From Nitrososphaeria archaeon (GTDB lineage: Archaea > Thermoproteota > Nitrososphaeria > Nitrososphaerales > JACAEJ01), in assembly GCA_029775925.1 (NCBI GenBank), contig JARVKB010000008.1, forward strand, positions 3,394-67,393: a stretch of 64,000 nucleotides of DNA, read 5' to 3'. The position numbers and the translations under genes are program-made. Shown here piece after piece: positions 1-64,000 of this stretch. A model generated the notes under the pieces. It saw only the letters and a list, made by a program, of their open reading frames with translations, did not search any database and had not been told where the DNA came from. Positions within the stretch are counted from its first letter, which is position 1, and the number at the start of each line of letters is the position of its first letter.

Positions 1-1155
1 GGCTTTGCAGATATGCTCATAAAGCTTGGCATACCATACGACTCTGAAGAAGCGATAAATATTGCAGAGAAAGTTATGAAAATCATTAAGGAAGAAGCGA
101 GAAAGGCATCTTCTGAGCTTGCAGAGAAAAGAGGATGTTTTCCAAATTTTAAGGGTAGCATTTATGATGTTCAAGGAGGGATTAAATTAAGAAATGCATC
201 TTTAACAACTATTGCTCCAACAGGCTCAATTTCTATAATAGCTGGTTGTTCTAGTGGCATAGAACCTTTATTTGCGATTTGCTATACTCGTAACGTCCTT
301 GAAGGTGAGAAACTTATCGAAATAAATCCATTGTTTGAGGAGATAGCTAGGAAAGAAGGTTTCTATAGTGAGGAATTGATGAAAGAAATAGCTGAGAAAG
401 GGTCTTTAAAAGAGATTGATGGTATACCTGAGAATATAAAAAGGATATTCGTTACTGCTCATGATATATCTCCTGAATGGCATGTAAGGATGCAAGCAGC
501 ATTCCAAAAATATACTGATAATGCAGTATCTAAGACTGTAAACTTTCCTAATAATGCTAAAATCGATGATGTTAGAAGAGTCTATATGCTAGCTTACAAA
601 TTAGGGTGTAAAGGCGTTACTGTTTATAGAGATGCTAGTAGGGAAGAACAGGTTCTGGAAACTAAGAGAACTGAAATGGAGAGAAAATTCCAAAAAGCGA
701 AAAAGCAAACTCCAGATAAGGCTTATGGAGTACGCTTAAGAAAGAAGACTGGATGTGGCAATATATATACTAAAGTATTTAGCAATGAGTGTAACGAACC
801 CATTGAGATCTTCATAACCTTAGGGAAAGCTGGTGGATGTGCTGCTGCTTTTACTGAAGGATTAGCAAGAGCTTGTTCACTAGCTTTAAAGTATGGTGCA
901 AGTCTAAAGGAGCTGGTGGATGAGCTCATGGGAATAAGTTGCCATAAGCAAGAGGGTATCGGTCAGAATAGAGTCCTCTCATGTATAGATGCTGTAGCCA
1001 AATCGATACAAGAAATGTTCGATCAAAAAACTGATCAGAGAATTACTGATAAAAAATTTAATGGCTTAGGCGCGTGTCCAATATGTGGGAGTCAAGTGAT
1101 ATACATTGAAGGCTGTTTAAGATGCATATCTTGTAACTTCTCCCAATGTGAATGA
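1..1155 (+). CDS. nrdJ: Ribonucleotide reductase, class II (adenosylcobalamin-dependent), C-terminal part; the 5' end lies outside the window
   Basis: The frame is open from base 1. Motifs TIAPTGSISIIAGCSSGIEPLF, VSKTVNFP and GCKGVTVYRD are present, with a C-terminal CPICGS...CLRCISC zinc ribbon typical of B12-type RNR. Confidence 0.8.
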   Translation, partial: GFADMLIKLGIPYDSEEAINIAEKVMKIIKEEARKASSELAEKRGCFPNFKGSIYDVQGGIKLRNASLTTIAPTGSISIIAGCSSGIEPLFAICYTRNVLEGEKLIEINPLFEEIARKEGFYSEELMKEIAEKGSLKEIDGIPENIKRIFVTAHDISPEWHVRMQAAFQKYTDNAVSKTVNFPNNAKIDDVRRVYMLAYKLGCKGVTVYRDASREEQVLETKRTEMERKFQKAKKQTPDKAYGVRLRKKTGCGNIYTKVFSNECNEPIEIFITLGKAGGCAAAFTEGLARACSLALKYGASLKELVDELMGISCHKQEGIGQNRVLSCIDAVAKSIQEMFDQKTDQRITDKKFNGLGACPICGSQVIYIEGCLRCISCNFSQCE

Positions 1156-1157
1156 AT

Positions 1158-2123
1158 CTAGAGTAAATCGTAAGGATCAGGATTAAAAATAGATGCCAAT
1201 AAAGCTCCTCTTATAACCTTCCCATAGTATATCTGAAGGAAATATTTTGCATTTGGCATTTTATCGACTTCAGGCTTTATCTCTCCTACTCTTGGGAGAG
1301 GGTGCATTACCATGCAATCTTCTTTCCCACTTTTTAATAGATCAACATCTATCACATAAGAGCCTTTGACTCTTTCATACTCATGAGGGTCTGGGAATCT
1401 CTCTCTTTGAATTCTAGTTACATAAATTACATCTAAATTCTTTATTATTTCTTTTAAATCTTCATGCTCCGAAAACTTGATTTTATCACTAATGTTAAAT
1501 AAAGCCTCGCTCCTAACTTTTAGTTGTGGTGGTGATACTAAGAATATTCTGGGGCTATAATTCGATAACGCATAAATAAGAGAATAAACAGTTCTACCAT
1601 ATTTTAAATCTCCAACTATAGCTATGTTCAAACCATTTATCCTTCCTTTTACCTTCATTATTGTATAAAGATCTAGCATGGCTTGAGTTGGGTGTTCTTC
1701 AGTACCGCTACCTGCATTTATTACTGGCTTTGAAGCAATTTCTGCAGCGAAACGGTTAGCTCCTTCCATAGGATGCCTTAGCACTATTGCATCTACATAA
1801 CTCTCAACAGTCTTTACAGTATCCGCAAGATTCTCACCTTTCTCTACAGAAGACATGCTTGGATGTGCAAACCCTAGAACATTTCCTCCTATAGATAGCA
1901 TTGCAGCCTCAAAGCTCAATCTAGTTCTTGTGCTAGGTTCGAAGAATAAAAGCCCAAGAATCCTTCCTTTTGCTAACTCTTTTTTTCTCTCATAATCTAG
2001 TTTTTCGATCTTATCAGCTACTGAAAAAAGATATTCAAGTTCAGAACGATTAAATTCCTTTATTGTGATTATATCCCGATTATAGAAAGGATTCTTCATA
2101 TACGCTCTTACTTTATAAAACAT
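1158..2123 (-). CDS. pyrB: Aspartate carbamoyltransferase catalytic subunit
   Basis: Motifs FFEPSTRTRLSFE, HPTQ and HPLPR are present and the length (321 aa) is typical. An alternative ATG start lies at 2099. Confidence 0.9.
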   Translation of the reverse strand: MFYKVRAYMKNPFYNRDIITIKEFNRSELEYLFSVADKIEKLDYERKKELAKGRILGLLFFEPSTRTRLSFEAAMLSIGGNVLGFAHPSMSSVEKGENLADTVKTVESYVDAIVLRHPMEGANRFAAEIASKPVINAGSGTEEHPTQAMLDLYTIMKVKGRINGLNIAIVGDLKYGRTVYSLIYALSNYSPRIFLVSPPQLKVRSEALFNISDKIKFSEHEDLKEIIKNLDVIYVTRIQRERFPDPHEYERVKGSYVIDVDLLKSGKEDCMVMHPLPRVGEIKPEVDKMPNAKYFLQIYYGKVIRGALLASIFNPDPYDLL

Positions 2124-2356
2124 ATAAATTTATTTAAGTATATAATTGGATTGATTAATGACATCTTACCCAAAAATTTACAGATATATCTGCCGAGTTT
2201 GTGGTTTAGTGATAGAGGATTCTCATCCTGTTGCTTTCGCGCGAAAGATAAAATTACATGATATAGATCATAAGAAAAGACCAGCAGGCGTTGCTTGAAT
2301 CGAATCTATTCAGAAAGTTTTTAAAAGACTATTTGAAAGGGGCTATTGTGGTTAAA

Positions 2357-4330
2357 GTGTTACGACCACTTCCTATGACAAGCTTTTATCTAGCCATACC
2401 AAGACCTTATGAAGATGAGGTTGTTGAAGAGCTTGGAAGACTTGGAATAGTTCAGCTTACCAAAGAGAGGGTTGAGATCGGTGAAGAGGTTGGCGAGCTT
2501 TCAACTTATGATAAGTTTCTAAGAGTTAGTGATAGAGTTTCAACTCTTCTAACATCTATAGAAGGTTTCCTTGGCTCTAAAGAAGATTATGGTAAAGTAG
2601 AGAAAAATTTGAAGACAAGTCTTGAGGAGATGGAGAAGTTTAGTGAAGAATATGGGAGAATGGTAGATGAGATAGCAAAAGAATTTGATAATACTCAAAG
2701 AGAGCAAGAAGAGCTGAAAAGCATGATAAGCAATCTTGAAATCTTAAAAATGTATAAGATAAGGCTTGATGAAATTGGAGATTTCAAACATGTATTTGTG
2801 AAGGTAGGTTTCCTTCAAAATGTATTCCTTACTAAGCTTGAAGAATATTTTAAAGACTTAGAGACAGTCTTCGAAGCAAAGCCTGGAAGGCCAAAAGAAT
2901 CCTTAGTAGTAATAGTGGGAAATTTAAATTACAAATCGAATGTAGAAAAGGCTTTGACTCTTTTAAACTTTGAAGAATTAAAGTTTCCAAAATGGGTCAA
3001 TCCTGATCCTGAATTGGCATTACAAGAAATAAAGAAAAAAATGGACTCAAACATTGAGAAAATTCGAGATCAATATAAAAAACTGATAAAAATAAATGAA
3101 AAAATCTTGGAGAGAAAGTCTTATGTTATCTTTATGAAAGATGTAAAATCTTCACTCTTTAGAACAAAGAGCCTTAGCCTTCTTCGTGGATGGATACCTG
3201 TTGAAAAGAGCAATATTTTGAAGGAAAAAGTTGAGTCTCTAACCGGAAAAGTCATGTATTTAAAATTTGAAGAGCCAAAGCATGAAGAAGTAATACCAGT
3301 GAAGCTTAGAGATAAAGGAATATTGGCTAAATTTGAGTTATTAACAATATTAAGAGGTATACCTGGCTATTTTGAAATAAATCCAACACCGATATTCATG
3401 ATACTGTTCGTACTTATGTATGGAATGATGTTTGGAGATTTTGGAGAAGGGATAGTAATATCATTATTGGGAGCATTCTTTGCAACTAGAAAGAAAGCAG
3501 TTTTAGGTATCGGTCGCAACGCTATAAACAAACTCGGTTGGATAATGATCTTTTCTGGAATATCTGCTATATTCTTCGGACTACTTTATGGAGAGGCATT
3601 TCTATATCACTCTCATCTTCTTGAAGAAGTAAGACATTCTCTAGGCTTGCCAGCATTAGGGCCTCTCTCTGAAATGGAGAAAATCACGCAGATGATAGTG
3701 ATAGCACTTATCTTTGGGGCTATACAGTTGACTATAGCTCTGGGCTTGGGCTTTTTAAACAGACTCTTAAAAGAAGGTCCTGTGGAGGCAATATTTAACG
3801 GTAGAGGACTTTTGGGACTGGTGCTATATGTCACAGGTGTATTTCTCATTATTAACGTTATACAAAGTGGGATGAGGATTGAAGCAATGCTTTATCCAGA
3901 GAACATACCCCTTACAGCGATTTGCCTTGTCTCTCTTATGTTGATATTTGGCTCTCCAGTCATAGCCTCGATCCTAGGAAAACATAAAGTCCATCTCACA
4001 GAGAAAGTCATGGAAGGCTTTGGTGAAGGCTTAGAAACATTTTTGAGCTTCATTGCTAATTCATTTTCATATCTTCGTGTTGCTGCCTTTGCTATAGCTC
4101 ATGCAGCATTAGGACTTTCAGCAGAGATGTTATCGCATATGACTGGGCCAATAGTAGGATACCTTGCAATGAACGTTATTGGGATACTCATTGAAGGATT
4201 CGTTGTAGGCATTCAGACCATGAGGCTTCTATACTATGAGTTCTCAACAAAATTCTACAGTGGTGGTGGTGTAGTTTACAAGCCTATGACACTACCTATA
4301 ACATTCGAAAAAGATATAAAGGCATCCTAA
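2357..4330 (+). CDS. atpI: A-type ATP synthase subunit I (membrane stator/proton channel)
   Basis: A soluble coiled-coil N-terminal half is followed by a multi-TM C-terminal half, and the gene is first in the atp operon. GTG at 2357 gives VLRPLPM..., resembling the usual MxRPxxM start of subunit I. The track ORF opens at TTG 2291. Confidence 0.85.
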   Translation: MLRPLPMTSFYLAIPRPYEDEVVEELGRLGIVQLTKERVEIGEEVGELSTYDKFLRVSDRVSTLLTSIEGFLGSKEDYGKVEKNLKTSLEEMEKFSEEYGRMVDEIAKEFDNTQREQEELKSMISNLEILKMYKIRLDEIGDFKHVFVKVGFLQNVFLTKLEEYFKDLETVFEAKPGRPKESLVVIVGNLNYKSNVEKALTLLNFEELKFPKWVNPDPELALQEIKKKMDSNIEKIRDQYKKLIKINEKILERKSYVIFMKDVKSSLFRTKSLSLLRGWIPVEKSNILKEKVESLTGKVMYLKFEEPKHEEVIPVKLRDKGILAKFELLTILRGIPGYFEINPTPIFMILFVLMYGMMFGDFGEGIVISLLGAFFATRKKAVLGIGRNAINKLGWIMIFSGISAIFFGLLYGEAFLYHSHLLEEVRHSLGLPALGPLSEMEKITQMIVIALIFGAIQLTIALGLGFLNRLLKEGPVEAIFNGRGLLGLVLYVTGVFLIINVIQSGMRIEAMLYPENIPLTAICLVSLMLIFGSPVIASILGKHKVHLTEKVMEGFGEGLETFLSFIANSFSYLRVAAFAIAHAALGLSAEMLSHMTGPIVGYLAMNVIGILIEGFVVGIQTMRLLYYEFSTKFYSGGGVVYKPMTLPITFEKDIKAS

Positions 4331-4356
4331 ATAGGATTTGTGAGTGGTAATGGAAA

Positions 4357-4716
4357 ATGAACCCCAAAAGAATCCTTGAATTCTTCTCCAATCCAAAAAG
4401 GCTTCTCACTTTTCTTATATTCTTTAACATCGCGGTGCTTGCGATTTCTCTTCTTTCATTCCAACCATCAATAGCAAAAGCTGCTGAAGCAGGTACTACA
4501 TCTGAAATAGGGCTAGGATTAATGGCTGCAGCTGTTGCAGTAGCAGGATCAGGTATAGCAGCGGGTATAGCGGTGTATGGTGCAGCTACAGCTGGTGCGG
4601 CAGCTATAGCTGAAAGGCCTGGCATAGCCACATGGGTTATAATACTTGCAGGACTAGGAGAAGGAATAGCAATTTACGGCCTTATTATCGCTATAATGAT
4701 CCTCGGAACATTATAA
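4357..4716 (+). CDS. atpK: A-type ATP synthase subunit K (proteolipid c-subunit) with an N-terminal hydrophobic extension
   Basis: Gly/Ala-rich helical hairpin with the conserved carboxylate in GLGEGIAIYGL. The N-terminal ~45 aa form an extra hydrophobic, leader-like segment. Confidence 0.85.
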   Translation: MNPKRILEFFSNPKRLLTFLIFFNIAVLAISLLSFQPSIAKAAEAGTTSEIGLGLMAAAVAVAGSGIAAGIAVYGAATAGAAAIAERPGIATWVIILAGLGEGIAIYGLIIAIMILGTL

Positions 4717-4730
4717 AAACTTAAACTTCC

Positions 4731-4737
4731 TTTTTTT
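4731..4737 (+). terminator. Oligo-T tract (T7) downstream of atpK, a possible partial intra-operon terminator
   Basis: TTTTTTT lies 15 nt after the atpK stop. Archaeal RNA polymerase terminates at oligo-T. A 108-nt gap precedes atpF. Confidence 0.3.
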
Positions 4738-4824
4738 ATTGTTAATCGATCTATATTTCCCAGATAATTATTTAAGTAAATTTTAAATAACAATAATATT
4801 TCGAATAGAACTGAAGGGATAAAC

Positions 4825-5139
4825 ATGAACATTGTAGCTTTGGGTGATGATTTCTTTATTACGAATTTTAGATTGGCTGGAGTCCCAGGTTTTGTAGTAA
4901 ATAATGAGGAAGAAGCAAGGAATAAGATAGAAGAGATCATAAAAGAAGGAAAATGTAAAATAGTGGTAATTTCAGAGAGCATGGCGATAAAGTTGAAAAA
5001 AGATAGAGAGAAATGGAGAGAAAGGGTCTACCCTATCTTTGCTATCGTCCCTGGCTTGGAAGGACCGAAGGGCGAAAGATTGCATGAGCTTTATTTTCTT
5101 GTGAGCCAAGCGGTTGGAGTGAAACTTAAACTGGAGTGA
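4825..5139 (+). CDS. atpF: A-type ATP synthase subunit F
   Basis: MNIVALGDDFFITNFRLAGV... has the typical subunit F N-terminus. Size is 104 aa and the operon position fits. Confidence 0.8.
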   Translation: MNIVALGDDFFITNFRLAGVPGFVVNNEEEARNKIEEIIKEGKCKIVVISESMAIKLKKDREKWRERVYPIFAIVPGLEGPKGERLHELYFLVSQAVGVKLKLE

Positions 5140-5144
5140 TTATT

Positions 5145-5456
5145 ATGGCTCTAGAATTAAAAGAACTTATTGAGGAAGAGAAGAAGGCTGAAAAAGCTCT
5201 AGAAGAAGCGAAGAAGAAGGCTGATGGAATTATAGAGAATGCAAAAAAGAGAGCAATGGAAATCATAGAGAAAGCTCAGAAAGAGCAATTTTTCCAAGAT
5301 TTAGTCGAAAAAAGAGTGCAAGAGATAGAAGAAAAAAGAAAAACGATATTAAAGCAGTTTGACGATGAATGTGAAAAACTTTCTAAAAAAGCTGAAAAGA
5401 ACTTGAACAAAGTCGTAGAACTTGCTTTAGAGAAGGTTTTGGGGGTTAGAACATGA
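5145..5456 (+). CDS. atpH: A-type ATP synthase subunit H (peripheral stalk, G-like), tentative
   Basis: Small, highly charged, all-helical coiled-coil protein between atpF and atpE. Start is ATG 5145 or GTG 5136. Its stop overlaps the atpE start (ATGA). Confidence 0.5.
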   Translation: MALELKELIEEEKKAEKALEEAKKKADGIIENAKKRAMEIIEKAQKEQFFQDLVEKRVQEIEEKRKTILKQFDDECEKLSKKAEKNLNKVVELALEKVLGVRT

Positions 5457-6076
5457 GTAAAGAAAATCTTAAAATTTACATACAAAGTAAAGCTGACGAG
5501 GAAGCAAAGAAGATAATTGAAGAAGCTGAGAGTAAAGCAAAGAAGATAATTGAAGAAGCTGAGAGTAAAGCAAAGAAGATAAGAGATGAAAGGCTCAAAA
5601 AAGTAAATAGAGATATGGACGAAAAGGAAAGAGTAGGAATATCCTTTGCAAGGATGGATGGTAGGAAAAAGGTCATGAGCATTAAGGAAGATTATCTGAA
5701 GAGAGCGTTTGATGAAGTTGAAAAAAGGCTGAAAAGTTTTTCATCGAACAAAACAAATGAAAAATATCAAGAGATACTTATGAATTTGTTAAAGGAGGCT
5801 ATATCTAACATAGATAGTAAAGAGATAAAAATCTCTGCAAATAAGGGTGATCTCGATTTCTTAAGAAAGAATCTTCAGGCTATTAAGAACGCTATAAAGG
5901 CAGAAGGGAGAGAAGTAGATATAGAGATAGATAATAAAGCCATAGATTCCATTGGCGGAGTTATTGCATACTCAAAAGATGGAAAGCAAATCTATAATAA
6001 TACCTTTGAGGCAAGGCTAAATAGAACGTTCGAGGAATTAAAGGGAAAACTGTTGACTATACTATTTGAGGGGTGA
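5453..6076 (+). CDS. atpE: A-type ATP synthase subunit E (peripheral stalk)
   Basis: 207 aa with an N-terminal charged helix and a C-terminal globular domain. It lies immediately upstream of atpA. Confidence 0.75.
   Translation: MSKENLKIYIQSKADEEAKKIIEEAESKAKKIIEEAESKAKKIRDERLKKVNRDMDEKERVGISFARMDGRKKVMSIKEDYLKRAFDEVEKRLKSFSSNKTNEKYQEILMNLLKEAISNIDSKEIKISANKGDLDFLRKNLQAIKNAIKAEGREVDIEIDNKAIDSIGGVIAYSKDGKQIYNNTFEARLNRTFEELKGKLLTILFEG
5504..5582 (+). repeat. Perfect 33-nt in-frame tandem duplication (2.4 copies) inside atpE
   Basis: gcaaagaagataattgaagaagctgagagtaaa occurs at 5504-5536 and again at 5537-5569, followed by 13 identical nt. It encodes AKKIIEEAESK twice. Confidence 0.95.
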
Positions 6077-6082
6077 GATTGA

Positions 6083-7909
6083 ATGAGGAAAGGAGAAATA
6101 GAAAGGATAACTGGATCTGTAGTAATTGCTTCAGGCATTGAAGACATATCTATAGGAGAGGTTGTCGAAGTTGGGGAGGAAGGCTTAATAGGAGAAGCCA
6201 TCAGAATAGACGAGTCGGGCAAATTCTTTACAGTTCAAGTTTATGAGACGACTAGCGGTATAAGACCTGGAGAAAAAGTTGTTGCAACCGGTAAGAGATT
6301 AGTTGCTGAGTTAGGACCTGGGCTTTTGAATAATGTATTTGACGGAATAGAAAGGCCTTTAGAAGAAATAATAAGATTACAAGGTCCATTAATAGGAAGG
6401 GGAATCAAAGTAAACGCTTTATCAAGAGATGCTAAATGGCTCTTCAAGCCTATAGTTAAACCCGGAACCATTGTTAGTGAAGGAGATATAATAGGCGAAG
6501 TTGACGAGACACAAGCAATCAAGCATAAAATCCTAGTCCCGGTTGGAGTAAGAGGAGAGATAGTTAAAATTGAGGAAGGGGAATTCAAAGTTGATGATGA
6601 TATAGCAATAATAAAGAAGAATGGAGAAAAGATTGGATTAAAGATGTATCAGGAATGGCCAGTAAGAATACCTAGACCTTACCATGAAAGATTACCGTTA
6701 ACCACACCGTTGATAACAGGCCAAAGGGTCATAGATACATTCTTCCCTGTGAGCAAAGGTGGGGCTGCATGTATACCTGGAGGGTTCGGAACAGGAAAGA
6801 CGGTCATGCTTCATCAACTTGCGAAGTGGAGTGAAGCCAAAGTTGTAGTTTATATCGGTTGTGGTGAGAGAGGTAACGAAATGTGCGAGGTTCTTACAGA
6901 TTTTCCTGAACTTAAAGATCCTAGAACAGGTAGGCCTCTTATGGAGAGAACGATACTTATCGCTAATACTAGCAATATGCCTGTATCTGCTAGAGAAGCT
7001 AGCATATACATGGGTGTAACAATGGCAGAATACTATAGAGATATGGGCTACGATACTGCTTTGATGGCCGATTCAACATCTAGATGGGCCGAAGCATTAA
7101 GAGAAATATCTGGTAGATTAGAGGAGATGCCTGTTGAACAAGGTTATCCTGCTTATTTGCCTGATAGAATAGCTGAATTTTATGAAAGGGCTGGAAGGGT
7201 AAAAGTTCTAGGAAAGCCTGATAGGGAAGGATCTGTAACTCTTATGGGAGCTGTTTCACCACCAGGTGGAGACTTCAATGAGCCTGTAACAATACATACG
7301 CTTAGATTCACTGGTGTATTTTGGGCTCTTGACGCTGAGTTAGCTTACAGTAGGCACTTCCCTGCTATAAACTGGCTTAAGAGTTATAGCCTTTACTCAA
7401 GTCGTCTCACAGATGGACTTACTTTAGCACCAAAGCTCGAAAGCATATCACAATACTCGCATAAAGTCTTAGATTGGTGGAGAGAAACATTCGAAGCTTT
7501 TCCAGAGTATAGAGGTGAAGCTCTTACTATATTGAGTACAGCAGCAGAGATAGAGTCTATAGCAAGAATCATAGGTGAGAGTGCCCTTCCAGATGATCAA
7601 AGGCTAATTCTTCTTACTGCAGAGCTTTTAAGAGAGGGCTTTTTAAGACAGCATGCTTATCATGAAATTGATGCTTTCTGTGAGCCAGAAAAACAAGCTT
7701 TACTCTTAAGAATGATAATCGACTTTCATAAAAAGGCAAAAAATCTAATCTTGAGCAGAGTCCCTATAGATAGGATAAGGTCACTTCCACAGATTTCAAA
7801 GATGATAAGGATAAAAGAGGAAGCAAAAGAGTTGATCGCAATAGAGAAACTAATGGATGAAATCATGGAAGAATTGAATAAAATAGCATTAGAATATAAG
7901 GTATGGTGA
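6083..7909 (+). CDS. atpA: A-type ATP synthase catalytic subunit A
   Basis: Walker A GGFGTGKT, the non-homologous region typical of A/V-type A subunits, and 608 aa. Confidence 0.95.
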
Positions 7910-7913
7910 TAAT

Positions 7914-9317
7914 ATGTCTACTGTAATTAAAGATATTCATGGTCTTGCTTATAAAGGAGTAAAAGAAGTAAGAGGGTCACTTCTTTTTGTAGAAGGCGTA
8001 AAGAACGTAGCTTATGATGAAATAGTAAAGATAAGGTCTCCAGATGGGATAGATAGAATGGGAAGGGTCTTGGATATAACCAAGAACGTAGCAGTCATAC
8101 AAGTTTTTGGTGGAGAGATAGGACTTCAGGCTGAGAGTGTAATAAAGTTTTCAGGTTCAGCCATGAGAATACCTCTCTCTGATGAAGTCTTAGGAAGGAT
8201 GTTTGATGGAATGTTCCGACCTATAGATGGCATGCCTCCTATTTCTTCAGACGATTTAAGGGACATAAACGGATCGCCGATAAATCCTAAAGCAAGAGTC
8301 TATCCAAATAACTTCATTCAGACAGGAATATCAACAATAGATGGTTGCTTATCACTTGTTAGAGGGCAAAAGCTACCTATTTTCTCTGAAAGTGGTTTAC
8401 CACATAATAGGATTTTAGCTCAAATTGCTAGGCAGGCAACAGTTAGAGGAGAAGCTGAAGAATTTGCACTTGTGTTTTCAGCCATGGGATTAAAGCATGA
8501 AGAGGCCCATTACTTTATCGATCAATTCAAAAGGTTTGGAGTTACAGAAAGATCAGTTGTAGTAATGAATTTGGCTGATGATCCAGCTATAGAGAGACTT
8601 CTTACACCAAGAATTGCCCTTACAGTTGCAGAGTATCTTGCCTTCGATCTAAATATGCATGTTCTTGCCATTCTTAGCGATATGACAAACTATGCAGAAA
8701 GTTTAAGAGAGATGAGCGCTGCTAGAGAAGAAGTCCCAGGAAAAGGAGGTTATCCAGGTTATCTTTACAGCGATCTTGCATCAATATACGAAAGAGCTGG
8801 TATAATAACTGGTAAAAAAGGTTCATTAACTCAAATGCCCATTCTCACAATGCCAGGTGGAGATCTTCGCCATCCCATTCCAGACTTATCTGGTTATATA
8901 ACAGAAGGTCAAATAATTCTTGATAAGACTCTTAATGCTCGTGATATTTATCCTCCAATAAACATCCTTCCATCCTTGAGCAGATTAATGAGAAAAGGAA
9001 TAGGAAAGGGAAAGACAAGGGAAGATCATGGAGGAGTCTCAGATCAGCTTTACGATGCTTACTCAAGAGGTATGAGAGCTAGAGATCTTGCAAGAATTGT
9101 AGGAGAAATGGGTCTAAGCGATCGTGAAAGAAGATTCTTACTATTTGCAGATGAGTTTGAGAAGAAGTTTGTAAGTCAAGGTGAGTTTGAGAATAGAAGC
9201 ATAGAGGAAACCCTTGATATAGCATGGGATGTTCTCTCAATTCTACCTGAAGAAGAACTCGTTAGAATAAAGGAAGAATATATCAAAACATACCATCCTA
9301 AATACAGAAAAGCGTAA
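7914..9317 (+). CDS. atpB: A-type ATP synthase subunit B
   Basis: 467 aa with conserved A/V-type B subunit blocks ([20 protein letters not shown]). It follows atpA. Confidence 0.95.
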
Positions 9318-9334
9318 TTTAGGAGGAAATTATA

Positions 9335-9949
9335 ATGAGCTTTGCGGTAAGAGCAGCCGCTACAAAAGGAGTGCTATTAAGGCTTAGAGAACAACTTGGA
9401 TTTATTCAAAAAGGAAAAGAAATTCTAAAGATGAAGAGAGAGCAACTAGCAGGAGAGATAAATCGTCTTTTAACTGAAGTTAGAGTAAGAGGAGAGTTAG
9501 AAAAAGAAATAATGGAAGCCTATGAATACTTGAAAAAGGCTCATTCTATGCTCGGTTACCAAAACCTTCGATCAATGGCTTTAACAGTTGGTCAAATAGA
9601 TGTAAGTGGTTTAATTTATAGCGTAATGGGAGTTTTAGTCCCAGAGTTAAGAATTGAAAAAGAGGCTGATATAAGCAATGTTCCATCAGGCGTAGCTTAT
9701 GAGGCTGCAGAAAAACTTTCGCCCTTGATTACAAAGATCATAAAGCTTGCTGAGAGTGAAGCGAAGATAGAAAGGCTTGTAGATGAATTCATGTCAACGA
9801 ATAGAAAGGTAAATGCATTAGAGCAAATAGTTATACCTTCTATTGCTAATACAATAAGGTATATTGAAGGAAGGCTTTACGAGGAAATGTTAGAGGAGTT
9901 TATAAGGACAAAGCATGTTAGAGAAGCGATAAGAAGGAGAAGAGTATGA
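9335..9949 (+). CDS. atpD: A-type ATP synthase subunit D (central stalk)
   Basis: 204-aa helical protein with an aggagga SD-like sequence upstream. It lies after atpB. Confidence 0.85.
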   Translation: MSFAVRAAATKGVLLRLREQLGFIQKGKEILKMKREQLAGEINRLLTEVRVRGELEKEIMEAYEYLKKAHSMLGYQNLRSMALTVGQIDVSGLIYSVMGVLVPELRIEKEADISNVPSGVAYEAAEKLSPLITKIIKLAESEAKIERLVDEFMSTNRKVNALEQIVIPSIANTIRYIEGRLYEEMLEEFIRTKHVREAIRRRRV

Positions 9950-11004
9950 GTTTTCTTAAAAAGATCCCAAAACCAAAATCACCAGAAACCATCTATCTTA
10001 TAACAAGGGTTCATGGACTCAGGACTCATTTATTTAAGCCTGAAGATATATCGAGTTTAAGCAAAGCATCGGACCTCTCTGTTATGGTTGAAGCTCTTTT
10101 AAAGGGAGACTACGCTCAAGATGTAAGTGCCATACCTTCTGAAAGGATAAACGCTGTAAGTTTAACAGAAGTATTTTACAAAAAGCTTGCTGATAGATTT
10201 TACTTCCTCGTCAAGATAACCAAGGGTTCTTTAAGAGAGTTCTTTGAAGCTTATGCTAAAAGACTTGAAGTTGAGAATATAAAAAGAATATTGAGGGCAA
10301 AACATGTTAAAGAGATCATAACAGAAGAATTACTCGTACCTATACCAAGAGAGCATACTGTTGTAAATTTTCCAGCAATGATAGAAGCAAAAGATCTTGA
10401 GGAGAGTTTAGGGATTCTAAAAGAGACTATGTATGCTCCTCTTATAGATAAAATAGAACTCTATAAGAGGTATAATACCACACTCATCTTTGAAGGATTA
10501 TTAGATAAAATATACTTTGGAGAATTATGGAAAAATGTGAAAAAACTTTCTGAAAATGATATTAAGAAGAGAATTGGTAAGGAGATGGATCTTAAAAACC
10601 TGATTCTTATCTTAGGTTTAAAGGCGAAAAATATGCCTGCTGAGCTGATTGAAGAATCTTTGATCGAGGAATATTATAAACTGGACAAAAAATTGATCTC
10701 AAGCCTTGTTAAAGAAAGACCGGAATCAATTTTCGATGCCTTGTTAAGAACATATTATAAGAATTACTTCATGAAACTGAGAGATGAAATTGAGAAGGGT
10801 ACCATAAGTGAGATAGAGCATTCCGTATTTAATTCTCTTTATAATGAAGATTTAAAGAATATGCATGAAAAGCCTTTCAGACTATCGTTCGTTATTTCAT
10901 ATCTTTCATTATGTGAGTTTGAAGCGAAGAACATAACGAGCATAGCTACAGCGAAACAACTTGGCCTCTCAGAAGATAAATTAAGAAGTATTCTCTATCT
11001 ATAA
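9946..11004 (+). CDS. atpC: A-type ATP synthase subunit C (V0 d-like)
   Basis: 352-aa all-helical protein. Its start overlaps the atpD stop by 4 nt, and the size and position fit subunit C. Confidence 0.8.
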   Translation: MSFLKKIPKPKSPETIYLITRVHGLRTHLFKPEDISSLSKASDLSVMVEALLKGDYAQDVSAIPSERINAVSLTEVFYKKLADRFYFLVKITKGSLREFFEAYAKRLEVENIKRILRAKHVKEIITEELLVPIPREHTVVNFPAMIEAKDLEESLGILKETMYAPLIDKIELYKRYNTTLIFEGLLDKIYFGELWKNVKKLSENDIKKRIGKEMDLKNLILILGLKAKNMPAELIEESLIEEYYKLDKKLISSLVKERPESIFDALLRTYYKNYFMKLRDEIEKGTISEIEHSVFNSLYNEDLKNMHEKPFRLSFVISYLSLCEFEAKNITSIATAKQLGLSEDKLRSILYL

Positions 11005-11008
11005 TATT

Positions 11009-11052
11009 AAAGAGCAATAAGTATAATTAAACAATTATACTTATTGCTCTTT
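11009..11052. promoter_or_regulatory. Perfect 20-bp inverted repeat (4-nt loop) between atpC and pyrI
   Basis: aaagagcaataagtataatt-aaac-aattatacttattgctcttt. The right arm ends 1 nt before the pyrI ATG (11053) and covers the alternative TTG start (11044). Confidence 0.6.
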
Positions 11053-11508
11053 ATGAGCAAAGAGCAGTTAGTTGTTAGAAAGATAAAGGATGGTACTGTC
11101 CTAGATCACGTTGAGCAAGGGAAGGCTCTAAAAGTCTTAGAAATTTTGAATATAGATGGTAAGGATGGTAACGTAGTCACAGTAGCTATGAATGTCTCAA
11201 GCGAAAAGCTAGGTAAGAAAGATATAATCAAGATTGAGAATAGATTTTTAAAGCCTGAAGAAACAAATAGAATCGCTCTTATCGCTCCTAGAGCAACTGT
11301 GAATATAATAAGAAATTATCAAGTTGTAGAGAAAAGAAAGGTAGAAATTCCTGATACCTTTGTTAATGTACTCAAATGTCCAAATCCAACTTGCATATCT
11401 AACTCTAATGAGCCTATAGCACATATAATTGATACTGTAAGAAAGAACCCACCTTTGCTAAAGTGTAGATATTGTTGTAGATTATTCTTACCAAATGAAT
11501 TGATCTAA
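11053..11508 (+). CDS. pyrI: Aspartate carbamoyltransferase regulatory subunit
   Basis: VRKIKDGTVLDHV N-terminal block and the C-terminal zinc domain CPNPTCIS...CRYC. An alternative TTG start lies at 11044. Confidence 0.9.
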   Translation: MSKEQLVVRKIKDGTVLDHVEQGKALKVLEILNIDGKDGNVVTVAMNVSSEKLGKKDIIKIENRFLKPEETNRIALIAPRATVNIIRNYQVVEKRKVEIPDTFVNVLKCPNPTCISNSNEPIAHIIDTVRKNPPLLKCRYCCRLFLPNELI

Positions 11509-11532
11509 GACAATTAAGTTATAATTGTCTTA
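11506..11532 (+). terminator. Hairpin (11-bp stem, 5-nt loop) overlapping the pyrI stop codon
   Basis: taagacaatta-agtta-taattgtctta. It begins at the TAA stop. Confidence 0.35.
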
Positions 11533-11745
11533 ACAATAATCCTTCCCAAATCTTACAAGGACTACCTTGAAATCTGAAAAAGTTTTATCAAATACTTTAC
11601 ATTATTTAATAAGTCTTTAAATCAGAAAGTACCATAAAACGCTCTTCTTCGCTTATATCAAAAACCTTTGTAAGTCTAAATTATAAACAACAAGTGTCAC
11701 GTTCTTTTCAAGTAGAGAATCGGCTCGCCATTTCATATTAATTCC

Positions 11746-12078
11746 TTAAGAAATATATTCTTTGTCACAAGATCTAATATCTTTACTTAAATTCATCAAC
11801 TTTCGCTCAATATTGCTTAGATTGGAAGCCTTATCGTATAAAGTATTCAACTCACTATAATTCACTAAAAGATTTCTCATAGATTCAAGAAGTTTTTTAG
11901 CGATCTTAAAATTGTATCTTACATAACCGTCTTTTCCGATATTTTTACTAATCTATTCCAGCCTGTCTTTATTCCTAATTTGTTGAAAGGTTTCTTCGTA
12001 AAGATATGTTGACTTCTTAATACATTTATATAGTGCCAAACTATCGTTATAATTTGAACAGATTTTATTCCCGCTTTT
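11746..12078 (-). pseudogene. Possible decayed ORF (111 codons, one in-frame TAG, no in-frame ATG start)
   Basis: The minus-strand frame reads KSGNKICSNYNDSLALYKCIKK...RLE-TAG-ISKNIGKDGYVRYNFKIAKKLLESMRNLL...KEYIS-stop. The only nearby ATG (12080-12082) is out of frame. Helical/coiled-coil composition. Confidence 0.25.
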
Positions 12079-12159
12079 TCATATATTATAAAATTAAAGG
12101 CTCATGCTTAAATACAGATTTGTTGCAATAGGTTGATGAGCACAAAATAGGTGGATAAA

Positions 12160-12303
12160 ATGGTTCAAGCATTTTGTGTAAAATGTAAGAAGAAACAAGA
12201 GATAAAGAACCCTACGCAAGTGACATTAAAGAATAAGAGACCAGCCATTAAAGGCACATGCGCTGTATGTGGAACAACGATCTATAAGATAGGAAAAGCA
12301 TAA
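12160..12303 (+). CDS. Small C4 zinc-ribbon protein (47 aa; resembles DUF5679-type proteins, from memory)
   Basis: MVQAFCVKCKKKQEIKNPTQVTLKNKRPAIKGTCAVCGTTIYKIGKA has CxxC...CxxC and a ggtgga SD-like sequence 6 nt upstream. It is below the 60-aa track cut-off. Confidence 0.55.
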   Translation: MVQAFCVKCKKKQEIKNPTQVTLKNKRPAIKGTCAVCGTTIYKIGKA

Positions 12304-12376
12304 CCTCTCCACCTTAATTTTTTCTATATTGATATCAACTATTTAATAATCTGGATCTTAATCTTAATAATATCAA

Positions 12377-15300
12377 TTGAGGATAAAGGATTTACCTATA
12401 CCTGAAAAATTAATACGACTTATAGAATCACTTGGTTACTTTAATCTTTATCCGCCTCAAGAAGAGGCTGTAAAAGCAGGAGTATTGGAAGGCCAGAATT
12501 TACTCCTAACAACACCAACTGCCAGTGGAAAGACTCTTGTAGCTATGCTAGCGGCTGGAAAGATAGTCCTAGAAGGGCTAGGAAAAGTTGTCTATCTTAC
12601 TCCATTAAGGGCTCTTGCAAATGAGAAGTATAATGATTTTAAGGCTTTTGAAAATTTAATTAAACCTAATGGTAATCATGTAAAAGTTCTCATCTCAACA
12701 GGAGATTATGACTCATCAGGAGAATCCTTAGGATTAGGTGATATACTTATTCTTACAAATGAAAAGTTCGATTCTGTCCTTCGTCATGGTGTATCTTGGA
12801 TAGACTCTGTGAAACTCTTCGTTACTGATGAAATTCATATTGTTGGTGATGATGACAGAGGACCAACCCTTGAGATGACTGTAACTAAAATTCTTTCTTA
12901 CGCTAATAATGCACAAGTCCTTGCCTTGAGTGCTACAGTAAAGAATTCAAAGGAATTGGCAGACTGGCTTGGAGCAAAACTTATAGACATAAAGTGGAGG
13001 CCTATAAAGTTAATTGAAGGGGTTTACCAGCATGGAGAGATAATTTTTTCTGATGATTCAAAAAGAAAAATAAAACCAACGAATAGAGGGCATGCTATAG
13101 ATGTAGCAATAGATGCAATTAACGAAGGAGGACAATCCCTTATATTTACAGAAACAAGGAAAATGGCAGTAAGTCTCGCCCTCAAGGCTTCAGAACTTAC
13201 CCAGCATCATTTAACAAAGGCTGAAGTTAAAAAGGCTAAAGAATTATCAATGAATATATTATCATCAGGGGAAGAGACAGAATTAAGCAGGACTTTATCT
13301 AAAGTAGTCGAGAAAGGGACGGCTTTCCATCATGCTGGGCTTACTGGAGCGCATAGATCGATAATAGAGGATGGATTCAAAAATGGCTTGATCAAAATCT
13401 TAACTGCAACCCCTACACTTGCAGCAGGGGTAAACCTTCCAGCGAGGAGGGTGGTGATAAGCAGCTTGATGAGGTACGATTCAGACTATGGAGGAAAGGC
13501 ACCTATCAGTGTATTAGAATATAAGCAAATGTGTCTACCCTATTGGACAAAAGTTCTGATAAGTGATGGGACAATGATGCCTATAGGCGAAATTGTAGAG
13601 AAGAAGGTAGCTGATAGAGTAATAACATTTGACAAAAGAAAAGAGAAGTTCGTATATGGGAGAATCATTGATTGGTTTTCAAGAGAAACTGATTGTCTAT
13701 TAGAAATAGAAACAAGCGGAGGATTAAAAATTCGTCTTACACCAGAGCACCCGATTCTAACTAAAGAGATAGGATGGATATCTGCAAAAAATGTGAAAAT
13801 AGGGGAGAGAGTGGGTTATGCAAGAGAATTTGAGTATATTCCAGATAAGAACCTTCTATTTTTCTTTAAGCATATACCAATTAACGGGACATACTTGAAA
13901 AATACGACAGATCTCTTCGATCTCGCAAAGCTAAAATTCACACGTAAAGAATTGGCTACTTTATTAGGTAAAGATCTAAAAGTGGTAAAGGAATATGTAA
14001 GGGGAAAGAAAGCAATACCACTTTCTGTCATATTGGCACTTTGTAAACTATTGAATCTTAGCGATAATGAAATCGCTGAAAGGCTGAAAGAAGTCAAAAC
14101 AGCTTATGGAACACCGCTAAAAATTCCAAAATACATAAACGAGGAATTTATGTGGCTACTAGGGTTTATTGCTTCATATGGTAATATTGAAGAAATTGTA
14201 GATAAAAGAACTAAATCAGTTTATCATAAAATCAGGGTCTTTAATAAAAATCCTAAAATTATTGATAAAACCATTGATATCTTACATTCTCTGGGTCTCT
14301 TTCCCTACGTTCGTAAAAAAGACAATTACACATCGGTTGAAGTTGGCTCTACGTTATTGGCTAATTTAATGAGAAAATTTGGAATTCCATTCGGAACAAA
14401 GGATAAATTAAGGGTTGCAGAAACCATTTTTTCTTTCCCTCCAAATTTGATTGGTGCCTACTTGATGGGCGTATTTGACGGCGATGGAAATTATATAGAA
14501 TTAAAATCTAAATCAACTATAAGAAGGATAGTAATCTCAACAGCAAGTGAAGAATTCGCTTACGATCTTCATAATTTACTGATAAGGTTAGGAATAGTTT
14601 CTTATATTAAGAAAACACAACCTAAGCCTGCGCTTATTAGAAGTAAAAGAGCCGAATTTAAAAAGCCAGTTTACAACATTATCTTTAGGAAGATAAGAGA
14701 TATAAAAAAATTCACTTCCTATGGGACTCCAGTTAAATATAACATACCTTTCATTGATTACAGCAAATATCATAATCTGAACAAATACCATACTATCATC
14801 GAGCCTGTAGAGTGGCTAAAAGTGAAATACATTAAGATAATCAATGAAAAAACAAAGGTTTATAACATATCGGTAGAAGACACGGAGAATTACATAGCTG
14901 AAAATTTTATTGTCCATAATTGCGGGAGAGCTGGTAGACCAAAATATGACGATATCGGAGAGACAGTGATAATAGCACATAATCAATATGAAGCTGATGA
15001 AATTTTATATAACTACATAAAAGGTGAACCAGAACCAATTAGCTCAAAATTGCATGATGAATCTGCTTTAAGGATTCATCTTTTAGCGACTATTGCAAGC
15101 CTTCCTGGTATTACAGATGTTGAGATCCTTAAACTTCTTTCTAAATCTCTTTTAGCCATTCAGTATAGACATGCTGCCATTCAATCAAAAGTCAATAAAG
15201 TAATAAATTATCTTTTAGGTGAAGGTTTGATAGAAAGAAGAGGGAAGCGTTACATTGCCAGCGAATTTGGAAAAAGAGTCTCCACTCTTTACATTGACCC

Positions 15301-15955
15301 ATTAACAGGAGTAATATTTAAAAGAGCAATAAACCTTGCAAAGAAAAATAACCCTCATTTGTTAGGCTTTCTCCACCTAATAGTCTCTTCTCCAGACTTC
15401 TCACCAAAATTTCCATTAAGGAGTAGAGACATAGATGAAGCTCAAAGGCTTTTTGATCAAAATAAGGATGAATTTATATTACCTTTGCATAAGAATGATA
15501 TTTATGAAGATTATTTTAAAGATTTTAGGAGTCTTCTCGTCCTTTATGGTTGGATAAATGAATGGAGTGAAGATAAAATACTTGATAAATTGGGGGTAGA
15601 ACCAGGAGACTTACACAGAGCTGTAGAAACTTCTGAATGGCTCGTCCACTCCTTATTTGAGCTATCTAAGTTGCTAGGAAGAGTAGATCTTTTACCTGAG
15701 ATTGCACAGCTGGAGCAAAGAGTAAAGCAAGGAATAAAACCTGAACTCATACCTTTGGCAAAGTTGGAAGGAATAGGGAGAGTAAGGGCTAGATCCTTAT
15801 ACAATCATGGCTTTACAGATCTTGACAAATTGGCATCGGCATCTATTGATAAAATAGCCTCAATACCAAAAATAGGTATTATAATGGCTAAGAGTATTAA
15901 GAAGCAGCTACAAGAGAGAAATAAATTTAAGTATAAACTAAATCACATCGATTAA
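12377..15955 (+). CDS. hel308: Hel308/Hjm-type Ski2-like DNA helicase, interrupted by an intein
   Basis: TTG start gives MRIKDLPIPEKL...LYPPQ (Q motif). Motifs TPTASGKT (Walker A), DEIH and SAT are present. Motif VI QM/CGRAGRP is split by a 463-aa insert. A C-terminal winged-helix/HhH region is present. Confidence 0.9.
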   Translation: MRIKDLPIPEKLIRLIESLGYFNLYPPQEEAVKAGVLEGQNLLLTTPTASGKTLVAMLAAGKIVLEGLGKVVYLTPLRALANEKYNDFKAFENLIKPNGNHVKVLISTGDYDSSGESLGLGDILILTNEKFDSVLRHGVSWIDSVKLFVTDEIHIVGDDDRGPTLEMTVTKILSYANNAQVLALSATVKNSKELADWLGAKLIDIKWRPIKLIEGVYQHGEIIFSDDSKRKIKPTNRGHAIDVAIDAINEGGQSLIFTETRKMAVSLALKASELTQHHLTKAEVKKAKELSMNILSSGEETELSRTLSKVVEKGTAFHHAGLTGAHRSIIEDGFKNGLIKILTATPTLAAGVNLPARRVVISSLMRYDSDYGGKAPISVLEYKQMCLPYWTKVLISDGTMMPIGEIVEKKVADRVITFDKRKEKFVYGRIIDWFSRETDCLLEIETSGGLKIRLTPEHPILTKEIGWISAKNVKIGERVGYAREFEYIPDKNLLFFFKHIPINGTYLKNTTDLFDLAKLKFTRKELATLLGKDLKVVKEYVRGKKAIPLSVILALCKLLNLSDNEIAERLKEVKTAYGTPLKIPKYINEEFMWLLGFIASYGNIEEIVDKRTKSVYHKIRVFNKNPKIIDKTIDILHSLGLFPYVRKKDNYTSVEVGSTLLANLMRKFGIPFGTKDKLRVAETIFSFPPNLIGAYLMGVFDGDGNYIELKSKSTIRRIVISTASEEFAYDLHNLLIRLGIVSYIKKTQPKPALIRSKRAEFKKPVYNIIFRKIRDIKKFTSYGTPVKYNIPFIDYSKYHNLNKYHTIIEPVEWLKVKYIKIINEKTKVYNISVEDTENYIAENFIVHNCGRAGRPKYDDIGETVIIAHNQYEADEILYNYIKGEPEPISSKLHDESALRIHLLATIASLPGITDVEILKLLSKSLLAIQYRHAAIQSKVNKVINYLLGEGLIERRGKRYIASEFGKRVSTLYIDPLTGVIFKRAINLAKKNNPHLLGFLHLIVSSPDFSPKFPLRSRDIDEAQRLFDQNKDEFILPLHKNDIYEDYFKDFRSLLVLYGWINEWSEDKILDKLGVEPGDLHRAVETSEWLVHSLFELSKLLGRVDLLPEIAQLEQRVKQGIKPELIPLAKLEGIGRVRARSLYNHGFTDLDKLASASIDKIASIPKIGIIMAKSIKKQLQERNKFKYKLNHID
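13532..14920 (+). mobile_element. Intein (463 aa) with a LAGLIDADG homing-endonuclease domain, inserted in helicase motif VI
   Basis: Starts with Cys (CLPYWTKVLISDG), has TPEHPIL block B and LAGLIDADG blocks LLGFIASYGN and YLMGVFDGDGNY, and ends ...NFIVHN followed by a +1 Cys. Excision restores EYKQM-CGRAGRP. Confidence 0.85.
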
Positions 15956-17217
15956 TGCCTATCACTACAGTTTTTAGATACATAAAACCTGAAGTTTCTC
16001 CGAGAGAGGATCCTGAAGGTTTTGTAAAAGGAGCTAGAGATTTCATTAGAAAACATGTAAAATCGGACGATAAAGTTAAAATAATGGTCTCAGGAGGAAT
16101 TGATTCCTCAGTTACAGCAGTTCTTTTTTACTTGGAGATAGGTGACAGGCTCTATGTTACTCATGTAGACACTGGTTTTATGAGGCTTATAGGAGGAAAG
16201 GAAGAATCTCAGTTGATTGCTGATAGATTCTCTGAATTTAAGAACTTCAAGCTTATAAATGCAAGATCTTTATTCTATGAAAAAGTTATGGGTATTCGTG
16301 ATGCAGAACAGAAAAGGATTGGTTTTCGTAAAGCTTACGAAATTATAACAGATCAGCAGATGAGAGAATCTAATTGTAATGTAATGACTCAGGGAACGAT
16401 ACTGCCAGACATTATTGAGACTGAAGGAGGAATTAAAAGTCAGCATAACGTTCAATTAAGATTTAGCAACGTTCAGAAGATTGTAGAACCTCTTGCAGGC
16501 CTTTTTAAAGATGAAGTTAGAAAGGTTGCAGAATTTTTGTGGTCTAATTATAAGATGAAAGTCTTAGAGAACATTTCTAGAAGGCAACCTTTTCCTGGTC
16601 CAGGACTTTCCATTAGAGCAGTTGGTAACATAACGCCAGAAAAACTAGAAGTTGAAAAAAGGGCAAATGATATAGTTGAACAGATGATCGATGAATATAC
16701 AAGGAAAAAATATAATACCAATCTTTATATAGATGAGAGAACGGGAGAACAAATCCCATTCCAATCGTTTGCTGCAATTTTTGATGGTATATTTACAGAA
16801 GAGGTAAATGATTTAATACCATCATTAATGGAGAAGAAGAGAAAGAACATAAAATACAAAATTCTAGATGCAAATGTCACGGGCTTAAAGAACAATAAAA
16901 GAGTTTATGCTCCTCCTCTTTGCATTGAAAGTTACGTTGATTTAAGTTATGATATTTTGGAGAAGATAGGTAGTGAAATACCTTTAAAGACCTCTTTCCC
17001 AAGAGTTTTATATAAAGTCAATTCTAATTCTGGCTCATCAAGATATGTAATTGCCATAAGGTCTGTTAATAGCATCGATGCTATAACAGCAAGTGTTAAC
17101 AAAATTCCTATAGTAGAGGTTAAAAGGATCGCAAATGAAATAGTCAGGCAATGTAATGTAAAAGAAGTCTATTGGGATATATCTCCTAAGCCACCTGCGA
17201 CTATAGAATATGAATAA
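15955..17217 (+). CDS. guaA: GMP synthase subunit B-like ATP pyrophosphatase with an extended C-terminal domain
   Basis: PP-loop SGGIDSS, plus QGTILPDIIE..IKSQHNV, PFPGPGLSIR and a C-terminal PKPPATIEYE. At 420 aa it is about 110 aa longer than usual archaeal subunit B. Its ATG overlaps the hel308 TAA (TAATG). Confidence 0.65.
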   Translation: MPITTVFRYIKPEVSPREDPEGFVKGARDFIRKHVKSDDKVKIMVSGGIDSSVTAVLFYLEIGDRLYVTHVDTGFMRLIGGKEESQLIADRFSEFKNFKLINARSLFYEKVMGIRDAEQKRIGFRKAYEIITDQQMRESNCNVMTQGTILPDIIETEGGIKSQHNVQLRFSNVQKIVEPLAGLFKDEVRKVAEFLWSNYKMKVLENISRRQPFPGPGLSIRAVGNITPEKLEVEKRANDIVEQMIDEYTRKKYNTNLYIDERTGEQIPFQSFAAIFDGIFTEEVNDLIPSLMEKKRKNIKYKILDANVTGLKNNKRVYAPPLCIESYVDLSYDILEKIGSEIPLKTSFPRVLYKVNSNSGSSRYVIAIRSVNSIDAITASVNKIPIVEVKRIANEIVRQCNVKEVYWDISPKPPATIEYE

Positions 17218-17272
17218 TAAAATACTGTATGATAGTTATACCAATAAAAAAGAAGTTTGGGAATTTTTTGTT

Positions 17273-17968
17273 TTATATGGATGGAGGTGGAGGAGGTGGT
17301 GGAGGTACTGGCTGCCCCAAAGAAAGGTAAAGGTATACTGCTGAAACTATGAAAATGACATCGAAGATCCAGCTTATTATAGCCCCTATGTAAGCACCGA
17401 CAACTGGTATTAACGAGAAACCAAGCCCTAAGATTAGGGCGATAACTATCACAATTATTACAAAAATAATCACTTCCCCTAAATTCTTTATGACAAAATC
17501 AAAAGACCTTTTTGTACTTTCTATAGCATCTTTCCCTTCTATAACGGCGATTACAACGATGAACAAAGCGAAAGGAATTAAGAAGAATATGAGGAAGAAT
17601 ATCGCTGAAATTATAGAAGCAATGAATAATGTACCTAATCTACCAGTCACGGCTTTCATACTTTTATTCATATTCATCGGTCGTCCGTTAATGATATCGT
17701 TAGTCATATCAACGATTATACAGAAAGCTATGAACCCTATGATAGATGCTATGAAATAACCTCCCCAGATAAGATACGGATTTGGAACTACTATCTCATA
17801 TATGAAAGGATAAAAGCCAAATTGATACCTAATTGGAAAAACTATGTATGCAAGAATAAGAAAGATCAAATGAACAATGATCGGTCCAAGAGCTGGGATG
17901 AACAAACCGAAGTTTTTGGTTGAGACGTTGAACCCTTTAGATATGGCTTCAGTCGCTTTTGAAGACAT
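17273..17968 (-). CDS. Polytopic membrane protein with a C-terminal poly-proline tail (...GQPVPPPPPPPPSI-stop)
   Basis: 231 aa with about 5-6 hydrophobic helices. Eight consecutive Pro codons lie at 17282-17305, then S, I and the stop. Confidence 0.7.
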   Translation of the reverse strand: MSSKATEAISKGFNVSTKNFGLFIPALGPIIVHLIFLILAYIVFPIRYQFGFYPFIYEIVVPNPYLIWGGYFIASIIGFIAFCIIVDMTNDIINGRPMNMNKSMKAVTGRLGTLFIASIISAIFFLIFFLIPFALFIVVIAVIEGKDAIESTKRSFDFVIKNLGEVIIFVIIVIVIALILGLGFSLIPVVGAYIGAIISWIFDVIFIVSAVYLYLSLGQPVPPPPPPPPSI

Positions 17969-18032
17969 AACCCACTCCTTCTAAGTGTAGATAAATGGCT
18001 TTATAAAACTTGTGTTAACTCTTGAACAGATA

Positions 18033-20078
18033 TTATAATTTCCTATAAAAACCAGGTTTAACTTCATATATCTGGCCGCTACGATTCAAAGTCTGGAGCA
18101 TTCTTTGAGCATCCTCTTGAGTGAACTTTTTGGTTTTGACTAACTCATCTACGAACACTTTACCTTCTACAGGGTTCTTCTCTGGTCCCTCTAAACTTTT
18201 GAATATATCTAAGGCTGTCTCTAACAAAGTTCTCTCGCTCAAGGGTTTACCATGGAGTACTCCAAGGTCTATCTTACCTGTCTTTACATCTACCCCTACA
18301 GTCTCTAGCATCCTTCTCATAAGAGATATTGCTCTTATAGCATCCTCTTCTGTAACCTTATCTCGGAGCATTATTCTGGCTCTAGCCGTAGCCAATCTTA
18401 TCAAAGATTCTAATTGCCTAGGTGTAACAGTTATCATAAAATCTGAACCTATCTTTCTCATTTCAAGGTAATATTCGAGTAACTTCTCTTCTGCTTCTTT
18501 AGTTAGGACAGGCTGGAATTTTTTAGCGTAAACTATGTACTTTCTAAGAAGGTTAAAATCTATAGGAGGGGTTGTAACATAGTCTCCTTTTCTATGCAAT
18601 TCTAATACATGTCTTGCTAGTTGCTCATCTTTAGCTCTATCAGGTATATCTCTTAATACGAATATTAGATCGAATCTAGTTAGTAAGGGGATTGGAAGGT
18701 TAAGATTGTCAGCAATGTTCCTATAAGGATCGTACTTGCCAAGTATTGGGTTTGAAGCAGCTAATATCGATGTTCTAGCATTTAAGGTTGCAACGATACC
18801 TCCCTTTGCGACACTTACAGTCTGTTGTTCCATCGTCTCATGTAAAGCGTTTCTATCTTCTGGCCTCATCTTATCGAATTCGTCTATCGCTGCAACACCT
18901 TGGTCTGCTAAAACTACAGCTCCAGCTTCGAGCATCATCATGCCTGTCCTCTCTCTAACAACTGCTGCTGTTAAGCCTGCTGCAGTACTGCCACGTCCGG
19001 ATGTGTATAAACCTCTAGGAGCAATTCTTGCTGCGTACTTAAGAAGCTCACTCTTAGCCGTACCAGGATCTCCTACCAATAATACATTAATGTCCCCTCT
19101 TATAGTTGTACCATCAGGCATGATTCGTTGAGGGGAACCTGTAACAAGGAGAAGTATGGCCTCTTTCTGGGTTTCATAACCATGAATCGCAGGAGCTACC
19201 GATTCTATGAGTCTTTCATAAGCTCCTGGCTGAGAAGTTATACTACGAATTAGCTCTTCATCCTCTTTTGTTATTTGTATGAGCTCGGGCTCTTTCCCTA
19301 ACACTTCTATATAATTTCCTTCCATTTTGGATCGGAATAATCTGAGCTTTCCTGCAGCCTGAGAATATTCTGCTTCCGCTCTTACTATGCCTGTAAGTAT
19401 TACTCTATCGCCAGGTCTCGCTGTATTCACAATATCCCCTTGTAAGCTAACATCAAAGGCTTGAGGAAGCTGTCCTGGAGGCAACTCTTCAGGCAACTCT
19501 TGTAACCTTATTATCTGATAGTCTACGAAAACTGTATTTTTTATATCGAGTTCAAATTTATTGGATTTACAACTACCTTCAGAACATCTTGAAGGCTTTT
19601 TTAGAATAATCCCAGATTGCGGTATCTTTATCATATGCCCTTTTGTACATCTAAAGGTTGCTTCTAATGCTAAAGGTTTTAATTCCGACGCTCTAACAAC
19701 CATGCCATTAACAGAGACTAGCTTGTCAAGATGTTCTGTAGTTATCTGCCTTAAAGATAATTTATCAGTTAGATTCCTTATCCTAACTTGAATATCTTTA
19801 CGAATTCTTTCAGCATAATCAGAATTTTCAACTTTAAGAGCCTCATAAGTTGCTTTAATGAAGCTTGGTAAGACTTCGTCAGGCTCATTTCGAAGTCTAT
19901 TCGCTAAGTCCAAATTATACATGAGAAGGTCTTCAAAGTCTACTACCAAAGATTTTGAATTTAAGGAAACCATCTGTGATAATCTCATTCTGTACTTTAA
20001 TTTACCATTTTTATCCTTGAAAGTCTTAAGAAAGAATTCGAGAGATTCAGCAAGCTTTGCTGGAGTGACTACGCTCAA
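18033..20078 (-). CDS. mcm: Replicative helicase MCM
   Basis: Walker A GDPGTAKS, Walker B IDEFDKM, arginine-finger SRFDL-type block (TRFDLIF), a zinc motif in the N-terminal domain and a C-terminal winged helix. Confidence 0.95.
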   Translation of the reverse strand: MSVVTPAKLAESLEFFLKTFKDKNGKLKYRMRLSQMVSLNSKSLVVDFEDLLMYNLDLANRLRNEPDEVLPSFIKATYEALKVENSDYAERIRKDIQVRIRNLTDKLSLRQITTEHLDKLVSVNGMVVRASELKPLALEATFRCTKGHMIKIPQSGIILKKPSRCSEGSCKSNKFELDIKNTVFVDYQIIRLQELPEELPPGQLPQAFDVSLQGDIVNTARPGDRVILTGIVRAEAEYSQAAGKLRLFRSKMEGNYIEVLGKEPELIQITKEDEELIRSITSQPGAYERLIESVAPAIHGYETQKEAILLLVTGSPQRIMPDGTTIRGDINVLLVGDPGTAKSELLKYAARIAPRGLYTSGRGSTAAGLTAAVVRERTGMMMLEAGAVVLADQGVAAIDEFDKMRPEDRNALHETMEQQTVSVAKGGIVATLNARTSILAASNPILGKYDPYRNIADNLNLPIPLLTRFDLIFVLRDIPDRAKDEQLARHVLELHRKGDYVTTPPIDFNLLRKYIVYAKKFQPVLTKEAEEKLLEYYLEMRKIGSDFMITVTPRQLESLIRLATARARIMLRDKVTEEDAIRAISLMRRMLETVGVDVKTGKIDLGVLHGKPLSERTLLETALDIFKSLEGPEKNPVEGKVFVDELVKTKKFTQEDAQRMLQTLNRSGQIYEVKPGFYRKL

Positions 20079-20079
20079 A

Positions 20080-20658
20080 TCATTCCACCTCTAGAATTGC
20101 TTTCTTCCAATCTTCAATTATAGAACGAATAATCTCAAAAAGAACTTTCTCTTCTTGAGTTATCTTCTTCTCCAAATCTGGAGATAAAGATGAAGATCCA
20201 ACCAAATATAATAGCTTATTCATCCTTAATGCTATTAGATCATAGGCTGAGGATGAGAATTTTTCATAGGATTCCCTTAAACTCTCATCTCTTTCCATCA
20301 TAGACCTCATTGATTTTATCTGTAACCTCATCCTATGATAAAAGTCGCTCTTTAAAGTGGAGATCTGTGAAGAGTCTTGCATTTTCTCTCTACTTAAAGC
20401 TTTAAATAGTTCCAGCTCGGCACTCTCTTCTTGGATCTCGGCAAAACCCATATGCACCATAATCTCAGCTACCCATCTTGGGACTTCTATAGTATCTCCT
20501 TTGTGAACCTCTGGCAGATTAACTGAACCTACTTCTATTCTGGGTAGATTCTGTTTTATGGTGACTTTTACAGGAATTAATAAGAAGCCTATTTCGTAAT
20601 CCTTAAGAAAACCTACAATCGATGACTCTTCATTTAACTTTAGCAAGTTAATTTTCAT
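20080..20658 (-). CDS. gins23: GINS subunit, Gins23-type (B-domain then A-domain order)
   Basis: An N-terminal beta-rich segment with EVPRWVAEIMVHMGFAEI is followed by a helical domain. The gene ends 1 nt before the mcm start, matching the gins23-mcm linkage known in Sulfolobus. Confidence 0.55.
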   Translation of the reverse strand: MKINLLKLNEESSIVGFLKDYEIGFLLIPVKVTIKQNLPRIEVGSVNLPEVHKGDTIEVPRWVAEIMVHMGFAEIQEESAELELFKALSREKMQDSSQISTLKSDFYHRMRLQIKSMRSMMERDESLRESYEKFSSSAYDLIALRMNKLLYLVGSSSLSPDLEKKITQEEKVLFEIIRSIIEDWKKAILEVE

Positions 20659-21057
20659 ACTTTATTATGATTAATGTTATAAAAATTCATCTATTAAAAT
20701 TATGGTCTCTTATAATACGACTTGGAGATAAAAATCTCTAAATCAGATTTCTACCAAGATCTATAAACGCTTGGTATTATGGACTATTATGTTATATGTA
20801 TTGTAAGGAGCTAATGTATAGCCTCCTATTCTTTAAATAATAACTATCTCATAGAAAGTGACTGTCGAATAGCCTGTATTTCGAATTATTCCTTAATCTT
20901 TTCCCTTATGTAAAGAATCTCATTAAAAGAATTGACTTTATATAGGAAGGGGGGATATCTTGGTTCATAACGGAGATATCATTAAAAAATTGAAATTAAT
21001 TAAAAGAAAACTTGATGTTATTATTTTTATTAATGTTACTTTTTTCTCTAAACCTTT

Positions 21058-21783
21058 TTAATCAATTTTCCAAATATCAGAATCTGTCAAATCTACATCA
21101 AGACAATTCATTCTTAGAAATTCTAGCAATTCTTTAGATACTTTTACTTCTTTTGGCATCCATTCATGATAACTTTTGTACTTTATAGCTATTACACCGT
21201 CAAAAGATTTATTGAACTCTCTTACACTCGTAATAACGCTCTTCTCATCTATTCCTTCTATGCCGAATAGTACATAAGTTATAAATTCTATCAAATTGCC
21301 AAATTTACTCTTCATTTCACTTCTAAGCTTTAAGATTCTTCTTAACTCTGAATCCTTTATCCCTTTATTCAAAAGATCGTTCCTTATATCATCATAAATA
21401 GATTCAAATCCTATCCTTAAGATAAGCTTTCTTGGTTTTAATGTATTGAACAGATGGCCGATGCTATCTTTACTGAGAAACTCCGGTCTACTTTCTATCT
21501 CAATTATTTTTTTATTTGTTATATTTGATAAATCATAAACCACACTCAATGGCAATTCAAAGAAAGATCCGCCGTTAAAAATAGATATTCTATCTACTGG
21601 TTTTTCTTTCATCAAACATTCTGTTTTTTTGATAATTTCTTTGTTTGTTGAAATTAGATTGTCGATATCTCTTGTAGCTTCTTCATAAAAGCAGCAAAAA
21701 GTACATCTATTCCATGAGCAAGTAAAACCCTTTAAAATTACTACTATCTTTTTTGTTTTTTCATCGTAAGTTATACCTATCAC
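21058..21783 (-). CDS. Radical SAM-like protein, candidate RaSEA-type partner of archaeosine synthase
   Basis: Cys cluster C-x4-C-x2-C (CSWNRCTFC, nt 21691-21720) follows an N-terminal beta strand, with a TIM-barrel-like alternating pattern. It overlaps the upstream ArcS-like gene by 4 nt. Confidence 0.5.
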   Translation of the reverse strand: MIGITYDEKTKKIVVILKGFTCSWNRCTFCCFYEEATRDIDNLISTNKEIIKKTECLMKEKPVDRISIFNGGSFFELPLSVVYDLSNITNKKIIEIESRPEFLSKDSIGHLFNTLKPRKLILRIGFESIYDDIRNDLLNKGIKDSELRRILKLRSEMKSKFGNLIEFITYVLFGIEGIDEKSVITSVREFNKSFDGVIAIKYKSYHEWMPKEVKVSKELLEFLRMNCLDVDLTDSDIWKID

Positions 21784-22460
21784 ATTAAAGCCTCCTTTAT
21801 TCTTTTAATCAAATTCTGAAGATTTTTTGATGTTATCAGGATTAAATCTTCCTCATGATCATAAACACCATAAGCCACTTTGTTGATTTCAGATCTATTT
21901 ATGCTAATTGGGTTTAGAGAAAAATTAGGAATATTTAAATCGAGATCATGCTCAACTCTTCTTATAGCTTTATATGAATCAGAGTTCCATCTTAAATAAC
22001 AAGCAAATTTGTCGTAATAGTCCTTAAATTTCAATATATAATTTTTAAGCCTCCTAAAAAGCACATTAATATATCTATTTTTTATATCAGAATTTTCAAA
22101 TCTAGGGTTCCAATCATAGCAACAAAATGGATAAAATTCCTCCAATTCTCTTGGGACTATGCCTGCATTCGTCAATATTATTTGATGAATTTTATAATAA
22201 TCATTCTTCAGACTCCTTAGAGATTTTATTATCATATAGTGAATGTATGATTGAGAGTAAGGTTTACCATAAGAGCAAGGTAGAAATAAGCATAGCTTGT
22301 AATGAGTCTTTGGCTTATAAATGGATAAAATTTTGCTATGTGCTTCTTCAAAGAAAGGATGAGTTAGAAATTTTTCTCCTACCCCTCGTAAGAAGGTTTT
22401 TCCATTTCCTGCCCAGATTAACTCTTTTCCATCCCAAATATTTTTACTCTTTCTTTTCAT
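21780..22460 (-). CDS. Stand-alone ArcS-like (DUF5591-type) domain protein
   Basis: LPCSYGKPYSQSYIH (nt 22239-22280) fits the PC-x3-KPY-x2-S-x2-H signature recalled for the archaeosine synthase catalytic domain. At 226 aa it has no TGT-like or PUA domains. Confidence 0.55.
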   Translation of the reverse strand: MKRKSKNIWDGKELIWAGNGKTFLRGVGEKFLTHPFFEEAHSKILSIYKPKTHYKLCLFLPCSYGKPYSQSYIHYMIIKSLRSLKNDYYKIHQIILTNAGIVPRELEEFYPFCCYDWNPRFENSDIKNRYINVLFRRLKNYILKFKDYYDKFACYLRWNSDSYKAIRRVEHDLDLNIPNFSLNPISINRSEINKVAYGVYDHEEDLILITSKNLQNLIKRIKEALM

Positions 22461-22594
22461 GATCTTTCCTTTTATGGGTTTTTAATAGCGGAATATTGGG
22501 GGAAATCCTCTTATTTTAAAATTAAGATAATTTCTAATATTTAATTTGTAAACAATATATAGCAATTTTAACTTTAAGAATAACTATATTAAAG

Positions 22595-23236
22595 ATGGGG
22601 TCGTTGACTAAAGACTATAAGCTCGTTGCCTTCGACTTAGATGGCACGCTAATAGTTCAAAAGAGTAGTTGGAATGCTATTCATGAGTATTTTGGCACTC
22701 AATCAATAGCAAAAAAGACTTTTGATATGTATTGTAGAGGGTTAATAGATTATAAAGAGTTCATGAGAAGAGATATTGAGACATGGCCAAAACCATTGCA
22801 TATATCGAAAATTTCAGAAATACTATCAAACCTTAATCTTAGAGAAGAAGCAAAAGAAGTTGTAGAGACTATTCATAAAAAAGGAATAGAAACTGCGATA
22901 ATATCTGCAGGGATAAGTTTACTTGCAAATTCAGTTGCTAAAAAGTTAGGCATCAAACATGTTTATGCTAATGAATTATGCACCGATGAGGAAGGTTTCT
23001 TGACCGGAGAAGGTATTGTGAGGGTCGATCTAATGTTCAAGCATCTTGCTTTAATAGAATTAGTAGAATCTTTGGGTCTTAGCTTAAGCGATTGTATCAC
23101 TGTTGACGATTCTATCAACAATGTCAAGTTTCTTCAAATAGCAGGTCTCGGACTTTATTTTAGCAATGAGAATATCACCTCGAATTTAGGTGTTAAAACT
23201 ATAAAGAGCTTAAGAGAAATTCTGAATTACCTTTAA
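22595..23236 (+). CDS. HAD-superfamily phosphatase (phosphoserine phosphatase-like)
   Basis: Motif I FDLDGTL, motif II ISAG, and a C-terminal DDSINN acidic motif. 213 aa. Confidence 0.7.
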   Translation: MGSLTKDYKLVAFDLDGTLIVQKSSWNAIHEYFGTQSIAKKTFDMYCRGLIDYKEFMRRDIETWPKPLHISKISEILSNLNLREEAKEVVETIHKKGIETAIISAGISLLANSVAKKLGIKHVYANELCTDEEGFLTGEGIVRVDLMFKHLALIELVESLGLSLSDCITVDDSINNVKFLQIAGLGLYFSNENITSNLGVKTIKSLREILNYL

Positions 23237-23390
23237 TATTCATCTTTTCATTAATTAACATACATGATGATATTTTAATTTTTTAGAATAAAATATAAAA
23301 AATACAGAGTTAAAACAAGATGAATAACTTTATTTAAATTTCATTAAAATATGAAAAGGTTTAAAAATAAGTAGAAGAATTACCTCGTTC

Positions 23391-23798
23391 ATGAAGCTAA
23401 ATCCTATAGGAATAATAGGTGGCATCGTTCTAATAATTTCTCCCTTCCTTCCGTGGGTCAGCGTCTTGTTCTTCAATTTAAGTCTACTAGATCTTCTTTC
23501 ATTTAGCACGTTAATCGGCGATGCTACTTACTACATTATCCTGATCATTCTAACCTTATTGGTATTGGGTGGTATTATAGCTCTTTTTAAAGGATTAATA
23601 GGAGGTATAATAGGCCTTGTTGGCGTGCTTATTTTTACTATCTTAATATTGGTTGGTGGACAAACCTTTGCTGTAACTGCTTATCTCGGTATAGGTTATT
23701 ATCTAGCATGGATAGGTGCTATCTTGAGCATAATTTCTATTGTTTGGAAAAGGCTTACGCCCGCTCCTTCCATACCTCCGCCGCCTCCGCCAACTTAA
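23391..23798 (+). CDS. Small polytopic membrane protein with a C-terminal tail APSIPPPPPPT-stop
   Basis: 135 aa, almost entirely hydrophobic (about 4 TM). Six Pro codons lie at 23775-23792. It is a paralog of the next gene. Confidence 0.7.
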   Translation: MKLNPIGIIGGIVLIISPFLPWVSVLFFNLSLLDLLSFSTLIGDATYYIILIILTLLVLGGIIALFKGLIGGIIGLVGVLIFTILILVGGQTFAVTAYLGIGYYLAWIGAILSIISIVWKRLTPAPSIPPPPPPT

Positions 23799-23907
23799 AC
23801 TTAACAATTTCATCTAATTTATTTATCCATTAGGAAAATTAGAAAGTTAAGTTAACAAAAAGCTTTATAAGTTAATGCTAAATCGTTTTCATTGGAGAGA
23901 AAAATAA

Positions 23908-24477
23908 TTGAAAATAAATTATATTGGTATTTTTGGAGGTATATTGGCATTCGTCAGCTTAGCTTTAGCATGGTGGACAATGTCCCTTTCGGTCACAGGA
24001 ATGGGAATGACTATAGGTGGCGAAGTTTCAATATACCCCTATCAAGCGAAGGCATCGATGATGGGGTTGTCGGAGGCGATCCCTATGGATATGTGGTTCG
24101 GTTGGGCAGTTTTCGCTCTTATCCTCGTAGGTGGTTTACTGGGGATAATAGGTAGTATCACAAAATATGGCGGAAAGTTGCTTATTATTGGTGGAGTACT
24201 CGCTTTTCTTTCAATAATAATCTTTGTAGTGGGTTTGCAGATGGGGTTATCGGATCTACAGAGACAACTTTTGGAATTCGGTATGTCCCCGACAGGGTTA
24301 GGTTTATTCTCTAGCGGAACTATGAATTTAGGTTATGGAGTAATTGCAAACTATTCAACTTATCTATCTTTTGGCTTTTGGTTAGCACTAATAGCAGCGG
24401 TCTTAATGTTTGTTGCTGCCTTAAGAAAGGTGGAAGTTGCCCCTTCTATACCTCCACCACCCCCTCCTCCTACCTAA
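23908..24477 (+). CDS. Small polytopic membrane protein with a C-terminal tail APSIPPPPPPPT-stop
   Basis: TTG start gives MKINYIGIFGGI, parallel to MKLNPIGIIGGI of the upstream paralog. 189 aa, about 4 TM. Seven Pro codons lie at 24451-24471. Confidence 0.7.
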   Translation: MKINYIGIFGGILAFVSLALAWWTMSLSVTGMGMTIGGEVSIYPYQAKASMMGLSEAIPMDMWFGWAVFALILVGGLLGIIGSITKYGGKLLIIGGVLAFLSIIIFVVGLQMGLSDLQRQLLEFGMSPTGLGLFSSGTMNLGYGVIANYSTYLSFGFWLALIAAVLMFVAALRKVEVAPSIPPPPPPPT

Positions 24478-24599
24478 ACTCAAATCTCTAAAAGATAATT
24501 CGAAAGCTTATCATAGATTTTTTATTAAAAAACACCATCTATCCAAAAATCCTTTTAAATGGATTATAATATAATTTACGGATGCCGTGATTTTTTATT

Positions 24600-25751
24600 A
24601 TGACAGACGAGTTGCTTATGATTCCCGGGCCCACTAACTTAGCTTATCGTGTAGCAGAAGTTATGAGTAAGCCCCAACTAGGGCACTTAGATCCAAGGTT
24701 TCTCGAGAGCTTTAAAGAAACCTTGAACTTAACTCGATATTTATTTGTAAATTATACAGGTATGCCATTTGTAATATCAGGATCTGGCACCATAGGTATG
24801 GAGGCGTCCATAGTTAGCCTCATCGAGCCTGGTGATAAAGTTCTTTGTATCGATACAGGTTACTTCGGAAAAAGATTCGTAGAGCTTGCTACAGTGCACG
24901 GTGCAAAAGTGGATGTATTGCAGTTTGAAACAGGAAAGCATGCTGATCCTAATGCTGTGGATGAGAAACTTTCAAAGGATAATTATAAAGCCATTACGAT
25001 TACACATGTAGAGACATCTAACGGTTTAATAAACCCGATAAAAGATTTAGTGAAAGTAGCAAGAAAATACGATGTTTATAGTATCATTGATTCTGTTGCT
25101 GGTGTAGGAGGATGCGAGCTAAACTTTGATCAGCTTGGAGCAGATATAGTGATAACATGCTCTCAAAAGGTCATCGCTGCCCCACCAGGGGCAACACTTT
25201 TAGCTTTATCGAAAAGAGCTTTAGATGCCTTCGAAAACAGAAAAACTCCTGTTCATTCCTATTACATGAACTTAGCGAGATGGAGAAAGTTCATGGAACA
25301 GCCTGGGGTTTATCTTGCTACTCCTTCAATACAAATTTTATTAGCTCTCCGTGAAGCACTATTAATGATAAAAGAAGAAGGTTTGGAGAAAAGGTGGAGA
25401 AGGCATAAGATTATAGCAGATGCCATAAGATCTGGTTTAGAAGCATTGAATCTTAGTATAGTTGCTGAAGAAGGCTATAGAGCGAATACTGTAACTGGTT
25501 TTTACATACCTGAAGGTAAAGCTTCCGATATTCATTCGATATTAAGGGAGCGCTACAATATACATGTGGCCCATGGCTTAGGTGAGTTAAAAGGTAAGAT
25601 CCTTAGGATAGGACACTTTGGGAATATAACACAAAAGGAAGCTTTGACTTTACTTTCAGCTCTTGAAATGTCCTTAAGAGCAGTAAATCTCAATGTAAAA
25701 AGAGGATCAGGAGTTAATGCAGCTCTACCCTATCTTGAAGAACTTACTTAA
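24600..25751 (+). CDS. Class V aminotransferase (serine-pyruvate / alanine-glyoxylate / phosphoserine aminotransferase-like)
   Basis: PGPT N-terminus, SGSGT, and the PLP-lysine context CSQKVIAAPPG. 383 aa. Confidence 0.85.
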   Translation: MTDELLMIPGPTNLAYRVAEVMSKPQLGHLDPRFLESFKETLNLTRYLFVNYTGMPFVISGSGTIGMEASIVSLIEPGDKVLCIDTGYFGKRFVELATVHGAKVDVLQFETGKHADPNAVDEKLSKDNYKAITITHVETSNGLINPIKDLVKVARKYDVYSIIDSVAGVGGCELNFDQLGADIVITCSQKVIAAPPGATLLALSKRALDAFENRKTPVHSYYMNLARWRKFMEQPGVYLATPSIQILLALREALLMIKEEGLEKRWRRHKIIADAIRSGLEALNLSIVAEEGYRANTVTGFYIPEGKASDIHSILRERYNIHVAHGLGELKGKILRIGHFGNITQKEALTLLSALEMSLRAVNLNVKRGSGVNAALPYLEELT

Positions 25752-25822
25752 CATATAATATTGGGCAATCTTTAAATCTAAAATAATTAAGTTTAAGATT
25801 TTACTAAAAAATTATATTAATT

Positions 25823-27472
25823 CTATTCTAACTCGCTTTGAAGCGTTTCTAGAATATTTAATAGACTCTCTATTGTATCGTCAACTTTCCTTTGATGAAT
25901 AGGTAAAAGCCTATCAAAAACATCAGTCTTTATTTTCTTTATATACAATTGATCATAAAGGTTAATTAACTCTCTAAAATTTCGATCATAATTGCGATTA
26001 ATTTCGTCTATATCTGATAAAGTCTTTTGAAGGGAAGGTTGTAGAGATACTATTTTTTGTTTCAATTCGTTTATCTTAGCATTAGCCTTACTTATTCTTT
26101 CTTCAAGAAGTTTTTGGACCGTTTTAAATTCAACTTTTGATATTTGGTTTAATTGCCTTTTCTTGTATAAATCAATCAACTCTCTTACTGCTGTTATCTT
26201 TCCTTCAGTTGATTCAATGTACTCTTTTATTCTAAGATTTATCTCTCTTAATTCTTTTTTGATAAATGGTTTTTCTACAGCAACAAAAGCTATTAGAACT
26301 GCTATAAATAAAAACGATGCAATAGGCATAATGTCTTTAGAGGCCCAAGCCAAGCCTAGCCTAAATTCTAAATTCTGATTACCATCTAATGGACTAGCAT
26401 TTATTTTAATTATCTCATTTTTATCATAAGCAAAAGAACCTTCTGGAAGGGTGACTTTTACAACATAATTATAGACAACACCATCTATAGGACTTCTTAA
26501 TGGAACAGAGAACTCAAATAAACTGCCTTTTTCTTTAATAAAATCTGATGATTTTACAGGATATTCCAAAGTTATTGTATATTTCTCTCCTTTCTCTAAG
26601 CTAGTCCCTAAATCTACTTGCTTTTTGTTGGCATCACTTGAAGGATTAGGAAAAGAGTTAATTAAAGGCGGGATTATAACGACACTCTTGAAGTCATTAG
26701 TTAAGATATCTGGCTTCAACTTGCTTATACTAGCATTATCATAATTTATCATAGTTATAGTGTCTCTAACTTTGATTTCTCCTAAAGAGGATAGTATTAA
26801 CTCTCTTTTAGCTTCGGTGAACTCTAAAAGGGCGAAGTAAACATTAGCTGGGTTACTTATCATGATATTGTCAGTTATAGAAAAGTCTTTAGGAACATCC
26901 AAGAAGCTTCCTGACAAAGTCCATTTATTTTTAATAACTTCTTTTGTGAAGTTCTCATGCTGGCTATCGAAGATTATGAAGTATGGCAGACTTAACGATG
27001 AATTGACTTGTTTACAAGGTAAGTTTAAAGCTGGGACAAGAGGAATCGAAGCACTGAAATCTGTTTCATTAACTCTAAAAAAAACTCTTGTAAGGTAAAA
27101 TTTTACTGAAATAGTAATATTATTGTTTGGTAGTATTTCATAACCTTTTGGATCTATAGTAATTATTGTATGATTTTCAGTTAAAGCTTTGGTTAAATCA
27201 AAACCAAGAGGACTTATTTCTTGTAAGATTATTTTCTCATAAAGTTCTTTTGGGTAATTTATACTGATGAATGGTAAAATAGCTTTACTTTCAAAATTAT
27301 TCTTGATAAAGATGGTCTCATTCACTAGAATAAAGCCATGTTCATTCACAGACATTTGATGATTAAAAAATGATATATCTTCTATTAATTGGGCTTTAGC
27401 TTGATAGGGTAAGTAGGGTAATATTAAAAGCACTAAGGTTAAAATAATCATATATTTTCTTGCTAATACCAT
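25823..27472 (-). CDS. Hypothetical bitopic membrane protein (signal peptide, ~370-aa ectodomain, TM helix, ~130-aa cytoplasmic coiled coil)
   Basis: The N-terminal hydrophobic leader ends in AKAQ. A single internal TM (IMPIASFLFIAVLIAFVAV) is followed by heptad-rich charged sequence. No recognisable catalytic motif. Confidence 0.6.
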   Translation of the reverse strand: MVLARKYMIILTLVLLILPYLPYQAKAQLIEDISFFNHQMSVNEHGFILVNETIFIKNNFESKAILPFISINYPKELYEKIILQEISPLGFDLTKALTENHTIITIDPKGYEILPNNNITISVKFYLTRVFFRVNETDFSASIPLVPALNLPCKQVNSSLSLPYFIIFDSQHENFTKEVIKNKWTLSGSFLDVPKDFSITDNIMISNPANVYFALLEFTEAKRELILSSLGEIKVRDTITMINYDNASISKLKPDILTNDFKSVVIIPPLINSFPNPSSDANKKQVDLGTSLEKGEKYTITLEYPVKSSDFIKEKGSLFEFSVPLRSPIDGVVYNYVVKVTLPEGSFAYDKNEIIKINASPLDGNQNLEFRLGLAWASKDIMPIASFLFIAVLIAFVAVEKPFIKKELREINLRIKEYIESTEGKITAVRELIDLYKKRQLNQISKVEFKTVQKLLEERISKANAKINELKQKIVSLQPSLQKTLSDIDEINRNYDRNFRELINLYDQLYIKKIKTDVFDRLLPIHQRKVDDTIESLLNILETLQSELE

Positions 27473-27517
27473 ATCAAAAAGGTTATTGAAACACTTAAAA
27501 TACTTAACTCTATTATT

Positions 27518-27889
27518 TTATTCTTTAAACTTTAACTTATCCTTTAAAGATACGAGTTTCCCATCCTCTTTTATCATTATCTTTGTCTCTATACGTATGT
27601 CCATGCCTAAAGCTCTAAACAACCAGAGAAGCTCTCCTCCTGATATATAGCCCTTCAAAGATCCAGATTTGATCAATTCAGCAAGTTTTTTTACAATAAT
27701 CGCAGTATTCTTTGGATAATCTCTTTCAGCAATCATAAGGACTTCCTCTCCTCTATCTACTAATCTACTGAGCACTAAATCCCTAGATTCTTCTTCCTCT
27801 GTCTTCTTTATGAACTTCTTCTTTAACTCTAAAAGCTTTCTTGTTTTTAATAACTCTAAGTCTTTATCTTCTTCCATAAAAATCATCAT
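27518..27889 (-). CDS. PDCD5-like double-stranded-DNA-binding domain protein (tentative)
   Basis: The layout resembles archaeal PDCD5 homologues: LELLKTRKLLELKK, then helical repeats, then SGSLKGYISGGELLWLF. It overlaps the pdxT stop by 4 nt. Confidence 0.45.
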   Translation of the reverse strand: MMIFMEEDKDLELLKTRKLLELKKKFIKKTEEEESRDLVLSRLVDRGEEVLMIAERDYPKNTAIIVKKLAELIKSGSLKGYISGGELLWLFRALGMDIRIETKIMIKEDGKLVSLKDKLKFKE

Positions 27890-28536
27890 AAATTATCTTT
27901 GAGGATTTTATCCTTGAAAGGAGACTTTAGTATAGTATCAATAAAAAGCTCATGAAGCCTTATATCATCTGTCAACTCAGGATGGAAGGTAATACCTATT
28001 AGATTTTTTTGCTGAACTGCCACGATCTTTTCTTCATAGGTTGCAAGAATCTCGATTTCTTTGCTTAAAATTGATGCTATTGCCGGCGCTCTTATAAATA
28101 CTCCTGGAAAAGGATTCTTTCCTATTTTAGGTATTATTAGATTAGTCTCGAAAGATTCACGCTGTCTCCCGAAAGCATTTCTCACAACTTCTACATCCAA
28201 TAAACCTAAAGTCGGTTGGTTTGTCTCTCCTATTTTTGCATCACGAACTTTTTTGGCCATTAAAATCAAACCTGAACATGTGCCAAAAATTGGCAATCCA
28301 GAAAGAGCCGCTTCTTTTATCTTAGTAATGATCCCAAAACGTTCGGCCATTCTTCCTATAGTTGTACTCTCTCCACCAGGAATTATAAGACCGTGAATTT
28401 CATCCAAATGATTCTTTCTTTTGACCATTATTGCTTCTCCTTCTAAACCCATCTCCCTTAGGGTCAAATTTGTAATATCTATGTGCTCTGATACGTCTCC
28501 CTGAAGAGCTAATACGCCTATTCTTAAAGTCCTCAT
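27886..28536 (-). CDS. pdxT: Pyridoxal 5'-phosphate synthase glutaminase subunit
   Basis: IGVLALQGDVSEH, GGESTT, the catalytic Cys in GTCSGLI, and HPE near the C-terminus. Confidence 0.9.
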   Translation of the reverse strand: MRTLRIGVLALQGDVSEHIDITNLTLREMGLEGEAIMVKRKNHLDEIHGLIIPGGESTTIGRMAERFGIITKIKEAALSGLPIFGTCSGLILMAKKVRDAKIGETNQPTLGLLDVEVVRNAFGRQRESFETNLIIPKIGKNPFPGVFIRAPAIASILSKEIEILATYEEKIVAVQQKNLIGITFHPELTDDIRLHELFIDTILKSPFKDKILKDNL

Positions 28537-28544
28537 TTACTTTC

Positions 28545-29468
28545 TTACACGCCCCTTATTTGCATCATCTGTTCTGGCTTTAGAGTTTTAATGTCTATGC
28601 CTATCATCGACTTCTCTTCAGATATCATCTTACTTGCTTCTAGTACAATACTTGGATCATCCCAATAAGTAGTTGCTATTACTATAGCCTCAGCTCTTGT
28701 TGCAGGATCCTTTGACTTAAATATGCCTGAGCCAACAAAAACTCCATCAGCTCCTAAGTGCATCATTAAAGCTGCATCGGCAGGAGTTGCTATCCCTCCA
28801 GCAGCAAAATTTACTACAGGCAGTCTACCAAGTTTTGCTGTTTCTTTGACCAAATCTATAGGTACTCTAAACTCTTTTGCTATATCGAGCAATTGCTCCT
28901 CATTCAAACCCTTTAACTCTCTTATCTTACCCGTAACTAGTTTTATGTGCTTTACAGCTTCAGCAACATTTCCGGTCCCAGCTTCTCCCTTTGTTCTGAG
29001 CATCGACGCCCCTTCTGCTATTCTTCTTAAAGCCTCGCCTAAATCTCTGCAACCGTTTACGAAAGGCACCTTGAACTCCCACTTGTCTATATGATGAACA
29101 TCATCAGCAGGTGTAAGGACTTCACTTTCATCGATCATGTCTATGCCCAATGCCTCGAGAATTTTCGCTTCCATATAATGCCCTATCCTACACTTCGCCA
29201 TTACGGGTATTGTTACATGATCCATGACCTCTTGTATCCTTTTGGGGTCACACATTCTTGCTACTCCTCCTGCAGCTCTAACATCGGCTGGTAATTTATC
29301 AAGAACCATTACAGCGATCGCACCAGCATCTTCAGCAATCTGGGCTTGCTCAACATTAGTAACATCCATTATTACTCCTCCCTTTTGCATTTTTGCAAAT
29401 CCCCTTTTCAATCTAACAGTACCAAGTATTGGATTTTCCATCTTTGTTTTTATAGTTGTTATTGTCAT
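28545..29468 (-). CDS. pdxS: Pyridoxal 5'-phosphate synthase lyase subunit
   Basis: Highly conserved PdxS blocks [33 protein letters not shown] and [16 protein letters not shown]. Confidence 0.95.
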
Positions 29469-29739
29469 GGCTATTAACCTTTATAGTATCCTAACTAATA
29501 GTTCTTCCCTATTTATAAATTAGTATTAATTTATAAGATGATTCTTTAAAATTTTTTAGTTTTTGGTAACCTCTACTGGTTGCTTTATTTAATCAAAAGC
29601 TAAACCAGATCGTTTGAATTAGATAAAAAGACTTTATTTTCTGTAATATGAAAAATCCTTAAATAAACGTATGTGCAAAATGATCCTAAGAATTAGGAAA
29701 AAATTCAAAAAATAAAGAAAAATATATTATCCATATATA

Positions 29740-30291
29740 ATGTGTTTTGGCATGATTGAAATTAGATGGCATGGGCGTGGTGGGCAAGGCGCAGTAACTG
29801 CTACAGAATTGCTAGCTAAGGCTGCCATCAAGCAAGGATTATATGCTCAAGCTTTCGCTATGTTTGGACCTGAACGGCGAGGATCCCCAGTAGTGGCTTT
29901 TAATAGAATAGATAAAGAACCTATAGAAGTTAGATCCCATGTTTATGAACCAGATGTAATTATCGTATTGGATCCATTAATCATAAAAATTATAGATGTA
30001 ACTGCTGGCCTAAAGCCTAAAGGTACTTTGATAATCAATTCAAAATCTTCTCCTAAAGAGCTAAGTGAATTATTCCCTAATTTTAGAATAGCTGTGGTTG
30101 ATGCTACATCTATAGCTTTACAAAGATTAAATGTACCTATAACTAATACTGTTATGTTAGGTGCTTTTGCAAAGGCAAAAAGTGTAGTAGATATTAGTAA
30201 TATAGAGAAAGTTGTATTGGAAAGGTTTGACCAACTTAATGTTGAAGCGTTAAGAGAAGCTTTTGATAAGACAATAGTGTTGGAGGTATGA
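29740..30291 (+). CDS. porG: 2-oxoacid (pyruvate):ferredoxin oxidoreductase gamma subunit
   Basis: IRWHGRGGQGAVTA motif, 183 aa, first gene of a gamma-delta-alpha-beta cluster. The start may be the internal ATG at 29752. Confidence 0.85.
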   Translation: MCFGMIEIRWHGRGGQGAVTATELLAKAAIKQGLYAQAFAMFGPERRGSPVVAFNRIDKEPIEVRSHVYEPDVIIVLDPLIIKIIDVTAGLKPKGTLIINSKSSPKELSELFPNFRIAVVDATSIALQRLNVPITNTVMLGAFAKAKSVVDISNIEKVVLERFDQLNVEALREAFDKTIVLEV

Positions 30292-30578
30292 AGATGAAAA
30301 AGTTACCTAAGTGGAATGAAATGGAAGAAGGTTTTATAACTAGGATTTTATCTGAGTCTATTAACAAGACGGGTACTTGGCGTACTTTCAAGCCAATTAT
30401 AGACCAATCAAGATGTACTAAATGTGGTTGGTGTATCGTTTACTGTCCCGAACCTTGTATATATTATGAATCCAAAAAAGACAGTAAAATACTGATAGAT
30501 TATGATTTCTGTAAAGGATGTGGCATATGTGCTGAAGAATGCCCTGTTAAGTGTATAAATATGGTATTGGAGGAGTAA
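30288..30578 (+). CDS. porD: 2-oxoacid:ferredoxin oxidoreductase delta subunit (2x[4Fe-4S])
   Basis: Two cluster motifs, CTKCGWCIVYCP and CKGCGICAEECP. 96 aa. Confidence 0.85.
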   Translation: MKMKKLPKWNEMEEGFITRILSESINKTGTWRTFKPIIDQSRCTKCGWCIVYCPEPCIYYESKKDSKILIDYDFCKGCGICAEECPVKCINMVLEE

Positions 30579-31765
30579 AGTTGCAAATAATCGAACCTCT
30601 CACCCTATCAGGAAATCTTGCTATAGCTTACGCTGTAAAGCAACTCGATGTGGATGTAGTAGCTGCCTATCCTATTACTCCACAAACCACTATGGTTGAA
30701 AAAATTTCAGAATATATTTCAAAAGGAGAGCTTAAAGCAAATCTACTGTTGGTTGAATCTGAGCATTCAGCTATATCGGCATGCCTATCTGCTGCTGCTA
30801 GTGGAGCAAGGGTTTTTACATCTAGTAGCTCGCAAGGATTGCTTTTAATGCACGAAATACTCTTCATAACATCTGCTTTAAGATTCCCAGTAGTGATGGC
30901 CATAGCTAATAGAGCAGTTTCAGCACCTATAAACATATGGAATGATCACGGAGACATAATGCCTCAAAGAGATACAGGTTGGATTCAATTATTCGTAGAG
31001 TCTGCTCAAGAAGCTTACGATAAGGTCATTCAAGCATATAGGATAGCTGAAGACGATAAAGTGAGGCTTCCTATTATGATAAATATCGATGGTATAGTTT
31101 TGAGTCATACTTATGAGCCAGTATATCCGATTAGTGATTCAGATGTTGCTTCATTCTCGCCTTGGAATTTATACTCTCCACGTTTGGATCCAGATAATCC
31201 CATAACAATAGGTGCTTTCTGCTATCCTGATTACTATTTTGAGACTAGATACCAATCTTTAAAAGCATTGAACGATTCTCTTCCTATAATATCTAATGTG
31301 GATAAAGAGTTTGGTGAGCTGTCAGGAAGAAGTTATGGTATAGTATCTCCATTCAAGTGTGATGATGCTGATATAATTTTAATTTCTATGGGTTCCATAT
31401 CCATGACAGTTAGAGCAGCTGTAAAGAAACTTAGAGAAAAGGGTGAAAAAGTAGGAATGTTGAGTCTTAAACTTTTTAGACCTTTTCCTTCCAAAGAACT
31501 AATCAGATACATAAAGAATGCGAAGGCAATAGGTATCATCGATAGAGCCTTTTCACCAGGGGCTGTGGCAGGACCAGTATTTACTGAAGTAACCTCCGCT
31601 CTATATTTATCAAAGATGGATATACCTAGCGTAGACTTCTTCTTAGGGTTAGGAGGTAGAGATGTAAAGATGGAGGACATTAAGGATATTTTTAATATAT
31701 TAAAAAGAATAGTAAAAACCGGTTTGATTGAGAGGCATTCATACTATATTGGCTTAAGGGGATAA
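30551..31765 (+). CDS. porA: 2-oxoacid:ferredoxin oxidoreductase alpha subunit
   Basis: LSGNLAIAYAVKQLDVDVVAAYPITPQT N-terminal block. Start is either ATG 30551 (28-nt overlap) or TTG 30581, just after the porD stop and preceded by ggaggag. Confidence 0.9.
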   Translation: MYKYGIGGVKLQIIEPLTLSGNLAIAYAVKQLDVDVVAAYPITPQTTMVEKISEYISKGELKANLLLVESEHSAISACLSAAASGARVFTSSSSQGLLLMHEILFITSALRFPVVMAIANRAVSAPINIWNDHGDIMPQRDTGWIQLFVESAQEAYDKVIQAYRIAEDDKVRLPIMINIDGIVLSHTYEPVYPISDSDVASFSPWNLYSPRLDPDNPITIGAFCYPDYYFETRYQSLKALNDSLPIISNVDKEFGELSGRSYGIVSPFKCDDADIILISMGSISMTVRAAVKKLREKGEKVGMLSLKLFRPFPSKELIRYIKNAKAIGIIDRAFSPGAVAGPVFTEVTSALYLSKMDIPSVDFFLGLGGRDVKMEDIKDIFNILKRIVKTGLIERHSYYIGLRG

Positions 31766-31767
31766 AA

Positions 31768-32676
31768 ATGCCATTCAAGAGTATAAATGATATCATTGTT
31801 AAACAAGATTTCTTTAGTCCTGGGCACGGTCTTTGTGCTGGATGTGGTGCAGCTCAAATAGCTAGAATAGTGATGAAAGTAGTTGGTAAAGATAGCATAA
31901 TAATAAATTCAACAGGCTGCCTTGAAGTATCGACAACTACTTACCCGTGGACAGCATGGAAGGTTCCCTATATACATGTAGCTTTTGAAAATGCAGCAGC
32001 CGTCGCATCAGGAATAAGATCAGCTTACGATGCTTTAATCATGAAAAAGAAATTGAACAAGGATGTAAATGTTGTAGTTCTGGCTGGTGATGGTGGTACT
32101 GCTGATATAGGATTACAAGCCTTAAGTGGTGCTTTTGAGAGAGGAGATCGTATCACTTACATTTGCTATGATAATGAGGCGTATATGAATACTGGTATTC
32201 AAAGGAGTGGTGCAACGCCCTATGGTGCATGGACTACGACTAGTCCTTCAGGGCAAAGGACTTTTAAGAAAGATCTTATGGGAATAGCGATCGCTCATAG
32301 AGTTAAATATGCAGCTACAGCTTCGATAGCATACTTGCTGGATGCTGCCAATAAAGTCGAGAAGGCAATATCTATGAATGGTCCATCTTTCATACATTGG
32401 CTCCAACCCTGCACTATAGGATGGAGATTCGATCCAAAGTTAACTGTTAAGCTAAGTAGATTAGCAGTTAAGACAGGTTTATGGCCTCTTTATGAGTATT
32501 ATGATGGGGCTGTTAAGCTTACAGTACAAGTGCCCAAAAGAGCTCCAGTCCTTGAATATCTTAAGCTTCAGGGAAGGTTTAGACACATTATTAATAACAA
32601 AAATGAGTTAGTAAAAATTCAATCTTATGCTGATGAACTCGCTGCTAAGTTTGGATTAGGGCCTGTAAGCGAGTAG
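31768..32676 (+). CDS. porB: 2-oxoacid:ferredoxin oxidoreductase beta subunit (TPP-binding)
   Basis: CAGCG cluster ligand region and the TPP motif GDGGTADIG...NEAYMNTG. Confidence 0.9.
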   Translation: MPFKSINDIIVKQDFFSPGHGLCAGCGAAQIARIVMKVVGKDSIIINSTGCLEVSTTTYPWTAWKVPYIHVAFENAAAVASGIRSAYDALIMKKKLNKDVNVVVLAGDGGTADIGLQALSGAFERGDRITYICYDNEAYMNTGIQRSGATPYGAWTTTSPSGQRTFKKDLMGIAIAHRVKYAATASIAYLLDAANKVEKAISMNGPSFIHWLQPCTIGWRFDPKLTVKLSRLAVKTGLWPLYEYYDGAVKLTVQVPKRAPVLEYLKLQGRFRHIINNKNELVKIQSYADELAAKFGLGPVSE

Positions 32677-32789
32677 ATTTACATTATAAATTCAGATTCG
32701 TTATTTATTGGAAGACTTATATGCAAGGTTTGTTAATGGTATTTGATTACGCTTAAGGAATTAAATGGAATAATAAAGGAGGTGATAGT

Positions 32790-33911
32790 TTGCATAGCTC
32801 TGTTGTAAAGTACTATGTAAGACTTAAATTTGATGTAGAAGGTGTAGTGGAAAAAGCAGACCTGATAGGGGCCATATTCGGACAGACAGAAGGTCTATTT
32901 GGTCCTGAAATGAATCTCAACGAGCTTCAAAAAACTTGGAAGGTTGGGAGAATCGAGGTTAATTTAGAATCTAAAGGAGATAGAACTTATGGAGAAGTTT
33001 TGATTCCTATGTCTACTGATATTTCTACTGCTGCTCTAATAGCTGCTGCTGTAGAAAGTGTAGACAAAGTAGGTCCTTGTTCTGCACGCTTCACACTCAT
33101 AGGAATCGAGGACGTAAGAGAATCCAAGAGAAGAATTATAGCTGAAAGAGCTAAGAGCATCATAAAAGAGTGGGCTTCAAAATCTATAAGTGAAAGTGAA
33201 AAATTACTGAAGGATTTAATGGAAGTTGCTAGACGTGCAAAGCTTATTAGCTATGGAAAAGAGGAATTACCTGCTGGACCAGGAGTTTACACTTCAGATA
33301 CAATAATAGTTGTTGAAGGAAGAGCCGATGTAATAAACTTGCTAAGAGCGGGGATAGATAATGTAATCGCCATCGAGGGTGTGAAGATTCCTGAGACAGT
33401 AATAAAACTATCAAAAGATAAGAGAATCATAGCCTTCTTAGATGGGGATAGAGGTGGAGACTTAATATTAAAAGAACTTTCTCAAGTAATGAAAGTTGAT
33501 AAAGTCTTAAGAGCACCTCAAGGAAGGGAAGTTGAAGATTTAACACCTTTAGAAATTCTTGAGATACTTGGAAAGGAAGCACAAATACACACAATAGAAG
33601 ATACTCATTTAGATAAATTATCAGAAAAAGTCAAAGAAACTTTTCCTAGCATAAATGGTACGCTAGAAGCTATAATACTTGATGATAAGTTTGATCAAAT
33701 TGCAAGAGTTCCAGTTAACGAGCTTGTTCAACGCCTAGAGAGTGTTGAAGGTGCAAAATATTTGATCTTTGATGGTATAATAACCCAGCGCTTAGTAGAC
33801 TTAGCTTTAAAGATGGGATTGATTGCAATAGTTGGACATAGGATGGGAGATATAATAAAAAAGCCAACTAATATATTGTTAAAGACTTTCGATGAATTTA
33901 AAATAGAATGA
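32790..33911 (+). CDS. dnaG: Archaeal DnaG-like primase / exosome-associated TOPRIM protein
   Basis: N-terminal KYYVRLKFDVEGVVEKADLIGAIFGQTEGL block and TOPRIM motifs (VVEGRADV, DGDRGG). TTG start. Confidence 0.85.
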   Translation: MHSSVVKYYVRLKFDVEGVVEKADLIGAIFGQTEGLFGPEMNLNELQKTWKVGRIEVNLESKGDRTYGEVLIPMSTDISTAALIAAAVESVDKVGPCSARFTLIGIEDVRESKRRIIAERAKSIIKEWASKSISESEKLLKDLMEVARRAKLISYGKEELPAGPGVYTSDTIIVVEGRADVINLLRAGIDNVIAIEGVKIPETVIKLSKDKRIIAFLDGDRGGDLILKELSQVMKVDKVLRAPQGREVEDLTPLEILEILGKEAQIHTIEDTHLDKLSEKVKETFPSINGTLEAIILDDKFDQIARVPVNELVQRLESVEGAKYLIFDGIITQRLVDLALKMGLIAIVGHRMGDIIKKPTNILLKTFDEFKIE

Positions 33912-33918
33912 AAAATTA

Positions 33919-34980
33919 ATGATTATCCATAAGTTCATAAAAAATAAAGGAATAGTAAATCTAACCCTAGAAGATGCTGACGATCTTTGGTGTTTAAAAA
34001 GAATAATAGAACCTGGTGATTTAGTTTCTGGCGAAACCACAAGGGTTATAAAACATGAAGGATTTTATTCTAGACCGGATAAAGGAGAAAGAGTAAAAGT
34101 TAGAGTTACAATTAGTGTTGAAAGTGCAAAGTTCGACAGTAGTCTTGAAAGATTAAGAATATCAGGTAAGATTTTAGAAATATCAAATGATATAACAGCA
34201 AAAGGATCTTTTCATTCTATTATAGCTACGCCTAATTACACTCTGTCCTTAAAGAAAGATCATTGGAAGGATTTAGATCAGCGCATATTGAGTGAGAGTG
34301 TAAAAAAATCAGAACGTTTTATTATCGTTGCTATGGATATGAGAGAGGCTGGTATTGGAGTAATTAAAGGTACTCATCTCCAAATCGTTTCAACAATAGA
34401 ATCTGATCTAATGGGAAAACATTATAATGTAAAAGAAAAGCCATTAACCCTTTACTACGATCAAGTAGCACAGATAATTATATCAGCATATGAACCATCA
34501 ACGAGAATATTCTTATCAGGACCAGGTCATATAAAAAACTCCTTTGCTGATTTCTTATTAAAATTAAAAAGCGATTTGAAAGATAATTTGAGAATAATAG
34601 ATGGAATAGACGTTACAGGCGAAGATGGAATTTATATGATTCTTCGCTCCCCTCAATTCAAAAAACAGATGGAAGAGAGTAAATTAGTTCAAGTGTCTAA
34701 TCTATTAGAGCAAGCTATAAAGAGAATAAGTGATGGTGACAAAAAAGTAGCCTTTACATTTAATGAAGTAAAAGAAGCAAGTAAATTAGGAGCAGTAGAA
34801 TCAGTTTTAATATCCAACAAGATTTTTGATCATATAAGTGAAGATGATCTTGCAGAACTTCTCAATTCTGTAGAAGCTTTCCATGGTAAGAGTTACATGA
34901 TAGATTCGACAACAGAAATAAGTGCTCAGGTTATGGCATTAGGGGGAATAGTGGCTCTTCTTAGATTTTCTATTAAATGA
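33919..34980 (+). CDS. pelA: Pelota (aDom34) mRNA surveillance / ribosome rescue factor
   Basis: 353 aa with a three-domain eRF1-like layout. N-terminal block: LTLEDADDLWCLKRIIEPGDLV. Confidence 0.85.
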   Translation: MIIHKFIKNKGIVNLTLEDADDLWCLKRIIEPGDLVSGETTRVIKHEGFYSRPDKGERVKVRVTISVESAKFDSSLERLRISGKILEISNDITAKGSFHSIIATPNYTLSLKKDHWKDLDQRILSESVKKSERFIIVAMDMREAGIGVIKGTHLQIVSTIESDLMGKHYNVKEKPLTLYYDQVAQIIISAYEPSTRIFLSGPGHIKNSFADFLLKLKSDLKDNLRIIDGIDVTGEDGIYMILRSPQFKKQMEESKLVQVSNLLEQAIKRISDGDKKVAFTFNEVKEASKLGAVESVLISNKIFDHISEDDLAELLNSVEAFHGKSYMIDSTTEISAQVMALGGIVALLRFSIK

Positions 34981-35301
34981 CTATTTTACATTTTCATTCA
35001 ACCATGATAAGTAATTAGAATCAACATAATCTGGAGTTATTTCTAATATCTCAGGAACTTCGTACGGATGATTCTTTTTAATAAAATCTTTTAATCTCTC
35101 TATGCCTTTTTCCGTTGTCTTGAAAAGCATTAAGAATTCTTCAATATCTTCTATCTTTCCCTTCCACATATAAATCGATCTAACTTTAGTTATGTTTACA
35201 CAGGCAGCTAATCCTTCTTCTATAGAATCTTTAGCAATTTTCTCAGCACTTATCTGATCCGGGCATGTAGTAATTACTATCTTACACTTCATTTTTATCA
35301 C
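34981..35301 (-). CDS. cutA: Divalent-cation tolerance protein CutA
   Basis: 106 aa with AACVNI, W.G and HPYEVPEI motifs. Confidence 0.85.
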   Translation of the reverse strand: MIKMKCKIVITTCPDQISAEKIAKDSIEEGLAACVNITKVRSIYMWKGKIEDIEEFLMLFKTTEKGIERLKDFIKKNHPYEVPEILEITPDYVDSNYLSWLNENVK

Positions 35302-35338
35302 TATTAGATGATTTTAAGAAGTATATCAAGTCTCTCAA

Positions 35339-36616
35339 TCAAATCATAAGGTATGGTATAGTTATCATCATTATTATTAATGATAATACCATTATTGCTA
35401 CACTATAGGTGATTCGTCTTATGTTCCTTTCACTTAGCTTATTTTTTCCTAACACTTGTAATAGTACTTTAAAGGCTTGACCACCATCTAATGGATAAAT
35501 CGGCAAAGCATTGAATATGGCTAAGTTAATGTTGATGAACCATATCCAGAATAGTAAATTAGCAATAGGATAGAAAGCATTACCTAAACTTGATTTATAA
35601 AATACATACATAACATCAGAAAAAGGTACATTATTAGGTGCTAAAGTTGGTAAAAGAAAGTAGATTAAAGGAGACGTGCTTCCGATTTCTAAGTATGCAT
35701 TTAAAGGTTGGACTATATTCGTTAGGCTAACGCCTATTATCCCCCTTGAAGAGTTTTGTGGATCTTGAGCAAGTTTTATAGTGAAGTTCCTAATCTCTTT
35801 ATTATGGAAAATAGTCAAATTTATTGTCGTACCTGGCGATAAATTTTTAAGGATTTCATCAGCTTCTAAAATAGAATCTATTTGTACTCCGTTTATAGCC
35901 ATAATAATATCGCCAGGCATTATTCCTGATTCGTAAGCAGGGTAACCTTTCTGGACTCCAACTATTCCTATACCTGTTGCGAGAGGTACCATCGTGCTTA
36001 CTATTATCAATAATCCGAGAAGAGCTATCAATGCTGTTATTATGTTTCCTCCTGGTCCTGCTGCCATTACTCTTGATGAGTCTTTAGCCTTTGATTTTTT
36101 GAGCTCGTTCTCATCTACATCTACAAAAGCTCCAATAGGTAATATTAAGAATAATATTAGCCCGCTTGATTTAACTGATAACCCTAACGATCTTGCAAGT
36201 ATGCCATGCATCCCTTCATGAACCATTATCCCTGCTATCAATGCTATCCATCCGTAAATTATTGGAAGATACGGATTAATGCCAGGTAGTAGTAGGTTTG
36301 CCAAGGGTGTTATTTGTCCTGCAAAGCCTCTTAAAGTAGCGTTTGAGATAAAGGCTATTACTGTTCTTAATATAAGGTAAAAGCCTATAAATGCAACTAT
36401 AGGAAGAATGTATAAAAAGATCCATCCAAGTTTTTTGATGAACTTTAATCGAGATAGTTTATCAATAATTGAGAGACCTTTCTTAGTCCTTATTAAGATT
36501 AAAGGGAAGCTTATCTCAAATGTTTTTGCTTCTTTTCGATCGTATTTAGAATTATTTGCCAATAGTATTATAACCATCTGATTTACAAATAAATTTATTG
36601 AAAAATTTAATTTCAT
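35339..36616 (-). CDS. Site-2 protease (M50 family) with a PDZ domain
   Basis: HEGMHG (HExxH) in a TM helix, a central PDZ-like segment (GIMPGDIIMAINGV) and a C-terminal LPIYPLDGG motif. Confidence 0.8.
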   Translation of the reverse strand: MKLNFSINLFVNQMVIILLANNSKYDRKEAKTFEISFPLILIRTKKGLSIIDKLSRLKFIKKLGWIFLYILPIVAFIGFYLILRTVIAFISNATLRGFAGQITPLANLLLPGINPYLPIIYGWIALIAGIMVHEGMHGILARSLGLSVKSSGLILFLILPIGAFVDVDENELKKSKAKDSSRVMAAGPGGNIITALIALLGLLIIVSTMVPLATGIGIVGVQKGYPAYESGIMPGDIIMAINGVQIDSILEADEILKNLSPGTTINLTIFHNKEIRNFTIKLAQDPQNSSRGIIGVSLTNIVQPLNAYLEIGSTSPLIYFLLPTLAPNNVPFSDVMYVFYKSSLGNAFYPIANLLFWIWFININLAIFNALPIYPLDGGQAFKVLLQVLGKNKLSERNIRRITYSVAIMVLSLIIMMITIPYLMI

Positions 36617-36649
36617 TGTAATATTAAATTATTAAGGAGAAAATCGATA

Positions 36650-37588
36650 TTGCTACATATAAGATGCACTAAGTGTGGTAATAAAGCTATATATTATAGA
36701 GTTTACTCTGGTGAGAAACTTTGTAACGCTTGCTTCTGCTCATCCGTTATGGAAAAAGTGAAAAGAACAATCGCTAAATTTAATCTATTAAAATATGGAG
36801 ATAGAATAGGTGTTGCAGTTTCAGGTGGAAAGGATAGCTTAAGCTTACTCAAAATACTTAATGAGATATGTAAGCCTCATGCATCAAAGCTTTACGCTAT
36901 TACTATAGATGAGGGAATCTTTGGGTATCGTGAAGAAGCTATTGGAATATGTAAAAAATTCATTAAAGAGATTAATGTTCCTCATTATGTATTCTCATTT
37001 AGAAAGCTTTATGGATTTGGCCTAGATGATGTTATTAAGCTTAGAAAAAGTAAGATATCGGCTTGCTCTATCTGTGGGATTTTAAGGAGAAGAGCCTTAG
37101 ATATTGCTGCTAAGGAGTTAGACGTAAATGTTATTGCTACTGCTCATAACCTTGATGATATTATCCAAACCTTCATGATAAACATATTGAATGGAGATAC
37201 CGATAGAATAAGGTGGTTAGACCCTGAGATAAAGCCGAGAAGTGCATTCATTATAAGAAGAGTAAAACCGTTGATGGAGATTTATGAGAAAGAGATTGCT
37301 ATGTATGCTTTTCTTAACAATATTCCATTTCAAACTGTAACCTGCCCATATATGAATGAAGGAATAAGATCAGAAATTAGATTTATAATAAATGCTCTAG
37401 AAGATAAGCATCCAGGAGTAAAGTATAACATTTTGAATACTGCTATAAAAATTTCGCAAGGATTGTTTATGGAAGAGAGAGTGCTAATGGTTTGTAAATT
37501 ATGTAACTTTCCATCTTCCAGTGAATTATGCTCTGTATGTAAGATTTTAGAGACAATAAAGGGAAATATTATATATAAAAATCATTAA
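36650..37588 (+). CDS. tRNA 2-thiolation PP-loop ATPase (TtuA/NcsA/Ctu1 family)
   Basis: N-terminal zinc finger CTKCG...CNAC, PP-loop SGGKDS, central CSICG, and C-terminal CKLC...CSVC. TTG start. Confidence 0.75.
   Translation: MLHIRCTKCGNKAIYYRVYSGEKLCNACFCSSVMEKVKRTIAKFNLLKYGDRIGVAVSGGKDSLSLLKILNEICKPHASKLYAITIDEGIFGYREEAIGICKKFIKEINVPHYVFSFRKLYGFGLDDVIKLRKSKISACSICGILRRRALDIAAKELDVNVIATAHNLDDIIQTFMINILNGDTDRIRWLDPEIKPRSAFIIRRVKPLMEIYEKEIAMYAFLNNIPFQTVTCPYMNEGIRSEIRFIINALEDKHPGVKYNILNTAIKISQGLFMEERVLMVCKLCNFPSSSELCSVCKILETIKGNIIYKNH
37571..37580 (+). promoter_or_regulatory. Candidate TATA box for the SRP RNA gene
   Basis: atatataaaa is centred about 24 nt upstream of the first paired base of the SRP RNA. 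It lies inside the 3' end of the preceding CDS. Confidence 0.35.
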
Positions 37589-37598
37589 TAATAAACTT

Positions 37599-37917
37599 GC
37601 GGCGATAGGTAGGGCTGGGAGGATAGCCGTCTCCCATCCCTGAAAACGGCTATATGCAGGAGCCAGTAACCTATGGGTAAAGCATACTGATTAAGATACC
37701 TGCCAGTTGTGCATGGATGAAGTCACGCCGCGATGGGTAGTCACAAGAGGCGAATCCTTCGAAGGAAGGAGATCGACCTTCAACTGCCGAACCGGGTGAG
37801 GTCCGGGAGGGAGCAACCCTAAGGCAGGGTGGCTACGCTGTCGCGTCCACGTGATAGACCTCGCAGACTGGAGATAGGGCTTGATCAGTATGTGAGATCC
37901 ATAGGGGCTATCGCCGC
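37599..37917 (+). ncRNA. ffs: Signal recognition particle RNA (7S/SRP RNA)
   Basis: A ~319-nt GC-rich island. The 5' gcggcgatag pairs with the 3' ctatcgccgc (helix 1). ccgaaccgggtgaggtccgggagggagcaaccctaaggcag matches the universally conserved helix 8 (compare E. coli 4.5S AGGUCCGGAAGGAAGCAGCCAAGGCAG). A helix 6-like cgaaggaaggag is present. Confidence 0.85.
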
Positions 37918-37969
37918 TTAAAAGTCTTTAGATAAAAATATTAAGCAATTCCATAAAAGATTTCATGAT

Positions 37970-38057
37970 GCTGCGGTAGCCAAGCTAGGTAAGGCGACGG
38001 CTTGCTAAGCCGTTTCCCCTCTGGGGATCGTGGGTTCAAGTCCCACCCGCAGCGCCA
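37970..38057 (+). tRNA. tRNA-Ser (anticodon GCU), class II with a long variable arm and genomically encoded CCA
   Basis: Manual fold: acceptor gctgcgg/ccgcagc, 3-bp D stem, anticodon stem acggc/gccgt with loop ttGCTaa, variable arm cccc-tct-gggg, T arm gtggg-ttcaagt-cccac, discriminator g, then cca. Confidence 0.9.
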
Positions 38058-38161
38058 TTATCTAAGCCAAATCTTAACACTAATGTTAAGGTTTATGAGA
38101 GATGGGCTTTTAACCCTAATGCCTAGTTATAAAGCATGATTAAGTGGAGAATGGGGAGTGA

Positions 38162-38365
38162 ACGGTAAGAGCGCTTCTAAGCCATCTTAGACCATTTTTA
38201 CATAAACTCCCTAATACCTTCACTCTCCAAGATTTAAAGGCATCATTAAAGGCTATGCCTAATCAAAATACTAGAGTGAATAAGGCTAAAGCGTTAAGAA
38301 GGTTCTTAAGGGATTATTCTAAAGTGATTAGCCAAGATGAAGCCTGGTTAAGTTTTCTAGGTTAA
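38162..38365 (+). pseudogene. Start-less ORF fragment directly downstream of tRNA-Ser, possibly an integrase N-terminal (SAM-like domain) remnant
   Basis: 67 codons are open with no ATG before MPNQ. It reads ...FTLQDLKASLKAMPNQNTRVNKAKALRRFLRDYSKVISQDEAWLSFLG. The position next to a tRNA 3' end is the classic integration context. Similarity judged by eye only. Confidence 0.2.
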
Positions 38366-38417
38366 TAACCAAACCCCATATCAGATAGGGAATATAGGAT
38401 ATTAGAGAGGATGGTAT

Positions 38418-39101
38418 TTATGGATTTGCATTAAAATGAGCATAGGATGATAATGTGTCTATAATATCTTTTGCCTTTTCCTCTTGTTTATCATCAATAA
38501 TCCCCTTTTTAATGAACTCTTTAAGCATTCTTATCACCTCTTTTGCCTTCATCATAGCGTCATCACAATTAATAGGCTTAAAACCTTGAAGCTTTTTTGG
38601 CCCTTCATTGCCACCTTCTGGATAGTACCAATCCCTAAAGTATGCCCAGCAACCAGCATGAAATAGTAAATAGCCTAAAGGAGTTAATATCGAAGGTATA
38701 CCTCTGGCTAATGCTTTCATTGTTTCTATATGTACATTACTTTCACCATAGATCATGCTATATGATACCATCATACTGCCCCCTCTTGGAATTAGATTGC
38801 CTAAAGTTTTGAAGAGCTTTATATCAAGACCATATTCAGCAAGATTAACATTTAATCCATTTGAGGATATATTCTCATTGTAATCTCCATCTATCCAGCC
38901 CTTTATTCCTAAAGAAGCTCTACCAGAACTATATATGCCAACAAAGACAGGAGGGTTGAATATTTTTTCATTTTTTAAAAGATATAATTTAAAATATCTT
39001 TGCTCAAAATAATGCCTCTTTTTGACTTCTACATGAATTTTATACTCATTCAGTTGTTTACCTTCAAGGATGTAAAGGATATGTTGTGATCTTTCTATCA
39101 T
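38418..39101 (-). CDS. Conserved hypothetical protein (227 aa)
   Basis: Long ORF with coding-like composition and notable blocks PRGGSMMVSYSMIYGES and YYPEGGNEGPKKLQGFKP. I could not assign a family with confidence. Confidence 0.6.
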   Translation of the reverse strand: MIERSQHILYILEGKQLNEYKIHVEVKKRHYFEQRYFKLYLLKNEKIFNPPVFVGIYSSGRASLGIKGWIDGDYNENISSNGLNVNLAEYGLDIKLFKTLGNLIPRGGSMMVSYSMIYGESNVHIETMKALARGIPSILTPLGYLLFHAGCWAYFRDWYYPEGGNEGPKKLQGFKPINCDDAMMKAKEVIRMLKEFIKKGIIDDKQEEKAKDIIDTLSSYAHFNANP

Positions 39102-39144
39102 GGCTATTAATTTAATTAAGCTTCAAAGATTTATTATAATTATT

Positions 39145-40248
39145 CTAAAAGCGTTCACATTTATACTCTGTAAGAGGTTCAACTCCATCAGATCTAACTA
39201 AGAAGGTATCCTCACATTTTAATGAGCCTATTCCAGGAATCATTAAAGGAGCATGTATGAAAGCAAGAACCATATTCTCGATAACTTTGTACTGTCTCTG
39301 AGCAGATAGAATCGTTGTTATTGGATCCTCTTCCACCATGAGACCTACACTATGGGCAAAACCTGTCAAATAGTACTTCTCAAAGCCATATTTTTCAAGT
39401 GAATTCTTTATTTCATTCTCAACATCGATAAACTTCACATTAGGCTTAACATTATCCTTTGCCTTTTCATAAACATAATGTAGGGCTTCATAAGCTTTCT
39501 TCGCTTCTTCTGATACTTTACCAATAAATGCGGTTCTTGTTATGTTGCTATTGTAGCCCATATAATCTGCAGAAACTACAACTGATATTGCACAATTATT
39601 CCTAACTTTGACATCATTACGGGGTTCTGCATGAGCTCTCGGATTCGGACCAACGTTCACGTACACATGGGGCGACTCTGAGCCTGCTTTCATCATATGG
39701 TATATAGCTTCAGCAGCTATGTCGAGTTCACTAACTCCAATTGAGATAGAATTTAAAGCTTTGTCTAAACCCATCTCAGCTATCTTAGATGCCTTCCTTA
39801 TCGCCTCGATCTCCTCATGATCTTTTACTATTCTAAGACTCATTATCATACCATGAACATTCCGCACTTCAATATTAGGATTTAAGGTCTTAAAGAGCTC
39901 AAAAAAGGCTACATAAGAATCTCTTTCAACACTATAATCAAAACCAATTATTTTGCCCTCATGTTCTTTTATCCATCCAGTAATGCCTCTCATCAATTCC
40001 TCAACTTTTCTGTAAGTAATAACATCTTTGATCCAAGTCTTGCTGAGGAACTCTTCTGCCTCTTGCTCAACTATAAATGCAGTAGGTTCCCCTTCAGAGG
40101 GTATCATTAAAGATGGTCTTAGCCACTTTATACCAGTAAAATACATGAAAGAAGATAGAGTTCTTATATTAGATGCATCTATTTTAGATTCTTTCATCAA
40201 TTCTTGAAATTTTTTCACTCTTTTTCTTAGAGCGTCTTCATTGAACAT
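39145..40248 (-). CDS. M24 family metallopeptidase (Xaa-Pro dipeptidase/aminopeptidase-like)
   Basis: A creatinase/prolidase N-terminal domain plus a pita-bread fold with metal-ligand contexts (HAEPRND..., GFAHSVGL, CEDTFLV). 367 aa. Confidence 0.8.
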   Translation of the reverse strand: MFNEDALRKRVKKFQELMKESKIDASNIRTLSSFMYFTGIKWLRPSLMIPSEGEPTAFIVEQEAEEFLSKTWIKDVITYRKVEELMRGITGWIKEHEGKIIGFDYSVERDSYVAFFELFKTLNPNIEVRNVHGMIMSLRIVKDHEEIEAIRKASKIAEMGLDKALNSISIGVSELDIAAEAIYHMMKAGSESPHVYVNVGPNPRAHAEPRNDVKVRNNCAISVVVSADYMGYNSNITRTAFIGKVSEEAKKAYEALHYVYEKAKDNVKPNVKFIDVENEIKNSLEKYGFEKYYLTGFAHSVGLMVEEDPITTILSAQRQYKVIENMVLAFIHAPLMIPGIGSLKCEDTFLVRSDGVEPLTEYKCERF

Positions 40249-40572
40249 TTAACAATCACAATATGCCATTATAAGGCTCAAAGGAATATATAACTTTTAG
40301 AATGAAGTTGGGTTTATACCAAGCAAAAATCTTATCAAAGCTTTTGGAAAATCATTTACTTAACTCTGTATGGCGATCCTTTAATCTTCTCACACGTCTT
40401 TCCTTTACTAAATTAATCCCGAACCCAATCATGAAAAAGTTAGAACTTAAATTCTTTGAAGTTGGATAAAGATTAAATTTTCTATAATGATGCTTTAAGC
40501 AGCAAAGTCTGTAGCTTAATAAAAAGTTTTTCCTTATAAGATGCAACCCATAAATAATACATGGTTAGAATT

Positions 40573-41136
40573 TTATAATTTTTCGATTATGATAATGATT
40601 CTTTGAAGGAATGTAATAAAAGCTAATGCTAAAACTATGATAACTCCATAATTAACGTATCCTAAAATACTTGTAATTGAAAGAATTAAAATCCTTTCAG
40701 CCCTCTCACCTATTCCAATCCCTGAAAGATTTATTCCTAGAGATTCTCCTCTCGCTCTAACATAGCTGACAAGAAGAGAGAACGATAAAGCCATTAAAAC
40801 GAAAAGAGAATCACAAAAACCCCCTATTAGAATACCAGCGTATACGAGCGATTCTCCTAATCTATCAAATGTAGAATCTAAAAATGCTCCTTTTAATGAG
40901 ACTAAGCCTTTTGCCCTTGCTACTGCACCATCTAACACATCTGCAAAGCCTGATATCAATAAGAATATCCCCCCATAAATCTGATTAAAGAAAATTCTTG
41001 AATATGATAAGCAGGATAAAAAAGCCATTGCTAGTCCAAAAGATGACCAAAAGAGAGGAGGTAAGTCGGTTTTGGCTACTATTGATACCACTTTATTAAA
41101 AAAAGGATCAAAAATTTTTCTAAACTTGTTTAGCAT
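40573..41136 (-). CDS. CDP-alcohol phosphatidyltransferase family protein (possibly inositol-phosphate-lipid or DIP related)
   Basis: Signature D-x2-DG-x2-AR...G-x3-D-x3-D seen as DVLDGAVARAKG...GAFLDSTFDRLGE. 187 aa, multi-TM. Confidence 0.8.
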   Translation of the reverse strand: MLNKFRKIFDPFFNKVVSIVAKTDLPPLFWSSFGLAMAFLSCLSYSRIFFNQIYGGIFLLISGFADVLDGAVARAKGLVSLKGAFLDSTFDRLGESLVYAGILIGGFCDSLFVLMALSFSLLVSYVRARGESLGINLSGIGIGERAERILILSITSILGYVNYGVIIVLALAFITFLQRIIIIIEKL

Positions 41137-41297
41137 AGCATCAATGTATTGTATATTGGATTATATTATTTATGCATGGAATCAGCTTTGATAGAATTGT
41201 ATATAAAAATCGATCCAAGTGATTAATTATAAATTTCTAAAGCGTATTTGAGATTAATAGTTATATTTTTAACCATTATTAAATCGATCGAATAGCT

Positions 41298-41501
41298 TTG
41301 GGTAGGATTCAGAAAGGTGTAAAATGTTCTGTAACAGACTGTAACAGTGAGGCTGTCCGTTCATTAAGTAGAAACAAATTTTCAGCATCAGATTTAAAAT
41401 TAAAGGAAGGAAAAAGAGTTTACCTTTGCGAACTTCATTACAAAGTATGGAAAAAGAAGACAAAAAATTTGAGGGAAATCGATAGACTAAGGTATGGCTA
41501 A
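41298..41501 (+). CDS. Small basic Cys/His protein (67 aa), hypothetical
   Basis: The TTG-start ORF has CSVTDC...LCELH (a possible zinc-binding CxxxC...CxxH). No family assigned. Confidence 0.4.
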   Translation: MGRIQKGVKCSVTDCNSEAVRSLSRNKFSASDLKLKEGKRVYLCELHYKVWKKKTKNLREIDRLRYG

Positions 41502-41545
41502 AAAGTTAAATACTACCTGATTTATCGTATTAGAAAGTGTAAAGT

Positions 41546-41935
41546 ATGGCTGAAAAACCAACAGCTGCATTCATTTTATCTCTAATCGGGGCTATACTCA
41601 TCATTCTCGATGGCTTATGGGTGGCCATTGCTTTTTCTATCCTTGGTGGCATTAGTTTTATGTTGCCAGGACTTGAGTTGCTAGGTGGTCTCTTTTTAAT
41701 TATAGGCGTCGTAGCCATCGTGCTAGGAGTACTTACCCTTGTAGGCGCTTTTATGATGAACACTTCAAATAAAAATAAAGTTAAAACAGGTGCGATTCTT
41801 GTACTTATCTTCTCTATAATAAGTCTAATCGTAGGTGGAGGTTTTATCATCGGCTTCATTTTATGCTTAGTGGGCAGTATATTGGGACTTACATGGAAGC
41901 CTACAGAAGCCCCGCCCCCGCCGCCTCCTTCCTAA
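41546..41935 (+). CDS. Small polytopic membrane protein with a C-terminal tail TEAPPPPPPS-stop
   Basis: 129 aa with about 4 hydrophobic helices. Six Pro codons lie at 41912-41929, then S and the stop. Confidence 0.7.
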   Translation: MAEKPTAAFILSLIGAILIILDGLWVAIAFSILGGISFMLPGLELLGGLFLIIGVVAIVLGVLTLVGAFMMNTSNKNKVKTGAILVLIFSIISLIVGGGFIIGFILCLVGSILGLTWKPTEAPPPPPPS

Positions 41936-42244
41936 GGAGGCTAATTTTTTATTCTCTACTCATCCTGTTAAGGTAATCGAAAAGTTGGCGAGTATAATTA
42001 CTTAATCCATCGATACGCTTGATCATTTCAGCGAATTGAATCTCTAAACGAGTTACCCTGTCCTTTAGTTCAGCTATATCTTTATCATAAGATTTTTCAG
42101 ACAAACTCTCACATTATAATTTTAATTCCATAAGTATTTGAACTTTATGTGAAACCTCTTTAAGATAATTTAAATTCGTATTAAACTCTATGATTTATTT
42201 ATAAACTTATAGTCAATCCTATATACCTTGATTTATGACGTTCA

Positions 42245-43639
42245 GTGGGTAAAAATATGGGCTTCCAACCAGGAAACTATTATTTAATGGATGTAGATGG
42301 AGAAGTAAGCTCCATAGATAACGCAAAGGTAAAGGATCAAAACCTTCAAGCATTGATCGATACTGAAGTTTATAAAAAAAGCGTTGCAAAGAAAGCTCCA
42401 CATATAGAGTTGATGAAAAAACTCAAATTAGCTGAATACGAAGAATTATCTGATCCTGGGCATATAAGACTAACCCCGAAAGGGGCATTAATCTTTGACT
42501 TGCTGGCTGATAGAGCTTTACAAATAGCTTTAGAATTAGGAGCGAATCCTATTAAAACGCCGATTCTTTACGATCTTAACATTAAGCCTGTGAGTGAACA
42601 TGCTAAGCTTTTTGGTCAAAGAATGTATAAGGTAAAAAGCGGTAAGAGAATTTTTGCTTTAAGGTATGCCGCTTGTTTCGGACAGTTCTCTTTTCTTTCA
42701 GATTCAATTTTGTCTTATCGCGACTTGCCTCTCAAAATATTTGAACTGGCTGATAGTTACAGGTTTGAACAAAGAGGAGAGTTGGTAGGGCTTGCAAGGT
42801 TAAGAAAGTTTCATATGCCAGACATACATGTATTATGCCGTAATCTAGAAGAAGCTAAAGTTGAGTTTGAGAAAATTTACAAAAGATGTTTTGAGGAAGG
42901 GAGAAGGTTTGGCTGGGATTATGTAAGCCTTTATAACGTTAGTAAGGATTTCATCGACGATCCTAAAGGATTGGATTATATTAAATCTTTAGTGAAGATG
43001 GAAGGAAATCAAGTCTTGATACGCATTGTTGAATCAGGCATATATTATTGGATTCTTAATATTGAATTTAACTTTGTCAGTCAACAAAAGCGCATCATAG
43101 AAAGCTCGACCGCTCAAATAGATGTTGGAAACGCTGAAAGATTCAACATATCCTATATTGATGAAGATGGTAAGGAGAAAAGACCTATAATAATCCATAC
43201 AGCAGTAATAGGATCTTTAGAAAGATTCATAGCAAATTTATTAGAAAAAGCATCGAGTCAAGAAGTTCCTTCTTTACCAACATGGATTAGTCCAGTTCAA
43301 GTCAGATTCATAAATGTAGACAACGATTCTTTAGAATTTACGATAAAATTGGCTGAAAAGTTTAATGATAATAATATTAGGGCTGATGTTGACGATAGAA
43401 GTGAGAGTGTAGCGAAAAGAATAGCTAACGCTGAAATAGAATGGATACCATATATAGTAGTTATTGGAAAGAAAGAAGTTAATGAAGGAAAATTACCAGT
43501 TAGGATAAGGTCTTTAAGGAGAAAAATGGATATGAATGATGAAGAGTTATTAAAGAGAATTAAGGATGAAACTAAAGGCTGGCCATACCGTCCTTTATAC
43601 TTTAATAAGCTCTTATCAAAAAGACCAAGATTCATTTAA
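42245..43639 (+). CDS. thrS: Threonyl-tRNA synthetase, catalytic form without an N-terminal editing domain (ThrRS-cat type)
   Basis: Class II motif 2 context YRFEQRGELVGLARLRKFHMPDIHVLC, motif 3 region, and a C-terminal anticodon-binding domain. It has only 464 aa. Start is GTG 42245 or ATG 42257. Confidence 0.8.
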   Translation: MGKNMGFQPGNYYLMDVDGEVSSIDNAKVKDQNLQALIDTEVYKKSVAKKAPHIELMKKLKLAEYEELSDPGHIRLTPKGALIFDLLADRALQIALELGANPIKTPILYDLNIKPVSEHAKLFGQRMYKVKSGKRIFALRYAACFGQFSFLSDSILSYRDLPLKIFELADSYRFEQRGELVGLARLRKFHMPDIHVLCRNLEEAKVEFEKIYKRCFEEGRRFGWDYVSLYNVSKDFIDDPKGLDYIKSLVKMEGNQVLIRIVESGIYYWILNIEFNFVSQQKRIIESSTAQIDVGNAERFNISYIDEDGKEKRPIIIHTAVIGSLERFIANLLEKASSQEVPSLPTWISPVQVRFINVDNDSLEFTIKLAEKFNDNNIRADVDDRSESVAKRIANAEIEWIPYIVVIGKKEVNEGKLPVRIRSLRRKMDMNDEELLKRIKDETKGWPYRPLYFNKLLSKRPRFI

Positions 43640-43644
43640 GACTT

Positions 43645-44523
43645 TTATCGCTTTTTTGATAAATATGATAAACATATTAATTCACTCATAAGCTTAGCAG
43701 CCACTACTGCTGTATTACCATTATCATAAAGAGGTGTAAGCTCTGTTATATCGAATCCTACTATCCTCTTTCCTTTTAGCATATAAAGGAACTCAAAGAG
43801 TTTATGTATAGATAAACCATCAGGTTCAGGGTTGCCCACTCCTGGAGCGAAGGAAGGATCTAATACGTCTAAATCAATGCTAACATAAACATCTTCAAAT
43901 TCCTTAAGAAATTCTGCTAGTAGTTTTTCAGAATTTGAGATAGTGTGTATTGTTTGCATAGAAATTAAAGATAATTTCATCTTATCAGCAATCTTCCATT
44001 CCTCTTTACTAGCCGCTCTAGAACCTACATGGATTATAGATTCTGTTCCTATTTTATCTGTTAAGCGCTTAAGAAAAGTTGCATGACTTAACTTTAATCC
44101 AGCAAATTCATCTCTCAAGTCTAGATGGGCATCAAATATTACTAACGCAGTATCTTTAACTGAAGAGTATGTACCAAAAGTTATTGTGTGTTCTCCACCA
44201 AGAACGCCAAAGGTAGTTCTTTCTTCAACCATCTCTTTTACAACTTTTCCTAATGAGTAGATCATATCTTCTACGTTATTAGTCAATTTTAAGTTTCCAA
44301 GGTCTAATACGCTCAAAGATTCAAGATCAACATCTAAAAAAGGAGAGTAAACCTCAATATTCATGTAAGCTTGACGTATTGCATTCGGACCGAATCTTGC
44401 TCCAGGTCTAAAAGTTACTGTTGAATCAAAAGGAACACCGAAGATATTTGCAACAGGCTTTACTCCTTCTTTTATAAGAGTTATTAAAGGTTCAGGCGTT
44501 AGAAAAAGGTCCTTGTAGCTCAA
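43645..44523 (-). CDS. speB: Agmatinase (ureohydrolase family)
   Basis: Mn-ligand motifs GGEHTIT, DAHLDL and SIDLDVLDP. TTG at 44523 lies 2 nt after the dys stop and gives a normal-length 292-aa protein. The track ATG at 44628 would overlap dys by 103 nt. Confidence 0.85.
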   Translation of the reverse strand: MSYKDLFLTPEPLITLIKEGVKPVANIFGVPFDSTVTFRPGARFGPNAIRQAYMNIEVYSPFLDVDLESLSVLDLGNLKLTNNVEDMIYSLGKVVKEMVEERTTFGVLGGEHTITFGTYSSVKDTALVIFDAHLDLRDEFAGLKLSHATFLKRLTDKIGTESIIHVGSRAASKEEWKIADKMKLSLISMQTIHTISNSEKLLAEFLKEFEDVYVSIDLDVLDPSFAPGVGNPEPDGLSIHKLFEFLYMLKGKRIVGFDITELTPLYDNGNTAVVAAKLMSELICLSYLSKKR

Positions 44524-44525
44524 AT

Positions 44526-45491
44526 TTAGCTTAACCTTTCCAATAAAGAAGCTACTATCATAGGGAAGGCTAGTGTAACCTCGCTCACCACTACGACCTT
44601 TCTTGCATCTGCTTTTATCTTCCCCCAAGACACTGCCTCGTCCAAAGTTGCTCCAGATAATCCTCCAGTTTCTGGCCGATCAAGAGTTATCTGTATTACA
44701 TAGTTCAGCTTCTTCTTCTCAAAGTAAAAGGATTGGAATACATAGTTTTTAGGTACCCCGCCTCCAAGAATTACCGCTCCTACATTATCATGCTCCTCTC
44801 TTATAGACCAGATTTCTTGAAGATCCATAAATGCATCGACACACAAAACTTCTTTATTCTCTTTGTTATGTATCGCTGCTTGAAGACCATAAACAGAATC
44901 TTGAATAGCAGGGGCAAATACCTTTACATTGTTTAAATATGCTGATCTTAATATAGAATCACTGTTTGGTAAACGCTTAGCTATCTCCATAAGAAAATCA
45001 TTAATAGAAAGGATTTCTCCTTTTCTATCTTTAACTATATCCTTATAAATTTTAAGAATAGGGTTGTCAAATTTTTCTTCAAATTCCTTCTCATAGACGA
45101 AAACATCATAGATTCTATCTATCCCTTTCTTGTATAGCTCTTTATCATCTAATTGGAGAGAGAATTTCCGATGTTTCCCACCAAAAGCCTCTAAGACATC
45201 ATGAACAAGATTTGCTCCAGTACTTACAATTGCATTCACCCAGCCTTTTTCTATTAAGGTAATTATGACCTTCTTCAATCCAGCTGGTACTAAAGCGCCA
45301 GATAAAGTTAGGAAGATGTAAGCCTTATCTCTGATCATACTCTCATAAATATCTACAGCCTTTGCTAGAGCTCCGGAAGATAAAGAACCAGAATTTTTCA
45401 TTTGGAGAATTAATTCATTTACTGTCATGCCCTTCCATACTCTAATCGGTTCGACTGGCTCGCCTATCGATTCATTAATTGCATTCTCCAT
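44526..45491 (-). CDS. dys: Deoxyhypusine synthase
   Basis: STGANLVHD, GGGVPKNY, and the active-site lysine context LDEAVSWGKI. 321 aa. Confidence 0.9.
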   Translation of the reverse strand: MENAINESIGEPVEPIRVWKGMTVNELILQMKNSGSLSSGALAKAVDIYESMIRDKAYIFLTLSGALVPAGLKKVIITLIEKGWVNAIVSTGANLVHDVLEAFGGKHRKFSLQLDDKELYKKGIDRIYDVFVYEKEFEEKFDNPILKIYKDIVKDRKGEILSINDFLMEIAKRLPNSDSILRSAYLNNVKVFAPAIQDSVYGLQAAIHNKENKEVLCVDAFMDLQEIWSIREEHDNVGAVILGGGVPKNYVFQSFYFEKKKLNYVIQITLDRPETGGLSGATLDEAVSWGKIKADARKVVVVSEVTLAFPMIVASLLERLS

Positions 45492-45889
45492 TCTTATTCT
45501 CCTTTCTTATACGATTTAATGAATTTTTCTATGTTAGTTTTACTTACAATTAAACTTTCAAGCCTCCATATTCCCTTAATAAAATATAACTTTTTTATTC
45601 AAAGATAATGTTAAAATTATCCAAGGGAACAAAGTTATATTCGTTATTAAATCCATCTAAAATATTACTTTATCAACTAAAATAATGGGTTATTATTTTA
45701 GTAATTTTAAAGTGCTTTTTCTAAAAATATCGTTATAGGGCTTTAGTTTCATTATGATACTTTATTTCTCCTAAAGAATGAGATATTTATAAGAAAGCAT
45801 AGAGTTAAAAAAGATGAAGAACGTTATTTCATAATTCAATAATTTAAGCAAAGGTTATTATAATCTATAGGTGAACATAAACCTTTGAT

Positions 45890-46954
45890 ATGAAGGCCAA
45901 AGTTGCTATAGTTGGGGTAGGGAATTGTGCTTCAGCATTAGTGCAAGGAGTTCATTATTATAAGAATTCTAAAACAGATGAAGCTATAGGATTGGCAAAG
46001 TATGATTTAGGAGGATTAAAACCTTATGATATAGAGTTTGTGGCTGCTTTTGATATCGATGAAAATAAAGTAGGAAAAGATTTGGGAGAGGCCATATACG
46101 AATATCCAAATAATACCATAAGAATATGTGATGTCCCTAAATTAGGGGTAAAAGTTGAAAAAGGAGTAGTCATGGATGGAGTAGGAAAATATTTGAAGGA
46201 CGTAATAAAAATTTCTGATAAAGACTCTGTAGATGTAGCGTCTGTAATAAAGGACAGTGGTGCAGATATAGTTGTTAATTATGTCCCTGTAGGAAGTGTA
46301 AAGGCTACAAATTTCTATGCAGAACAAGCCATAAAAGCAGGCGCAGCTTTCATAAACGCCATGCCTGTCTTTATAGCATCAAACCTTGACTGGCAGTCAA
46401 AATTTTCTGATTATGGATTACCGGTGGCAGGGGATGATGTAATGAGTCAAATAGGAGCTACTATCCTTCACAAAACTCTCATAAAACTTTTGGTGGATAG
46501 AGGAGTTAAAGTGGATGAAACTTATCAACTTAACATTGGAGGCGACATGGACTTTCTTAATATGTTAGAAGAGGAAAGATTGGTAGATAAGAGAGAGAGC
46601 AAGACAAGCGCAGTTAAAGCCATGCTTCCTTATGATGTACCCACAAGAATTGGGCCTAGTGATTACGTTAAATTCTTAAATAATGAAAAGATATGCTATA
46701 TCTGGATAAAAGGAAGATATTTTGGTAATTCTCCTATAACTATGGATGTTAAGCTAAGTGTTATAGATGCGCCTAATAGCGCAGGAGTTATGATAGACGC
46801 CATAAGAGGTACGAAGATCGCCTTGAAGAGGAACATTAGTGGACCCTTGATAAGTCTATCTGCTTACTGCTTTAAGCACCCTCCTGTTCAAATGCCTTTC
46901 GATAAAGCGAAGATAGCTTTCATGGATTTTATAGAAGGAAAGATTGATAGGTAA
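45890..46954 (+). CDS. ino1: myo-Inositol-1-phosphate synthase (short bacterial/archaeal Ino1 type)
   Basis: N-terminal VAIVGVGNCASALVQGVHYY closely resembles actinobacterial/archaeal Ino1. 354 aa. Confidence 0.85.
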   Translation: MKAKVAIVGVGNCASALVQGVHYYKNSKTDEAIGLAKYDLGGLKPYDIEFVAAFDIDENKVGKDLGEAIYEYPNNTIRICDVPKLGVKVEKGVVMDGVGKYLKDVIKISDKDSVDVASVIKDSGADIVVNYVPVGSVKATNFYAEQAIKAGAAFINAMPVFIASNLDWQSKFSDYGLPVAGDDVMSQIGATILHKTLIKLLVDRGVKVDETYQLNIGGDMDFLNMLEEERLVDKRESKTSAVKAMLPYDVPTRIGPSDYVKFLNNEKICYIWIKGRYFGNSPITMDVKLSVIDAPNSAGVMIDAIRGTKIALKRNISGPLISLSAYCFKHPPVQMPFDKAKIAFMDFIEGKIDR

Positions 46955-46956
46955 AC

Positions 46957-46963
46957 TTTTTTT
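46957..46963 (+). terminator. Oligo-T tract (T7) immediately after ino1
   Basis: TTTTTTT begins 3 nt after the stop codon. Confidence 0.3.
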
Positions 46964-47003
46964 ATTACTTTGGTTTTTAATTAATGGGTGATAAAGGATA
47001 ACT

Positions 47004-47840
47004 GTGGAAGTACCAGCAGAAGATCTACATCAAGTATTAAAGCTTATAGAGGAGGAAGTTAACTCAGAAAAATTCTCTATCATATGGTTTGAAAGGAAGA
47101 TAAGAATAAAGGGCAAAAACATCCCTGTTGAAATTCTTGATGACATAGTAAAAGCAGCGAAGAATTTAGTGTTTCCTTTAGAGCCTGTATTGGGAAAATT
47201 CTTGGTTGTGACTGGAATAGATAAATCAGGTAAAGAAACTCAATGCTTTAATCCAAAAGGTATTAAGGGAGTATTATCAATATACGATTATCTAACAAAA
47301 TCATCTTATAAAGTAAAAAAATTCTCTTTACCATCTTATGATACTAATATTGGCGCTCTAATAGCATCGTATTTAAAGAGAGAATCAAATATTGTTATAA
47401 GAGGCGAATTACCGAAAGATTACGCTTGGATTCTATGGTCTTTAGACAGAGCTCAATATAACGATACCATAATAAATTGGTTGAAAACAGACCCAAAGAA
47501 TGTTGTTTTATCAAGAAGATGGTTGGAAAGTAATGTAGCTTATCAAAAGGTCAACGATATAGATGTAAAAAGAATACTGAATTTAGAAAAGAACATAATA
47601 AAACAGGATTATACGGTCGTAATAGACTTGCCTGCAGATGTGGCGATAAAAAGAGTCGATAAAATCGAAAGTAAAAAAGACCTTTATGAAGATGTAGCTT
47701 TCATGGAAAAAGTTAGACAAGTCTTCCTTAATTTACAAGACTATTATCCATTCGGTAAAACATTCATAATAAATGGAGATAATCCTCCTGACATCGTAAA
47801 CAAGCAAATCTTGGACTTATTGAGAGAGTTAGGTTTCTAA
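47004..47840 (+). CDS. Thymidylate-kinase-like protein with an atypical P-loop and a ~65-aa N-terminal extension
   Basis: VVTGIDKSGKETQ compared with the canonical EGxDGxGKTT. Tmk-like blocks are SLDRAQY and LSRRWLESNVAYQ. GTG start. Confidence 0.5.
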   Translation: MEVPAEDLHQVLKLIEEEVNSEKFSIIWFERKIRIKGKNIPVEILDDIVKAAKNLVFPLEPVLGKFLVVTGIDKSGKETQCFNPKGIKGVLSIYDYLTKSSYKVKKFSLPSYDTNIGALIASYLKRESNIVIRGELPKDYAWILWSLDRAQYNDTIINWLKTDPKNVVLSRRWLESNVAYQKVNDIDVKRILNLEKNIIKQDYTVVIDLPADVAIKRVDKIESKKDLYEDVAFMEKVRQVFLNLQDYYPFGKTFIINGDNPPDIVNKQILDLLRELGF

Positions 47841-47959
47841 AGACTTAAGAATTATCTTCTGCAATTCTTGTTTCCGAGTTATTAATAATATAATGATCAA
47901 AAATATTCTAATAAAAAATTAAAAATTAAATAATTTAAGCTGATACTAACATAGATGTT

Positions 47960-48274
47960 TTATGGTTGAGTTACTTTAATAGCTTGTTCTGGGCATTGAG
48001 TTTCACAAGCTAAGCAGTATATGCAATCGGATTCTCTCATAGGATCTGACTTCTTCTCAGACTTTGGATGACCAGGCGTGTTAAACCAATCAAATACCCC
48101 TACTGGACAAACATCTAAACATGTACCTTCGCCTGTACAAAGATCCCAATCTACAGCAACTACGCTTCCATGTATGCCTAACACGTTAGGTGGTTCAACT
48201 GGCCCCCAAACATCATGCCCTTCATGTTTACCTGCGTGCTTTCTATTATTTTTAAAATTTGGATCTATGGGCAT
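47960..48274 (-). CDS. zfx: Zinc-containing 7Fe ferredoxin (Sulfolobus type)
   Basis: Near-colinear with the Sulfolobus zinc ferredoxin as I recall it: IDPN...GHDVWGPVEPPNVLGIHGSVVAVDWDLC...CPVGVF..TPGHP.SEKK.DP...C..CLACE..CP. Confidence 0.85.
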   Translation of the reverse strand: MPIDPNFKNNRKHAGKHEGHDVWGPVEPPNVLGIHGSVVAVDWDLCTGEGTCLDVCPVGVFDWFNTPGHPKSEKKSDPMRESDCIYCLACETQCPEQAIKVTQP

Positions 48275-48497
48275 TTCTATCAGGTTTTTAGGTAAAATTA
48301 TCTAAATTTTAAACATTATGGTTTTTCAATCGTTTATAGCATGTGAGAGGAAGTTTGATGGGAATGCAATTATTAAATAAAAATGGAACTTACTCTCATG
48401 AAGCTATGAAAGACCTAACTAATATTGAAGATGGATTTATTTATCTTAAGAAAAACATTAGCAAAGTTTATATAACATATGTTATATAAACTTTAAT

Positions 48498-48770
48498 ATG
48501 CGGCCAAAAACTATCCGATTAATCCAAGTAATCGAGGAGAAGGGTATATTTGGTAAATGCTCTTGTGGAGATAATATTTTATACTACTCAGATTCAGGAG
48601 TAAGGTGCAGAAAATGTAGTAAGCTTTATGGCACTTGGTTTAAGAGAAAAAAATCAGCGATGAAACATTCAGAAGGAACACTCAAGAAGATAGAAGAGAG
48701 CGAAAAAAGTCTATCAAAGGAATATCTTTCTGAGATTTATAATGAAGGAGAAATCCCAGATTTACTTTAG
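48498..48770 (+). CDS. Hypothetical zinc-ribbon protein (90 aa)
   Basis: CSCGDN...CRKCSKLYG four-Cys arrangement followed by a charged C-terminal tail. Confidence 0.45.
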   Translation: MRPKTIRLIQVIEEKGIFGKCSCGDNILYYSDSGVRCRKCSKLYGTWFKRKKSAMKHSEGTLKKIEESEKSLSKEYLSEIYNEGEIPDLL

Positions 48771-48771
48771 A

Positions 48772-49470
48772 TCATTTTATTTGCAACGCTAATATTGCCT
48801 TTCTTAAAAGACCCATTAAAAGATATGATTCCCTGGGAGTTGGTTTGCCTTTTACCATCAACTTTTTCATAACTTCCTCGATCAAGGGTATTTTATGCTT
48901 TTGAAAACCACACATCTCTGCCAATTTTATAGAATATTTTATAATCCTGTCTTTATCTTCCCTTGATACTATCTCTTCATTAGATTCGGTCTTTTTCTTT
49001 AAAATCTCATATAGTATTATGGCAACAGAATGAGATATGTTTAAAGTTCTATATTCTGTTCCGGTACTTATACTAGTTACTAAATCACATTTTTTCAATT
49101 CCTTGTTACTAAGTCCTGTTGATTCACGCCCAAAAAGTAAACAAAGAGTTCCAGAGTAATCTTTTAAATTCTCAGCAAGATCTTCAGGAGTTAAAGCTTT
49201 TCTTAAAATATTTGACGACTTTTTTGCTACTATAGCAGTAGTGCCAATGACGGTATCAAAGCTTTTTATTAGCTCATCAAAGCTTATAATTTTAGCTTTT
49301 TCGAGAATATCCGATCCATGAGATGCGAACTTCTTTGCTTCGTTTAAATTTACTTTAGGGTTTATTAATAAAAGTTCTTCTAGGCCAAAATTCTTCATAA
49401 CTCTTGCGATAAGGCCAACGTTAACTTCATAAATAGGCTCCACAAGGGCTATTGAAAATTTTTTTATCAT
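48772..49470 (-). CDS. SPOUT (SpoU/TrmH family) RNA 2'-O-methyltransferase, TrmJ-like
   Basis: LVEPIYEVNVGLIARVMKNFG, LLFGRESTGLSNKEL and LNISHSVAIILYE motifs. 232 aa. Confidence 0.8.
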   Translation of the reverse strand: MIKKFSIALVEPIYEVNVGLIARVMKNFGLEELLLINPKVNLNEAKKFASHGSDILEKAKIISFDELIKSFDTVIGTTAIVAKKSSNILRKALTPEDLAENLKDYSGTLCLLFGRESTGLSNKELKKCDLVTSISTGTEYRTLNISHSVAIILYEILKKKTESNEEIVSREDKDRIIKYSIKLAEMCGFQKHKIPLIEEVMKKLMVKGKPTPRESYLLMGLLRKAILALQIK

Positions 49471-49511
49471 CTTAACCTAAAATTTTTTTATCATCACTAA
49501 TATATTTCAAC

Positions 49512-50627
49512 ATGATGGTTACAAACCTGCCAGAGAAAGCAAAGGCAAAATGGGCAGAGGCTATAGCTGCCCGAGACCCCGCCAAAAAACTTCAGTTATT
49601 GAAAGAATTTTACTCTAGTTTTCCGAAGCATAAAGGAACTGAAAAGCTGGAGATGTCTGTAAAGAGGCAGATCGCATCATTAGAGGAAGAAATAGAGAGA
49701 ATAAAGACAAGACGGAAGATTTCTTCTCGGTCAGAATGGGTGATCAAGAAAGGAGAACTTATACAACTGGCCATAATGGGAACTTTACACACGTCTATAT
49801 CTTTCTTCAATCTTCTGGCAAGATCTGACATAAAGCCTCATGAGGCACTTATGAGGCCAACACTGGGCGTGTTCGAAGGACTTGATGTTCAATTCCAATT
49901 GATAATTGCGCCTTTCGATAGAGAAATAAGTGAGGAAAAATTAGAGAGATTTATGAACCTTTCCAGAAATGCTGATGGTATATTGATAGTTTTAGATAAT
50001 GAACCATTAGATTATGTAAAAGATGTTGTAGATTGGTTTGAACTGCATAATATAGACATACGCTCAGATTATCCTAAAGTTGAGATAATATCAACGCCAA
50101 GCGGTGGAATAAGGATAGTAGGTTCATCAGACCTTTGCAGTAAGAAGGATATAGTAGACTTTTTATTTAGTTATAAGATTAGAAACGCTATAATCAAGAT
50201 AACTCGGGACTCTAAACTTGATGATGTCGAATCGGCGTTATTTGGGAGAATGTTGAAGAAGGCTATTCTTATCTCTTTAAGAAGGGATCGAGCCGATGAA
50301 TTAAAAGCTATAATTCCTGATGTAATCGTTTTTGATTCATCTACCAGCAAAGATATTTTTGCATCATATATTCTAGAAAGGCTTGGCTTGATTCGAATAT
50401 ACACAAAGGGGATAGGAGAAGAACCAGAAAAAAAGCCTTTGATAATGAAGAAAGGAGCAAAGGCTATAGACATCGCTGAAAATATTCACAAAGATTTAGC
50501 AAGGTTCTTTAAATACGCAAAAGTATGGAGAAAAGACGAACTTGATGGTGTTAGGGTTGGTAAGAGCTTTGAATTAAAGGACGGGGATGTGATAGAAATT
50601 AGAACACATCTTGAATTAGAAGAGTAA
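49512..50627 (+). CDS. DRG-like protein with a C-terminal TGS domain and degenerate GTPase motifs
   Basis: The N-terminal helical region (FPKHKGTEKL) and C-terminal TGS domain (KPLIMKKGAKAIDIAENIHKDL...GDVIEI) are colinear with archaeal DRG. The G1 position reads AIMGTLHTSIS instead of GxPxxGKS, and the G3 position reads IIAPF instead of DxPG. Confidence 0.65.
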   Translation: MMVTNLPEKAKAKWAEAIAARDPAKKLQLLKEFYSSFPKHKGTEKLEMSVKRQIASLEEEIERIKTRRKISSRSEWVIKKGELIQLAIMGTLHTSISFFNLLARSDIKPHEALMRPTLGVFEGLDVQFQLIIAPFDREISEEKLERFMNLSRNADGILIVLDNEPLDYVKDVVDWFELHNIDIRSDYPKVEIISTPSGGIRIVGSSDLCSKKDIVDFLFSYKIRNAIIKITRDSKLDDVESALFGRMLKKAILISLRRDRADELKAIIPDVIVFDSSTSKDIFASYILERLGLIRIYTKGIGEEPEKKPLIMKKGAKAIDIAENIHKDLARFFKYAKVWRKDELDGVRVGKSFELKDGDVIEIRTHLELEE

Positions 50628-50656
50628 TTCTTTTTAGGGCAGATGTGGTTTTCAAT

Positions 50657-50695
50657 CGGCGTTCTTGAGTTATCTTTCTCGCCATAAGAACGTCG
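50657..50695 (+). terminator. Hairpin (11-bp stem including two G-U pairs, 17-nt loop) in the gap after the DRG-like gene
   Basis: cggcgttcttg ... taagaacgtcg. The segment is locally GC-richer than its surroundings, and a T-rich run follows the stop at 50628-50636. Confidence 0.3.
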
Positions 50696-50772
50696 TCATC
50701 GAGCACTATCTTATAATGCTTTTAGAAAGCAAAAACTTAAGGTTCAATTAGACTTTCATTTTATTAAGAGAT

Positions 50773-51321
50773 ATGAGGCATGGTTCATACGAGCCGGCAG
50801 AAGATACTTTTCTACTTGCCGATGTTATTAGACGATATTCAAACAAAATCGCTTTAGAGATAGGAGTGGGTTCAGGCTATGTCATTGCTGAAATCTGTAA
50901 AAGAAATCCCTTTGTAGTGGGAACCGAAATCAACGAGAAAGCGTTAAAAGAAGCTCAAATAAGGCTAAAATCTCTTAATTTTGATAATTTCGAATTAGTG
51001 CTTTGTGACGGAGCAAGTGCTTTTCGTAAAAGATGCTTCGACCTTATAGTTTTCAATCCGCCTTATCTTCCTTCTGAAAGAATAGTAGATAGAAATGTTG
51101 AGGGTGGAAAAGAAGGTATTGAAGTAGCGGAGAGGTTTATAGAGCAATCCCTAAGGGTAATTTCAAAATCAGGATCTATAGTATTCATTTTGTCTACTTT
51201 GTCGAATTATGAGAAGATAATGAGAATGTTAAGGAAGATGAATTTTAAAGTGAGAAAAATAGGCAAGCGTAAATTGTTTTTTGAAGAAATTTTTGCACTA
51301 GAAGTATCAAAGATTGCATAA
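50773..51321 (+). CDS. N5-glutamine methyltransferase, HemK/Mtq2 family (release-factor methylation)
   Basis: YEPAEDTFLL N-terminus, SAM motif EIGVGSGY and the catalytic NPPY (VFNPPYLP). 182 aa. Confidence 0.7.
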   Translation: MRHGSYEPAEDTFLLADVIRRYSNKIALEIGVGSGYVIAEICKRNPFVVGTEINEKALKEAQIRLKSLNFDNFELVLCDGASAFRKRCFDLIVFNPPYLPSERIVDRNVEGGKEGIEVAERFIEQSLRVISKSGSIVFILSTLSNYEKIMRMLRKMNFKVRKIGKRKLFFEEIFALEVSKIA

Positions 51322-52059
51322 TTCTTTACCGATTCTTACCGATTCTTCTACTGTTAGTTGCTCAACTCTTTTTTGTAAAATTTCATAATCTAATCTATAC
51401 AGTATTTTTTCATAATCTTTACCCTGTTTTTTACAGATCATCTTTAAAGCTTTAAAGACCTTCTTTCCACGAAAAGAAAATAGAATTTTTATGCATTTAA
51501 TAATTGAGGCATTTATCCTATCTTTTTTTGGCTTTAGCAATATCATTAGCGATGTAACTTTAGGTCTAGGCTTGAAGGCTTCTCTATTAACTTCTATCAA
51601 AGGCTCTATGTCAAAGCTCGATCTTGCTATGACGGTCACCGCTCTATAATCATTAGAGCCTGGCTGAGAGAGCAACTTTTCTGCAAACTCTTTTTGAAAA
51701 TTTACTACTGCTATGTCAAAATCCTTCTTTATCAACCACTCTATGAATTCTTTAGATTTAGAGTATGGTATGTTCGATACTAGTTTATTGAACTTATGCC
51801 TAGATTCAAGAGCATCTCCATGAATCAAATTTAGATTTTTAAATCTGCTTAGCCTCGATTTAGCCTTCTCATAAAGTTCCTTATCTATTTCCCATGAGAT
51901 TACCGTCTTAGCTTTATTACATAAAATCTCTGTTAAATTACCAGTCCCGGCACCAAACTCAAAAACTATGTCATTTTTTGATACTTTAGCAAATTCAACC
52001 ATTTTATTGAGCAAATGATCGTCGATAAGTAAGTGTTGTCCTAAACTTCTTCTCTTCAT
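51307..52059 (-). CDS. rsmA: 16S rRNA (adenine1518/1519-N6)-dimethyltransferase KsgA/Dim1
   Basis: LGQHLLID N-terminal motif, EFGAGTGNLT SAM motif and SNIPY. 250 aa. Confidence 0.9.
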   Translation of the reverse strand: MKRRSLGQHLLIDDHLLNKMVEFAKVSKNDIVFEFGAGTGNLTEILCNKAKTVISWEIDKELYEKAKSRLSRFKNLNLIHGDALESRHKFNKLVSNIPYSKSKEFIEWLIKKDFDIAVVNFQKEFAEKLLSQPGSNDYRAVTVIARSSFDIEPLIEVNREAFKPRPKVTSLMILLKPKKDRINASIIKCIKILFSFRGKKVFKALKMICKKQGKDYEKILYRLDYEILQKRVEQLTVEESVRIGKELCNL

Positions 52060-52622
52060 TTTTTCACAAATACTGTTATCCTTGGCGCTTCAGAAATCTC
52101 TTCAACCAATCTTTTTGCTATCAGTTTAACCGGGTCTTTCAGCCCTACTCTCTTTTGAATGTCATCAAAGCTTTCAAAAGGTTTCTTTTCTCTCTCTTCA
52201 AGGATCTGCCTCATTAGAGTTTTACCTATCCCTGGTATTAATTCGAGGGCATGAAGCCTTGGAGTCACGGCTTGTAGCTCGTTAAAATAAGCCACGTATT
52301 TTTTTTCGTTATTTTTAACTATCTTCTCACAAACTATGGGCAATTCGTTCTTAGCGTTGTTTGTTAAATCCTTATACTCAAGCCTCCCTAGGACGCTTAT
52401 CACCTTTGTTCTACCTTCTCTTGCGATGCAAACCCTCTCTCCTATTTCAAATGTAACTTTGTTCATAGCCAGTATTTCTAGCAAGGTTAACCATTCTTCA
52501 CCTATTGCCTGGACTAAGGGTCCTTCCCTTTCTTTTATTACCAAAGATTTACCATGAGGAATAAAATCCAGAACATAGGCATATTCTTCATACTTTCTTG
52601 AAGGACTTAGCTTACTTGACAT
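52056..52622 (-). CDS. DUF655-type nucleic-acid-binding protein (OB fold plus HhH)
   Basis: EEYAYVLDFIPHGK N-terminus and a C-terminal helix-hairpin-helix (LELIPGIGKTLMRQIL). It holds the conserved position upstream of ksgA in archaea. Confidence 0.7.
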   Translation of the reverse strand: MSSKLSPSRKYEEYAYVLDFIPHGKSLVIKEREGPLVQAIGEEWLTLLEILAMNKVTFEIGERVCIAREGRTKVISVLGRLEYKDLTNNAKNELPIVCEKIVKNNEKKYVAYFNELQAVTPRLHALELIPGIGKTLMRQILEEREKKPFESFDDIQKRVGLKDPVKLIAKRLVEEISEAPRITVFVKK

Positions 52623-52817
52623 TTTTATCCTCTCAGAATTGATTCTTTTCTCTATCAGATGGTTTTTTACTATTTTCTGTAAAAGGGAAGATGTTTTCTA
52701 ATATTCTCTAAACGTGAACTTGTGATAAATGAATTTATTAATATAAAATTTTCTTTAAATAAGTCATTCATAAAATTCATCTTGTACATGTCTAATCATT
52801 AATAAAAGCTGATTTTA

Positions 52818-52970
52818 TTATTTATGTTTTTTTATATTTTTGGAAAAGATAAATTCATCCTTACATTTTACAGAACAGAAAACGTAGCCATGATATAGAA
52901 TAGGTTTTATTACTTTCTTGCCACAATTAAAACAACTTTTTATATATGCCTCATCAGCGACTTCTGCCAT
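52818..52970 (-). CDS. Small zinc-finger protein (50 aa, FCS/TRASH-like)
   Basis: MAEVADEAYIKSCFNCGKKVIKPILYHGYVFCSVKCKDEFIFSKNIKKHK has CxxC...FCSxxC. It is below the 60-aa track cut-off. Confidence 0.4.
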   Translation of the reverse strand: MAEVADEAYIKSCFNCGKKVIKPILYHGYVFCSVKCKDEFIFSKNIKKHK

Positions 52971-53065
52971 TTCTAATCTAATTAGAACAAGTCACTTTAT
53001 TAACTTTTAAAAAACTTAGCGCAAAACTATGATCATTTTATATGCAGAATTTAGACTGAAAGCCC

Positions 53066-54079
53066 TTGAAGGCCATGTTACTTGACAAAACTTCACCTAT
53101 AGAAAGCAAGCCCTTGAGACTTGCATTTATAGAAAATCCTACCATTGGTGAAGAAGAAATACTGGTGAGAATTAAAGCGTGCGGGGTATGTCGCTCAAAT
53201 CTACACATGATAGAAGGAGACTGGTTGGGGCGTGGTTTTCCTGCAAAGTTGCCTATTATACCAGGTCATGAGATAGTAGGAATTGTAGATTCTATTGGTA
53301 AAGAAGTAAAGGGAATAGAAGTTGGAGATAGAGTTGGCATTCAACCCTTATACCATGCTTGTGGTATGTGCGAATACTGCCTTACTGGGCGAGAGAACAT
53401 ATGTAAAAGGAAATTGATAACAGGTCAATCTGTGGATGGTGGTTATGCAGAATACATAAAAGCTCATTATCAATTCGTGTACAAAGTTCCAGATAGTTTG
53501 AGTGATGCTGAAGCAACCCCCCTTTTCTGTCCTGGCGTAACAGCATATAAAGCTGTGAAATATAGTAACCCCGCTCCAGGCAAAATAATTGCAATATTTG
53601 GGGTTGGCGGGGTTGGACAAGTAGCTTTACAGATTGCAAAACTTTGGGGTGCCAGAGTAGTTGCCGTTAGTAGAAGTAAAAATCATCTTAGAATTGCCTC
53701 TAAGCTTGGTGCTTATTCTGTAATTTCACCAGAGGAAGAAGATGTTGTGAAGTACTTTAAGAATATCAATTATGCTGATTCTTCTATAGTTTTTGCACCA
53801 TCTGATAAGGTAATAGACCAAGCAGTAAAAGTAGTAAAACCTGGAGGTACCATAGTTCTAGCAGTTTCAGGAAGTATCAAAGAGTTCTTTTTTTATGAAG
53901 AAAAAACCATTAGAGCAATAGTTATAGGAACAAGGCAGGATATGCGTGAAGTTCTTAAGTTAGCAGAGGAAGGGAGAATTAATATTATAGTAGAAAAATA
54001 CAGACTTGAAGATGCTAATGAAGTTTTGAGAAAATTAAAATATAATGAGATAGAGAGTAGGGCAGTTCTTCAACCTTAA
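53066..54079 (+). CDS. adh: Zinc-dependent alcohol dehydrogenase (MDR family)
   Basis: Catalytic zinc context CGVCRSNLH..GHEIVG, structural zinc CGMCEYCLTGRENIC, and Rossmann GVGGVG. TTG start gives the typical MKAM... N-terminus. Confidence 0.85.
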   Translation: MKAMLLDKTSPIESKPLRLAFIENPTIGEEEILVRIKACGVCRSNLHMIEGDWLGRGFPAKLPIIPGHEIVGIVDSIGKEVKGIEVGDRVGIQPLYHACGMCEYCLTGRENICKRKLITGQSVDGGYAEYIKAHYQFVYKVPDSLSDAEATPLFCPGVTAYKAVKYSNPAPGKIIAIFGVGGVGQVALQIAKLWGARVVAVSRSKNHLRIASKLGAYSVISPEEEDVVKYFKNINYADSSIVFAPSDKVIDQAVKVVKPGGTIVLAVSGSIKEFFFYEEKTIRAIVIGTRQDMREVLKLAEEGRINIIVEKYRLEDANEVLRKLKYNEIESRAVLQP

Positions 54080-54082
54080 TAT

Positions 54083-54415
54083 TTAGGCTTCAGACAATAT
54101 TTTAAGTATTTTTTTAACATCTTCTGTAGGTAATAGTTTCTTCCAGCCAGATGTAAAGAACCTTATCTCATCTAAGCTCTTAGGCATTATATTGATCAAT
54201 TCTATGGCTTCTTCATCCTTCAATGAACACTCTTTAACTAGTTTTTCTTTTAGATTCCTTGCTTTTTCAGGCTCGACTTTTGAGAACTTCAAAACATAGT
54301 CAAGAGTTCTTTTTTGAATTTGATCAGCTTTTTCTATATCGATCTTTTCTAATATTTCCTTAACTTCTGGTATTGAAATTGCAGTTTTTTTAACCTCGCG
54401 CAATCGAATCACCAA
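54083..54415 (-). CDS. rpoF: DNA-directed RNA polymerase subunit Rpo4 (RpoF)
   Basis: 110-aa helical Rpb4-like protein. It lies adjacent to rpl21e, as in the conserved archaeal cluster. Confidence 0.7.
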   Translation of the reverse strand: MVIRLREVKKTAISIPEVKEILEKIDIEKADQIQKRTLDYVLKFSKVEPEKARNLKEKLVKECSLKDEEAIELINIMPKSLDEIRFFTSGWKKLLPTEDVKKILKILSEA

Positions 54416-54458
54416 AATTTTTTTCTTTTATTATGAGGTTTATTTAACTTTTATAAAG

Positions 54459-54737
54459 TTATAAGAATGGCTTTATATGTTCGAGCCTTGCGATGATCTT
54501 TTTCACTTTATTCCCTATTGGTACTCTTATCACTAAAGACCTTTTCCTAACCTCTTCCACAGTCCCTATAAGGCCTTGATATCGTCTATGAGGCATGCCC
54601 TTAACTTGACTAGGATTTATATCTATGATAACTTTGTCTTCTACTTTATAATCATGAAGAAAAGATGTTAAACCCTTATTCTCCTTCTTGGTCAGTAGAC
54701 TTCTTGTCTTGTGCCTATAACCCTTTGACTTGGACAA
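54459..54737 (-). CDS. rpl21e: 50S ribosomal protein L21e
   Basis: SKGYRHKTRSLL N-terminus and an SH3-like core. 92 aa. Confidence 0.9.
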   Translation of the reverse strand: MSKSKGYRHKTRSLLTKKENKGLTSFLHDYKVEDKVIIDINPSQVKGMPHRRYQGLIGTVEEVRKRSLVIRVPIGNKVKKIIARLEHIKPFL

Positions 54738-54805
54738 ATTTAATGCACCTGTCTTAGTCTTTAATACATAAACATGGATTTAAGAACATTTCTAAACTTA
54801 TTTAT

Positions 54806-56065
54806 TTAGACTTCAACATCTAATATGTCAAAAATATCACAACTTGCTTTTACACCCATTATTTCAGAAACATTCGGAGTTATTTCTAAAAGATCTTTTT
54901 TCATGCCACGATTCGAACCACTTATAAAACTTTTTATGTTTAATCCCCCATCACATTTGAATGTAATCTTTATTACTCTCTCATTTATTCTTTCCACATT
55001 AAAGTCATAGATTTTCTTTATGAGAGGTTTTTTCTTCAATTGTATAATTCTAACTTCAGAATTTTGCAATCTTTCTTTAAGACTATTCAGTTTTTCTTCA
55101 TTCACTTCTCCATCAAATTTTACATGAGCGGCTACTTTTACTTTAAAAGTTGGAATCTTTTTTGGTTTTTCATCAATTATCTTTACCTCCTTTAGAATAA
55201 TTCCATTATCTTCTTTTAACAATTCAGACTCATCTATATGTCTTAGCTTAGGCCCGATTAATTCCGCGTAGAAAGGTCGGCCATTGCCAAGAACAAGACT
55301 CTCAGTGCTCTCTCCTCCTACCCATGTAAATTTTGCATCTTTTGCATCAAATTTTTTAATCAAAGCCTGAGCGAGAATTTGTTCAACGCTTTTCTCCTTC
55401 GAGAATCCTGTATATTCACATTCAGAACAACCTTTTCCTTTACATTTTCTACACTTCCTACGTTTTTGGGGTAATCCTCTTATTGTTTTTAGGTATCTGC
55501 CATAAATGGATAAAGATCTGGGATTAAGATATATCTTTCCAGATATAAAATCCACTAAAATCATCATATCTGGCTTGTAAAAATTGACTTTTCTATTAGT
55601 CCTAGTGGCTATGGTCTTTCCTATTTCTCTTGTTATCTCTCCCTTTATCGTTTCTCCTCCTCTCAACTTAAACTTAGCCCTTATAATATCCTCTTTTTCA
55701 ATAAAATCTTTTGGAAGTTTTGCACCTATTAGAAAATCATTAAAATCAAAATCTTTTAATTGCTCTAAAACCTTGACGGAAATATCTTTGATGGATTGCA
55801 TGGTATCCTGACAAATAAAACATGGTTCTTCCTTTACTTTCATTTTAACTTCTTTCTTTATAGTCTTGCCTTTAACTTCATTATTTTCTTCTTTTATGCT
55901 TGGGAACTGCCTCCCTAGGCACCAATCACATAGGGAATACTCAGAAAGTATGTTCTTAGCCAAATTAATTATACTTTTTTCAATAGGCGGCATCAGAGCA
56001 CTAAACTTATTATAAATAAAGTAATTAAAAGGGTTAAGGCCAATCAGAAGACGGATTATCTTCAT
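54806..56065 (-). CDS. pus10: tRNA pseudouridine synthase Pus10 (psi54/55)
   Basis: N-terminal zinc motif LCDWCLGRQF...CFICQD, a THUMP-like middle region, and a C-terminal catalytic domain. 419 aa. Confidence 0.8.
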   Translation of the reverse strand: MKIIRLLIGLNPFNYFIYNKFSALMPPIEKSIINLAKNILSEYSLCDWCLGRQFPSIKEENNEVKGKTIKKEVKMKVKEEPCFICQDTMQSIKDISVKVLEQLKDFDFNDFLIGAKLPKDFIEKEDIIRAKFKLRGGETIKGEITREIGKTIATRTNRKVNFYKPDMMILVDFISGKIYLNPRSLSIYGRYLKTIRGLPQKRRKCRKCKGKGCSECEYTGFSKEKSVEQILAQALIKKFDAKDAKFTWVGGESTESLVLGNGRPFYAELIGPKLRHIDESELLKEDNGIILKEVKIIDEKPKKIPTFKVKVAAHVKFDGEVNEEKLNSLKERLQNSEVRIIQLKKKPLIKKIYDFNVERINERVIKITFKCDGGLNIKSFISGSNRGMKKDLLEITPNVSEIMGVKASCDIFDILDVEV

Positions 56066-56207
56066 TGAATATATAAAAATAATTTTTATAAGCTATGATA
56101 AGAAAAAGAGTTTATCTTTTTTACTCATAATAAAGGAATGGTATAGGTGAAGATTTTTACTAAGATTGGATGATAAGACGGCATAAAACTTCATTTATCA
56201 TTAATTA

Positions 56208-57533
56208 TTAAGTCACCATCCTCTTTAATAACTGTCGCATCTCCCTACCTTTTGATGCTTTCATGATGGCTTTAGACTGTCTATATTTCACAAGCATTTC
56301 CTTGACATCTTTTTCACTAGTGCCAGAGCCCATCGCTATTCTTTTAATTCTCGAAGAATTAAGAATCTCGGGGTTCTCTCTCTCATCCTTTGTCATCGAT
56401 TGAATTATGGCTTTCCATTTCTTCATCTTATTTTCTAATTCTTCTAATCCTTCCTTTGAGATTAGCGAGGATAGGCCTGGAATCAAATCTAGAATTTTTC
56501 TTAATGAACCCATCTTCTTCATTTGCTCGATCTGATAGTAAAGATCATCGATAGTCATCTTACCGGAAATTATCCTTTGAACCTTCTTCTCATCAGTCTC
56601 TATCTCTAGTTCTTTTGCCCTTTCTATAAGAGCTTTTATATCTCCTAGCCCTAAAAGTCTACCAACGAACCTTGTAGGAGAAAAAACTTCTAAATCATCA
56701 ACCCTCTCTCCCGTTCCTATAAATAGTATTTTCGCTCCTGTGGCTGCAGCAGCTGCTAATGCTCCGCCGCCTTTGGCTGCACCATCTAGCTTTGTTACTA
56801 TTATCCCTCCAACAGGCACTGCTTTATGGAAGGCTTCAGACTGAGCATAACACTGCTGTCCTATTGTTCCATCAATTACAAGTAATGTTAAATCGGGTTT
56901 TATCACATTCGATATTTGCTTCATCTCTTCTAGAAGACCTTTCTCTTCTTTATGTCTTCCTGCAGTATCTATGATAATGACATTCTTCTTGTCTCTAAAG
57001 TATTTTAAACCCTCGGTTGCAACTTTTATTGGATTGTCAAACTTTTCATCTCCAAAGACATCTATCCCTATATCTTTTGCGTAAGTTCTCAATTGAACAA
57101 GGGCGCCGGGTCTAAAAGTATCTGCACATATCAGCCCTACTTTGTATCCTCTTTTTTGGAGATATCTTGCAAGCTTTGCTGAAACTAAAGTCTTACCAGA
57201 ACCTTGAATTCCCATAAGCAATATTACATTGACTTTGTTAGTTGGGAGATCTAGCTTACTTTCAGTACCTAATATGTTCACCAATTCATCATATAGGATT
57301 TTTATTATGTGATCTTTTTTCGATAAGCCTGGTGGAGGATTCTCTTGAAGGGCTCTTTTTTCTATCTTAGAAGACAACTCAAATACCAATTTTACGTTGA
57401 CATCAGCTTGTAATAACGCTCTTTGGACATCTTTAACAAATTCTTTTATCAATTGTTCGTCCACATTGCTTGCTGACAAAATCCTCTTTATCGCTGCCTG
57501 CAATCCTTCCTTCAGTTTTTCTAAAATGCTCAT
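56208..57533 (-). CDS. srp54: Signal recognition particle protein SRP54
   Basis: N domain, G domain with [13 protein letters not shown] and TKLDG, and a Met-rich M domain. Confidence 0.95.
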
Positions 57534-57543
57534 TTTCCCCTAT

Positions 57544-58230
57544 TCACTTTTTATCCATCATTATTAATTCTTGAATTTCTAGAGCACCAGAATCTTTCTC
57601 CCATTTCTTTGCAACTTTTAAAGGCACCAGCCTTTTCTTATAAAGCGGTGCATCCAGTACGAATGAATCATAATCTCCACCTTCTCCTATTGGGTTAAAA
57701 TGATATTTTTCTGATAATCTTAACAATTCATTCACATTCTTCTGAGTTAAATGCTTCCCTAGCCATTTCTTATCCAATCCATAAGCTGCTACTGAGACTA
57801 TCATAACATCCATCTTCATAAAAATTATTTCTTTAAGAACGTCATAAGCTTTCATATTCCAAAGAGGAGTAAAATGCTTCATATTAACAGATTCGGCTAC
57901 ATTATTGAGTATATCTTTTTGATATTTTGATGCTATACATCCGCTAATAAGCAAATCGACCTTTAATTCCTTAAGAGCTCTTTCTAAAGAACCTTTCTCA
58001 TCTTTTTCTTCCGCTTTAAATCCATACCAATTTATACCAATGCTTTCTGCTATACTTTTTACATGCTTAACGTTATGAGCATGATATAACATACTATAAG
58101 GGTTTTCTGGTAGCATTGTAACAATTCCTACTATTTTTACTCCTTGCATCCATGCTTTATGAAGAGCGAGAATAGAATCTTTTCCACCTGAGGATATTAC
58201 TAAAGCTCTATCGCCTTGAATCAAGGCCAT
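57544..58230 (-). CDS. dph6: Diphthine-ammonia ligase (Dph6-like, DUF71 ATP-binding domain)
   Basis: PP-loop-like SSGGKDS and GEGGDYDSFVLDAPL motifs. 228 aa. Confidence 0.75.
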   Translation of the reverse strand: MALIQGDRALVISSGGKDSILALHKAWMQGVKIVGIVTMLPENPYSMLYHAHNVKHVKSIAESIGINWYGFKAEEKDEKGSLERALKELKVDLLISGCIASKYQKDILNNVAESVNMKHFTPLWNMKAYDVLKEIIFMKMDVMIVSVAAYGLDKKWLGKHLTQKNVNELLRLSEKYHFNPIGEGGDYDSFVLDAPLYKKRLVPLKVAKKWEKDSGALEIQELIMMDKK

Positions 58231-58412
58231 TTAAGTCCATTTTATTTGAAGATAGAATTAAATATAACGGGTTTTAAGGAGATTAAAAATGCTTATGCCT
58301 CATAAGGTTTTTCGATGATTTAAATTCGTTTGTCTCTATCCGTTATCCTCGTTACCATCCAGGCGCTCTTCATTAATGTCATTTAGGTCAGAGGTCATTG
58401 CATATTGAGAAG

Positions 58413-61097
58413 TTATGAGTATTTGGAACGCTCAGAAATTTTCCTAAAATGCTTTTCGACCTCGACCATGAATATAGAGGATGCAATTAGTAAAACCCAC
58501 ATGAATGTTTCTAGAGGTATGGGCTCGGTTCGTAAGATAAATTGCAAAGCAGGATGGTAGATAGCCAGAATTTGAGCTAAAAAAGCCAAAACTACGCTTA
58601 TGAAGAGGAACTTATTAGAGAAGGGATTGATAGAAAATACCGTCCGCCTTTCAGAACGGCTCATGAAGGCATAGAAAAATTGGAAGAAAACCATGGTCGT
58701 TAAAGCAGCTGTTCTTGCTTGCCCTAAGGTCGCTCCAGAATTTATTTGCCATGAGAAGATTAGTAAAGTTCCCAACATTAATACTATGCCAGTAATTACG
58801 AGCCTTGGAAGAAGCCCGAAGAGAACACCTGTCTTAGGGTCTCTCGGAGGAACCTTCTCCACTTCCTCTTCACGCTCAAAAGCCAAAGCTACATCTTGCA
58901 AGCCGTTAGTAACCAAATTCAGCCATAGTAGTTGTGTAGGAAGGAAAGGAAGAGGCATCCCGAGAAGCAAAGTCGCTGGGATCATCATGGCCAATCCTAT
59001 ACCGGTCGCTACTAGAAAGAGTGTTACTTTTCTGATGTTTTCAAAGACTATTCTGCCTTCTCTTACTGCTGCATATATGCTAGCAAAATTATCATCCATC
59101 AAAACCATATCGCTAGCATCTTTAGCAACATCAGTGCCTGATATTCCCATAGCTATGCCAATTTGAGCAGCTTTCAAAGCAGGAGCATCGTTTACTCCAT
59201 CACCCGTCACCGCAACAATCTCACCATGCCTCTGAAAAGCCTTTACTATTCTAAGCTTATGGTAGGGAGATACTCTTGAGAAGATCGAAACATTCTTAAC
59301 CTTTTGGTATAATTCTTCATCGCTCATCTCTTCGATCTCTCTTCCTGTTATAACTTCAGCCTCCTTCCCCGCTATGCCCATCTGATCTGCTATTGATCTT
59401 GCAGTTAAGGGATGGTCACCAGTCACCATAACTACTCTTATTCCTGCCTTTTTAGCTAATGCGATAGCCTCGATAGCTTCAGGTCTAGGCGGATCTATCA
59501 TGGCTTGATATCCAGCAAAGATCAAACCCCCTTTCTCGATTTCTTCATGCGTAATCTCTTGAATCCCGGGAGGCATTTCCTTATATGCCATAGCTAAAAC
59601 CCTTAATCCTTCAGAGGCTAAAGAATGGGCAATATCTAATAATATATCATAAGAGCAAGCTTCAACTCTCCCATCAATATGACATGCCGACTTGAACATC
59701 ATAAAGATTTTCTCAGGCGATCCTTTTACAAATACGATTTTTTTACCATTATGTTCATGGAGGGTGGCCATGTAGCCTCTCTCAGATTCGAATGGAACTA
59801 TATCTATAGTCGAATATTCTTGACTTAAAGTTTCAGGATTAAAACCTCTTTTCATCGCAGATATTATAAGCGCACCTTCTGTTGGATCGCCATCAATCTT
59901 CCACACGCCATCTTTCAAATAGACCTTAGATTCATTACATAACATGCCTATTATCAGCGTTAGGTCTAGGGATAAATCTACGTCGTTCAAGACAGAACCA
60001 TTTATGAGGAAAACGCCTTTAGGCTCGTATCCTATTCCTGTAACTTCGTATAACCGCTCAGAAGTGTAGATCTTCTTTACCGTCATCTCATTCTTTGTGA
60101 GTGTGCCAGTTTTATCAGAGCATATTACAGTAGTGCTTCCTAGAGTCTCTACTGCGGGCAACTTTCTTATTATCACATTACGCTTGGACATCCTATTTAT
60201 ACCAATGGAGAGAGTTATCGTAATTACTGCAGGAAGTCCTTCAGGTATGACTCCTACAGCCAAAGCAACTGCAGTGAAGAACATATCTACAACTTTCTCA
60301 CCTAAAGCTACTCCATAAACTACCACTATCGCCCCTAGAAGAATTGTTGCAATACCTATTCTCTTGCTAAAATGGTCCATTCTAACCAGTAATGGGGTCT
60401 TTGTAACTTTTGTCTTCTTCACCTCCTCAGATATCTTGCCCAATTCAGTCCTTTTACCAGTCTCAACTACAACTCCTCTCCCCCGACCTGTTAATACGAC
60501 CGTACCCATGAAAGCCATATTCACTTGGTCTCCAGGGACAAGGCTCTTATCAGCTATTCTTTCCGTTTGCTTTTCAACAGGAACAGATTCGCCGGTTAAT
60601 GCAGATTCATCTATCTTGAGCTCTTTAACCATAAAAAGTCGCATATCTGCTGGAACTCTTACCCCTGAAGTTAATACCACTATATCTCCAGGCACAACAT
60701 CACTCGCATCAACCTCGACCTCTAAACCATCACGGAGAACTCTTGCTTTAGGTGCTACCATCTGGGCAAGTCTTCGCATCGCCTCCTCTGCCTTGTACTC
60801 TTGAACAAAGCCTATAGTGGCGTTCAATGCTACTACTAATATGATGACTATTGTATCAATATAATGGGCAAGAGCAAGAGTTATCATCCCAGCGAAGAGA
60901 AGAATATAAATTAATGGATTTCTAAACTGGTTGAGAAATATGACCATTTGGGATGGGCCTTTATCTTCTTCTAATCGGTTATAGCCGTATTTTTTTAAAC
61001 GTTCTCTAACCTCATCGGTAGTTAGACCTTCTTCTCGACTTGCTAAACGAGTGAATACATCTCTTACATCGAGTTTGTACCATTCTTCTTTTGGCAT
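58413..61097 (-). CDS. Cation-transporting P-type ATPase (type II, Ca2+/Na+-pump-like)
   Basis: N-terminal cation-ATPase-N region, TGES, phosphorylation site DKTGTLT, TGDHPLTA, and the hinge GDGVNDAPALK. About 10 TM, 894 aa. Confidence 0.9.
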   Translation of the reverse strand: MPKEEWYKLDVRDVFTRLASREEGLTTDEVRERLKKYGYNRLEEDKGPSQMVIFLNQFRNPLIYILLFAGMITLALAHYIDTIVIILVVALNATIGFVQEYKAEEAMRRLAQMVAPKARVLRDGLEVEVDASDVVPGDIVVLTSGVRVPADMRLFMVKELKIDESALTGESVPVEKQTERIADKSLVPGDQVNMAFMGTVVLTGRGRGVVVETGKRTELGKISEEVKKTKVTKTPLLVRMDHFSKRIGIATILLGAIVVVYGVALGEKVVDMFFTAVALAVGVIPEGLPAVITITLSIGINRMSKRNVIIRKLPAVETLGSTTVICSDKTGTLTKNEMTVKKIYTSERLYEVTGIGYEPKGVFLINGSVLNDVDLSLDLTLIIGMLCNESKVYLKDGVWKIDGDPTEGALIISAMKRGFNPETLSQEYSTIDIVPFESERGYMATLHEHNGKKIVFVKGSPEKIFMMFKSACHIDGRVEACSYDILLDIAHSLASEGLRVLAMAYKEMPPGIQEITHEEIEKGGLIFAGYQAMIDPPRPEAIEAIALAKKAGIRVVMVTGDHPLTARSIADQMGIAGKEAEVITGREIEEMSDEELYQKVKNVSIFSRVSPYHKLRIVKAFQRHGEIVAVTGDGVNDAPALKAAQIGIAMGISGTDVAKDASDMVLMDDNFASIYAAVREGRIVFENIRKVTLFLVATGIGLAMMIPATLLLGMPLPFLPTQLLWLNLVTNGLQDVALAFEREEEVEKVPPRDPKTGVLFGLLPRLVITGIVLMLGTLLIFSWQINSGATLGQARTAALTTMVFFQFFYAFMSRSERRTVFSINPFSNKFLFISVVLAFLAQILAIYHPALQFILRTEPIPLETFMWVLLIASSIFMVEVEKHFRKISERSKYS

Positions 61098-61453
61098 TGT
61101 TTAAATTATAATGATTTATATATAATAAATATTGATTCGACCCTTCCAAAAGCTAATTACCTAGTTAATCAATCAACAAAAATTTAATTACTACGCCCTA
61201 GAGAAAAGACGTTTCGAATACGTTCACTTTTTCTCTCCTTATCTTATAAACATCAAATAAGCTCGTTTAACAGAATCTTGATTAAAGAAAATTCAATCTT
61301 TTGAAAAGGAATTGCCAATCTTTCCAAAGAGGATTTTAGTAAAAATTACAGAATTTAGAGAAAGAATTTGCTTTATTATCCTACAAAAGACAACAAAGAA
61401 TTTAATCTACCTTATATACCACTTAGATAATCAAAATTATAAGGGATTAGGAG

Positions 61454-61849
61454 TTGAGCAAGCCTGTCGATCTTGGTAGCTTAAAAGAAGGATCGTATAT
61501 AATTATTGATAATGAAGCCTGTAGGATAGTGTCCTATGATAAATCAAAACCAGGAAAACATGGTTCTGCAAAGGCGAGAGTCGTAGCTATAGGATTATTC
61601 GATAATGTAAAGAGGAGCATAGTAGCGCCTGTAGATAGCTTGGTTCAAGTTCCTATAGTAGAGAAAAGAGGTGGTCAGATAATCTCAATAATGCCTGATA
61701 GAGTTCAAATCATGGATCTTGAAACTTTTGAGGTTTTTGAAGCTCCGAAGCCTGAAGAGCCTGAGATTATAGAAAAATTATCTCCAGGAAATGAAGTAGA
61801 GTACTGGCGGGTTTTAGGAAAAAGTAAGATAATGCGAATAAAAGGCTAA
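61454..61849 (+). CDS. eif5a: Translation factor aIF5A (hypusine-containing)
   Basis: Hypusination loop [13 protein letters not shown]. 131 aa. TTG start preceded by ggag. Confidence 0.9.
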
Positions 61850-61903
61850 TAATTAAAAGAAAATCTTAAAAATGTAATAAAACGCAAATCCAAAGGTAAT
61901 TAA

Positions 61904-63265
61904 ATGGTTCATCCTAAAGATTATGATGTATTAATCTTTGGTGCAGGTCCAGCAGGTATATTCACTGCCCTCGAGCTTTGTGAAAAATCAGATCTAAGAA
62001 TATTGATTTTGGACAGAGGGAAGGACATATCTGAACGCACTCATTTTAAATCCATTCTTTTTGGTTGGGGTGGTGCAGGAGCTTTTAGTGATGGCAAACT
62101 TACATTCTCCACAGAAACTGGAGGATGGTTGAAAGATTACGTAGGTGAAAAGAAGCTCAAAGAACTCATGAGAGAGGTCGAAAACATATACATTAAGTAT
62201 GGTGCTCCTACTAGAATTTATGGAGACGATGAAGATGCTATTTCCGATATATCAAGAAAGGCTGCCATGGCAGAATTAAGATTAATTCCTAGCCGAATAA
62301 GGCATCTCGGGACTGATCAATGTCCTGAATTACTGAAGAAGATAAGACAAACTATAAACCATAAAGCTGAGATAATGATGGAAAAAACTGTAAGTAACCT
62401 TTTGGTTCAAGGAAAAGAAGTGAAGGGTGTTAGAACAATCGATGGAGAAGAAATTTTTGCAAAATATGTCGTAGTGGCGCCAGGAAGAGGCGGAGCGGAA
62501 TGGTTAAGGCAAGAGGCTAAAAGGCTTGGTTTAAAAACTATCAATAATCCTGTAGATATAGGAGTAAGGGTCGAAGTACCAGCAGTTATAATGAACCATT
62601 TGACAGACGTTCTTTATGAACCAAAGTTTGTTTATTATTCTAAATCTTTCGACGATAAAGTTAGGACTTTTTGTGTCTGTCCTAGAGGATTTGTGGTAAC
62701 TGAGCATTTTGATGATGCGATTACTGTAAACGGTCATAGCTATGAGAAGGAAACTTCTGAAAATACTAACTTTGCAGTTCTCGTAAGCACATCTTTTACA
62801 GAGCCCTTTAAGGAGCCTGTTGCCTATGGGAAATACATAGCAAAGCTTGCAAACTTACTGGTTGGTGGTGTAATAGTACAAAGACTCGGAGACCTTGAAG
62901 TAGGAAGAAGGTCTACACAAGAAAGAATGGAAAGAAGCGTTGTAAAGCCGACCCTCTTAGACGCTAAGCCAGGGGACTTGAGTTTTGCATTGCCAGGACG
63001 TTATCTGATCGATATTAAAGAAATGTTAAATGCTCTTGATAAGATAGCGCCAGGAGTTTATTCAAGACATACCCTTCTTTATGGCGTTGAGGTGAAGTTC
63101 TACTCGTCAAGGCTAGAGCTTAACGAAGTTCTTGAAACTAAAATAAGAAACTTGTTCACAATCGGTGATGGTGCGGGTATAACTAGAGGTTTAGTCCAAT
63201 CGTCAACTTCTGGTCTCATAGTTGCCAGAGAGATACTAAGAAGGACAGGTTATATTACTCCATAA
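61904..63265 (+). CDS. FAD-dependent oxidoreductase of unknown specificity (COG2509-like)
   Basis: N-terminal dinucleotide fold DVLIFGAGPAGIF and a C-terminal GDGAG motif. 453 aa. Confidence 0.7.
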   Translation: MVHPKDYDVLIFGAGPAGIFTALELCEKSDLRILILDRGKDISERTHFKSILFGWGGAGAFSDGKLTFSTETGGWLKDYVGEKKLKELMREVENIYIKYGAPTRIYGDDEDAISDISRKAAMAELRLIPSRIRHLGTDQCPELLKKIRQTINHKAEIMMEKTVSNLLVQGKEVKGVRTIDGEEIFAKYVVVAPGRGGAEWLRQEAKRLGLKTINNPVDIGVRVEVPAVIMNHLTDVLYEPKFVYYSKSFDDKVRTFCVCPRGFVVTEHFDDAITVNGHSYEKETSENTNFAVLVSTSFTEPFKEPVAYGKYIAKLANLLVGGVIVQRLGDLEVGRRSTQERMERSVVKPTLLDAKPGDLSFALPGRYLIDIKEMLNALDKIAPGVYSRHTLLYGVEVKFYSSRLELNEVLETKIRNLFTIGDGAGITRGLVQSSTSGLIVAREILRRTGYITP

Positions 63266-63332
63266 TAGAACTGACTTATAAAAAAACATTAATATTATAA
63301 AGAAGTAATGCTAAATTGTTGAAAGTTATAAA

Positions 63333-63959
63333 ATGAAAACTTTAGATATAATAGACAGACTTGCAATAAAAATAGCACCGTCTCCCTTTCCATCCTTTAC
63401 ACCCGCTCATGTTTTTATGATCATCGAAGCTATAGGGTATAACGAACCTATAGGAAGAATGAAATTATCAAAAATATTAGAACTTGGAGAGGGTGCAACG
63501 CGAACTTTGATAAAACGTTTGCAAAAGGAAGGAATAATAAAATCTACAAAATACGGTTGTATGTTGACTGAGTCTGGGAAAAAATTATTCGCTGATTTAA
63601 GTTCAAAAGTATCCAAAGAACTGGAGATTCCACCATCTCCATACACACTAGGCAAGTTTAACATAGCTATACTTATTAAAAATTCTGCCAAAACGATAGG
63701 ATACGGGATAGATCAAAGGGATGCTGCCATGAAGGTAGGAGCCTTGGGCGCCACAACTTTGATTTATTCTAAAGAAAAGTTAACAATACCAGGATCTCCA
63801 GAAGACGCTTTCAAAGATTCACCAGAAATTCGCGAGATTTTAATTGAGCGATTGAAACCAGAAGATGGAGACGCCATCATAATAGGGAGTGCTAATGACA
63901 AGAAATCTGCAAAACTTGGAGCTAAAGCTGCAGCCTTAGAAACTTTAAGAAAGATTTAA
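63333..63959 (+). CDS. Winged-helix DNA-binding protein with a C-terminal uncharacterised domain (possibly DUF4443-type)
   Basis: wHTH-like segment GRMKLSKILELGEGATRTLIKRLQKEGIIKS. 208 aa. The family assignment is from memory only. Confidence 0.45.
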   Translation: MKTLDIIDRLAIKIAPSPFPSFTPAHVFMIIEAIGYNEPIGRMKLSKILELGEGATRTLIKRLQKEGIIKSTKYGCMLTESGKKLFADLSSKVSKELEIPPSPYTLGKFNIAILIKNSAKTIGYGIDQRDAAMKVGALGATTLIYSKEKLTIPGSPEDAFKDSPEIREILIERLKPEDGDAIIIGSANDKKSAKLGAKAAALETLRKI

Positions 63960-64000
63960 TTCGATAAAATCAATAATTTTTTTTATCAAAAAGAATTTAG

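Follow-up and report, generated by a model that had tools for sequence, protein, structure and literature searches.

The gene and its neighbourhood

The window (the whole 64,000-nucleotide stretch of DNA that was analysed) belongs to a genome of 1.40 Mb, 35% GC and 34 contigs, for which a methanogen affiliation was rejected because a gene for MCR alpha was not found in it. On the minus strand at 17273-17968 the window holds an open reading frame for a protein of 231 amino acids, with an ATG start and a product that, read from the sequence, ends ...YLSLGQPVPPPPPPPPSI*. The original prediction had described a 231-aa membrane protein with an eight-proline tail, the prolines being encoded at 17282-17305 by a mixture of CCT and CCA. 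The sequence agrees with this description: the protein ends GQPV-P8-SI, and direct reading of the proline codons gives, in order, CCT CCA CCA CCT CCT CCA CCT CCA. The features of the locus are listed here with the evidence on which each rests.

17273 to 17968, minus strand: coding sequence of a DUF7847-like, multi-pass membrane protein that ends in a polyproline tail (open reading frame, orthologues, dN/dS, Pfam)
17282 to 17305, minus strand: eight consecutive proline codons, P222-P229, mixed CCT/CCA (read directly)
17306 to 17317, minus strand: linker G218 Q219 P220 V221, from the last membrane helix to the run (sequence, alignments)
17276 to 17281, minus strand: S230 I231, two variable residues after the run (sequence)
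17273 to 17275, minus strand: TAA stop codon of the 231-aa gene (sequence)
18000 to 18007, minus strand: TTTATAAA box, candidate archaeal TATA box, 32-39 nt upstream of the ATG (orthologue alignment)
17246 to 17251, minus strand: T6 tract 22-27 nt past the stop codon, in the gap between the two convergent genes; candidate oligo-T terminator of archaeal type (sequence only)

The gene begins 64 nt downstream of mcm (18033-20078, minus strand), with which it shares its strand, and converges with guaA (15955-17217, plus strand); this order (mcm, then the gene, then guaA facing it) is kept in three genera. An alignment of upstream regions shows that a TTTATAA element is invariant upstream of seven orthologues, which makes a promoter of its own probable for the gene, and the T6 tract may act as a terminator. 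The body of the protein is under purifying selection, with dN/dS values of 0.05-0.19 among the seven orthologues. Given this constraint, the conserved synteny with mcm and guaA and the conserved TATA-like box upstream, we conclude that the open reading frame is a real, conserved gene for a DUF7847-like inner-membrane protein.

The membrane scaffold

A profile search for the family of the membrane core, which had been proposed together with the original prediction, pointed to DUF7847. The Pfam model (PF25231) matches residues 83-186 with 25.5 bits (E 9.3e-6), which is below the gathering cut-off of 28.7 bits; the precomputed annotation of an identical sequence lists PF25231.2, and 52 of 68 aligned homologues match DUF7847 (E <= 0.01, best 6.5e-9). 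Weak matches to DUF2189, GPDPase_memb, EI24/CysZ or DUF975 occur in a few of the 68 homologues (those to EI24/CysZ in two of them), NCBIfam returns a weak match of the 231-aa protein to the BPSS1780 family, and a distant outgroup at 26-30% identity is annotated as UPF0259 / PF06790. The closest known families are thus DUF7847 and the related UPF0259/YciC, DUF2189, DUF975 and GPDPase_memb membrane families, with the DUF7847 match of this protein standing below the cut-off.

An AlphaFold2 model of the 231-aa protein, with the 68-sequence alignment as input, reached a pLDDT of 90.9 and a pTM of 0.85. It consists of helices at residues 4-18, 20-43, 64-93, 100-109, 111-126, 128-143, 148-161, 163-185 and 191-217 (the membrane helices being 20-43, 64-93, 111-126/128-143, 163-185 and 191-217), with a beta hairpin at 46-61 and the tail as coil. 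The segment originally read as an internal soluble loop corresponds to residues 148-161; such an internal segment is present, and the model makes it an amphipathic helix instead of a loop.

We found no match to the family in a profile search of PDB sequences, and a Foldseek search against the PDB returned no match at E <= 0.001. Its best matches, at 12-16% sequence identity, were CTL1 (E 0.1, TM 0.39-0.45), PNS1 (TM 0.52) and CysZ (3tx3; E 0.47, TM 0.5). The weak likeness to CysZ, CTL1/SLC44 and PNS1 (TM 0.39-0.52 overall) lies in helical hairpins that are partly inserted in the membrane. Because of the Pfam matches, we describe the scaffold as a DUF7847-type membrane protein; the fold matches are weak and none was found in PDB sequences, and at most they give a hint of a CysZ/CTL-like hairpin architecture. 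A transporter function for the protein is likewise only hinted at.

When the boundaries of the modelled helices are used to divide the protein into segments, the lysines and arginines number three at the N-terminus, four in loop 94-110, four in loop 144-162, one in the hairpin and loop at 44-63, and none in loop 186-190. At the junction past the last helix nearly all orthologues have R or K, and position 218 is G in this genome. Since the basic residues cluster at the N-terminus, in loops 94-110 and 144-162 and at the end junction, both termini are probably cytoplasmic and residues 111-143 may form a re-entrant helical hairpin. Support for a cytoplasmic orientation of the tail also comes from one homologue in which a proline-rich linker and a zinc ribbon stand where the tail otherwise sits, and from tailed single-pass proteins with an external domain, in which the anchor helix is followed by RRRR and then by the run.

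Conservation and history of the tail

Of the nine genomes from the same family, seven have an orthologue, at 72-89% identity. Far from being absent among them, the tail occurs in all seven (P3-TS, P5-TS, P7-S, P8, P9, P9-M and, in this genome, P8-SI). We evaluated the distribution of the tail more widely by a profile search of 5.8 billion proteins, which found 155 homologues, the best 120 of which were scored for presence and length of the run (the orthologue check proposed at the outset). The tail was found in most of these 120, down to approximately 50% identity: 82 have at least five consecutive prolines within their last 25 residues, and 49 have 9-11 prolines. Run length over the homologues varies from P3 to P15 and is most commonly 9-10, with P13, P14 and P15 coming from Bathyarchaeia MAG genome records (labels such as Bathyarchaeia MAGs and 'Nitrososphaerales archaeon' MAGs rest on the record titles of the named sequences).

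The layout of the tail is an R or K, a linker of 0-6 residues (most commonly three) and then an uninterrupted run of prolines, which is followed by 0-3 residues in 70 of the 82 homologues with at least five prolines. Among these trailing residues S, T, L, A and Q predominate, all of which have codons one nucleotide away from CCN. The tail does not fit a PDZ-type C-terminal ligand, in which the last 3-4 residues would be conserved and the final one hydrophobic: the residues past the run are variable in identity (S, T, L, A, Q or none) and 0-3 in number.

A maximum-likelihood tree built from 111 cores places long runs in basal clades as well as in derived ones; the tails of two subclades are interrupted (P/S/T/Q) and still proline-rich, and the run has been lost in a few lineages. 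Sister pairs differ in run length (7 versus 10, 5 versus 3, and 5 versus 11). The outgroup at 26-30% identity has no tail. An exhaustive search with a profile from which the tail had been removed placed tailed clusters nearest; the next clusters (E 1e-59 to 1e-40) are without a tail, as are most of the distant relatives, and a few distant branches have tails that appear to be independent. In five Bathyarchaeia genomes with an orthologue, the tail of that protein is nearly the sole run of at least seven prolines. On this evidence, and given the deep retention of the tail, the DUF7847 protein is the carrier of greatest age and widest conservation among those found.

We also compared selection on the tail with that on the body, as the original prediction had suggested. 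The constrained body (dN/dS 0.05-0.19) ends in a tail of CCN codons in which, over the orthologues, CC is kept at the first two positions and the third position runs freely through all four bases; the number of codons is loose, with close relatives at dS 0.2 having P5 and A+P3. Because third positions vary freely while CC stays, the codon pattern argues that the run is maintained by selection on the amino acid, and its conservation suggests a functional tail. A reading at the RNA level, in which CCUCC repeats would resemble an anti-Shine-Dalgarno sequence (GGAGG on the opposite strand), was rejected, since the third positions take all four bases while frame, amino acid and position before the stop codon stay.

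Proline runs across the genome

To place the tail in its genomic context we used a crude, non-overlapping, ORF-based gene set (1512 ORFs, 411,780 amino acids, 4.0% proline), with membrane helices other than those of the modelled 231-aa protein taken from a simple hydropathy scan. In this set approximately one run of at least four prolines is expected and eight were found; for runs of at least six, approximately 0.002 are expected and six were found (an excess of approximately 3000-fold). Seven of the eight runs of P>=4 end no more than three residues from the C-terminus, a position expected for approximately 1.5% per run, and in six of these seven the last membrane helix comes immediately before the run. 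The one remaining run of the eight is adjacent to, and outside, an anchor helix at a C-terminus. No run of P>=4 was found at any N-terminus in the set. For comparison, a published survey gives approximately 0.1-1 PPP motifs per 10,000 residues in archaea (PMC4218817).

The last helix lies within 20 residues of the C-terminus in 177 of the 387 predicted membrane ORFs, and the run occurs in only six of these 177 (approximately 3%). That the tail is a general insertion aid for late last helices is ruled out by this low frequency. Proline codons are CCT or CCA in 85% of cases genome-wide, and the rare CCG and CCC show a modest enrichment in the tails, where they make up 20 of 75 compared with 15% over the genome (p ~0.01). 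In a sample of 400 genomes of the class, the pattern P6-X-stop stands at the background level in both large families, and the window's own family is the only one in which it exceeds the control; the pattern is a rough one that is blind to reading frame.

Tails on unrelated scaffolds

Four tailed genes lie within the window (17273-17968, 23391-23798, 23908-24477 and 41546-41935), and the rest are on contigs C31 and C8. The other three tailed proteins of the window form our comparison set.

23391 to 24477, plus strand: tandem paralogous small membrane proteins of 135 and 189 amino acids, ending APSI-P6-T and APSI-P7-T
41546 to 41935, plus strand: four-helix membrane protein of 129 amino acids, ending TEA-P6-S

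The 129-aa protein has a weak match to DUF4064/DUF6114. Its orthologues in the same family have P6-P7, and its homologues in other families (no more than 46% identity) stop at W[KR]P without a run. BLASTP of the 231-aa core against the 135-, 189- and 129-aa proteins gave a best E of 0.37, and in hhalign comparisons with the tails trimmed the same core scored probabilities of 6.1% (129-aa family) and 0.3% (135/189-aa pair). Neither method finds homology of this core to any of the other three, in keeping with the claim that it is unrelated to the pair at 23.4-24.5 kb. Homology among the small tailed proteins was also considered and rejected: the matches that BLASTP gave without composition correction vanished at the profile level once the tails were trimmed.

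Over this genome and its relatives the tail is found on at least nine scaffolds, and no profile similarity was detected between the tailed cores that were compared (hhalign, tails trimmed). The carriers include DUF7847, the 135/189-aa pair, the DUF4064-like protein, a multi-pass protein with a Vps62 domain, an M66-like metallopeptidase, a P-domain protein, an SBP_bac_5 solute-binding protein, two DUF996 proteins and an unnamed 154-aa protein. Because the cores have no detectable homology and the tail is conserved in the orthologues and absent from the outgroup, the comparison supports an independent, convergent origin of the tail on the DUF7847 scaffold with respect to the other tailed proteins, as had been proposed. 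The accompanying idea of a portable module holds for the recurrence of the tail on unrelated scaffolds and does not extend to a transferable cassette: the linkers before the run differ by scaffold (GQPV, APSI and TEA), so that repeated 3' extension or expansion would be as likely as transfer of a cassette.

A proposed role as a cytoplasmic handle

We propose, with a probability of roughly 0.45, that the tail is a rigid, scaffold-independent cytoplasmic handle, a putative tag for docking or addressing that a soluble or peripheral partner would bind. The last membrane helix would lead through one basic residue and a linker of 0-6 residues into the proline run, which would be followed by 0-3 unconstrained residues. 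The run would fold as a stiff polyproline-II rod of approximately 25-30 Å standing off the cytoplasmic face of the membrane, and this rod may then be the tag on which the putative soluble or peripheral partner docks. A specific tag of this kind is favoured over a general aid to biogenesis, because so few of the membrane ORFs with a late last helix (6 of 177) carry the run. The interrupted P/S/T/Q tails would fit a structural or ligand role better than they fit a precise stalling device. The long preferred run length, the retained proline richness and the independence of scaffold speak for a handle; the loose run length (P5 versus A+P3), the loss of the run in a few lineages and the extreme C-terminal placement, which a ligand model leaves unexplained, speak against it.

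Domains that might read such a tag were sought in the genome with the Pfam models for Profilin (PF00235), SH3_1 (PF00018), WW (PF00397), GYF (PF02213), WH1 (PF00568) and UEV (PF05743). None gave a match at E <= 0.1, which counts against the handle, if weakly, because three of the searches had no positive control; actin also gave no match in this genome. A Vps4/CdvC-like AAA ATPase with an MIT domain (contig C17, 141002-142204; 32.4 bits, over the cut-off) adjoins two genes for ESCRT-III-like proteins, one of which ends ...LPELPIGTKIP.... This ATPase is a candidate reader of the tail, as a lead and not a specific assignment. The pure proline run is without the hydrophobic positions of the ESCRT-III-like terminal proline motif, which counts against an MIT reading.

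Alternative explanations

The tail may instead act through its own translation, with 8-15 prolines before the stop codon tying elongation and termination to modified aIF5A. How much is made of the transporter-like protein, and of the other tailed proteins, would then depend on aIF5A and on polyamine status; in another form of the same idea, the pause would keep the ribosome at the membrane during the handling of the last helices. We regard this explanation, the strongest of the alternatives, as possible, if on the unlikely side. Consecutive prolines stall ribosomes and require EF-P or a/eIF5A, and the C-terminal runs stand 0-3 residues from the stop codon, just past a membrane helix. The single aIF5A gene of the genome lies at approximately 61.6-61.8 kb of the window, on the same 64 kb as the four tailed genes, and pausing is predicted at the P8 run, which has at least three consecutive proline codons in a genome that encodes aIF5A. 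Three prolines already suffice to stall a ribosome, however, so the 9-10 that are preferred over deep divergence would be superfluous for a pause, and the subclades with interrupted P/S/T/Q tails stay proline-rich in a form that weakens the stalling motif.

An enrichment of polyproline motifs downstream of membrane helices has been described in E. coli, and there is published evidence that such motifs pace membrane-protein synthesis in bacteria (PMC5811046). At the archaeal tail the last helix would still be in the ribosome tunnel during the pause, and insertion would not be helped; the low frequency of the run among proteins with a late last helix (6 of 177) also stands against a translational role. 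The modest enrichment of CCG and CCC in the tails is in its favour, and so is the near-exclusive place of the DUF7847 tail among P>=7 runs in the five Bathyarchaeia genomes, which fits a single regulated target. A translational model rests on the same sequence feature as the handle, and sequence analysis alone cannot separate the two, a point that counts against the handle.

An improbable third explanation requires no partner: the tail would be a protective cap that resists carboxypeptidases, is a poor start for degradation and stabilises a short cytoplasmic end, or an inert spacer that distances the C-terminus from the membrane. The extreme C-terminal site fits this idea, as do the lack of constraint on the residues past the run (which look like decayed proline codons), the tolerance of lengths from P3 to P15, the use of a proline-rich stretch as the linker to the zinc ribbon in one homologue, and the hot-spring MAG origin that several record names suggest. 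Against it, the run is carried by only approximately 3% of the membrane proteins with short C-terminal ends, and 9-10 residues are not needed for a cap.

Nearly neutral low-complexity expansion, in which 3' CCN repeats slip longer or shorter and are tolerated at a cytoplasmic terminus, is disfavoured and very improbable: close relatives do differ in run length (the sister pairs given above) and the flanking residues are single-nucleotide neighbours of CCN, but the run persists to approximately 50% core identity in many clades, mixed codons slip poorly, mutation in a genome of 35% GC should erode CCN runs, and the approximately 3000-fold excess of P>=6 runs is almost entirely C-terminal on membrane proteins.

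Comparison with known systems

Archaeosortase signals (PGF-CTERM and others) consist of a motif, a helix and a basic tail, and the helix is removed. The polyproline tail resembles them in being short, C-terminal and common to membrane or surface proteins that are unrelated to one another within one archaeal lineage. Its order differs (helix, basic residue, linker, proline run) and its carriers include multi-pass proteins; by its order of elements the tail does not match an archaeosortase sorting signal.

The MIM2 of ESCRT-III is an extended, proline-containing C-terminal peptide that is read by the MIT domain of Vps4/CdvC; in contrast to it, the tail is without alternating hydrophobic residues. 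Ligands of eukaryotic SH3, WW, EVH1, GYF and profilin domains (for example, formin FH1) are likewise exposed cytoplasmic polyproline segments, of similar length and on many unrelated carriers. The archaeal tail is unlike these in being a pure homopolymer at the very C-terminus, without specificity residues.

The bacterial motifs that depend on EF-P/eIF5A (CadC, EnvZ) share with the tail the presence of consecutive prolines near membrane helices (PMC5811046, PMC6023141). Those motifs are short (PP/PPP), internal and located approximately 45 residues downstream of the helix start (PMC5811046), whereas the archaeal run has 8-15 prolines, is terminal and begins 0-6 residues past the helix.

Significance of the tails

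A full-text literature search found no description of terminal polyproline tails on archaeal membrane proteins; the related papers were of a general kind (polyproline stalling, aIF5A, Asgard profilin), and DUF7847 was named in a single one, which surveys the annotation of a bacterium. Archaea have few long proline runs, and such runs are costly to translate. In this genome of 1.4 Mb almost every long run is at the C-terminus of a membrane protein, probably on the cytoplasmic side and right after the last helix, and the DUF7847 scaffold has retained its run throughout a class-level radiation. These observations point to undescribed archaeal membrane-protein biology, which may consist in docking or sorting or in a control of synthesis through aIF5A.

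More tentatively, the tails may make up a lineage-specific cytoplasmic address code of Bathyarchaeia-like archaea, in a version based on a reader or one based on aIF5A, with the DUF7847 protein as its oldest and most broadly conserved carrier; we put this forward as a speculative extension. If the version with a reader is true, there would be a protein that binds polyproline and has no relation to the SH3, WW and profilin readers of eukaryotes. If the translational version is true, modified aIF5A would gate the synthesis of a transporter-like protein, linking polyamine status to the composition of the membrane.

Features around the P8 codons

Read as the plus strand, the complement of the proline run of the 231-aa DUF7847-like membrane protein (window 17282-17305) is TGGAGGTGGAGGAGGTGGTGGAGG, a series of Shine-Dalgarno-like GGAGG motifs lying 3' of guaA. 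As a Shine-Dalgarno signal this series looks incidental, because we found no ORF start near it and no conservation of the third codon positions of the proline run when these were compared across orthologues. The window sequence places guaA (15955) directly against a helicase ORF:

12377-15955, + strand: Hel308/Ski2-type helicase ORF, 1192 aa

This ORF contains a large insertion (edges ...QMC/LPYW... and ...VHN/CGRAGR) that resembles an intein whose middle part is homing-endonuclease-like. One further gene is located toward the end of the window:

about 61655-61843, + strand: single aIF5A gene of the genome (G000)

This gene and the ORFs at 43645-45491 (minus strand) share one 64 kb with four of the proline-tailed genes.

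Proline runs elsewhere in the genome

Three proteins encoded on other contigs of G000 also bear proline runs:

C8:50440-51633, + strand: protein of 397 aa, membrane helix at the N-terminus, ending ...TLGTRPPPPI*
C11:34279-36282, + strand: 667-aa surface-type protein with a P7 run
C31:56014-57909, + strand: 631-aa single-pass protein, ending ...VRRRKPPLPPPPH*

The C8 protein, whose C-terminal region looks PDZ-like, has the sole C-terminal proline run in G000 that lacks a preceding membrane helix; the P7 of the C11 protein lies just outside its C-terminal anchor helix, and all other runs are placed differently. The end of the C31 protein is a cytoplasmic proline tail in short form.

Contig C17 carries an ESCRT-III-like/Vps4-like cluster:

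C17:139412-142204, + strand: two ESCRT-III-like ORFs, then an MIT-AAA ATPase

The two ORFs (213 and 261 aa) have weak Snf7 matches, and the ATPase downstream of both is a 400-aa Vps4/CdvC-like protein. The first ESCRT-III-like protein ends ...KDKLPELPIGTKIPTSESIT, a Pro-containing sequence that appears similar to an MIM2-type MIT-binding motif.

Proline-rich sequences in related genomes

In four genomes of the same family (G006-G009), small ORFs at loci L056, L059, L060 and L063 encode RAPPPPPPNPPPPPNPPPP(P)..., and their (P5-6 N) repeat is conserved across the four; it could be a genuine Pro-rich peptide or a different feature read in another frame. A Bathyarchaeia genome (G423) supplies a further case:

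L085:1281-1859, + strand: two-helix membrane protein with P8

In this protein P8 and a Pro-rich linker lead to a domain that looks like a helix-hairpin-helix; in the DUF7847-like homologue P0129, RK and a Pro-rich linker (PPPP) come before a zinc ribbon at the C-terminus. The proline stretch of each protein acts as a stalk that carries a small domain in the cytoplasm.

Follow-up and report, generated by a model that had tools for sequence, protein, structure and literature searches.

Organisation of the locus

The window, by which we mean the whole 64,000-nucleotide stretch of contig JARVKB010000008.1 (Nitrososphaeria archaeon, GCA_029775925.1) that was analysed, carries on its minus strand two overlapping genes encoding a DUF5591 protein and a compact radical SAM (rSAM) protein. 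The features of the locus are as follows:

21780..22460, minus strand: stand-alone ArcS-core (C1/DUF5591) gene, ATG start, 226 aa, with a PF17884 match
21058..21783, minus strand: compact radical SAM partner gene (RaSEA/QueL clade), GTG start, 241 aa, with a TIGR01210 match
22239..22280, minus strand: putative catalytic signature PC-x3-KPY-x2-S-x2-H, here PCSYGKPYSQSYIH, assigned by motif match
21694..21720, minus strand: CX4CX2C triad (CSWNRCTFC), predicted to bind the [4Fe-4S]/SAM cluster from the conservation of C22, C27 and C30
21780..21783, minus strand: GTGA start/stop overlap of 4 nt, read from the sequence and suggestive of translational coupling
21791..21795, minus strand: Shine-Dalgarno-like GGAGG located 7 nt ahead of the rSAM GTG, recognised by its sequence and of presumptive function

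The two ORFs and their overlap had been proposed in a preliminary description of the locus, and they coincide with the public gene calls for a 'Nitrososphaerales archaeon' (likewise 226 and 241 aa long and overlapping by 4 nt; GCA_038874295.1, JAVZCS010000003.1). The cluster motif CSWNRCTFC announced there is likewise present, but its start had been placed 3 nt off, at 21691. The GTG start of the rSAM gene is supported by its homologues, all of which begin with M-[IL]-G.

The host of the gene pair is a hot-spring archaeon. The surroundings of the pair are those of a housekeeping chromosome, with synteny kept in relatives at 82% identity, and its inheritance looks vertical. No viral or defence signal was detected around it: PADLOC returned no match to defence systems, no viral homologue of the rSAM partner was found, and the single PHROGs match, obtained for the DUF5591 protein, was to a PHROG of unknown function. 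A scan for bacterial-type promoters and terminators, which is of a type not applicable to archaea, gave no enrichment. A sub-threshold isrJ match (Rfam, permissive threshold) lay inside coding sequence and was treated as chance.

The DUF5591 protein is a bare ArcS core

The 226-aa protein passes the Pfam model PF17884 over residues 42-145 (55 bits against a cut-off of 26), bearing out the assignment made earlier from the motif, and DUF5591 is its sole Pfam domain, with no TGT-like, C2 or PUA domain detected. The ArcS equivalog HMMs (NF040592 and NF053620) cover only the C1 segment, aligning at positions 221-302 of 515 and 284-355 of 575, and the protein remains below their cut-offs (55 bits versus 600 and 440). 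The TGT-like N-terminal and PUA domains are thus missing, as had been described. Canonical ArcS is a protein of ~575 aa comprising TGT-like N-terminal, C1, C2 and PUA domains, whereas the window protein consists of C1 and a family-specific N-terminal segment.

In the six-frame translation of the window, PCSYGKPYSQSYIH is the only match to PC-x3-KPY-x2-S-x2-H, against a chance expectation of ~2.4e-5, and it agrees, as originally noticed, with the signature defined for the ArcS C1 domain (PMC10516641, PMC5699537). Residues P61, C62, K66, P67, Y68, S71 and H74 are invariant among 22 members of the DUF5591 family. The complete motif is shared with the ArcS of the euryarchaeal ArcS-RaSEA complex (T. 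kodakarensis; Yokogawa 2019, as cited in PMC11298593). A second motif, VPRE..YP..YD, is held in common with AF0587, the split ArcS of Archaeoglobus fulgidus, the structure of which (2q07) is the only significant PDB match by both sequence and fold, the latter based on an AF2 model with a pLDDT of 84. In AF0587, too, C1 is encoded apart from the TGT-like N-terminal domain; however, that protein (306 aa) retains the C2 and PUA RNA-binding domains that the window protein lacks, and is itself devoid of the N-terminal W-rich/LRGVG segment.

More than 130 homologues of 200-255 aa were collected, none with extra domains. Segments that are invariant in this family and absent from canonical C1 comprise the N-terminal W9/G11/W16 and LRGVG and the C-terminal YLRW-S-S. 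No recognisable RNA-binding domain was found in either protein of the pair with Pfam and NCBIfam HMMs; the isoelectric point of the window protein is 9.4 versus a family median of 7.6, values in both families being not consistently basic. An apparent second DUF5591 paralogue in some loci was rejected as an artefact of single-linkage clustering, which had joined sequences via ABC ATPases.

The radical SAM partner belongs to a sister family of RaSEA

Among NCBIfam families, RaSEA (TIGR01210) was the best match of the rSAM partner (E 4.2e-16), in line with the relationship first suggested; its score of 59 bits, however, falls short of the 212-bit equivalog cut-off, and the match spans only positions 9-189 of the 313 in the profile. 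The C-terminal Cys-rich extension of RaSEA (N-C-x-K-C ... C-x-C) is absent from the 241-aa partner, whereas RaSEA proteins measure ~313-360 aa. The cysteines C22, C27 and C30 are invariant in 26 members of the rSAM family and in a joint alignment with RaSEA-like and QueL-like proteins.

The nearest solved structure is 6p78, the 251-aa queuine lyase QueL of Clostridium spiroforme with SAM and queuine bound, retrieved at E 2.5e-13 by sequence and 4e-23 by profile. The AF2 model of the partner (pLDDT 94) superposes on it with TM scores of 0.67/0.70 over 229 columns (229/230 residues). Besides this fold, the two share a compact size of ~250 aa, the C-terminal layout, the Cys triad and the motifs (N)xGSFFELP and IRN..LNKG, and QueL is itself a radical lyase that targets the side chain of a 7-deazaguanine. 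Unlike the window protein, QueL is bacterial, serves queuine-to-preQ1 salvage and is linked with Q-salvage genes (identity 22-24%), whereas the archaeal partner is paired with an ArcS core and has DUF5591 and QPTR genes as neighbours; no TGT gene was found beside members of its family within the retrieved flanking sequence, which reached at most 10 kb on either side.

By hhalign, the family is related to RaSEA-like (E 4.6e-33) and QueL-like proteins (E 6.2e-32) with a probability of 99.9% for both, core identity being 32% to the former versus 24% to the latter. Since it scores below the RaSEA cut-off, lacks the Cys-rich extension and is about equally close to QueL, the partner is regarded as a member of a sister family and not as RaSEA proper. 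This family was found only in archaea (Thermoproteota and Asgard) and is discrete, no score falling between 295 and 96 bits; its substrate could therefore differ.

Conservation and genomic context of the pair

Of 65 related loci, 57 have the rSAM gene next to the DUF5591 gene, on the same strand in 56; where at least 1.5 kb of flank was present on both sides, adjacency was observed in 40 of 45, an adjacent rSAM gene being missing in the five others (L023, L035, L040, L043 and L053). The DUF5591 gene precedes the rSAM gene in 22 of the adjacent loci and follows it in 35, and the occurrence of both orders indicates selection for linkage. Most of these loci show an overlap or a very short gap (median 15-35 nt), and the pair recurs, with a 1-nt overlap, in two separately fetched Asgard loci (MAGs). 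The two genes thus form a conserved module across many TACK and Asgard archaea, spread over Nitrososphaeria, Bathyarchaeia, Desulfurococcales and Asgard archaea.

Judged by gene neighbourhood, the inferred functional pairing, likened to ArcS-RaSEA in the preliminary description, is strongly supported by this adjacency and by the QPTR linkage described below. Both systems combine an ArcS-type protein with a TIGR01210-clade rSAM partner, pair their genes or proteins and have preQ0 as presumed substrate, but ArcS-RaSEA is euryarchaeal, the window-type pair occurs in TACK and Asgard archaea, and its equivalog scores are far below the cut-offs.

In 26 loci the pair is adjoined by a gene for QPTR/YhhQ (PF02592 at 124-186 bits), whose family has been characterised as transporting preQ0 and preQ1 (PMC5372724, PMC11130926), and many Desulfurococcales hold all three genes in one cluster; at the locus of the window's own genome, no QPTR gene lies beside the pair. 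The clustering with a preQ0 importer suggests that salvaged preQ0 feeds the pathway.

No arcTGT, DpdA or queC/D/E gene was detected with Pfam in 78.5 kb of the source contig, a stretch that comprised nearly every window ORF of 120 aa or more and ~14.5 kb of further sequence. Likewise, a P. horikoshii ArcTGT probe, validated by its identity with 1iq8 (1296 bits), retrieved no ArcTGT, DpdA or TGT-like gene from 913 kb made up of the window and fetched loci (flanks of up to 10 kb per side), nor were queC/D/E detected there. The arcTGT, DpdA and que genes are therefore unlinked to the module, a result that covers linkage and not genome-wide absence.

Stand-alone ArcS C1 domains have already been published for 'some archaea' and for viruses, as ArcS2 (PMC10516641). 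For the compact rSAM partner family, the conserved pairing and the QPTR linkage, no published description was found.

Proposed function and alternative explanations

Archaeosine (G+), located at G15, lends stability to archaeal tRNA, and growth at high temperature requires it. RaSEA and QueL both act on the C7 side chain of 7-deazaguanines, in which they break an N-alkyl bond. On balance, the pair is most likely a minimal enzyme of the ArcS-core/RaSEA-like kind, turning preQ0 into archaeosine by way of an amine adduct that is then cleaved at a C-N bond by radical chemistry, with tRNA as the probable carrier of the substrate. The analysis establishes homology, the conservation of motifs and of the gene pairing, and fold; we infer the chemistry, the amine donor, the formation of a complex and the tRNA-bound nature of the substrate.

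The two genes would encode two subunits of one archaeosine-forming enzyme. As the bare ArcS catalytic core, the DUF5591 protein would activate the nitrile of preQ0, probably via the invariant Cys of PC-x3-KPY. Its attachment of an amine, by analogy with the T. kodakarensis enzyme lysine, would yield an N-alkyl amidine, whose N-alkyl C-N bond the co-translated rSAM protein would cut by means of a 5'-deoxyadenosyl radical, leaving the free amidine of G+. The most probable substrate is tRNA in which ArcTGT has already installed preQ0 at G15, in which case tRNA specificity would come from ArcTGT and not from the pair; salvaged preQ0 imported by QPTR/YhhQ may feed the pathway. Canonical ArcS and RaSEA co-purify (PMC11298593). 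How so small a pair recognises tRNA had been raised as a puzzle, and neither protein indeed has an RNA-binding domain, but the difficulty is largely defused because preQ0 nucleoside or its 5'-phosphate, devoid of any tRNA structure, serves as substrate for canonical ArcS, though the free preQ0 base does not (PMC11298593). In E. coli, the stand-alone ArcS2 of phage nt-1 yields dG+ although no RaSEA is present (PMC10516641), and a bare C1 core may therefore not strictly need its rSAM partner.

The lack of an RNA-binding domain in either protein, together with the tight clustering with a preQ0 transporter, could also be accommodated if the pair turned QPTR-imported preQ0 into G+ base or nucleoside, which a broad-specificity crenarchaeal arcTGT would then insert, a route that we consider unlikely. 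Phillips et al. are said to have proposed, in 2012, that crenarchaeal arcTGT accepts a wider range of substrates. It was left undecided in PMC5699537 whether the action of Gat-QueC precedes or follows insertion and whether the G+ base can be inserted by arcTGT; against such a route, canonical ArcS rejects the free preQ0 base and needs ribose at least (PMC11298593), the genome of the window has no QPTR gene beside the pair, and the transporter would be just as likely to cluster with the pair if insertion of salvaged preQ0 came first. The same linkage to a 7-deazaguanine transporter, and the fact that the nearest solved structure, of similarly compact architecture, is the salvage lyase QueL, would agree with a role in salvage, in which the rSAM protein, assisted by the DUF5591 protein, would restore a usable precursor by trimming an imported N-substituted 7-deazaguanine (e.g. 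an adduct of preQ0 with an amine, or a derivative of G+). We regard this as very improbable: radical chemistry would be superfluous for turning an unsubstituted amidine into a nitrile, obligate pairing with an amine-adding ArcS core better matches synthesis, and core identity favours the RaSEA-like proteins. To our knowledge, moreover, queuosine is not made by archaea.

A further question is whether the target is tRNA and the product G+. Viral ArcS2 proteins (Vibrio phage nt-1, Sulfolobus virus STSV2) are likewise stand-alone C1/DUF5591 proteins without RNA-binding domains, with a conserved or slightly degenerate motif, and in nt-1 ArcS2 and DpdA2 together give dG+ (PMC10516641). With homology to the stand-alone C1 proteins of STSV1/2, nt-1 and PhiF1 at E 7e-24 to 2e-4, the DUF5591 protein might by analogy turn dPreQ0 in DNA into dG+ or another 7-deazaguanine derivative, but such a module is highly unlikely here. 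The viral proteins are only 22-38% identical to the window protein and work with a DpdA partner on DNA and no radical SAM partner, whereas the 913 kb of window and fetched loci, with their flanks of up to 10 kb, contained no DpdA or TGT-like gene; the absence of PADLOC matches and of a viral rSAM homologue, the conserved housekeeping context and the seemingly vertical inheritance argue in the same direction. It is also quite doubtful that the pair uses a different amine donor or makes a nucleoside other than G+, possibly at another RNA position or on a small molecule. Both proteins do form discrete families apart from the characterised enzymes, the DUF5591 family has invariant W9/G11/W16, LRGVG and YLRW-S-S segments that canonical C1 lacks, and the STSV2 ArcS homologue goes with dCDG and not dG+ (PMC10516641); yet every residue of the ArcS catalytic motif is kept and no positive pointer to another product emerged from the analysis. 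We know, moreover, of no end product of ArcS/RaSEA chemistry other than G+.

Implications for archaeosine synthesis in archaea

The literature holds that most Crenarchaea are without arcS and use Gat-QueC or QueF-like instead. A wider proposal, which we advance with considerable doubt, is that the pair constitutes the missing archaeosine synthase of a large part of TACK and Asgard archaea, i.e. a fourth solution beside ArcS-RaSEA, Gat-QueC and QueF-like, with the rSAM protein as a third functional branch of the RaSEA/QueL clade; lacking RNA-binding domains, it might even act on QPTR-imported nucleoside or free-base preQ0, or yield a non-G+ derivative. If this were true, the map of G+-making archaea and of their routes would need revision, and the pair would offer the smallest natural scaffold for nitrile-to-amidine and radical C-N lyase chemistry on 7-deazaguanines. 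The QPTR linkage suggests preQ0 salvage, rather than synthesis, in many hyperthermophiles. Both DUF5591 and the unnamed rSAM family would gain a testable annotation; the rSAM partner is at present annotated as 'hypothetical protein'.

An overlapping gene pair on the minus strand

The window is a chromosomal, AT-rich archaeal segment (35% G+C), whose housekeeping content includes the archaeal SRP RNA, MCM and the A-type ATPase operon, among others. Two genes, here named ORF1 and ORF2, overlap by GTGA (ORF1 stop, ORF2 start), with GGAGG located 7 nt upstream of the ORF2 start codon:

21780..22460, minus strand: ORF1, 226 aa, ATG start
22239-22280, minus strand: ArcS motif PCSYGKPYSQSYIH, within ORF1
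21058..21783, minus strand: ORF2, 241 aa, GTG start
21694-21720, minus strand: CSWNRCTFC, within ORF2

Both ORFs match public gene calls on contig JAVZCS010000003.1 (GCA_038874295.1, 'Nitrososphaerales archaeon'), part of which is identical to the window, and the GTG start of ORF2 is supported because its homologues all begin with M-[IL]-G. The coordinates, the overlap and the public calls confirmed the two overlapping ORFs and the ArcS motif of the preliminary description, the latter being the sole ArcS-motif match in the six-frame translation of the window (2.4e-5 expected by chance). CSWNRCTFC was likewise found, but its earlier coordinate was affected by a 3-nt slip.

The two genes have the lowest G+C content (29.2% and 29.7%) among the 53 large ORFs of the window (mean 35.8%, sd 3.1); recent transfer is disfavoured, since synteny is shared with relatives at 82% identity. 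In the loci of close relatives (L001/L002, L006 and L007) the genes do not overlap, being separated by a spacer of ~460-560 nt, in which, for L001/L002, a 69-aa ORF running the other way is called. The spacer represents an insertion or, alternatively, a small gene specific to the lineage.

ORF1 is a stand-alone ArcS catalytic core

As proposed from the sequence, ORF1 carries an ArcS-type catalytic domain, scoring 55 bits against Pfam DUF5591 (PF17884; cut-off 26) and displaying the signature published for the ArcS C1 domain (PMC10516641, PMC5699537). The proposed lack of TGT-like and PUA domains was borne out, as Pfam returned no further credible domain and two NCBIfam ArcS equivalogs align in the C1 segment only, where they reach 55 bits (cut-offs 440 and 600). 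Sequence, profile and fold comparisons with the PDB all point to a single relative, the split ArcS fragment AF0587 (2q07), which, unlike ORF1, keeps the C2 and PUA domains. The AF2 model of ORF1 has a pLDDT of 84.

Its homologues, upwards of 130 proteins of 200-255 aa and single-domain throughout, occur in Nitrososphaerales, Bathyarchaeia, Thermoprotei, Desulfurococcales, Pyrodictium and Pyrolobus. Across 22 aligned members, neither the ArcS motif nor a second block, NAG[VI][VI]PRELxE..P...YDWNP, varies, and the family has invariant segments of its own (W9/G11/W16, LRGVG, YLRW-S-S). Among its distant viral relatives (22-38% identity) are the stand-alone ArcS2 proteins already published for phage nt-1 and STSV2; a stand-alone ArcS core is thus not new. 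The closest viral relative, from Methanobacterium virus PhiF1 (MK994522.1 72368-72880; 38% identity, E 7e-24), is annotated as 'putative archaeosine tRNA-guanine transglycosylase'. It is of the stand-alone C1 type, adjoins neither a TGT nor an rSAM gene, and has a Dam-like methyltransferase ~2 kb away.

ORF2 belongs to a compact family between RaSEA and QueL

ORF2 is a radical SAM (rSAM) protein. Its earlier assignment as RaSEA-type holds for the best-matching family, RaSEA/TIGR01210 (E 4.2e-16), but not at equivalog level: with 59 bits it falls short of the cut-off (212), and the alignment is confined to profile positions 9-189 of 313. By curated models, neither ORF1 nor ORF2 is an ArcS or RaSEA equivalog. 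The closest solved structure is the queuine lyase QueL (6p78, 251 aa), matched at E 2.5e-13 in sequence and 4e-23 in profile comparison, and with TM 0.67/0.70 over the whole chain of the AF2 model (pLDDT 94). QueL cuts the N-alkyl bond of queuine, yielding preQ1.

An exhaustive profile search delimited a discrete ORF2 family, scoring at least 295 bits within (four full-length 50%-identity representatives) and at most 96 bits for outsiders, which comprised RaSEA-like (310-370 aa) and QueL-like (230-256 aa) proteins. Profile-profile comparison gave E 4.6e-33 (32% identity) with the RaSEA-like group and E 6.2e-32 (24% identity, the alignment extending through the C-terminus) with the QueL-like group, against only 3.6e-23 between these two, placing the ORF2 family between them. 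All three share the Cys triad, NGGSFFE, ESRPE, IG[LF]E and IRN..LNKG, whereas a C-terminal Cys-rich extension is present in RaSEA-like proteins only. The ~80 ORF2 homologues (236-268 aa), nearly always annotated as 'hypothetical protein', span the same lineages as those of ORF1, plus Asgard MAGs; no viral homologue of ORF2 was found.

Conserved pairing and linkage to a preQ0 transporter

Pairing was assessed in 65 loci, namely the window, four loci from protein look-ups (L002, which duplicates L001, being left out) and 61 loci from GTDB species, each represented by a single genome. In 57 of the 65 the rSAM gene adjoins the DUF5591 gene, on the same strand in 56; where the flanks reach 1.5 kb or more on each side, this holds for 40 of 45 loci. 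The DUF5591 gene comes first in 22 loci, mostly of Nitrososphaeria, Bathyarchaeia and some Thermoprotei, and the rSAM gene in 35, mostly of Desulfurococcales, with a median gap of 15-35 nt; that the linkage outlasted rearrangement speaks for a functional coupling. The pair recurs in two Asgard loci, its genes overlapping by 1 nt. Their DUF5591 proteins (L066 5366-6001, L067 5375-6001) show VC for PC in the motif and VPY for VPRE, and lack the N-terminal Trp-rich W-x-G...W segment invariant in TACK members; HGD-D/BcrAD (2-hydroxyacyl-CoA dehydratase-type) genes are neighbours.

A gene of the Vut_1/QPTR family (YhhQ, COG1738) adjoins the pair in 26 loci of Desulfurococcales, Acidilobaceae and one Bathyarchaeia MAG (L003, L004 and 24 more, e.g. 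L028 and L061), typically in the order QPTR-rSAM-DUF5591, and is absent beside the pair in the window's lineage. QPTR is a characterised preQ0/preQ1 transporter family, whose archaeal members are proposed to salvage preQ0 (PMC5372724, PMC11130926). This linkage is independent evidence tying the pair to 7-deazaguanine metabolism, and suggests preQ0 salvage in those hyperthermophiles. Beyond lineage synteny, the related loci showed no further conserved neighbour. The window and a further 14.5 kb of the contig contain no tgt, dpdA, queC/D/E, QueF-like or QPTR gene, and a validated ArcTGT probe had no match in 913 kb (window and fetched loci).

Proposed function and alternatives

In the characterised system, ArcS attaches lysine to the preQ0-tRNA nitrile, and its co-purifying partner RaSEA then strips off the carbon chain of the lysine in a radical reaction, leaving the amidine of archaeosine (G+) (PMC11298593). 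Since the pair joins a complete ArcS catalytic core to a member of the RaSEA/QueL lyase clade, it would most simply follow the same two steps, from nitrile through N-alkyl amidine to amidine. The observed basis comprises homology, fold, motif conservation and gene coupling; the amine donor, a heteromer, the tRNA-bound substrate and G+ as product are inferred. The pair is thus predicted to work like ArcS-RaSEA, outside both equivalog families, and probably constitutes a minimal route from preQ0 to G+ on tRNA. How tRNA would be recognised, a question raised by the missing domains, is largely answered by 2024 biochemistry: Thermococcus kodakarensis ArcS can do without both the L-shape and the sequence of tRNA, accepts preQ0 nucleoside and 5'-monophosphate, and does not bind ArcTGT (PMC11298593). 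Specificity would therefore be set by ArcTGT, and a domain-free core is plausible on tRNA-bound preQ0. The window's one tRNA gene carries G15, a weak and generic indication. As a caveat, five well-flanked loci have no rSAM gene beside DUF5591, and the nt-1 ArcS2 gives dG+ in E. coli without RaSEA.

The missing RNA-binding domains and the QPTR linkage would also fit action on a free base or nucleoside before tRNA insertion, which we consider unlikely, the free base being no substrate of ArcS (PMC11298593). The discreteness of both families and their family-specific invariant segments could instead reflect a different amine or product, a rather improbable alternative. The kinship with QueL brings to mind salvage trimming of the QueL kind, to which we attach little probability, and about as little attaches to DNA modification of the ArcS2 type, given the lack of a DpdA gene in the loci covered, the housekeeping context and an rSAM partner without viral homologues; PADLOC returned no match for the module.

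Current reviews describe arcS as missing from most Crenarchaea. In the literature searched, neither the compact rSAM family nor its near-obligate pairing with a stand-alone core is described, nor are its TACK and Asgard spread and the QPTR linkage; DUF5591 is named in a single work and TIGR01210 nowhere, and no work joins archaeosine, ArcS and Thaumarchaeota. Though no conceptual surprise, the prediction is clean and testable, and it would close a gap in the annotation of a widespread archaeal tRNA modification.

Other features

RNA-modification genes are numerous in the window, none of them linked to the module:

36650-37588: TtuA-like PP-loop 2-thiouridine synthetase
48772-49470: SpoU methylase
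51307-52059: KsgA/RrnaAD
54806-56065: Pus10

Further features lie on the plus strand:

12377-15955, plus strand: 1192-aa Hel308-type helicase, split by an intein that carries a homing-endonuclease domain (LAGLIDADG)
23391-23798, plus strand: predicted multi-pass membrane protein, 135 aa
23908-24477, plus strand: predicted multi-pass membrane protein, 189 aa

The helicase matches Pfam DEAD, Helicase_dom4_arc, Intein_splicing and LAGLIDADG_3, and the public contig also has an intein-containing Hel308-type gene call. The adjacent membrane proteins, without Pfam match, look like tandem paralogues and share an unusual C-terminal proline tail (...APSIPPPPPP(P)T). Among distant protein matches, rSAM domains of the RaSEA/QueL clade are fused C-terminally to TIR (P0262, P0289, P0291), SIR2 (P0267), Pol-beta nucleotidyltransferase (P0320) or receiver/response regulator (P0295) domains in proteins of 500-750 aa; these fusions, unrelated to the window, are reminiscent of anti-phage defence effectors.

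Follow-up and report, generated by a model that had tools for sequence, protein, structure and literature searches.

Four small polytopic membrane proteins encoded in a 64,000-nucleotide stretch of DNA from a Nitrososphaeria archaeon (hereafter, the window) end in uninterrupted runs of six to eight prolines at the stop codon. The tail, a simple feature recognisable from sequence alone, is conserved and convergent and occurs specifically on membrane proteins. The run is proposed to serve as a cytoplasmic polyproline-II docking handle or linker for a soluble partner, a reading to which a probability of roughly 45% is assigned. A concrete candidate partner, together with a pair of fused and split architectures in related archaea, makes this idea directly testable. 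No prior description of such tails was found in the literature searched (polyproline with archaea, aIF5A, or membrane; DUF names; RDD).

Table 1. Coordinates of the tailed proteins, their proline runs, and two further genes of the window. P1 to P4 denote the four tailed proteins; elsewhere, Pn denotes a run of n prolines.
Feature	Position	Strand	Description
P1	23391..23798	+	135 aa, ATG start; four hydrophobic helices; short-loop paralogue of P2; ends WKRLTPAPSIPPPPPPT, stop
P1 polyproline run	23775..23792	+	six Pro codons CCT CCG CCG CCT CCG CCA, then ACT (Thr), TAA
P2	23908..24477	+	189 aa, TTG start; four TM helices, six-stranded sheet predicted; ends LRKVEVAPSIPPPPPPPT, stop
P2 polyproline run	24451..24471	+	seven Pro codons CCT CCA CCA CCC CCT CCT CCT, then ACC (Thr), TAA
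P3	17273..17968	-	231 aa polytopic membrane protein, weakly DUF7847-like; ends PVPPPPPPPPSI, that is, YLSLGQPVPPPPPPPPSI, stop
P3 polyproline run	17282..17305	-	eight Pro codons, then Ser, Ile, TAA
P4	41546..41935	+	129 aa; four TM helices; DUF6114/DUF4064-like; ends EAPPPPPPS, that is, GSILGLTWKPTEAPPPPPPS, stop
P4 polyproline run	41912..41929	+	six Pro codons CCG CCC CCG CCG CCT CCT, then TCC (Ser), TAA
Agmatinase	43645..44628		
aIF5A	61454..61849		

Terminal proline runs and the proteins that carry them

Runs of at least four prolines number just four in a six-frame scan of the 64-kb window; all are one or two residues from a stop codon, and all are hosted by the small polytopic membrane proteins P1, P2, P3, and P4 (Table 1). 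These are the four proteins already singled out in the preliminary description, whose account of the ends of P1 and P2, the positions of their Pro codons, and the mixed codon usage matches the sequence. In the background genes of the window (15,058 codons, 3.9% Pro), PP occurs 21 times against 22.6 expected and PPP once against 0.87; the four P6–P8 runs are therefore no compositional effect, and with no further P≥4 in any frame, chance or composition is ruled out as their source. No further proline runs occur in the 10 kb to the right of the window. Among the 62 window ORFs of at least 70 aa, the tail is present in four of the nine polytopic ORFs and in none of the 53 others (hypergeometric p ~2e-4). 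An assembly or frameshift artefact, a concern raised at the outset, is likewise ruled out. Identical genes are present on 7–8 independent contigs, and the lone variant, a P2 run of six prolines in one close strain, differs solely by one in-frame CCT codon fewer.

The runs use mixed Pro codons, with a mean of 3.2 distinct codons per run. CCC is depleted (0.11 versus 0.20), and neighbouring identical codons are below expectation. In the four window runs, CCG accounts for 22% of codons, versus 6% of background Pro codons in the window. The APSI-Pn-T peptide common to P1 and P2 is encoded with synonymous differences. The variety of codons and the avoidance of CCC indicate that the runs are actively maintained. 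Selection on the tails, as claimed in the preliminary description, is supported, and the mixed codons, the depletion of CCC, the scarcity of neighbouring identical codons, and the synonymous differences speak for selection at the protein level.

Orthologues in Nitrososphaeria, Bathyarchaeia, Caldarchaeales, and some Thermoproteota keep the tail, according to censuses drawn from ~2.4 Mb of anchored loci, a biased sample. In 1.1 Mb of related loci, 24 runs of P≥5 were counted; all 24 belong to polytopic proteins and lie no more than 6 aa from the C-terminus. The comparison with soluble proteins proposed in the preliminary description gives 0/875 soluble ORFs with such a run in these loci. Of the 120 P4 homologues listed (50–83% identity), 93 have a P≥5 run that stops at most 3 aa short of the C-terminus; the same holds for 20 of 30 P1 homologues and for 43 of 120 P2 homologues, most of whose remaining members have Pro-rich tails. 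Within the P4 family (41 diverse sequences), the tail prolines P125–P128 are ≥90% conserved and match the best TM positions over several phylum- or class-level lineages. Several P4-family lineages (Archaeoglobales, Micrarchaeota, some Caldarchaeum, and most Desulfurococcaceae) lack the run, and the tail is therefore dispensable for core function. Among relatives, the run comprises 5 to 15 prolines and lies nearly always 0–3 residues from the stop; one tailed family bears a run at the N-terminus as well.

The hosts belong to different families. With tails trimmed, P1 aligns with the P2 family at an hhalign probability of 92% (E 5e-7); P3 and P4 show no relationship with this pair or between themselves (probability <13%). 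A single superfamily for all four is ruled out, hhalign joining P1 and P2 only, and the preliminary description was right to regard P3 and P4 as unrelated. The tail is also found on RDD (PF06271), DUF996 (PF06195), a 7–8-TM family, and others. By these family assignments, the membrane-protein families that carry it number at least seven, are unrelated, and have acquired it convergently.

P1 homologues (n = 30) come from Nitrososphaeria-type MAGs only and keep the tail down to ~53% identity; those of P2 (n = 158) are for the most part Bathyarchaeial. In P1 relatives at 58–65% identity, the synteny HAD-P1-aminotransferase is kept and P2 is absent. The description of P1 and P2 as tandem paralogues holds as to homology, but judging by gene order, the tandem is recent, lineage-specific, and confined to the close clade of the window.

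An AlphaFold2 model of P2 (pLDDT 93.5) has helices at residues 5–19, 63–84, 88–123, and 155–176 and strands at 23–31, 34–42, 47–51, 54–57, 135–142, and 145–153. The strands form a sheet from two long loops, four strands being contributed by loop 1 and two by loop 2. In the model, the N- and C-termini lie on the same side of the membrane, the orientation being judged from charge distribution only. In a Foldseek search of the PDB, the best of 42 matches with E≤1e-3 is claudin-19 (3x29_A, E 1.7e-6), and nearly all others are claudins (-3, -4, -9, -15), TARPs (gamma-2, -5, -7, -8), GSG1L, or DUOXA1, at TM-scores of 0.45–0.59. The fold of P2 is thus predicted to be claudin/TARP-like, sharing with the PMP22-claudin group the four TM helices, termini on the same side, and a sheet built from loops 1 and 2. 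Unlike claudins and TARPs, P2 has no cysteine in loop 1, and hence no cysteine pair, and lacks the W-GLW-C-C signature; no claudin family is among its Pfam scan matches, and a profile search against PDB sequences gives nothing significant (TARP gamma-7, E 0.2 only). In the literature searched, no archaeal member of the claudin/TARP superfamily was found.

P3 is at best a distant relative of DUF7847, the Pfam match (E 9e-6, 25.5 bits) falling below the 28.7-bit gathering threshold. Its closest orthologues (53–69% identity) keep a run of P5–P7 at or near the C-terminus, and Bathyarchaeial members have tails of P8–P15. P4 is modelled by AlphaFold2 as four helices (pLDDT 89.5), for which Foldseek returns nothing significant (best E 0.85). 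The P4 sequence of the window scores below cutoff with both DUF4064 (25.2 bits, cutoff 32.1) and DUF6114 (19.9 bits, cutoff 27.9); in its family (n = 41), DUF6114 is matched by 30 members and DUF4064 by 14 (E≤1e-3). Some P2 homologues also give weak DUF4064 or DUF6114 matches.

A PRC-barrel/zinc-ribbon protein as candidate partner

In Bathyarchaeia, genes for tailed proteins form clusters, which also take in a gene for a small soluble protein, the PRC/ribbon protein, that consists of a PRC barrel (PF05239, 23.2 bits versus a 21.2-bit cutoff), a linker, and a C-terminal zinc ribbon. Its matches among PDB sequences are 1pm3, 8qzo, and 8onw, and the conserved ribbon, YxPQYQRWYCYxCKKY, is rich in aromatics. 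Among 67 loci anchored on this gene, a tailed protein is encoded at position −1 in 33 and at −2 in 9, versus 1 of 323 at a distance of four or more genes (Fisher odds ratio 69, p 1.7e-16, a value that overstates independence because the Bathyarchaeial loci share ancestry). The tailed neighbours are divergent in 39 of 47 cases and come from at least seven families. The surrounding genes encode membrane proteins or belong to the hyp group; division genes are not part of the context. The association is established in Bathyarchaeia only; PRC/ribbon genes in Caldarchaeum and Nitrososphaerota loci have no tailed neighbour, nor have two PRC/ribbon subfamilies. A PRC/ribbon homologue is absent from the window by tblastn, motif regular expression, and hmmsearch --max, and neither the gene nor the YQRWYC motif occurs in the window, its 10-kb extension, or close relatives.

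Two architectures combine the same elements. In the fused form, a membrane domain is followed by a P5–P10 run and the aromatic zinc ribbon (CPTC...YQRWYCYxCKKY); 16 such membrane proteins were found, all 16 joined by the P5–P10 linker, so that the run is internal with ~30 further residues behind it. In the split form, the membrane domain ends in polyproline at the stop, and the neighbouring gene encodes the soluble PRC barrel-linker-ribbon protein with the same ribbon. The RDD member with a ribbon corresponds to the tailed RDD protein plus the ribbon, and the slot between HypD and the PRC/ribbon gene is occupied, depending on the genome, by a tailed protein of the P3 family, a tailed protein of a further family (labelled P5, here not a run length), or a TM3-polyPro-ribbon protein. 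Some homologues of tailed proteins bear PF13240 ribbons.

On the basis of this fused/split pair (Rosetta-stone logic), the soluble PRC/ribbon protein would dock non-covalently on the free polyproline tail, either through the PRC barrel or through the aromatic-rich ribbon. The tail would form a rigid, cytoplasmic polyproline-II extension directly behind the last TM helix and a short basic patch, acting as a docking handle or linker that ties membrane modules to a soluble cytoplasmic module. Its bearers would be small polytopic proteins of a scaffold type: the putatively claudin-like P1/P2, the tetraspanin-clan-like P4, and the DUF7847-like P3, as well as RDD, DUF996, and other families in relatives. 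The same logic may apply in the organism of the window. The near-invariable extreme C-terminal position is not demanded by a simple ligand model. The broader proposal that the tails constitute a membrane-recruitment code in TACK archaea, in which a PRC-barrel/zinc-ribbon adaptor reads the cytoplasmic polyproline-II rod via its barrel or ribbon, is tentative and rather doubtful.

A polyproline-II ligand was among the hypotheses of the preliminary description, which had named MIT, SH3, WW, or profilin-like readers. The ligand hypothesis itself gains indirect support from the PRC/ribbon neighbours, the ribbon fusions, and the precedent of the AuxB tail (see below), but none of the named readers was found, and no reader gene is present in the window. 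If docking is correct, it would provide a first function for several large families of hitherto unassigned role (DUF6114/DUF4064-like, DUF7847-like, RDD, and DUF996) and hint at what archaeal PRC barrels bind, and predicted claudin-like folds would be added to archaeal biology. The broader recruitment code, if true, would supply a first ligand class for archaeal PRC barrels, a domain also of the CdvA and CdpB division proteins, and represent a prokaryotic counterpart of eukaryotic tail-to-scaffold coupling (claudin-PDZ, proline-SH3/WW).

Alternative explanations and the side of the membrane

An alternative, considered unlikely, is that the run is a passive spacer, cap, or leftover linker, namely, the low-complexity remnant of a former linker between a membrane domain and a zinc ribbon. 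After loss of the ribbon, what remains would be a stub doing no harm, or a cap that ends the helix and resists proteases; slippage would let its length drift. The Pro stretch is indeed the linker in the TM-polyPro-ribbon proteins and in homologues with PF13240 ribbons, yet no ribbon-bearing member is among the 120 P4 homologues listed. The variation in run length, polymorphic even among close strains, is consistent with drift, as are the lineages that keep the core without the run and the retention of the run in close relatives only in the P3 family. However, a neutral remnant would be expected to decay, whereas conservation of P125–P128 in the P4 family equals that of the best TM positions, and the codon heterogeneity and avoidance of CCC point to active maintenance. 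The passive explanation also leaves unexplained why tail-only genes cluster together and with the PRC/ribbon gene, and the occurrence of the run on at least seven unrelated families speaks against it.

Distinctly unlikely is the translational pause that the preliminary description had placed first, in which six to eight Pro codons before the stop would make synthesis or termination strongly dependent on hypusinated aIF5A, so that aIF5A or polyamine status would influence how much protein is made or how long ribosomes stay at the membrane. Consecutive prolines are a classic stalling motif relieved by EF-P/IF5A (PMC6105217, PMC5811046), and the runs lie almost invariably 0–3 residues from the stop; nevertheless, the tails of many orthologues are rich in Pro but lack consecutive prolines (for example, PTPTPVSPTPTPT or PPAPMAPGMAPP) and would be expected to stall weakly. 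The run is internal in the 16 fusions, one family has an N-terminal run too, and as many as 15 prolines are far above what stalling needs. Polyproline motifs in E. coli occur more often than expected downstream of TM helices, and a role in insertion has been suggested for them (PMC5811046). They share with the present tails the placement past a TM helix, but the enrichment is weak (1.39-fold) and centers ~45 residues past the helix start (PMC5811046). For the tails, the last TM helix would still be in the ribosomal tunnel at the stall, and a benefit to insertion is therefore not obvious. The window does encode aIF5A and agmatinase, and CCG, a rare Pro codon in the window, is frequent in the runs. 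However, no conserved downstream gene presents itself as a target, ThrRS rather than ProRS lies downstream of P4, and the link to the PRC/ribbon gene is left unexplained. The pause thus fits less well than docking; if it is nonetheless right, no gene in these genomes would be a stronger natural reporter of aIF5A dependence than the tailed ones.

The tails are most likely cytoplasmic, as the preliminary description had thought probable, on the grounds of helix number, charges, ribbon fusions, and the AuxB precedent. The number of helices is even in all four proteins (four each in the P2 and P4 models), a basic patch stands directly behind the last helix and is followed by the Pro run and the stop, and the run is predicted as coil past the last helix in the P2 and P4 models. 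In some homologues, zinc ribbons come after the Pro stretch. The C-terminal tail of AuxB, a DUF4064 protein of Staphylococcus aureus, has been demonstrated to be intracellular by cysteine accessibility (PMC12505970).

The tails end in Thr or Ser, and some P2 orthologues have PTPTP tails. Pro/Thr-rich segments of archaeal surface proteins are typically extracellular and O-glycosylated, and claudins and TARPs have both termini in the cytoplasm and the sheet built from their loops outside the cell. That the tail lies outside, as a glycosylated Pro/Thr-rich spacer or S-layer contact, is very improbable given the Lys/Arg residues at the N-terminus, in the short loop 2, and after helix 4 of the four-helix proteins, the charge-poor, long sheet-forming loops predicted for P2, its predicted fold match to claudins and TARPs, the intracellular AuxB tail (PMC12505970), the zinc ribbons behind the Pro stretch in homologues, and a tail of merely 10–15 residues.

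Relation to known systems

In claudins and TARPs, the cytoplasmic C-terminal tail is short, and its very end serves as a ligand for cytoplasmic scaffold proteins. P2, whose host is archaeal, differs in that its tail is polyproline instead of a PDZ ligand. In the eukaryotic polyproline-II systems (profilin, SH3, WW, EVH1, GYF, and OCRE), an exposed terminal run of at least six prolines is a docking site, and the readers use aromatic clusters, which the aromatic-rich candidate ribbon resembles; no homologue of these readers was identified. To our knowledge, short proline-rich docking motifs with dedicated readers are a eukaryotic hallmark hardly documented in archaea beyond Asgard profilins, and we know of no proline-binding activity of the PRC barrel plus zinc ribbon. 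A Heimdallarchaeal profilin is a documented archaeal binder of polyproline (PMC8410842); for TACK archaea, the literature searched yielded no such report.

AuxB, of the Pfam tetraspanin clan, resembles P4, as modelled, in being a small four-TM protein; the P4 match to DUF4064/DUF6114 is weak. The AuxB tail recruits cytosolic GpsB through the motif SRQAKY, and its membrane domain binds another membrane protein (PMC12505970). Unlike the tail of P4, that of AuxB is long, basic, and not Pro-rich, and its partner GpsB is Bacillota-specific.

The PRC barrel is shared with CdpB1-3 of Haloferax and the N-terminal domain of CdvA. A published survey, in which PRC-barrel proteins are proposed to act as recruiters of further proteins during archaeal division, makes no mention of proline, zinc ribbons, or Bathyarchaeia (10.1101/2023.03.28.534520). 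The neighbour protein described here differs from CdpB and CdvA by its extra C-terminal ribbon and by a context other than division genes.

Regulatory and sorting peptides were considered as well. Arrest peptides of the SecM, MifM, or RAPP type control one particular gene located downstream. MifM, a small membrane protein, has its stalling sequence at the C-terminus; P1–P4 are themselves conserved folded membrane proteins. An arrest or leader peptide does not fit, there being no conserved neighbourhood or operon around P4 (80 loci compared) and the downstream genes being an aminotransferase (P1/P2) and ThrRS (P4). A proline-sensing leader for a downstream ProRS is rejected since the class-II aaRS after P4 is ThrRS (NF003068, 573 bits).

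The tails are unlike the archaeal sorting signals compared, in line with the statement in the preliminary description that no described signal fits. Archaeosortase/exosortase signals (PGF-CTERM, PEF-CTERM, and PEP-CTERM) consist of a short motif, then a TM helix, then a basic cluster at the extreme C-terminus. In the tailed window proteins, no hydrophobic segment follows the Pro motif, and the order is reversed: TM helix, basic patch, Pro run, stop.

The polyproline tails and their restriction to membrane proteins

P1–P4 are the four small polytopic membrane proteins of the window that carry a C-terminal polyproline tail. Translation of the neighboring P1 and P2 shows both ORFs ending in consecutive prolines, as the preliminary description had claimed, and a six-frame scan of the whole 64 kb finds runs of at least four Pro residues in P1–P4 only, confirming the two further tailed membrane proteins (P3 and P4) proposed at the same time. 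The stop codon lies one or two residues past each run. The window has a GC content of 35%, and its background genes (15,058 codons) contain 3.9% Pro, with PP (21 observed versus 22.6 expected) and PPP (1 versus 0.87) at the expected rates; therefore, composition does not explain the runs. Among the 62 window ORFs of at least 70 aa, the tail is found in 4 of 9 polytopic ORFs versus 0 of 53 others (hypergeometric p ~2e-4).

Coordinates of the tailed proteins and other features discussed in the text (window positions unless a locus is named)
Feature	Position	Strand	Description
P1	23391..23798	+	135 aa, ATG start; C-terminus WKRLTPAPSIPPPPPPT, stop
P2	23908..24477	+	189 aa, TTG start; C-terminus LRKVEVAPSIPPPPPPPT, stop
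P3	17273..17968	-	C-terminus ...PVPPPPPPPPSI, stop
P4	41546..41935	+	C-terminus ...EAPPPPPPS, stop
aIF5A	61454..61849	+	NF003076, 188 bits
SRP54	56208..57533	-	window gene
Agmatinase	43645..44628	-	TIGR01230, 222 bits
Hel308-type helicase	12377..15955	+	1192 aa, archaeal; DEAD, Helicase_C, Helicase_dom4_arc, HHH_5
Threonyl-tRNA synthetase	42245..43639	+	464 aa, catalytic core only
Double-ended family, L154	258..1094		Bathyarchaeia
Double-ended family, L168	3167..3985		Bathyarchaeia
Double-ended family, L189	3437..4255		Bathyarchaeia
Double-ended family, L197	3300..4121		Bathyarchaeia

The runs are genuine, with slight variation in length. No assembly or frameshift artefact is found: the tailed genes are unchanged on 7–8 independent contigs (NCBI MAGs and Logan assemblies), the one variant being the loss of a single CCT from the P2 run in one strain, and they also occur on contig JAVZCS010000003.1 (GCA_038874295.1, a hot-spring-type MAG labelled "Nitrososphaerales archaeon"). 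The earlier view that mixed-codon runs are not plain slippage products agrees with 91 distinct tails (682 codons), which use 3.2 distinct codons per run on average, with CCC depleted (0.11 versus 0.20), CCG enriched (0.28 versus 0.22), and adjacent identical codons fewer than expected (0.234 versus 0.279). This usage fits maintenance of the runs at the protein level and avoidance of slippery C homopolymers.

In a census of 80 loci anchored on P4 homologues (1.1 Mb, 1,275 ORFs), a run of at least five Pro residues lies within six residues of the C-terminus in 24 of 193 polytopic ORFs, 0 of 207 with one or two TM helices, and 0 of 875 soluble ORFs, 22 of the 24 being the anchors themselves and the other two P3-like proteins immediately adjoining an anchor. 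All 24 runs of this length are C-terminal, and none is internal.

Structure, kinship, and conservation of the tailed families

AlphaFold2 models from family alignments predict four helices with the tail as coil for P4 (pLDDT 89.5) and four helices with a six-stranded sheet from two long loops for P2 (pLDDT 93.5). A Foldseek search of the PDB returns no significant match for P4. For P2 it returns 42 matches at E ≤ 1e-3 (best E 1.7e-6, TM-scores 0.45–0.59), nearly all from the claudin superfamily (claudin-3, -4, -9, -15, and -19, TARPs, GSG1L, and DUOXA1). However, no claudin signature is present in the P2 sequence, the sole PDB profile match of which is TARP gamma-7 (E 0.2); thus, P2 resembles claudins in its predicted fold but is not classed as one.

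The tail is probably cytoplasmic, as the preliminary description had also considered. The helix count is even, Lys/Arg residues are positioned at the N-terminus, in short loop 2, and past helix 4, some homologues carry zinc ribbons after the Pro stretch, and the tail of AuxB, a DUF4064 protein, is intracellular by experiment (PMC12505970). An extracellular tail is contradicted by this topology evidence.

The BLASTP likeness of P1 and P2 is confined to their ends, yet once the tails are removed, the two families match over 82 columns in a profile–profile comparison (probability 92%, E 5e-7), which makes P1 and P2 paralogues. P3 and P4, previously described as apparently unrelated, indeed show no kinship to P1/P2 or to each other in this comparison (probability <13%). 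The paralogy of the proposed tandem thus stands, but the tandem itself is limited, among the loci compared, to the window's clade and L090, a locus from a related genome; relatives with P1 58–65% identical retain the order DUF5591–HAD–P1–aminotransferase with P2 missing. On the basis of gene order, the arrangement is recent. The window's P1 and P2 share the same APSI-Pn-T peptide in differing synonymous codons, and both tails in L090 read APP(I)L-Pn-T, which hints at concerted evolution within a genome in these two genomes only.

Retention of the tail by orthologues differs among the families. In the P4 family (DUF6114/DUF4064-like), 107 of the 120 homologues listed (50–83% identity) have a run of at least four Pro within the last 20 residues, and 93 have a run of at least five ending within three residues of the C-terminus; P125–P128 are ≥90% conserved in a diverse 41-sequence alignment, equal to the best TM positions. 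The P1 family retains the run in 20 of 30 homologues, down to ~53% identity. Retention is partial in the P2 family (62 of the 120 homologues listed), most of the remainder ending instead in Pro-rich sequence with repeats of PT or PA. Within the P3 family, the run is confined to the closest orthologues, apart from its recurrence in scattered distant members. Taxonomically, the P4 run occurs in thermophilic Nitrososphaeria, Bathyarchaeia, Aigarchaeota/Caldarchaeales, Geocrenenecus, and some Sulfolobales. Archaeoglobales, Micrarchaeota, most Desulfurococcaceae, and some Caldarchaeum lack it, and Thermoplasmata homologues have a Pro-rich tail with no homopolymer.

A PRC-barrel/zinc-ribbon neighbor

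In 36 P2-anchored loci, almost all from Bathyarchaeia, the tailed proteins other than the anchor are all found no more than ~1.5 kb away from it. These are P3-like, RDD (PF06271, E 3.5e-18), and DUF996 (PF06195) proteins and a 7–8-TM family with no Pfam match. Both this clustering and the depth to which the P4 family conserves the tail contradict the notion that the tail is the remnant of a former linker. A recurring neighbor of tailed genes encodes a small soluble protein (103–124 aa) composed of a PRC barrel (PF05239, 23.2 bits versus a cutoff of 21.2; PDB relatives 1pm3, 8qzo, and 8onw), a Gln/Pro-rich linker, and a ribbon, CPTC...YQRWYCYxCKKY. The bathyarchaeial tailed and PRC/ribbon genes are often found between what we take to be hypE and hypDCF, recognised by characteristic end sequences only. 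Such hypE (end ...PRIC) and hypD-hypC-hypF genes flank a set made up of a claudin-like P2 homologue, another tailed membrane protein, and the PRC/ribbon gene in L093, L102, L112, L117, L124, L092, and L126–L139; a link to hydrogenase maturation is possible.

Across 80 loci anchored on the PRC/ribbon gene (878 ORFs), 48 contain tailed proteins. Soluble ORFs again have none (0/576), and tails are found in 11 of 160 ORFs with one or two TM helices and 52 of 142 polytopic ORFs. Relative to the PRC/ribbon gene, the tailed gene occupies position -1 in 33/67 loci, -2 in 9/67, -3 in 5/65, and +1 in 4/68, versus 1/323 at four or more genes away (Fisher odds ratio 69, p 1.7e-16, a significance inflated by shared locus ancestry). 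Orientation is divergent for 39 of 47 tailed genes. Compared without their tails, the partners represent at least seven unrelated families, a diversity that argues against plain inherited synteny.

The window and its 10-kb extension contain neither the PRC/ribbon gene nor the YQRWYC motif, and the same holds for L090 and the P4-anchored loci; PRC/ribbon homologues in Caldarchaeum, Nitrososphaerota, and Thermoproteota MAGs have neighbors without a tail. Two PRC/ribbon subfamilies also lack a tailed neighbor (L137–L144, ...YQRWWCDRDKKYV; L171 and L179–L204, ...LTWIPQYQRWYCYNDKKYV), the second always following a ~173-aa conserved soluble protein (MKIRILKLTPES...WVKGDIISYWEIPLQ) and an untailed four- to five-TM protein. 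A bathyarchaeial family encoded beside the PRC/ribbon gene (about 272–278 aa; 3–7 TM by crude hydropathy count) carries a polyproline or Pro-rich run at each end (N-terminus, e.g., MTEESYPPPPPPPP; C-terminus, e.g., ...MLPPPPP before the stop).

Docking and translational pausing as proposed explanations of the tail

The same ribbon ends 16 membrane proteins in PRC/ribbon-associated loci, and in all 16 a run of 5–10 Pro residues links the last helix to it. The ribbon-bearing RDD member (L199 5728..6345) corresponds to a tailed RDD protein plus the ribbon, and one synteny slot holds, in different genomes, a protein with the P3 tail, another tailed type (P5-tail), or a TM3-polyPro-ribbon protein. 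In Pelearchaeum (L289), two TM-polyPro-ribbon protein genes come directly after the PRC/ribbon gene in the order of genes. The ribbon, CPxC...YQRWYCY, ends these tandem proteins (L289 4140..5345) as well as a 1194-aa five-TM protein of a Thermoplasmata MAG (L273 3903..7487); the module, which has no Pfam assignment, is therefore wider than Bathyarchaeia. A second type, CxxC...CxxC, follows a Pro-rich stretch in P0104, P0148, P0276, P0297, and P0312 (homologues of P2, P1, and P3; PF13240 on record for the first two), so that joining to a cytoplasmic zinc ribbon through a Pro-rich linker is a repeated feature and involves at least two types of ribbon.

The architecture thus exists in a fused form, with TM helices, polyproline, and ribbon on one protein, and a split form, in which polyproline ends at the stop and a separate protein carries PRC barrel, linker, and ribbon. 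This pairing suggests that the soluble PRC/ribbon protein may dock on the free tail. A docking-handle or linker function would explain why the tail is terminal and cytoplasmic and why it arose convergently on scaffold-type membrane proteins, as well as the gene clustering, the PRC/ribbon link, and the fusions. It is supported by analogy with claudins and TARPs, whose tails couple to scaffolds. The AuxB tail, which recruits GpsB, provides a precedent (PMC12505970). The earlier proposal of a polyproline ligand for a reader gains indirect support from the PRC/ribbon link and the fusions, but not from the window itself, which has no PRC/ribbon gene.

An aIF5A-dependent translational pause before the stop, also proposed earlier and not mutually exclusive with docking, accounts for the consecutive prolines and their nearness to the stop codon. 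It is a poor fit to the PT/PA-type tails of orthologues, to runs that are N-terminal or, in fusion proteins, internal, to run lengths of up to 15, and to the absence of a regulated downstream gene. aIF5A relieves polyproline stalling, SRP54 is a membrane-targeting GTPase, and agmatinase is a polyamine-pathway enzyme; their joint presence in the window is probably coincidental, yet relevant to pausing.

Short linear motifs or linkers of proline on the tails of membrane proteins are a known kind of element, and the function proposed here is putative. In agreement with the preliminary description, which knew of no such signal, the literature searched contains no description of archaeal membrane proteins with a polyproline C-terminus, of claudin-like proteins in archaea, or of a connection between PRC-barrel/zinc-ribbon proteins and proline tails; proline, zinc, and Bathyarchaeia all go unmentioned in the main survey of PRC barrels (10.1101/2023.03.28.534520).

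Elsewhere in the window, an intein that carries a LAGLIDADG homing-endonuclease domain interrupts the Hel308-type helicase at residues ~375–848. The threonyl-tRNA synthetase matches positions 155–612 of a 613-position model, the N-terminal editing part being missing, which suggests a split synthetase/editing arrangement. Compared with L088, the sister-strain locus L089 (GCA_038870715.1) carries Cas1 and a family-B DNA polymerase downstream of a prenyltransferase gene (~15.7–20.6 kb), which looks like a casposon; an Lhr-type helicase occupies this position in the window's genome.
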